Shown here: piece after piece, positions 1-26,032 of the stretch | Layout: every line of letters starts with the position of its first letter | Numbering within the stretch: position 1 is the first letter of the stretch | Assembly (NCBI GenBank): GCA_051652765.1 | Contig: JBOFUV010000121.1 | Location: forward strand, 1 to 26,032 | Reading direction: 5' to 3' | Origin: Microcoleaceae cyanobacterium | Lineage (GTDB): Bacteria > Cyanobacteriota > Cyanobacteriia > Cyanobacteriales > Microcoleaceae | Length of the DNA: 26,032 nucleotides | Notes under the pieces: model-generated | What the model was told of the DNA's origin: nothing | The model's database searches: none | The model's input: only the letters and a program-made list of their open reading frames with translations | Position numbers and translations under genes: made by a program

Positions 1-746
1 GGTTCAGCAAATCCCTGAAAAAACAAATCTTTCAGAAAAGGATAAAACGTTTCACCCTGTTGCTGACAATACTTCAGTCTATTTTGCAAATAGAGTGCAT
101 CACCATCGTTCAAGAAATAGCGCCGCTGCAAAAAATAGACAAACATGAGGCGATTCAGCAACACCGAGGCATACCAACGACGATCCGCCTCCGATTCAAT
201 ACCATTAATTTCTAAACAAAAGTTCTGGTGTAGTCCCTCAAAATCCTGGAAAAATTGCTTCGTAACCCGCTCAATATCAAACCCTTGTTTCACCTTTTGT
301 GCTATATCCACATGGGTCAGCGATCCCTCTTCCGCAAAGCTGACGCTCAACGCTTCTAACTTCTGAAGTAAAGGTTCAGCCGACTGCCCCACTGTATAAG
401 AGTGCGATCGCACCCTGGCACTTTTTCCCAGTTCTGGCTTGAGCCACAACCATTCTTGCTGCGTCTTGCCCTCATCCCCAAAAATCAACAGGTGGGATTT
501 GCTGTAGTCGGTCAACTGGCGATCGAGCTTTACCCTGAGCGGACGCGCCGGAATTTCTGGGGTGATGCACTTGAACACTGTGAAGCCACGCTTTTGGGCA
601 ATAGATGTTACCTCAAAAAACTCGCCATCAATCTCAAAGGGAAGTGTGACGCGATCGACCGTATCCCAGCCCAGTTCCTCAATGAACAGAGACTCAAAAT
701 CAAACTTCTGAAGATACTTCTGGGCGCGTTGGCGATGGAGTGACAT
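1..746 (-). CDS. N-terminal part of a type IIG / Eco57I-like restriction-modification DNA methyltransferase (3' end runs off the window)
   Basis: Not in the ORF track. Manual translation from the ATG at 746 stays open to the window edge: MSLHRQRAQKYLQKFDFESLFIEELGWD...FDIERVTKQFFQDF...RRWYASVLLNRLMFVYFLQRRYFL...LFFQGFAE. The LNRLMFxYFLQ segment is typical of Eco57I-like/type IIG MTase N-terminal regions. It starts 10 bp after the PIN gene. Catalytic motifs lie outside the window. Confidence 0.75.
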   Translation of the reverse strand, partial: MSLHRQRAQKYLQKFDFESLFIEELGWDTVDRVTLPFEIDGEFFEVTSIAQKRGFTVFKCITPEIPARPLRVKLDRQLTDYSKSHLLIFGDEGKTQQEWLWLKPELGKSARVRSHSYTVGQSAEPLLQKLEALSVSFAEEGSLTHVDIAQKVKQGFDIERVTKQFFQDFEGLHQNFCLEINGIESEADRRWYASVLLNRLMFVYFLQRRYFLNDGDALYLQNRLKYCQQQGETFYPFLKDLFFQGFAE

Positions 747-756
747 AGTGTGAACC

Positions 757-1164
757 TCACATAGGAGCAATTAGCGAGATTTCAGGAAAGTAAGTTCGGT
801 AGCGAGTTGCATCCCTAGTTAACAAAGTATGTCCAGCAACCATTGCATGGGCACCAATATAAAAATCTGGCAGGGGAGAGCGTCGCTCCCCACCTCTTTG
901 CCGATATGCTAGAAAAGCTTTTCCTGCAAGAAACGCTGCTTCGTAAGGTAAAGGTTCGCGCCGCAAAAAAGACTGGGGCAACGCTGCTTCTAATTCTGCG
1001 AGTTGTGTGAACCCGATCGATATTTCTGCATAAATAATCGGGTTGATTAGCAAACTGCCTTGTTCAGCACAGTCAGCCAATTGACCCGAAGACCATTCAA
1101 ACCAGGTCTGATCCTCGGTCAAAATATCAAGAATGACATTACTATCCACCAAGACGCTACTCAT
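757..1164 (-). CDS. vapC: PIN-domain (VapC-family) toxin
   Basis: 135 aa with VLVDSNVILD, IYAE, LPDFYIGAHA and LLTRD PIN acidic motifs; ATGA overlap with the upstream small gene. Confidence 0.9.
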   Translation of the reverse strand: MSSVLVDSNVILDILTEDQTWFEWSSGQLADCAEQGSLLINPIIYAEISIGFTQLAELEAALPQSFLRREPLPYEAAFLAGKAFLAYRQRGGERRSPLPDFYIGAHAMVAGHTLLTRDATRYRTYFPEISLIAPM

Positions 1165-1376
1165 TCATTGCCCCGCGTTAGGTTCAGGATCGCATCCGTT
1201 GTCATGACCGCTGTGGCTTTCCCTCGCATTGCCGCAACCATTGCTGTTCCCTGTGGCTGTGGCAAATTTTCCTGATAACGCCAGGTTAGGAAATCTAAAA
1301 ACACTCTCACCTCATCTAAAGCGGGTTTTGGTAGGTTCCGAATCATTTCTAAAATTTGGGTTTCAGTTGTTGACAT
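1161..1376 (-). CDS. Putative antitoxin (DUF2281-like) partner of the PIN toxin
   Basis: Small ORF (MIRNLPKPALDEVRVFLDFL...MRGKATAVMTTDAILNLTRG). Likely start is the ATG at 1376 with GGAG upstream (the ORF track extends to 1397). 4-bp overlap with the toxin. Confidence 0.75.
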   Translation of the reverse strand: MSTTETQILEMIRNLPKPALDEVRVFLDFLTWRYQENLPQPQGTAMVAAMRGKATAVMTTDAILNLTRGNE

Positions 1377-1412
1377 AAAAACTCCATTGATCAACAAAGA
1401 TTTACCTCTACT

Positions 1413-4400
1413 TTAACTTTGGAATAACCCCATCGAACAGATAATCCGCGCCCCGTCTCGCCGTTCCTCTGGGTTGATCACACACAGGGCATCATGCTCT
1501 CGCAGAAACGTCACCAGTTTTGCCAACGGCTCATCGCTAATGCCCGCTTTGAATTCTCGGTTGAGGCGGGCGATCGCATTCTGTTTCATTGGATGCTGGT
1601 TAATCTCTTCGATCGCCCGTTCCAAGTTTTCCCACTCAGTCCCCATTGCCAGTAAAGGCGTGGTTTCGCGGACGTATTGGGTGTATGCCATCAGGCGATC
1701 GTAAGTTCGAGCCGCTGCACTGCGCTTATTGCCCAGTGTTCCTGCTACCGTTTTAGATTGTTCGGCAATCAGTTCTGCCCCGCGTGTCACTAACTCATGG
1801 TGTTGGGGATGGCGCGGCAAAGGCGGGGTATCAATGCTGCATCGTGCCATGCGTAAAATTCGCATCTGAGACTGAGTAACGCTGTTGCCATCCTTGTCTA
1901 CCCATGCCAGGGCATCGGTGCCACTATCGGTGCGGAGGTACATTAATACGCCCTCTGGATCAGATCCCGTCGGTTCATGTTCCCGCGTGGAATACACCAC
2001 GTCGGGCAGTTTTTCAATGATGCCTTTCAGAGCAGGGTTGGCATCGATCGCACTTTGCCAGATTTGCAATGCCTCAGAGGTCAGATCCACATCACCTTCT
2101 TCCGCGTCATCCAGCACCCCCGATCGCTCGTTGTAGAGATTCAGCAGCATCTCCCGCGCTTGCTCATCCTCAAAAAAGGCTTCATCGGTGCCCACTACTT
2201 CCTGATTTTCGTTGAGGCGATCGCGTAACCGTCCCCGCAGATTGATTAACCGCTCCACCCCTTCCGCAGGCAAAAACGAGTAGCAGATAATTTCCTGCGC
2301 CTGTTGCCCAATCCGATCGACCCGTCCCGCCCGCTGAATCAAGCGAATAATCGCCCAAGGCAGATCGTAGTTGAGAATAATGGCACAATCTTGCAAGTTT
2401 TGTCCCTCACTCAGGACATCCGTCGCCACCAACACCCGCAATTGTTCAGAGGCTGGAATGGGTTTCTCATTGCTACACGGGCTAAACCGCCAAGCCAGAG
2501 CCGTCGGGTCAGCAGATTGTCCCGTTGCTAAGCCTACTTGCTGAATACCCTGGTCTTCGAGCGCTCTTGCCAAATACCGAGCCGTATCAGCGAATTGAGT
2601 AAAAATTAGCACTTTATCGGTGGGATGTTGCTGTTGTAGCAAATCTACCAGTGCCACCAGTTTGCCATCCTCAAGCGGGTTCCAATTTCCCGCCAGTTGC
2701 AAAATTCCGATCAACGCAGTGGCATCTTGCTGAAGATTCTGCTGCAACTCTGGGCGAAACAGATTGGCACGAATCCACTTAAACCGACGATGGTATTGAT
2801 CTCGATACAGGCGATAAATCTCTGCTGCCTGTTGAGCAAAATTGCCCTCATTGACCCTCACCCTAAATCCCTCTCCCGGAGCGGGAGAGGGACTTTGAAG
2901 TTCCGGTTCCCCTTCTCCCAAGGAGGGAGAAGGGGTTAGGGGACGAGGGTCTTCCTCCCAGTCCTGACTCAAGAGCGGATCAACCTCCTCATCGTTGCCC
3001 ACCTCATCGAGTAATGCTGCATCCTGAGTGCCAATGGGTAAGGGAAGGTCATGGGCGATCGCATGGAGATACACATAATTCCGCAGAATATGTCGCTCCA
3101 AGGACTGGATAAACGCAGCACCACTACTCTCCAAGCGCTTAAACAAATTCGTGCGACAAAAGCCCATTAACCGTTGCCCCGCATGGGAAAGATTGGCCAA
3201 CAATTGCTCTTCCTCAGCACTAGCAATCGGGCTGGGGTGGGGCGCAATGTATAAACCTAATCCATAGCGGGGCAAATTGAGGGCGTTGATCACATCCACG
3301 ACGCGATCGGCATACAACCGAGCATAGGGATCGGTGGGTTCGACCATCGAAAACCGAACGGTGCGAGGACGACGAGCCGGGAAATAGGATCGCCGCCCGT
3401 CCGCAAATTCTAAGTAGTACCGTTCCCCATCCTGTCTGGCATAGGTATTTTTGATAAAACTGCGGGTTCGCCGCACCATGTAGCGACTCATCAACTGCTG
3501 CCAGTCTTCCGGCTCTGGACTTTGTTCAAATGCCAGGAGCGATCGCACCGGGCTGGTGCTATGTCTGCGCCGAAACTGCATCTCACCGCCAACGCTGCGG
3601 ATATAGGCTTCTGGCTTAATCCCTAAATCAGCATCTGGACGCAAAAATAACTGCAACTGAGCCGACAAGTCCAGATAGGTTTTGTTATAGGGTGTTGCCG
3701 TCAGCAAAATACACCGACTGCCGCTCTGCTCGATGTAGTCTTTAATCGCTTGATACCGCTTGCCCTCTTTGTTTCGCAGGTTGTGACTTTCATCAATCAG
3801 CACCAACCGAAACCGCGCTGGAACATTGGGCAATTCCTGAATCGCTCGGCTAACGGGAACCACCTTGCCCCGCAAACCATAGCGATCAATGTAACCCTGC
3901 CACATTTTTTCTAGGTTCTTCGGGCAAATAATCAACGTACTGGTGCCATAGTCTTCCTCGCAGAGATGGGCGATCGCCGTTCCCACCAGAGTTTTACCCA
4001 ACCCTACCACATCGCCAATGATCACCCCATTCCGTTTACTGACATGGCGTGCCGCAATCTGCACCGCTGCTTCCTGAAACGGCAACAGTCCAAAACTGGC
4101 AGGAGGACGATATTGGCTTAACCCATCTCGCGCCTCCTGGGACAGGTGATAAGCCATTTTCAGATAGACAAGATAGGGCTTGAGCGATCGCCCCGCCCAG
4201 CTTTCATCAATAATTTCCGCTAATTGCTCCGTAATATCTAAGCAGAAGCGATCGTCCCAACGCTCTTCAAACCACTGCTCCAGCTTGTTCGTGTCATCTC
4301 GATCCACGACTTCCACATTCAGTTCACCCTGAGATCTCAACCCAGAGAGGGTCAGGTTACTGCTGCCCACATAGCTAATGATGGGTGTGGCGCGATCGCG

Positions 4401-4841
4401 GCGATAAATTAAGTACAACTTGGCATGGAGAGGATGCCGCAAAAATAGTTTGACCTGAAGTTTGCCCGCCAACAATTGCTGTTGCAACCGCTGCAACCCC
4501 TCCTCATCAGATGCACTGGGCGCACCAAAGGTTAACTGTTGCCGAAACTCCTGTGCCATCAGGGTTTGTAGTCGAATCGCTTGTCCCTGATCAATGCGCT
4601 CTGGTTCCACCCCAATCGCCAATGATTCCCGTAGCTCTTCCTTCGGCAAGCGATACATGCCTACCAGCAACCGGCAAGCTTGACCGTTACCCCCATCAAA
4701 TTGCTCAATATCGCCATCAATTTGTCGCCATCCCCGTAAGTTGAAATAGCCCACGCAGAAATCAGCACGGTAGGCTTGCTTCAGGTAAGCCTGCAACTCA
4801 GGCAGAAGAGGTTGTTCGATATTGTCGTAAATACGGGACAT
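1413..4841 (-). CDS. PLD-like nuclease / SF2 (SNF2-like) helicase fusion, probably the restriction subunit of a defence system
   Basis: N-terminal PLD motifs (VGYF, LHAKLYL...VGSSNLT...GELN); Walker A GDVVGLGKT; DESH box; LTATP; helicase-C motifs FTQF, SEGQNLQ and QRAGRVDRIGQ. Confidence 0.9.
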   Translation of the reverse strand: MSRIYDNIEQPLLPELQAYLKQAYRADFCVGYFNLRGWRQIDGDIEQFDGGNGQACRLLVGMYRLPKEELRESLAIGVEPERIDQGQAIRLQTLMAQEFRQQLTFGAPSASDEEGLQRLQQQLLAGKLQVKLFLRHPLHAKLYLIYRRDRATPIISYVGSSNLTLSGLRSQGELNVEVVDRDDTNKLEQWFEERWDDRFCLDITEQLAEIIDESWAGRSLKPYLVYLKMAYHLSQEARDGLSQYRPPASFGLLPFQEAAVQIAARHVSKRNGVIIGDVVGLGKTLVGTAIAHLCEEDYGTSTLIICPKNLEKMWQGYIDRYGLRGKVVPVSRAIQELPNVPARFRLVLIDESHNLRNKEGKRYQAIKDYIEQSGSRCILLTATPYNKTYLDLSAQLQLFLRPDADLGIKPEAYIRSVGGEMQFRRRHSTSPVRSLLAFEQSPEPEDWQQLMSRYMVRRTRSFIKNTYARQDGERYYLEFADGRRSYFPARRPRTVRFSMVEPTDPYARLYADRVVDVINALNLPRYGLGLYIAPHPSPIASAEEEQLLANLSHAGQRLMGFCRTNLFKRLESSGAAFIQSLERHILRNYVYLHAIAHDLPLPIGTQDAALLDEVGNDEEVDPLLSQDWEEDPRPLTPSPSLGEGEPELQSPSPAPGEGFRVRVNEGNFAQQAAEIYRLYRDQYHRRFKWIRANLFRPELQQNLQQDATALIGILQLAGNWNPLEDGKLVALVDLLQQQHPTDKVLIFTQFADTARYLARALEDQGIQQVGLATGQSADPTALAWRFSPCSNEKPIPASEQLRVLVATDVLSEGQNLQDCAIILNYDLPWAIIRLIQRAGRVDRIGQQAQEIICYSFLPAEGVERLINLRGRLRDRLNENQEVVGTDEAFFEDEQAREMLLNLYNERSGVLDDAEEGDVDLTSEALQIWQSAIDANPALKGIIEKLPDVVYSTREHEPTGSDPEGVLMYLRTDSGTDALAWVDKDGNSVTQSQMRILRMARCSIDTPPLPRHPQHHELVTRGAELIAEQSKTVAGTLGNKRSAAARTYDRLMAYTQYVRETTPLLAMGTEWENLERAIEEINQHPMKQNAIARLNREFKAGISDEPLAKLVTFLREHDALCVINPEERRDGARIICSMGLFQS
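2853..2951. repeat. 99-bp cyanobacterial palindromic dispersed repeat inserted in frame in the helicase
   Basis: Terminal IR GACCCTC/GAGGGTC and two 11-bp internal hairpins (TCCCTCTCCCG/CGGGAGAGGGA; CCCCTTCTCCC/GGGAGAAGGGG); encodes residues 631-663, DPRPLTPSPSLGEGEPELQSPSPAPGEGFRVRV. Confidence 0.85.
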
Positions 4842-4938
4842 TGATTTTACACAGGGCAGAATTACGGGCTGACGTAATTATCATAATAGCCCTTGCATCT
4901 AACCTGAAACGCTCGACAGTCGGTATGTATGGGCCTTA

Positions 4939-5604
4939 TTAGGGCCTAGTTGAAGCTGTGTATAAAACTCGAAATCTTCGGACAGGGGGAATTTCGCTAT
5001 CTAAATAATCCTCAAATAACTGGCTGCTTAAGCCCAAAATCTCAAATTGTTCTAGTTCACGCTGAGTTAGTGGATAAGGCATCTTTCCAGAAGGCTCTGA
5101 TTCTTCTCGGCCTCTTGTAATGACAAGTAATTGACCTGATGGCGCAACAAAACTGCTAATTTTCGAGATAGCAAGAAAACGTAGCTCAGGTGGCAATACT
5201 TGAAGTGTATAAGACTCAAAAACGAAGTCAAAACTCTGCGACCAACTACTGGGTGAATTGAGCAAATCTACTACCTGATAGGACACTTGAGAATTTTGAA
5301 AACGTCGCTTGCACTCTAAAATTGCGGTTGAAGAGATATCAAATGCAAGAACCTGAAAGCCTCGTTCAGCTAAAAATTCGGCATCATCCCCATAACCACA
5401 GCCTATCGTTAGTGCCGTTTTGCCTTTACCCACCAAATTCTGCTTTGTGAACCAGTCAATTAAATTTGGATTAGGAGCTAAATCAGCCCAAGGTACAGCA
5501 CCATAGTTGTTTCCAGCTTCAGCATAGAGTGCCTCAAACCATCCTGTTGCATCTGCGCGGGCTAGGAATTCTGACGCTAATTGTTGTGCGCGTTGACGAG
5601 ACAT
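4939..5604 (-). CDS. Class I SAM-dependent methyltransferase (thiopurine/TehB-like)
   Basis: ALTIGCGYGDDAEFLA glycine loop, FDIS, FDFVFESYTLQ; N-terminal GWFEALY...VPW. Confidence 0.88.
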   Translation of the reverse strand: MSRQRAQQLASEFLARADATGWFEALYAEAGNNYGAVPWADLAPNPNLIDWFTKQNLVGKGKTALTIGCGYGDDAEFLAERGFQVLAFDISSTAILECKRRFQNSQVSYQVVDLLNSPSSWSQSFDFVFESYTLQVLPPELRFLAISKISSFVAPSGQLLVITRGREESEPSGKMPYPLTQRELEQFEILGLSSQLFEDYLDSEIPPVRRFRVLYTASTRP

Positions 5605-5613
5605 TTTACTTGC

Positions 5614-5877
5614 TTAAGCTGCCTGTAATGATGCTTCATGGCCTTTATTGTTCAGGCACACTGCAAATTGATTTGATTGGGCTTGCTCGATTTTCATAGT
5701 TAACCTAGAAACGGTAGTTTGAGCTTAAACTCTTTTTTGCCGATTCCATGAGCCTCATACCAGTTGATCTCAGCTAACCGTATCATACTGTTTCTGTAAT
5801 CGGGCACGATCTCGAATTCCTGTTCCTGTGGCAATCACCTCAACATCAGTGATATCGCCAATAATCTCAAAGTCCAC
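5614..5877 (-). pseudogene. Remnant two-gene module; both genes appear internally deleted
   Basis: GTG at 5877 gives VDFEIIGDITDVEVIATGTGIRDRARLQKQY, then a stop at 5770-5772. Another frame continues IRLAEINWYEAHGIGKKEFKLKLPFLG* (stop 5700-5702). The ATG at 5697 gives MKIEQAQSNQFAVCLNNKGHEASLQAA* (stop 5614-5616). Confidence 0.6.
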
Positions 5878-5987
5878 GCAAGCACAACCTGAAAAAATGC
5901 TACTTGATACTAACGTGCTTTGCTCAGTCTAGTGATCAAACTTACCGACAGACAACCCAACGGCTGCCGCCACCTATAACCGAAGTA

Positions 5988-6074
5988 GCCCAACGGTGCG
6001 GTTCAGCGACTGCTAGCAACCTTTGTCTCTAAAGTAGTAACCTGATTCAGTTTGCTGCAACAGTATTGCTATGT
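5988..6074. repeat. Degenerate attC-like imperfect palindrome
   Basis: Begins GCCCAAC (RYYYAAC), has an inner TTCAGCG...GCTGCAA pairing, and ends in a degenerate TTGCTATGT; lies between unrelated accessory genes. Confidence 0.35.
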
Positions 6075-6110
6075 TACATGCCTTCAGGTCAATGGCTTGT
6101 GAGAGACAAA

Positions 6111-6965
6111 TTAACCATAGGCACCATTAGGGAGAAATCCCAAGAGTTGCTTCAATCTCTGATCGGCTCCTTCATAACAATGGCTAGGCATTTGATAATT
6201 CATGAAGGGTGTATATTTGTGTCCAATCAATCGCTTGGCATACGTAATCTGTGTAACGTAGCGAGTGACAGAGGAAGAGTTTCTAGAACCTCGATGCCAG
6301 ACTTGATTGTTAAAACAAACCACAGAACCCATTGCTCCTAAGCAACTATGGATTCGGTCTTCATACTCGGAGATATCACCATCGCAGAACTTGCCAAACA
6401 GGTGTGATCCTGGAATGACTTGGGTTGGTCCATTGTCTAGAGACAGCACGTCTGTCAGGTAATAATTAACCGTAAACGCTAGAACATTTAAACGAATGTT
6501 AGTTAGAGGTTGGCCATCAAGGGAGAGAATATGCGGTGTATCATCCTGGTGCCACTTGTTTTGAGCTAACCCGTCAGTTTCTGGAAGAACTGTAAACGAG
6601 TTATTGTGGATGACATGAACCACATTCGCGTTAGGAATTCCGTCATCCATTGAATAGTCGGGTCCGTTTGCTCCACCAATTAAGTGTTCTGCGAACGTCA
6701 CGATCGGCTCCAGAGCAAATAAATCTAAATTGTGTTGGGAATGCTCAAACATGCGCTTTATGATCTTCCTTTTGTACGGGGGATCATTCTCACCTTCCAT
6801 TTTCCTGGTAATCTCATCCAAATCATTTCTCAGTAACTCGCAATTCTCAGGTGTCAGCACATTGTGGATAACGAGAAAACCATCTCGATGAAATGCTTCA
6901 GTCCACTCCTGTAATTGTTCTGGAGATGGTGCTTTACCTGCTAAATATTCAGACATTTTCTTCAC
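6111..6965 (-). CDS. Phytanoyl-CoA dioxygenase (PhyH) family Fe(II)/2-oxoglutarate dioxygenase
   Basis: FHRDGFLVIHNVL, WHQD (HxD), NGPTQVIPGSH, distal His in VWHRGSRN; alternative start ATG at 6956. Confidence 0.9.
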   Translation of the reverse strand: MKKMSEYLAGKAPSPEQLQEWTEAFHRDGFLVIHNVLTPENCELLRNDLDEITRKMEGENDPPYKRKIIKRMFEHSQHNLDLFALEPIVTFAEHLIGGANGPDYSMDDGIPNANVVHVIHNNSFTVLPETDGLAQNKWHQDDTPHILSLDGQPLTNIRLNVLAFTVNYYLTDVLSLDNGPTQVIPGSHLFGKFCDGDISEYEDRIHSCLGAMGSVVCFNNQVWHRGSRNSSSVTRYVTQITYAKRLIGHKYTPFMNYQMPSHCYEGADQRLKQLLGFLPNGAYG

Positions 6966-7022
6966 CTTCAGTTATTTTTTGAACACGGTCGATAATACCA
7001 CCCTAGAGTTAAGAAATCCAGG

Positions 7023-7157
7023 TTAATTAAAGATGTCATCTCCAACTCCATCAATCACTGTTTCATCTGTAAACCCAACTGTCAGAAATGGTTCCGTTAA
7101 ACGAGGAAAATCTACAACAGGATTTGGATCATCTCCCCGAACAACATCCGGACTCAC
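7023..7157 (-). pseudogene. Possible fragment of a secreted/extracellular protein
   Basis: Manual translation VSPDVVRGDDPNPVVDFPRLTEPFLTVGFTDETVIDGVGDDIFN*; acidic, protein-like sequence without a convincing start. Confidence 0.35.
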
Positions 7158-7183
7158 AAATCCTAGAAACCAAACTCCAGACG

Positions 7184-7546
7184 TTAATGCAGGACAAAAA
7201 CATTTTGAATCTCTTTGCCGGAAGGAGTTAACTGAATGCGAACCTGCCCACCTCGATAGGAATAAATCACCTCTTGACCACCAGCAGTCGCAATCTTTTC
7301 AGGGTTTAAGAGTTTTTCATCCAAAAAACGATAAGGGGCATTCATTGGAACTTGTGGTCGGTTTTCCGAGTGGGAATCACTGCACTTCACACCCCGATAG
7401 ATCAGTTGATCGCGAGCTTGAGCAACTTCAGAGGTTTGACCTAGAGGAACAAGATTGGGTGGCGTTTTTTGTTGACACTGATGATAGAAACCCTGACGAG
7501 GACTAGACTCATAGTGAACACCTCGATAAATTAATTTCATAATCAT
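7184..7546 (-). CDS. DUF4278-like cyanobacterial small protein
   Basis: Repeated LIYRGV motif (MKLIYRGVHYE; LIYRGVK) and a third YSYRGG. Confidence 0.7.
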   Translation of the reverse strand: MIMKLIYRGVHYESSPRQGFYHQCQQKTPPNLVPLGQTSEVAQARDQLIYRGVKCSDSHSENRPQVPMNAPYRFLDEKLLNPEKIATAGGQEVIYSYRGGQVRIQLTPSGKEIQNVFVLH

Positions 7547-7722
7547 GTTCCTCTGTTTGGTACAGTCTTACTGTCGCAGAATTGATAGGGGCAAGACTTC
7601 GTCCAACAAGGTGATCCTACAGACCCATTTGGAGAATTTTTGGAAGAGTTGATAGAATTAAGTCTGATAAAGCAAGCCTGATAGAATAAGAGGCAAGCAT
7701 CTGCGCTCTACAAGTCGCCAAC

Positions 7723-10002
7723 ATGAGTTTAACTCCCCCGCCCCAAAATCCTAAGACCTTGTTAGGTGCGATTACTCAAGCTGTTCAAACCCTGAATAAG
7801 GTCAGTTTTTCGCGGCTCGCGGTCAAACCCAACGCCAAAGTCCCAGAACTCTGGGTACAAAACTCAGACTCAAATACTGCAGATGTTTACCCATTGATGG
7901 GCGATCGCTACATCCTAGGCCGCTCCTCCAAGTCCTGTGATATCGTCGTCCGGAACCCCGTTGTCAGCCAAGTGCATTTATCTTTGTTCCGGGGCAATCC
8001 CCATCGAAGTTTATTCGGGGATCGCCAATCGCAGCAATTTTTCATTCAGGATGAAAGCTCAACCAACGGGATCTATCTAAAGCGACGGCGGGTTGATATT
8101 CTCCCCCTCCGCCATGGAGACATCCTGACCTTGGGGCCCTCTGAATTGGCCAATGGCATCCAGCTCAGATACGTCAATCCATCCCCTTGGTACAAGCAAC
8201 TACTCCAGTATGGATTTTGGGGGATGACTGGAATTACCGGTCTTGCGGCCTTGTTTGTGCTGATGGAGTGGCAAAAATTCCCCGTGCGCCCCTTGCCAAC
8301 GGTTGAGCAGCGGCCTGTGATCGTCTACTCTGGGGATGGCCAACCGTTGCGCCCCGCTGTTAACACCCAAAATGCCCATTTAGAAGCAAAGACCTTAGCC
8401 GATGTCTCCAAGTATTTGCCCAAGGCAGTCATGGCATCCGAGGATAGTCGCTTTTACTGGCATTTGGGACTTGACCCCATTGGCATTTTCCGGGCCTTTG
8501 TCACCAACTTTCGGGGGGGAGAGATTCGGGAAGGGGGCAGTACCCTGTCCCAGCAGCTTGCCCGAACCGTATTTCGAGACTACGTTGGCACTGAAGATTC
8601 TGCTGGACGCAAGCTGAGAGAGGCCATCGTTGCCCTGAAGTTGGAGACGGTTTATAGCAAAAATCAGTTGTTATTGACTTACTTAAATCGGGTTTATCTG
8701 GGTCTAGACTTGTATGGCTTTGAGGATGCTGCCCAGTTTTACTTTGGGAAATCAGCCAAAGAGCTGACCCTGTCGGAGTCAGCAACCCTAGCAGGGATTT
8801 TGCCAGCACCGAACACGTTCAATCCGATTCAGAACTATCAGCTTGCGGTCGAGTATCGCAATCGAGTCATCAATCGCATGTTGGCCCTAGGCATGGTCAA
8901 TCAGGATGAAGCTGATCGGGCGCGGCGATCGCGGATTGAAATTAACCCCGCTGCCAAGGAATTATTTCAGAGCACTATTGCCCCCTATTTTTATGACTAT
9001 GTATTTACTGAGATTGAGCAACTGTTAGGGCAACAGGTGGCACGGGAGGGGAACTTTATCGTTGAAACCTCCCTCAATCCCCAAATCCAAAAATTGGCAG
9101 AATCTTCCCTCAAAAATACAGTCAATACCGTGGGAGCCCAGGCCAATTTTTCTCAAGGTGCCATTGTTACCCTGGACTCTGGAACGGGAGAAGTCCTTTC
9201 CATGGTTGGTGGGGTAGATTATCAAGCCAGCCAATTCAACCGGGCAGCCCAAGCCCTGCGCCAACCTGGTTCTACCTTTAAGATTTTCACCTACGCCGCT
9301 GCCCTAGATGCTAGAATTTCTCCCGATCAAACCTACTCATGTGCTCCTTTATCCTGGGACGGTCAAGAGTATCAAGGCTGTGAGCGGAGTGGAGGGGCTG
9401 CGTCAACCGATATGTATCAAGGCATGACCCAGTCAGAAAATGTGATTGCCCTCCGCATTGCCCAAGAGGTTGGCTTAGATCCAGTCGTCCAAATGGCCAG
9501 AAGGATGGGAATTCAATCTCCCCTCAATCCGACACCGGGCCTTGTTTTGGGTCAAAGTGAAGTCAGTCTTTTGGAGATGACGGGGGCCTTTAGTATTCTA
9601 GGTAGTGGGGGGCAGAATCAGCGCTCCCATGGAGTCAAACTGATTCGAGACAGTGGAGATTGCACGGATGTCAAAGATGTGAATACCTGTCGAATTATTT
9701 ATTCCTACGAGCGAGAGCATCCCACCCCTAATTTGATTTTGGGGCCTGATGTTGTCAGTACCATGACCCAACTGCTTTCCGGGGTGATTCGCAATGGTAC
9801 GGGTCAGAATGCATTTTTAGGACTGGGAGAAGCGGGGAAAACAGGTACAACGGATGCCAACGTGGATCTTTGGTTCATTGGCTACCTCTCAAACTACACC
9901 ACTGGGGTGTGGCTAGGGAACGATGACAACACTGCGACCTCAGGGAATAGCGGGGATGCTGCCCGTCTTTGGAAGGAGTATATGGGTCAGATTGCCCGTT
10001 AG
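7723..10002 (+). CDS. FHA-domain class A penicillin-binding protein (PBP1A-like transglycosylase/transpeptidase)
   Basis: FHA (ILGRS...VSQVH...STNG), TM segment, transglycosylase EDSRFYWH and GGSTLSQQL, transpeptidase STFK (SxxK), SEN (SxN) and KTG. Confidence 0.92.
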   Translation: MSLTPPPQNPKTLLGAITQAVQTLNKVSFSRLAVKPNAKVPELWVQNSDSNTADVYPLMGDRYILGRSSKSCDIVVRNPVVSQVHLSLFRGNPHRSLFGDRQSQQFFIQDESSTNGIYLKRRRVDILPLRHGDILTLGPSELANGIQLRYVNPSPWYKQLLQYGFWGMTGITGLAALFVLMEWQKFPVRPLPTVEQRPVIVYSGDGQPLRPAVNTQNAHLEAKTLADVSKYLPKAVMASEDSRFYWHLGLDPIGIFRAFVTNFRGGEIREGGSTLSQQLARTVFRDYVGTEDSAGRKLREAIVALKLETVYSKNQLLLTYLNRVYLGLDLYGFEDAAQFYFGKSAKELTLSESATLAGILPAPNTFNPIQNYQLAVEYRNRVINRMLALGMVNQDEADRARRSRIEINPAAKELFQSTIAPYFYDYVFTEIEQLLGQQVAREGNFIVETSLNPQIQKLAESSLKNTVNTVGAQANFSQGAIVTLDSGTGEVLSMVGGVDYQASQFNRAAQALRQPGSTFKIFTYAAALDARISPDQTYSCAPLSWDGQEYQGCERSGGAASTDMYQGMTQSENVIALRIAQEVGLDPVVQMARRMGIQSPLNPTPGLVLGQSEVSLLEMTGAFSILGSGGQNQRSHGVKLIRDSGDCTDVKDVNTCRIIYSYEREHPTPNLILGPDVVSTMTQLLSGVIRNGTGQNAFLGLGEAGKTGTTDANVDLWFIGYLSNYTTGVWLGNDDNTATSGNSGDAARLWKEYMGQIAR

Positions 10003-10049
10003 GGTTCTAGGGTATTCAAACGCCTGACTCAAAAGCTGATTCAGGACTC

Positions 10050-12053
10050 TCACCCAGAAGTCCTACTCAGAACTCGATACACATCGACCACCTGTTGTTT
10101 GCCTTTGAGGGGAATCTCGCCCCAAGACTCTAGCTCGAACTTGCCCTCAAGATAGTCGAGGGTCTGTTTGGCGATCAAAATCCGACAAATACTGGGCTGT
10201 CGCTCTTTGAGACAACTTTCTAGGCGAGAGGCAATATTCACGCTATCTCCGAGTAACCCATATTCTAGGCGTTCTTTGCTCCCTAAACTGCCTGCAACAA
10301 TAGGCCCGGTGAAAATCCCCACCCGCATTTGAATGGTCGCAAGTCCTTGGGCTTGCCAGGTTTGATTCATTTGTTGCAAGCGATCGCCCATATCCAGAGC
10401 ACAGGCAACGGCATTGTAAGCATCTTGGGCAATCTCTATTTCTGTGATCTTGGCAATCGGCACACCAAAGGCGGCCATAATCCCATCTCCGGTAAATTTA
10501 TTAATAATGCCTTGGTGGCGATAGACACATTCTGTCAGAATGGCCAGATATTCATTCAGCCAGTCTAGGAGTTTTTCGGGGTCGGTTTGTTCAGAAACCG
10601 TACTGAAATCGCGAACATCAGTGAACATGATGGTTGCAGTCAACCGTTCTCCCGGTAACTTGCCAGTGGCAATCAGGTGCTCTCGACCTTTCCAGAGGGC
10701 CTCTGCCACTTCGGGAGAGGTGTTTTGCCCCAGCAACTGCATCATCATTTGTTGCTGACGTTGGGACTGAATGGCTCGGTAGGCCACGCCAGCAGCGCTA
10801 GTGAGGATCAAAGTGATGCCGGGACTCACAATCGGAATCCAGTATCCCTGGAAAAACAGGGACAAACTCACGCCAAACAACAGACAAACGAGCATGGGAC
10901 TCCCTAAGACCAGGATGACCGGGGAGCGGGCAAACCGCGCCAACCCAGCTCCGATCGACCCCCAGGTAAACAGCCAGAGGAGTTCGGCCCACTCTGGCCA
11001 GAATTTAAATAGGGAGCGATCGCCTGTAACCGCATCAAGAATCTGGCTCACCATTTGGGCATGAATGACCACCCCTGCCATTTTGGGATTTTGGTCTTCT
11101 GTCGGACTAAAGGGAGAGAGAAATAAATCCCTCCCGCTGGATGCTGTTGTCCCAATCAGCACAATTTTGCCTTTGACTAAATTGGGATTGACCTGCTGAT
11201 TGAGCACTTGAGTGATCGTGACAGTTGGGACGACATTCTGGGCAGCTCGATAATTCAAGAGGATTTGATAACCCTGAGCATCAATGGTTTGGTATCCGCC
11301 CGAATTTTTTTTCAGGGGCGTGAATTCTGCGGCTCCGAAGAAGATGCTGTCTGGATGATTGTCATCCGTTTTGGGTTCAATGCCCTGGGCCGTTAGATAA
11401 TTTAAGGCGAGTTGCGTGGCAAAGGAGAAAAAGGTGCCATTCTCAGTCTGAGCAAACATTAAGTTGCGACGCACCACCCCATCTGGATCAAGAACTACAT
11501 CATTAAATCCAATCCGCTCTGGCGGGATATCGTCAGGGGGTTGAATGCCTGGGATTTCTCCATCTCCTAAATTTTTGATCACAATTACTTGCTCGGAACG
11601 TTGTAATTGTTGCCGCAGTTCCTGATGCCCTGGTTCATAGGGAATATCTCGATACAAGTCTAGACCAATAACCTGGGGATCAAGAGACAACAGTTGGGCG
11701 ATCGCTTGGGCAATAACTTGATCAGATAAAGGATACCGATTAAATGCTTGGATATCTGCTTCACTGATCTCTACGAGGAGCAACCTGGGGTCGGGCTTGA
11801 GGGCAGAACGCCACCGAACCATCTGATCAAATAAAACTAACTCTAAAGGCTGAAATCCCCCCAGTTCCCGAATTCCGATCAAACTGAGAGTCAACAGCGA
11901 GGTCAGGACTAATGTTTTAAGCACTTCCTCAGCACTCAACCCTCTCTGCTGGAAAGCCTTTTGGAGAGCTTTCTGAAAGGTTTTTTGAAAGATTCTTTGA
12001 CAAGTTTGTTGGAAGGCTTGCTGGAAGGTTGGCTTGGAGGTTTTCTTGAGCAC
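10050..12053 (-). CDS. CHASE2-domain class III adenylate/guanylate cyclase
   Basis: CHASE2 (VIGLDLYRD, DPDGVVRR, GKIVLIG, GVVIHAQ), three TM helices, cyclase motifs FTDVRDFS, KFTGDGIMA and GDSVNIASRLES; start uncertain. Confidence 0.92.
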   Translation of the reverse strand: MLKKTSKPTFQQAFQQTCQRIFQKTFQKALQKAFQQRGLSAEEVLKTLVLTSLLTLSLIGIRELGGFQPLELVLFDQMVRWRSALKPDPRLLLVEISEADIQAFNRYPLSDQVIAQAIAQLLSLDPQVIGLDLYRDIPYEPGHQELRQQLQRSEQVIVIKNLGDGEIPGIQPPDDIPPERIGFNDVVLDPDGVVRRNLMFAQTENGTFFSFATQLALNYLTAQGIEPKTDDNHPDSIFFGAAEFTPLKKNSGGYQTIDAQGYQILLNYRAAQNVVPTVTITQVLNQQVNPNLVKGKIVLIGTTASSGRDLFLSPFSPTEDQNPKMAGVVIHAQMVSQILDAVTGDRSLFKFWPEWAELLWLFTWGSIGAGLARFARSPVILVLGSPMLVCLLFGVSLSLFFQGYWIPIVSPGITLILTSAAGVAYRAIQSQRQQQMMMQLLGQNTSPEVAEALWKGREHLIATGKLPGERLTATIMFTDVRDFSTVSEQTDPEKLLDWLNEYLAILTECVYRHQGIINKFTGDGIMAAFGVPIAKITEIEIAQDAYNAVACALDMGDRLQQMNQTWQAQGLATIQMRVGIFTGPIVAGSLGSKERLEYGLLGDSVNIASRLESCLKERQPSICRILIAKQTLDYLEGKFELESWGEIPLKGKQQVVDVYRVLSRTSG
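11945..12031. repeat. Degenerate 12-bp tandem repeat encoding FQ(Q/K)x units at the cyclase N-terminus
   Basis: Protein reads TFQQAFQQTCQRIFQKTFQKALQKAFQQ, about seven 4-aa units. Confidence 0.7.
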
Positions 12054-12179
12054 TGTTTTGAATGTTAGTTGAATGTTAATTGAGGATTTTGTTTATGGAC
12101 TACTTTGTTTAGGGACTTTGTTTAGGAAGGCGTTTGAAAACTCTCATGGTCAGCCGCAAAACGATTTAGATCTCCCTTT

Positions 12180-12251
12180 GGATCTCCTCTTAAATCCTTA
12201 GAGAGGGGAACCATAACGCTGATTCCCCATTTTTTCAAGGGGCAAGGGATC
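12180..12251. repeat. Degenerate GATC-bounded cyanobacterial palindromic dispersed repeat
   Basis: GATCTCCTCTTAAATCC...GAGAGGGGAAC...CCCCATTTTTTCAAGGGGCAAGGGATC; decayed double-hairpin architecture like 2853-2951. Confidence 0.45.
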
Positions 12252-12298
12252 GGTCAGCGCTTAAAGTCACAGCCGACCCCGTTTCAAACCTCCTTTAA

Positions 12299-12358
12299 GG
12301 TTTGATCTAAAGTTTTATCTCGGGTTTGATCTAAAGTTTTGCTTAAGGTTTTGCTTCA
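12299..12358. repeat. Five 12-bp tandem repeats upstream of rnpB
   Basis: GGTTTGATCTAA AGTTTTATCTCG GGTTTGATCTAA AGTTTTGCTTAA GGTTTTGCTTCA. Confidence 0.75.
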
Positions 12359-12412
12359 ATGCTTGAAAAACTGTGGCATCGCAAAGACCCTCTACTATTG
12401 AGAATTGTGAGG

Positions 12413-12418
12413 TAGACT
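12413..12418 (+). promoter_or_regulatory. Candidate -10 element for rnpB
   Basis: TAGACT ends 6 nt before the predicted 5' end of P1. Confidence 0.4.
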
Positions 12419-12424
12419 GAAATT

Positions 12425-12850
12425 GAGAGCCAGCGCAGGTGGTTGCGGATTCAGACCGAATCTGAGGAAAGTCCGGGCTCCCGAAAGACCAAACTTGCTG
12501 GATAACGCCCAGTGCGAGCGATCGCGAGGATAGTGCCACAGAAAGATACCGCCAATTGATCATCGGTCAAGAGTGATTTGTGATTTGTAAGTCTCAAAAG
12601 GCAAATGACAAGGGACAGGTGACATTTGGTAAGGGTGCAAAGGTGCGGTAAGAGCGCACCAGCAATGTCGAGAGGCATTGGCTCGGTAAACCCCGGTTGG
12701 GAGCAAGGTCGGAGGAACTAGGGTTGGTCTTTTTCCCGTTCCGCTTTAGGTGTACCGCTAGAGGTGCTTGGTAACAGGCATCCCAGATAGATAACTGCCA
12801 TCTTAGCTAATTTAGCTCAGATAACAGAACCCGGCTTATGTCTGACTCTC
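12425..12850 (+). ncRNA. rnpB: RNase P RNA, type A
   Basis: GAGGAAAGTCCGGGCT, AGTGCCACAGAAA, GGTAAACCCC, AACAGAACCCGGCTTA; P1 pairing of GAGAGCCAG with CTGACTCTC. Confidence 0.98.
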
Positions 12851-13216
12851 TTTATTAATTTTTTTGTACCCATCGCAGTTTTTAAGTCACTGAGTGACAT
12901 CCTAACCGTTTGTCCCCCTTTTCAAGGAGATTCGAGGACGCTCTAGATCGCATCTAAACAAAGGGGCTGTATGGCAATCAAGACTCTTGCGTGAGAGGGG
13001 GATGGAGGGGGCAATGCCCTGCTTGGGAAAAAGTTCCTAAACCCTTTCTGGTTTTTTCATGATGATTTGGGATTGCCATCTGTTGGGATTGCATCGGTTT
13101 AGAGACCCTGAACCTTCACTGCTACATTCTCGATTTGCAGGGAATGTAGCAGACCCGTTGGCTTAAGGTTTTATACTGGAAGACGGTACTAAGAAACTGT
13201 GAATTTATTCTGAACT

Positions 13217-14329
13217 GTGATTTCTACTGCTATCGCTGCTAATTCTGAAAAACCATCTGAAAGGCCGTCTGTTCAACTTTCCCGTCGCCCTGTCTTTCCC
13301 TTCACTGCAATTGTCGGCCAGGAGGAAATGAAACTGGCTCTGTTGCTGAATGTCATTGACCCTAAGATTGGGGGTGTGATGATTATGGGCGATCGCGGCA
13401 CAGGCAAGTCAACGACGATTCGAGCCTTGGCCGACCTCTTGCCGGATATCGAGGTGGTTGCCGATGATCCCTTCAATAGTGATCCCTATGACCCTGATTT
13501 GATGAGTGAGATGGTACGGGAACGGGTCATGCATCAAGCAGAAATTCCGGTAGCTCGCCAAAAAGTTCAGATGGTTGACCTGCCCTTGGGGGCCACTGAA
13601 GATCGAGTCTGCGGCACCATTGACATTGAGAAAGCCTTAGCAGAAGGGGTTAAAGCCTTTGAACCTGGGCTTTTGGCTAGGGCGAATCGGGGGATTCTCT
13701 ACGTTGACGAGGTGAACTTACTTGATGATCACTTGGTCGATGTATTGCTGGACTCTGCCGCCAGTGGTTGGAATACGGTCGAACGGGAAGGCATTTCCAT
13801 TCGACATCCGGCTCGCTTCGTATTGGTGGGTTCAGGAAATCCGGAAGAAGGGGAACTTCGCCCCCAATTGTTGGATCGGTTTGGGATGCACGCTGAAATC
13901 CGCACGGTCAAAGAACCCAATCTGCGGGTACAAATTGTGGAACAGCGCACGACGTTTGATCAAAATCCTCAGGAATTTGTGCAAGGTTATAGTGCTGAGC
14001 AAGAGCAACTCCAGCAACGAATTGTGGAGGCCCAACAGCGGCTTTCCCAAGTGAAGATGGATCATGATTTACGGGTGAAAATCTCTCAAGTCTGTTCGGA
14101 GTTGGATGTGGATGGTCTCCGAGGGGACATTGTGACGAATCGAGCGGCAAAAGCCTTGACCGCCTTTGAAAATCGGACTGAGGTCACAACAGACGATATC
14201 CAACGGGTGATTACCCTCTGTTTGCGGCATCGTTTGCGGAAAGACCCCCTAGAATCTATTGATTCTGGTTACAAAGTGCAGAAAGTGTTCCGGTCAGTTT
14301 TTGATCTCCCTGAAGCGGAGGCGAGCTAG
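13217..14329 (+). CDS. chlI: Magnesium chelatase subunit I
   Basis: [61 protein letters not shown]. Confidence 0.97.
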
Positions 14330-14336
14330 ACAGCCT

Positions 14337-14900
14337 GTGCAAAAGCGCATTATTGGTTTTGACCCTGGTCTGGCAATTCTTGGGTTTGGGGTGATTCAAT
14401 GTTCTGTTCTGGTCGAACACCTTGATCAGGCTGCCGCTAATTTGATTGACTTTGGCGTGATTACAACTCCAAAGGAGCATAAAATTGGTCAACGTCTGTG
14501 TACGATTTATGACGACTTGCATACTCTATTGGATCAGGTTCAACCTGACTTGGCAGCGGTAGAGAAGTTCTTTTTTTATCGCATGAGCAATACGATTCCG
14601 ATTGCCCAGGCGCGGGGAGTGCTGATGCTAGTGCTAGCTCAGTTTCAGATTCCGTTAGTTGAATTCACTCCGGCCCAGATCAAGCAGGCATTAACGGGCT
14701 ATGGCAAAGCCGAAAAGCGAATGGTGCAAGAAGCAGTAGCCAGAGAATTAGAATTAGAAAATATTCCTAAGCCTGATGATGCTGCCGATGCTCTAGCGAT
14801 CGCGTTAACGGCTTGGTTCGATCCGGATGTAGTGACTCAACTCAAAATGTCGAATCAAGTGTCGAATCAAGTGCCGAACGTTGAGTCGTTAAATTCTTAG
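14337..14900 (+). CDS. ruvC: Holliday junction resolvase RuvC
   Basis: [42 protein letters not shown]; likely start is the GTG at 14337 just after the chlI stop. Confidence 0.95.
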
Positions 14901-14906
14901 TTTCCC

Positions 14907-15293
14907 ATGCTCAATTCCATGTTTATTCTGACTTCTCAAGAAATTGCTCAGTTTCGTTCTCAGTTGGCTAGCTATCCTGAAGCGTTGGAAGCCCTCGATC
15001 AGATTGAAGACTGCGAAGGGAATCTAGAAGATGCTGCCATCGCAATGGCAATTCATGCTGGACAAACCCCAACGACTTCAGAGGCTTGGCTAGACGGTCT
15101 TGCGAAACGCTGTCGAGTTGCCATTTGTGATTCTGATCACCGGGAAGACTTGCTTCAGGGCAAGATGACAGGGATTGTAGAATTCCTCCTGGAGCAAAAA
15201 ATCTGCCCTGAGATTTTGGTGACTCCGGTTGTGATTTATGCCCTGAAAACTGGAATTCAAGAGTTTTGTGAACCCCTAGAATACAAGCTGTGA
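14907..15293 (+). CDS. Conserved cyanobacterial hypothetical protein
   Basis: 128-aa ORF 6 bp after ruvC; IEDCEGNLEDAA and FCEPL motifs. Confidence 0.75.
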   Translation: MLNSMFILTSQEIAQFRSQLASYPEALEALDQIEDCEGNLEDAAIAMAIHAGQTPTTSEAWLDGLAKRCRVAICDSDHREDLLQGKMTGIVEFLLEQKICPEILVTPVVIYALKTGIQEFCEPLEYKL

Positions 15294-15311
15294 ATAAAGA
15301 AAGGTGACCCT

Positions 15312-15353
15312 CAGCGACTTAAAGTCAGTGATTTAAAGTCAGTGATTTAAAAA
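15312..15353. repeat. Three 14-bp tandem repeats between convergent genes
   Basis: CAGCGACTTAAAGT CAGTGATTTAAAGT CAGTGATTTAAAAA. Confidence 0.75.
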
Positions 15354-15376
15354 TTGCTGTAATCTTCACGTCAAGC

Positions 15377-16594
15377 TTACTTTAAGTTCAGATTCAATTG
15401 CTCGTAAGCACTCATATATCGATTTTTCCAAGCGTTGTGCTCACACCGACGATAGCGAGAATATTGGAACTGCCAGTAAGTATTAATGGTTTCCCCTCTC
15501 AAATGTTTTAGGATCAACTTGCCAATGGCTTGACCTAACCCTACCGGAACGGCGTTACCAATTTGTTTGTACTTATTGAGGGTTTTCCCCACTAGAAACC
15601 AATCATCGGGAAACTCCTGAATCCGTTTATACTCCTGAACGGATAGAGGCCGATCTAAACAGGGATGGGCCAAATCCGTGGCGGGCATGGCCGGGTGAGT
15701 CACCAACGTCGGGGCTGGTGCAGACCAAGCGAGCCGCCGAAAAAAACCTGTCCGGCCCCCACCCGAATGAAATGACTTGCCCATGGCTTGTTCCTGTAGC
15801 TCAAACGGGAGCGATCGCCAATTTTGGCCCGCCTGCAAAAGTTTGTAGTATTGCAGGCGACGTTCCGGAAAATCGATATGTTCATGGTTGTCTAGGGGCA
15901 AGTCCTGAACAGCCTCTTGAAAAGTTGACCAAGGCGGTAACTTATATTGCCCCAAATCAGAATGGGTCGGCTCCAGGTAGGGAAGTTCTTCGCCGCCGCG
16001 ATGACAGAGAATGACTACCCTTTCTCGAACTTGGGGTGTGCCAAAGTTGGCAGCATTGTACAAATTGAAGGAGATGCCATAGCCATGAGCTTCAAGCTGT
16101 TGAATAATGTGACGCAGAGCTCCCCCTGGTTTTTCCTCGGGGAGCAAGGGCGGAAATCCCGCTCCTCTTTGGCTGTGGGGACGATGAATTAAGGAGGCAG
16201 ACAGCAAACCTCGGACGTTTTCGATCACGGCGTATCGAGGGCGAATTTCCGTAATCAGATCAATGAACTTGAGAAAAACGTTGCCACGGTGATCATTAAA
16301 CCCCTGACGTTTGCCTGCCGTGCTGAAAGCTTGACAGGGGGGGCCGCCAACCACTAAGTCAACATCTTCTCTAGAGGTCAATCCAGCAACTTCTCGAATT
16401 TCTGAAGCGCTATAGTCTCGAATATCACCAATTAAAGGGCAATTGGGTTTATTGTGCTGAATGGTTAGACGGGTACACTTGTCAACTTCCGAGGCCAGGA
16501 TGACTTGAATGCCAGCTTTTTCCAAGCCCAGATCCAACCCCATGGCCCCTGTAAAAAAACTAAGGGCTTTAGCTGTTGAAGTCGAACGCTGCAA
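15377..16594 (-). CDS. DNA (cytosine-5)-methyltransferase, M.SinI-like (probable GGWCC specificity), with no adjacent endonuclease
   Basis: FTGAMG (motif I), GGPPCQAFS (IV), ENVRG (VI), QVRERV (VIII), QIGNAVP (X). The HRPH..RG.G.PPL..EE.PGG and [16 protein letters not shown] segments match my recollection of M.SinI. Start uncertain. Confidence 0.92.
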
Positions 16595-16871
16595 CTCTTG
16601 AACGGGCTGGGGAGGATATTCAAGCTTGTGAGAAACTTGAGTGGCGCTGAGGAAAGTGGACAGGGGTTATTTTCCCTCGAAAAATAGTCTACAGTTCCTA
16701 GTATCGGTCAACTGACAAAATGTTGTCAAGTTCTTCAATCTCAAGATCCCTAATCTGAGGAATGTTGGCTTTCGAAAACATTCACACTGAAATGCTGCCA
16801 TCTTGACAAAAATAGCAGCACTGTACATTATGTGAACTTGCATTTAATGCATTTAGTGCAGTTAAACCCTG

Positions 16872-17345
16872 CTATCCCCGGGATTCAATATTGGTTGGTT
16901 TCATCTGTTTCCAGGTGATGCCTAGCCGCTTGAGATAATCCCAGCCTCGTTGGGGCCAAACATGCTCGCGACCCGTTTTTCGGGCAATCCAATCAGCTAC
17001 CTTGGGGCCTGACCAACTTCCACCATCTGGAGCAGGGCCTTGCAGGGCCTGAACAAGCTCCTGTTGTTGGGCAGAAGTCAACAGGGAACGGGCAACTGGG
17101 GGTTGGCGATCACGGCTGCGATTTTTAACTGAGTCTGGGCCTTCACGGTTATACCGTCGAATAATCTCCTTGGAATAGTCGTAGTTGAGTCCTACTACCT
17201 CAGCAGCTTGCTTGATTGTCCAACCACTGGCAACTAGTTGAATTAAATGCCAACGACGAGATTCAGTCGTGTCTCTCGCTTGACGGTAGCGAGTTTTGAG
17301 ATCTTCGCTGTCGAGATGGGGTTCGAGATGAGCTTTAGGTGGCAT
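16872..17345 (-). CDS. Stand-alone IS630-type winged-HTH protein without a DDE domain
   Basis: ESRRWHLI..., YNREGP, APDGGSWSGPKVADWI, QRGWDYLKRLG resemble the N-terminal half of cyanobacterial IS630 transposases; ATG at 17345 (the ORF track starts at 17366). Confidence 0.75.
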   Translation of the reverse strand: MPPKAHLEPHLDSEDLKTRYRQARDTTESRRWHLIQLVASGWTIKQAAEVVGLNYDYSKEIIRRYNREGPDSVKNRSRDRQPPVARSLLTSAQQQELVQALQGPAPDGGSWSGPKVADWIARKTGREHVWPQRGWDYLKRLGITWKQMKPTNIESRG

Positions 17346-17700
17346 ATCTACGCTTAAATCCGGCACGTTACTTAATTGATCTATCCGCTGTCTGCGGGGA
17401 AATCCGGAGGAAATCAGAACTTTATCCCAGACCTGAAAGCTTGAGTGGCATGGTGAATTTCCGGGTCTTGAACTTCAAGGTCTTGAGGGATGCAAATGAA
17501 CCTAGGCTTAACTCAATCCAAAGGGGCGCATAAAACCTTGACAACTGTAGAACTGAGCACAATTCAGCTAGGTGTAATGGGAAACTTTGAATACCCTGAA
17601 TGAATTGAAGCCAAATCTATGGCTTTGAATTCAATTCATCTGTAATTCCAGGGAACCCGTTTGATACACTTTGAGAATGAAATTACAGCGAGGGTAAGGA

Positions 17701-19158
17701 ATGGCATCCATCCGCGAGTTACATCAACAGTTAGTCAAGAAAGAACGGTCTGCTCTAGAAATTGCACAAGAGGCTTTGAACCGGATTGAAACCCTAGAGC
17801 CAAAAGTCAACAGCTTTCTGTGTGTGACTGCGGAACAGGCACTAGAACAAGCCCGTCAGGTCGATGCCAAAATTGCTGCTGGGGAAAAGATTGACTGGCT
17901 CGCTGGGATTCCTATAGGAATTAAAGACAATTTATGCACGGTTGGAGTTCCCACGACTTGTGGATCTCGGATCTTAGAAAACTTTGTTCCTCCCTACGAA
18001 TCCACCGTGACCGAGAAATTGAAAGCGGCTGGGGCAGTCATGGTGGGGAAAACCAACCTGGATGAGTTTGCCATGGGGAGTTCAACGGAAAACTCAGCCT
18101 ATGGTCGCAGCAATAACCCTTGGGACTTAGAGCGAGTTCCGGGGGGGTCTTCGGGGGGTTCAGCCGCAGCTACGGCTGCCGAAGAATGTGTGGTTGCCCT
18201 GGGTTCGGACACGGGAGGTTCGATTCGTCAGCCTGCAGCCCTCTGTGGCGTAGTTGGCATGAAACCGACCTACGGGTTGGTGTCTCGCTATGGTTTGGTC
18301 GCCTATGCCTCTTCCTTAGACCAAATCGGGCCTTTTGCCCGAACGGTAGAAGATGCGGCAATTTTATTAAAGGCGATCGCTGGCTATGATCCCAGGGACT
18401 CCACCAGTCTCAAGGTTGAGATTCCGAATTACGTGTCGGATCTCAGGCCCACGTTAAGGCCGAAGAAAAAAATTCGGATTGGGGTGATTCAAGAAACCTT
18501 TGGCGAGGGGCTGGATTCTGTTGTTGAACAGGCGGTCATTAAAGCCGTGGATGTCTTGCAAGCCTTGGGGGCTGAGGTTCAAACGATCTCCTGTCCCCGA
18601 TTTCGCTATGGATTGCCAACTTACTATATTATTGCCCCTTCGGAAGCCTCAGCCAATTTAGCGCGTTATGACGGGGTAAAATACGGTTTCCGCAGTCTCG
18701 ACACCGATAACTTAGTCGAAATGTACAGTAAAACTCGGGCCGAGGGATTTGGAGCCGAGGTAAAACGCCGGATTATGGTGGGAACCTATACCCTCTCTGC
18801 CGGATATTATGATGCCTATTACATCAAGGCTCAGAAGGTACGCACCCTGATCAAACAAGATTTTGAGTCTGCCTTTGCCAGAGTGGACGTTCTGGTGAGC
18901 CCAACGTCTCCAACCACCGCCTTTAGAGCGGGAGAAAAAACGGCTGATCCCCTCAGTATGTATCTGTCAGATTTGATGACAATTCCTGTTAATCTAGCGG
19001 GTCTACCGGGAATTAGTATTCCCTGCGGCTTTGATCATCAGGGGCTTCCAATCGGACTGCAACTGATTGGCAATGTGCTCGGGGAAGCAAAATTGTTTGA
19101 AGTGGCCTATGCCTACGAACAGGCAACGGAGTGGCACAAAGCAAAACCAAAGCTTTAA
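17701..19158 (+). CDS. gatA: Asp/Glu-tRNA amidotransferase subunit A
   Basis: [60 protein letters not shown]. Confidence 0.98.
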
Positions 19159-19214
19159 TTTGAGGCGGAGGAACAAACATTCTTGAGCTTGCGGGTCATC
19201 AGCTCCTTTAAGAT

Positions 19215-20507
19215 TTAGGATGCTTGAAAAAACCCTCCATCTCGATATTGAGTCAAAAACATCTGAAATTCAATCCAGGAAACTGGACGACTGATAAAGT
19301 ATCCCTGGGCTCCGTCGCAGTGATGTTGGCGGAGGAATTCAAGTTCAGCCTTGGTTTCAACTCCTTCCGCAATCACCTGAAGACCCAGTTGATGGGCCAT
19401 ATTGATCATTGCTTTGACAATGGCTTGATGCTTGTTATTCTGGTCAACATCTCGTACAAAGGATTGATCAATTTTTAAGGTGTTAAAGGGAAGGTGTTGT
19501 AAATAGCCGAGGGAAGAATAACCGGTGCCAAAATCATCAATGGAAATGTGGACTCCCAGGTTACTTAATTCGGTTAAGTTGCGAATGGCAATATCGATAT
19601 CTTTGACCAAAACACTCTCGGTCAGTTCCAAGTTAACGAATGGTAAGCTTAGTCCGGTGTCTCGAGCGATTTGGATCAGCCGTTGATTCATGTCTGGCCG
19701 ACTGAACTGATGCCCAGATAAATTCACGGCAATACTCATCGACTCAAACCCCAAGCGTTGCAGTAGCAGTGTTCTCTGGCAAACGGTTTTCAAGACCCAC
19801 TCGTCTAGTTCATAAATCAAACCGGTTGCTTCGGCGAGAGAAATGAAGACCGTGGGAGGAATCATCCCCTCTTCTGGGTGATACCACCGCAGTAATGCCT
19901 CAGCCCCAATAATTGCCCCTGTTTTTAGGTCGAGTTGAGGCTGATAATTGAGATGAAGCTGTTGATGAGCGATCGCCTGACGCAGCTTTGCCTCTATGCC
20001 AGATTGACCGAGTAGAGAGGTGGATGATTTCGACAAGGCGGGCTTGGGTTGCTGAGGGTGAGGGAGGCGGAACTGCATCTGGGTATTGAGTCGCTCTAGG
20101 GCAGACTGTTCAACGCGATAGCGGTTGAGGGCCGTCTCAATTGTTGCCCGCATATCCTGAGGCTTGAACGGTTTTAGCAGGTAACCATAGGGTTCTGTTT
20201 TCTTCGTGCGTTCTAGGGTTGTATCATCGCCATAGGCCGTCATGTACACCACCGGAATTTTGAACTGATTGTAGATTTGTCCCGCTGCTTCCACTCCATC
20301 CATATCTCCTTGCAGCATAATGTCCATCAAGATCATATCTGGACGAGCAGTTTTGGCCGTTTGAATGGCTTCTTCTCCAGAATCAACAATCGCAGTCACG
20401 CCGTAGCCAAATTTTTTCAGATTTTTGGCTACATTTTCAGCCACAATTAATTCATCTTCGACGATCATGACTTGAGTTGCTAGCGGTGGCATTACGGGGT
20501 GCATCAT
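19215..20507 (-). CDS. Response regulator receiver + EAL c-di-GMP phosphodiesterase
   Basis: REC (IVEDE, LMDIML, YLLKPF); EALLRW, ELTES, DDFGTGYSS, KIDQSF, EGVET and QGYF intact; no GGDEF domain. Confidence 0.93.
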   Translation of the reverse strand: MMHPVMPPLATQVMIVEDELIVAENVAKNLKKFGYGVTAIVDSGEEAIQTAKTARPDMILMDIMLQGDMDGVEAAGQIYNQFKIPVVYMTAYGDDTTLERTKKTEPYGYLLKPFKPQDMRATIETALNRYRVEQSALERLNTQMQFRLPHPQQPKPALSKSSTSLLGQSGIEAKLRQAIAHQQLHLNYQPQLDLKTGAIIGAEALLRWYHPEEGMIPPTVFISLAEATGLIYELDEWVLKTVCQRTLLLQRLGFESMSIAVNLSGHQFSRPDMNQRLIQIARDTGLSLPFVNLELTESVLVKDIDIAIRNLTELSNLGVHISIDDFGTGYSSLGYLQHLPFNTLKIDQSFVRDVDQNNKHQAIVKAMINMAHQLGLQVIAEGVETKAELEFLRQHHCDGAQGYFISRPVSWIEFQMFLTQYRDGGFFQAS

Positions 20508-21021
20508 ACTCTTCTCCCTAGATTAGATCACTTGAAAACAGCCGAGAAATCGTCAGAATCTACTTCCAGCGAATCCCTCGGAGTTAAATTGGCCCTCAAG
20601 CTTTCACGTTTTGAATGACACTTTTATTATTCCCTTTTACAGCAGCAAGTGCTTCATCCAATCGGGTCAACAAATGGATTGATTTTTTTTAACTCGTTGA
20701 GCCAATTTAAACTAAAACTATGGCTCAATAAAAATACTCAAACAATTTAGACTCATAGATGATGATGACAAAAATCTCGGTAAAAATCCCGTGAATCTTA
20801 GTGAAAATTTTGAGACTTTTCAATCAGACTTGAATTTTAGTCAAGAATTTATGGTTTTCACAGATCAAGGGATTAAGATAGAGGGCGATCGCTGTGTTAC
20901 TTTTTTGCAGGGGCAAGACGGATACAGGCAGGCCATATCTTCTTAGTCATTTCAAGATCATTCAAAAAATACAGTTCGCTTTAGATCGTTATCACTTTAG
21001 AGCATTATTACTGATCAGCAG

Positions 21022-21690
21022 ATGAGACCACCAAAAGATCAGCACGCACAAATTGAATATCTCAGTCAATTTGTTGAAGAGGTACGTCGGGATAGAATTA
21101 AGACTGTTTTAGAGCAGAGAACTCGGCAGATTACAGTTGTTTTAGAAGATCTTTATCAGTCGCAAAATGTGAGTGCCTGCCTCAGAAGTTGTGATTGTTT
21201 TGGAGTACAAGATGTTCATATTATTGAAAATCGTAACCTGTTTGATCTCAATCGAGAGATCAGTGTGGGGTCAGATCGTTGGTTAACTCTATATCGCTAT
21301 AGTCAGCCTAAGATTAATAATACTCAAGTTTGTATTGACCGATTGAAATCTCTGGGGTATCAAATTGTTGCAACAACTCCCCATGAACAAAAGATGACGC
21401 TTGAACAACTCTCAATGACTCCAAAGTCAGCCTTAATGTTTGGTACGGAACTCACAGGACTCTCTGAATTTGCCCAATCTCAAGCTGATTGTTTGGTATG
21501 GATTCCGATGTTTGGGTTTAGTGAAAGTTTGAATATTTCAGTGAGTGTTGCCTTGTGCTTATATGAACTGACTAAACGTTTACGAGAGTCAGCGATACAA
21601 TGGGCTTTGAGTGAGCCGGAGAAGCAGAATATTCAACTGAGTTGGCTTCGTCAATCTATTCAGGGAGGAGAACTTCTGTCGCAATCCTAA
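21022..21690 (+). CDS. trmH: SpoU/TrmH-family RNA 2'-O-methyltransferase (tRNA Gm18-like)
   Basis: VVLEDLYQSQNVSACLRSCDCFG, FGTELTG, IPMFGFSESLNISVS. Confidence 0.85.
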   Translation: MRPPKDQHAQIEYLSQFVEEVRRDRIKTVLEQRTRQITVVLEDLYQSQNVSACLRSCDCFGVQDVHIIENRNLFDLNREISVGSDRWLTLYRYSQPKINNTQVCIDRLKSLGYQIVATTPHEQKMTLEQLSMTPKSALMFGTELTGLSEFAQSQADCLVWIPMFGFSESLNISVSVALCLYELTKRLRESAIQWALSEPEKQNIQLSWLRQSIQGGELLSQS

Positions 21691-21776
21691 ATCAGTTACA
21701 GAGCAATGCCGTTAAATCTTGCTACCACTGCCAATGGGTTCGCGGCGATCGCCTCCCAGACTTTCCCTCCACATCT

Positions 21777-22160
21777 CTATCGGGCTGAGGCTCCAGCATA
21801 AGCTGCTTGCCACAGATTAAAGACGAGGTGTTCCGTGCAAAGATTCAGTGCCGTCACAAACACCCCATCTTCTGAGTCAATTGCCTCGGTAATCCAGGTT
21901 CCTGTCAGGCTAACTTCCAAGGTCTCAGCATCAGCAATACAGAGAGCGATCGCCTCAGAATTTTGGCACTCAATTGCTTCCTCCAGCAAGGCAACTGTGG
22001 GAAAGTGACGCGGCAATAAAAACCCTGCGGTACTGGGTTGAACGTAAACACGGCAACCCAGACGCATTGCTAGCTTGACTCGCATGGACACGATTTGCTC
22101 TGGAGCCTGAGTTAGACGCTCCATGTAGAACATATTTTCAGCGTAGGTCAACTTCAACAT
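21777..22160 (-). CDS. Alr0857-family protein
   Basis: MLKLTYAEN.FYMERL...RV.LAMR.G...VQPSTA.FLLP...EVSL.GTW...GVFVT; ATG at 22160. Confidence 0.8.
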   Translation of the reverse strand: MLKLTYAENMFYMERLTQAPEQIVSMRVKLAMRLGCRVYVQPSTAGFLLPRHFPTVALLEEAIECQNSEAIALCIADAETLEVSLTGTWITEAIDSEDGVFVTALNLCTEHLVFNLWQAAYAGASAR

Positions 22161-22344
22161 TGGTGATCCGTCCCCTTTCACCGGGTGTATACGATACTGT
22201 GAAATTCGGAATGCACTAAAGCTCCGAATCACTGAATTTTGGATTCCAAGTCTAATCTATCAATCGCTAGAGATCGGTTTCAGGGATTTCTCCTCTCCAA
22301 TTTAGGAATAGTCAATCTCCAATTCTGACCTCCTAAATCTCCTT

Positions 22345-22866
22345 CTAAATCTCTTCCTGATGTCCTCGCCAAAACTGTTCAGCAAAGGCTACCACTGGAT
22401 GTAACGGAGCTTTTGGGTTGGCTCGTAAAGCGATCCCAGCTTCCTCTGGGGTGCGGTTTCCTTTGTGGGCATTACACCGTTCGCAGGCTGCCACAACGTT
22501 GTCCCAGGTATGAGTCCCACCGCGAGATCGGGGCATGACGTGGTCAATGGTGAGATGCTTGGTCGTGCCACAATACTGACATTTGTGATGATCTCGACGC
22601 AGGATTTCTCGACGATTAACTGGGGGAACTTTCCAAAGTCGTTCATTGCCCGTCATGGTCAAACGGATATGTTCAGGGACATGCAACACTACACTGGGAG
22701 AATGAACGAGCCAGCCAGAACCCGCTGTTTCGCAGTCAAACGGCTCAGCCTTGCCAGTCACCAACAGGGCGATCGCCCGTTTAATATTAATCCGACTCAT
22801 GGGCAGATAGTTCTTTGAAAACACCACCACAGATTGCCTCAATATGTCAGTTGTACTGCTGGTCAC
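22345..22866 (-). CDS. HNH endonuclease (McrA-like, Zn-binding)
   Basis: RRDHHKCQYCG, LTIDHVMPRSRGG, WDNVVAACERCNAHKG; GGAGG upstream of the GTG start. Confidence 0.92.
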   Translation of the reverse strand: MTSSTTDILRQSVVVFSKNYLPMSRINIKRAIALLVTGKAEPFDCETAGSGWLVHSPSVVLHVPEHIRLTMTGNERLWKVPPVNRREILRRDHHKCQYCGTTKHLTIDHVMPRSRGGTHTWDNVVAACERCNAHKGNRTPEEAGIALRANPKAPLHPVVAFAEQFWRGHQEEI

Positions 22867-22914
22867 GGCATTCCTCCCCAGTTAATCGTCTTCTGTCTGG
22901 ACTGAATCACTACA

Positions 22915-22947
22915 AACCCCCGCTTCGAGAATTCTGAAGCGGGGGTT
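22915..22947 (-). terminator. Strong hairpin between the leader ORF and the HNH gene (putative attenuator terminator)
   Basis: Perfect 12-bp stem AACCCCCGCTTC / GAAGCGGGGGTT with a 9-nt loop; on the minus strand it ends in a short U-rich tail, GGGGGUUUGUAGU. Confidence 0.65.
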
Positions 22948-22970
22948 AGAAAAGGACTTAGCTTTTCTGA

Positions 22971-23291
22971 CTAGGTGGATACGGCCAGTTCATGGCTATC
23001 CCCCCCGCTGTGCAATCCTGAACTCAAAAGTGAATTCAAAACTAAATTCAAACTCTGTAAATTAACGAACTGCCAATCGAACCCTAAAATCGCTAATGGA
23101 TGAGTTTTGAGACTCCCTATCCTTAGCTTAATCCCTTGACTCCCAATCCCATAGCCACCCCGCTCAACCTCATGATCCGCCAGCACAGCTATTCTGCCCG
23201 ACCGGAACGCACTGAAGCCTCTAAATCTATGACGACTGAATGAAGATGTTAGGAGAATGGAGAGAAATGTCACGGGAAGGCTAAACCTCAC
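22971..23291 (-). CDS. Putative leader ORF upstream of HNH
   Basis: 106-codon open frame whose stop lies 23 nt before the hairpin; coding status unproven. Confidence 0.4.
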   Translation of the reverse strand: MRFSLPVTFLSILLTSSFSRHRFRGFSAFRSGRIAVLADHEVERGGYGIGSQGIKLRIGSLKTHPLAILGFDWQFVNLQSLNLVLNSLLSSGLHSGGDSHELAVST

Positions 23292-23319
23292 TTGATCAAT
23301 TTTGAATCTGACTTTGTTT

Positions 23320-23351
23320 ATACTACACTAAGTATTACAGCAATGTCTACT
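23320..23351. promoter_or_regulatory. Candidate RHH operator repeats in the divergent promoter
   Basis: ATACTACA (23320), GTATTACA (23332) and TGTCTACT (23344) at 12-bp spacing. Confidence 0.45.
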
Positions 23352-23370
23352 CTGAATGGAGGAAAAAGCC

Positions 23371-23706
23371 ATGTATACTTTACCCCGAACTTCGACCACT
23401 GAAATGGAAGTCACCAGCATCCGCTTGGAGAGAGAACTGAAGGAAAAACTGAAAGATCTAGCAAAAAACCAGGGTTATCAGGCCCTGATTCGAGATATTC
23501 TCTGGAATTATGTTCAGCAGAAATCAGGAGACTATCGACCTCAATTGTCCCGAGATGATATTCGGGCCAGCTTTTCGGCGATCGCGCAACAAGAAGAATG
23601 CTGTGTTCTGACTGGAAAAACGATTCAACTTCATGAACCGATGTTATTGGGCCTGACGTTCCAGGGGGAAATGGTTCCCCTCAGTGTGGGCAGTTTAAAC
23701 GATTAG
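23371..23706 (+). CDS. trcR: Ribbon-helix-helix regulator, probably the TrcR (All0854) orthologue
   Basis: MEVTSIRLERELKEKLKDLA..QGYQALIRDILWNYV RHH pattern; GGAGG 8 nt before ATG 23371; divergent from HNH plus an alr0857-like gene, as recalled for the Anabaena PCC 7120 all0854 locus. Confidence 0.7.
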   Translation: MYTLPRTSTTEMEVTSIRLERELKEKLKDLAKNQGYQALIRDILWNYVQQKSGDYRPQLSRDDIRASFSAIAQQEECCVLTGKTIQLHEPMLLGLTFQGEMVPLSVGSLND

Positions 23707-23750
23707 CGCTTCACCGCTTGTCATCGAGACAAGATTCCTCTATCTATCCT

Positions 23751-23820
23751 ACTTAATTCATCTGACTTAATTCATCTAACTCAATTCATTCAACTCAGCC
23801 CATCCAATTCAGCTCCCTGT
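23751..23820. repeat. Five progressively diverging 14-bp tandem repeats
   Basis: ACTTAATTCATCTG ACTTAATTCATCTA ACTCAATTCATTCA ACTCAGCCCATCCA ATTCAGCTCCCTGT. Confidence 0.75.
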
Positions 23821-23858
23821 GGAAATATTCACGATGAATGTCCTACAGGGAGATCTTC

Positions 23859-23886
23859 AGTGCTACACCGATTAGTGCTACACCGA
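23859..23886. repeat. 13-bp direct repeat with a 15-bp period
   Basis: AGTGCTACACCGA at 23859 and 23874. Confidence 0.8.
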
Positions 23887-23972
23887 GCTGATTCCAGAGC
23901 TAATTCAACTCTGCCAGGGCCACCTCTTTTAAGGCTAATAATATCAAATCCGTTTGAATAACCGCAGAAAAA

Positions 23973-24025
23973 GGGGGTTAAGGGGGCCAGCCCCCTTCGT
24001 AGAGGTGAAGCCTCCACACCTCCCC
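23973..24025. repeat. Degenerate GC-rich double-hairpin dispersed repeat after cpcF
   Basis: GGGGGTTAAGGGGGCCAGCCCCCTT...GAGGTGAAGCCTC...CTCCCC. Confidence 0.5.
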
Positions 24026-24037
24026 GATCACCGGCAA

Positions 24038-24667
24038 TCAGCGTAAAATCTTCTGTGCCAACTTTGCCCTCGCTTGAACAGCTAAACTCTCATCAGTTTC
24101 GAGGATTTGAACCAACCGTGCCAAAAGCTGTTCATACCAGGAGAAAGACTCAGCAGTAGAAGTTATTCCAAGTCCTTCCAATCCTGCCACTGCCGCATAT
24201 CGCACAATCCATTCTGGATCTTCCGAGGCTTTGAGTAACACTAGAAAAGTCCTCAATTGAGCACTGGCAACCTCAGGAGCAGGCAACTTTTCCCAACGAA
24301 TTGTCCCTAATCCACTAGCGGCGGCCCGACGCACACTCAAGGCAAAATCAGTTGCAGCAGCCTCTAACAAAACCTCCAAACTACGAGGGTCACCAATCCC
24401 AGACAAGGCTCGAATTGCCCAAGCCCTTGCTCCATAGTTGTATCCATCTAACTGCTCTAACAGGGAAGTCACCACGGGCTCCCCCAGGGCAATCAACCCA
24501 TCAACTGCCGCAACAGCAGCACCCGGATTGTTGTAGCCGAGAACCGTAATTAGCGTTGAAATAGCCTCTTCCGAATGAGCTTCAGCAAGAGCTTCTACTG
24601 CATCTAACAAGCCTTCTGCAGAATCAGCTTCTTCTACAGCACGAATCAGTTCAAGTATTTTCATCAA
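24038..24667 (-). CDS. cpcF: Phycocyanin alpha-subunit PCB lyase subunit CpcF
   Basis: LGYNNPGAAVAAVDGL, DGYNYGARAWA, DFALSVRRAAA, EWIVRYAA. Confidence 0.95.
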   Translation of the reverse strand: MMKILELIRAVEEADSAEGLLDAVEALAEAHSEEAISTLITVLGYNNPGAAVAAVDGLIALGEPVVTSLLEQLDGYNYGARAWAIRALSGIGDPRSLEVLLEAAATDFALSVRRAAASGLGTIRWEKLPAPEVASAQLRTFLVLLKASEDPEWIVRYAAVAGLEGLGITSTAESFSWYEQLLARLVQILETDESLAVQARAKLAQKILR

Positions 24668-24691
24668 AAGCTGAATGACTCATAACAGCAG

Positions 24692-25540
24692 TTATAACAG
24701 AGAATCCATCAAATTCATCACCTGAATCGCAGCTTCAGACAGCTCTAAATCAGACTGTTCAGAATGGTTCGTCGCGTGCAGGTGATGTTCTAAAATACCT
24801 CGCAAGGCAATCAGTTTCATACTGTTCTCAGCCAGCGTTTCAGAAATCGCGGTTGCAGCCGGGAGATAGCCAATGGCTCCCAAATCCATCAATGCTGAAC
24901 GCCGTAACTGTAGATCGGTGGCCTTCAACTCCTGGATTAATCGTTCGGCATAACTCGTTTCTCCAGTGAGCTGATACATGGCTCGCAAGGCCGCATATCG
25001 AACCCGAGGAACAGGATGTTCAGTAAAGGGAGCAACGTCGGCGATCACTTCCAGTGCCCGTAGGGTTCCTAGGGCCTCTAAAATTGCACCATAGGGCTGA
25101 ACCAAATGGGGTTTCCCCGGAACAGTTTGAGCGGCTTCAACCCCTCCAACCAACAAGTTTAACAACGCTGGAATACAGCTCTGATCTCCCAACATTTCTA
25201 GTGATTGAGCCGCTGATTCTCGGACATAGACATCCTCACACTCTAAGCACTTGACCAAGGCTGGAACCGCTCGTTGGTTCCCCAACTTACCCAAGGCTCT
25301 CGCTGCATTGCGCCGTAGGGGGTAACCTCCATCCTCTGTGCGATCAGACTCATCCTCTAAAGCAGCCATCAACGCTTCTACGGCTTCAGGTTTTGTAACC
25401 CTAAATCGCCCCAGCCACCAAGCGGCATAATAACGACGGCCCAATTCTTCATGGCGTAAATGGGCGATCGCCTGCTCTACGGTCAAAGACTCGCTGCCTT
25501 CAGGAATGTTGGGGGCAGATGCCTGATCAGAGAAATCCAT
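24692..25540 (-). CDS. cpcE: Phycocyanin alpha-subunit PCB lyase subunit CpcE
   Basis: RYYAAWWLGRFRV, DRTEDGGYPLRRNAARALGKLG, AENSMKLIAL, MDSLL. Confidence 0.96.
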   Translation of the reverse strand: MDFSDQASAPNIPEGSESLTVEQAIAHLRHEELGRRYYAAWWLGRFRVTKPEAVEALMAALEDESDRTEDGGYPLRRNAARALGKLGNQRAVPALVKCLECEDVYVRESAAQSLEMLGDQSCIPALLNLLVGGVEAAQTVPGKPHLVQPYGAILEALGTLRALEVIADVAPFTEHPVPRVRYAALRAMYQLTGETSYAERLIQELKATDLQLRRSALMDLGAIGYLPAATAISETLAENSMKLIALRGILEHHLHATNHSEQSDLELSEAAIQVMNLMDSLL

Positions 25541-25612
25541 TCAGTTCAATTGTCAATTCAGGTGTGAAGTCAGTTAAAAGTTAACCATAACCAATACCCA
25601 TCTCAAAACATA

Positions 25613-25671
25613 ACCCGAACCACCAAATCACCTTTGACTGTAGAAGCCAGTAGCGATTTGGCGTTCCGGGT
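25613..25671 (-). terminator. Long imperfect stem-loop after cpcA (terminator or 3' stabiliser)
   Basis: ACCCGAAC..CCAAATC pairs with GATTTGG.GTTCCGGGT, 17 nt after the cpcA stop. Confidence 0.55.
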
Positions 25672-25688
25672 CAGAACTCAGTAGCTAT

Positions 25689-26032
25689 CTAGCTGAGAGC
25701 GTTAATCGCATAGTCAAGGTAGGAGTTGGCTTCAACTGCCGCATCTCCACTCAGACCATGACTTGCCTTGATGTGCTTCAGGGCTTCGACGTACCAGCTT
25801 GGAGACAAATCAAAGGTGCGGTTGATTTCATCAATCCCTGCAACCAGATACTCATCCATGGGGCCAGTTCCGCCTGCAATCAGGCAGTAGGTTACCATGC
25901 GGAGGTAGTAACCGATGTCCCGAGCACACTTGTCCTTACCCCGTTGGTCAGCCGCATAGTTTGGCCCTTGCATTTGAGTGGTGTAGGGGAACTTGGAATA
26001 CACGGCTTGGGCTGCACCGCTGATTAGGCTGT
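25689..26032 (-). CDS. cpcA: C-phycocyanin alpha subunit (5' part outside the window)
   Basis: Frame open to the window edge: [16 protein letters not shown]...[14 protein letters not shown]...GGTGPMDEY...YAINALS. Confidence 0.97.

Follow-up and report, generated by a model that had tools for sequence, protein, structure and literature searches.

The classical attenuators (trp, his, leu, and phe) control biosynthesis and have short leaders with runs of one amino acid. The upstream open reading frames (uORFs) of Bacillus subtilis bmrB and vmlR and of Escherichia coli toiL are mostly short as well, contain specific stall sites, and precede resistance or toxin-antitoxin genes. A uORF attenuator of the whiB7/wblC genes, for which the primary paper is reportedly that of Lee, Lee and Roe from 2022, is found in Actinobacteria. 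Its uORF is long and variable (83 aa in M. smegmatis), and the end of this uORF overlaps the antiterminator; efficient translation leads to formation of the intrinsic terminator, and translation stress leads to read-through (PMC10274678; bioRxiv 10.1101/2025.10.10.681568).

Another relevant system is the TrcR regulon of Anabaena PCC 7120, which involves the same locus, operator, and genes as those analyzed here, is induced by chloramphenicol, and includes all8564, a paralogue of the HNH gene that is preceded by “orf1” and stands at the head of the trn array (PMC10272220, PMC8421152). According to Wang et al. (2023, PMC10272220), the promoter in the all0854-asr0855 intergenic region is a TrcR target. 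TrcR binds to it and represses the chloramphenicol-induced operon that starts there; without TrcR, asr0855, alr0856, and alr0857 are up 9.2-, 7.2-, and 8.5-fold, respectively. The same paper links TrcR to translational fidelity, reports induction of the regulon by streptomycin, states that the pathway that lowers TrcR is unknown, and handles asr0855 (252 nt, which matches the size of the Nostocales leader ORF) as coding for a hypothetical protein, with promoter control only. Two operator repeats alone have been published to suffice for chloramphenicol inducibility of a promoter, so that an attenuator is not needed to explain the induction. Translation-stress induction of this operon is already known and has a described promoter-level cause, TrcR, which an earlier note on this DNA, made from the sequence alone, had overlooked. 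The character strings “attenuat” and “terminat(or)” are absent from the main texts of PMC10272220 and of Santamaria-Gomez et al. 2021 (PMC8421152), “leader” and “uORF” are absent from PMC10272220, and PMC13613805, in its accessible part, names no HNH. The earlier note knew of no description of such a sensor at this locus, and none of the attenuator was found in the literature searched, with most subscription journals outside it. What appears to be new is this RNA and its leader logic; the mechanism class and the locus are known.

The DNA analyzed here is a 26,032-nt stretch (the window) of a Microcoleaceae cyanobacterium (contig JBOFUV010000121.1 of assembly GCA_051652765.1). Judging from sequence comparison and predicted folds, its conserved leader is probably a ribosome-controlled attenuator of the whiB7/wblC-like uORF type, stacked under TrcR. 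The likeness to whiB7/wblC includes a long uORF with a variable peptide between promoter and gene, an antiterminator at the uORF end that is predicted by folding to be exclusive with an intrinsic terminator, a broad amino acid content, and promoter control on top. It is a likeness of mechanism, with no homology of the RNAs claimed: the RNA is followed by HNH and alr0857 in cyanobacteria rather than being located upstream of a whiB7/wblC gene in Actinobacteria. The cyanobacterial switch is predicted, whereas the actinobacterial one is experimental; it belongs to another phylum, has a nuclease and an alr0857-family protein downstream rather than an activator, is controlled upstream by a repressor, and has no alanine enrichment in the leader (Ala, 5.4%). 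As in the classical attenuators, the leader ORF overlaps alternative terminator and antiterminator helices; in contrast to them, it is about 60 to 125 codons long and has no codon run. The 22 representatives do not fit the classical type, in which a biosynthetic operon is preceded by a short leader rich in cognate codons that follow one another. With bmrB, vmlR, and toiL, this leader would share uORF-dependent premature termination under ribosome-targeting drugs.

The trcR divergon and its leader RNA

Synteny and profile matches identify the locus as the trcR/asr0855-alr0856(HNH)-alr0857 divergon (Table 1). The trcR product, counted from the ATG at 23371, has 111 aa, including Leu44 and Ala72, and its ORF is extendable to 23356; Anabaena TrcR has the same 111-aa length, and Leu44 and Ala72 are the two residues mutated there (PMC10272220). 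The promoter has the organization typical of the TrcR regulon, with the tandem TGTAATAC/TGTAGTAT repeats placed over the -10 box, beside trcR. The operator is located at -51 to -32 relative to the trcR ATG, within the reported footprint of -53 to -28, and its spacer is one base longer than in the Anabaena site. For comparison, 130 trcR loci were fetched, of which 120 remained after 10 duplicates had been dropped; TGTAGTAT was present with no more than one mismatch in 119 of these. Other TrcR-operator-like tandem repeats in the same genome, at C30:15980, C148:91887, C158:1771, and C52:15208, are candidates, two of which precede what we take to be a rubredoxin-like ORF and a methyltransferase-like ORF, respectively. 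The window also contains the RNase P RNA (RF00010) at 12426-12853 and, convergent with the operon end, a gene at 21022-21690 that resembles TrmH/SpoU-family RNA methyltransferases, with a match below all curated cut-offs.

Table 1. Positions of the features of the trcR locus in the window
Feature	Positions	Strand	Basis
trcR (All0854 orthologue), ribbon-helix-helix repressor	23371..23706	+	synteny, weak RHH matches
Sigma70-type leader promoter, -35 TAGACA 23349-23344, -10 TAGTAT 23325-23320	23320..23349	-	promoter scan
TrcR operator, tandem TGTAATAC / TGTAGTAT, overlaps -10 box	23320..23339	.	repeat comparison
Leader ORF (asr0855 equivalent), 100 codons from conserved GTG 23273	22971..23273	-	frame conservation
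Antiterminator strand (AT) AGCGGGGG, consensus AAGCGGGAG, read Ser-Gly in main frame	23002..23009	-	conservation
Hairpin P1, consensus GGTACAG...CTGTACC, degenerate in window; stop codon next	22977..23001	-	alignment, folding
Hairpin P2, 7 bp, sequence-variable	22948..22968	-	folding
Predicted intrinsic terminator, perfect 12-bp stem 22947-22915, tail TTTGTAGT 22916-22909	22909..22947	-	folding, alignment
HNH endonuclease (Alr0856 orthologue)	22345..22866	-	domain match; GGAGG 22877-22873 outside hairpin
alr0857-family protein, 127 aa	21777..22160	-	NF045647, PF28246

The coordinates given in the earlier note were all correct on re-check. The leader ORF had been read there on the minus strand from a GTG at 23291 to a TAG stop at 22971, giving 106 codons; however, the start that is conserved in homologues corresponds to the in-frame GTG at 23273, the likely start, which sits 12 nt behind a GAGG (23289-23286) and 46 nt past the -10 box. 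The AT strand AGCGGGGG (23009-23002) is complementary to CCCCCGCT (22945-22938) in the 5' arm of the terminator (T5), and P1 and P2 are predicted to form a three-way junction that brings AT next to T5. For the P2 segment, folding was better than the mean of the shuffled sequences in 93 of 98 loci (median z of -1.5). The 12-bp terminator hairpin alone has a predicted energy of -23.3 kcal/mol and is located 48 nt ahead of the HNH GTG at 22866, with no promoter-like site in between in the promoter scan. It was not listed by the consensus terminator scan, which considers loops of 3 to 8, the loop of the perfect stem being 9. A second AGCGGGG copy (23164), which the earlier note had pointed out, can be ascribed to chance, as no more than 3 of 104 loci share it and it remained without a pairing partner in all folds. 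Rfam 15 gave no riboswitch, T-box, or HEARO match at the gathering score and none among the weak matches, and no tRNA was found at the element.

In 104 of the 120 nonduplicate trcR loci, the AT core is accompanied by the small hairpin that follows it and by the terminator arm, so that the arrangement first seen in the window goes beyond chance. The distance from the AT core to the terminator arm is 57 to 96 nt (95 loci tallied), and the consensus order is AAGCGGGAG, P1, stop codon, variable P2, CCCCCGCTTC, loop, GAAGCGGGGG, and U-rich tail. A covariance model built from 55 of the 104 loci matches 50 of 61 relatives and, in a sample taken from the whole cyanobacterial class, 59 of 151 genomes; according to a comparison of lists, trcR is present in 91 of the 151 genomes and in 58 of the 59 that have the RNA. 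By sequence comparison, the RNA travels with HNH/alr0857 and not with trcR. Among the 61 relatives, all 8 that lack an alr0857 match also lack the RNA, 4 of them despite having trcR, and where HNH-alr0857 has relocated away from trcR, the RNA has relocated too. In 40 further loci, the RNA is followed by HNH in 19, by alr0857 without HNH in 18, and by neither in 3. In all, alr0857 is found behind the element in 34 of these 40 distant loci and stands alone in 18, which makes it the steadier target.

The covariance model search found no second copy of the RNA in the genome of the window, and none precedes the paralogous HNH on contig C70 of that genome. Four trcR loci (L035, L050, L055, and L060) have HNH or alr0857 nearby with no match to the RNA model; their leaders have possibly been lost or shortened. 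Conversely, four copies of the leader and RNA (L162, L195, L206, and L208) have neither HNH nor alr0857 behind them; three of these are close to tRNA genes, and one of the four is followed by a 393-aa ORF.

Reading frame and peptide of the leader

Homologous leader frames are mostly 60 to 125 codons long and are open through AGCGGG. In 100 of the 104 loci, a start no more than 75 nt from the -10 box, usually a GTG at +32 to +53, is followed by a frame that is open through AT; the remaining 4 have an ORF of 78 to 87 codons with a start further in. With the conserved motif excluded, 22 of the 24 sequence clusters have an open variable core; dinucleotide shuffles predict 3.1 such clusters, and the antisense strand gives 2 of 24. 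An outside test covered 40 of the 80 places matched by the model, mostly in other families and including several close kin, and used the 150 nt upstream of AT, which lie outside the covariance model. A single named frame was open in 40 of the 40 loci, compared to 8.3 expected; the other frames were open in 3 and 7, and the antisense frames in 7, 7, and 9. A uORF of at least 40 codons ended in the expected window in 39 of these 40 loci. The leader frame, whose conservation the earlier note had proposed to check, is kept both in the clusters and in the outside loci, with the reservation that the loci are related and the counts overstate independence.

The leader ORF has no Pfam or NCBIfam match. 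Its dN/dS is 0.57 to 0.77 in five groups, versus 0.07 to 0.17 for HNH, and indels within four clades keep the frame, coming in multiples of three. Among the representative peptides, 19 of 231 pairs align at E<0.01, with a weak Phe-x-Gly core; 10 of 100 leaders cross AT in another frame, and C-termini occur in three frames. Each of the 22 representatives contains 18 to 20 of the 20 amino acids and 39 to 51 codon types. The sequence comparison suggests that the peptide is likely a by-product, and the dN/dS values below 1, together with a recurring Ser-Gly...Pro-x-stop tail, leave room for a function of the peptide. The same 22 representatives use AGA/AGG for 49% of their Arg codons and ATA for 34% of their Ile codons, compared to 16% and 14%, respectively, in the HNH genes; this excess may be due to a lack of codon selection or to sensitivity to scarce tRNAs.

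The best-surviving alternative, although rather unlikely, is that asr0855 is a real gene for a small protein, followed by a leaky unregulated terminator that sets the leader/downstream ratio, with all stress control exerted by TrcR. Such a gene would be consistent with the dN/dS values below 1 and the weak Phe-x-Gly core, with the equal, 7- to 9-fold, rise of the three genes in the trcR mutant, and with the sufficiency of the operator repeats for induction. However, the scarcity of alignable peptide pairs and the C-termini in three frames argue against it, and it leaves unexplained why a near-invariant strand complementary to the terminator arm is kept at a fixed distance from it.

The stop codon of the leader is never less than 16 nt after AT and never less than 20 nt before the terminator arm (95 loci), the distance to the terminator being 20 to 54 nt; such positions would let a ribosome cover AT and spare the terminator arm. 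Loci in which the frame ends at an earlier stop were also examined for decay of the stop at the junction, with no clear signal (10 of 17 versus 28 of 37).

Alternative pairings and the proposed switch

The view that the terminator and antiterminator pairings are mutually exclusive agrees with the predicted folds of two sets of 58 and 40 loci. With the 3' arm not yet made, AT:T5 forms, closing the P1/P2 junction, in 57 of the 58 loci of the first set and in all 40 of the second; for the full-length RNA, the terminator is predicted in equally many loci of each set (57 and 40). At equilibrium, the terminator form of the window is favored by 7.3 kcal/mol, and it takes over near 22918, so that antitermination must be kinetic. 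When the 30 nt around the stop were held unpaired, AT:T5 survived in 39 of 55 loci, including the window, and was lost only in the other 16, all of which have stops within 20 nt of AT. Accordingly, the idea of the earlier note that a ribosome finishing the leader masks AT is not supported for the window, and the ribosome would act by passage rather than by sitting at the stop.

Covariation was assessed in two alignments. In the diverse alignment, which was fitted to the structure, two-sided change was seen at 14 pairs of P1 and the terminator, a number reached in 0 of 500 shuffles, and AT:T5 has 2 such pairs (459 of 500 shuffles as high); by another count, AT:T5 has 10 cells versus 4.7 (3 of 500 shuffles). 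In the first, highly conserved alignment, covariation was weak, with 155 of 500 shuffles for AT:T5. The covariation sought by the earlier note is therefore clear for P1 and the terminator in the structure-fitted alignment and thin for AT:T5 itself, which can be expected if three strands must change together.

Comparison of the homologous sequences provides the anatomy of the element together with its open frame, a fixed window for the stop, the predicted exclusive pairings, and the link to HNH/alr0857 and tRNA arrays. As for the switch itself, with its leader translation, polymerase pause, termination at the hairpin, and direction, we infer the following sequence of events. The leader would be translated from the conserved GTG, and a pause of the polymerase near the stem would give the ribosome time. 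A ribosome arriving in time would melt AT:T5, the local stem would win, and transcription would end. A slowed or stalled ribosome would leave the AT:T5 junction in place, and the polymerase would read on into HNH and alr0857. Given its broad amino acid and codon content, each leader would respond to problems of elongation in general and not to a single amino acid. With TrcR repression and the attenuator combined, full output would need both the loss of TrcR and slow ribosomes. The core proposal of the earlier note, that translation leads to termination and impaired translation to read-through, is in part supported by the frame, the stop position, and the predicted folding across 144 homologous loci, as well as by the known stress behavior of the operon.

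Expression data bear on this proposal in different ways. Anabaena RNA-seq values for asr0855, alr0856, and alr0857 are 23, 97, and 47, respectively, in the wild type and 215, 701, and 397 in the trcR mutant (PMC10272220). The leader is not in excess, contrary to strong termination, with the qualification that a 252-nt gene may be undercounted. In a microarray of an erythromycin-grown strain, asr0855 and all8564 were raised, and alr0856 and alr0857 were not listed (PMC9938897, Supplementary Table 2), a pattern that fits termination after asr0855 and not relief of termination. Contigs from public RNA libraries for a Nostoc homologue bridge the hairpin; their depth, given as one figure per contig, goes in opposite directions in two studies. 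Coupling of transcription and translation is not universal, and a review of the subject (PMC7858274), as far as its accessible text goes, contains nothing decisive on cyanobacteria.

The finding that the downstream genes read higher than the leader in the Anabaena RNA-seq would also fit a role in RNA processing or stability, in which the leader is cut or degraded, the GC stem shields the end of the HNH-alr0857 message, and ribosomes gate the nuclease. We regard this possibility as very unlikely. It would be favored by the weak U-tails in the window and in Microcoleus: as the earlier note had cautioned, the window tail TTTGTAGT is short of U, with 5 of 8 and at most three in a row. Nevertheless, a U-rich tail (4 to 7 of 8 U) follows the stem in 104 of 104 loci, and an end-protecting stem has no need of an alternative upstream pairing.

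Even less probable is an opposite or different input, whereby read-through needs a ribosome on the terminator arm, e.g., following stop read-through under misreading drugs. The link of TrcR to translational fidelity, the induction of its regulon by streptomycin, and the use of TAG as the commonest stop (49 of 95 loci) would be in line with such an input. However, the frame past the stop is not preferentially open, the arm being reached in 58, 58, and 65 of 95 loci in the three frames, and the stop is always at least 20 nt ahead of the arm; stop read-through was accordingly rejected as the input.

Downstream genes and tRNA arrays

The structure model of the HNH protein is confident only in the HNH core, and its N terminus has a pLDDT of <50. 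IshB has been described as a combination of PLMP and HNH of about 180 aa (PMC10734217). The 173-aa HNH protein of the window fits this description in size and in its HNH domain; the PLMP likeness consists of a weak similarity of the N-terminal 40 residues to the PLMP region of cyanobacterial IscB N-termini, at an hhalign probability of 57% over 32 columns. Size and layout of the protein therefore recall IshB, which can be considered a lead from sequence comparison. The least probable reading of all is that this IshB-like nuclease works with the leader RNA as with an omega-RNA, the variable 5' part serving as a guide; the upstream location of the RNA would agree with that in IscB loci. Arguments against it are the absence of an Rfam match (HEARO included), the 18 of 40 loci in which the RNA precedes alr0857 and HNH is missing, the reading frame kept by the variable part, and the absence of an RRXRR match at E 10.

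The alpha/beta model of Alr0857 is confident (pLDDT 89), and its fold has no Foldseek match at E 0.001, the best Z being 4.1. Language-model look-alikes of Alr0857 include WapI, with PF24716 on 16 to 48% of the members in two clusters; this loose WapI link, a model-based lead, hints at an immunity-like fold.

Additional copies of the RNA are located in front of HNH paralogues at the head of tRNA arrays. From 113 records with a match, 11 plasmid loci were fetched; 9 of these encode close HNH homologues and contain the RNA, a uORF of 70 to 73 codons, and a tRNA array behind, and the two with distant HNH homologues have no RNA. In the PCC 7120 delta plasmid (NC_003273.1; 2133-3010 of locus L170), the uORF and the RNA are located between the mapped promoter and all8564. 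This 72-codon uORF is absent from the annotation of the record and fits the “orf1” drawn in Suppl. Fig. 9 of the all8564 promoter paper. The promoter of all8564 has been mapped by 5'-RACE in PCC 7120 and lies upstream of both the uORF and the RNA, so that all8564 is transcribed through the element and, for that paralogue, a promoter of its own past the hairpin is unlikely. Since the trn array is served by a separate promoter located after all8564, the switch would govern the nuclease and not the tRNAs directly.

In seven genomes (G074, G176, G187, G167, G156, G198, and G114; e.g., loci L190, L194, and L195), extra trcR-like copies, matched in two pieces, adjoin extra RNA copies, and several of these also have tRNA genes. 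Such arrangements suggest, at the sequence level, a mobile trcR-leader-HNH-alr0857-tRNA cassette.

A bolder extension of the ribosome-controlled attenuator, which we consider unlikely, would make the leader the primary sensor of the whole TrcR response. Slow ribosomes would open the attenuator, Alr0857 or HNH would inactivate or destabilize TrcR, and rtcB, rsgA, rimK, and cryptic tRNA arrays would be turned on; the switch would have been carried onto mobile tRNA arrays with the IshB-like nuclease. If true, this feedback would supply the “unknown pathway” of TrcR loss.

For translation stress in cyanobacteria, the attenuator would be a concrete, testable sensor, both at the trcR locus and before the nuclease gene of the stress-induced tRNA arrays. 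It would add a second, predicted, sensor to a known translation-stress response and an uncatalogued structured RNA, found in 59 of the 151 sampled cyanobacterial genomes. Accordingly, asr0855 and “orf1” would be re-annotated as regulatory leaders. The attenuator would also extend the long-uORF design known from whiB7 to a second phylum, and cyanobacterial transcription-translation coupling would have a natural test case.
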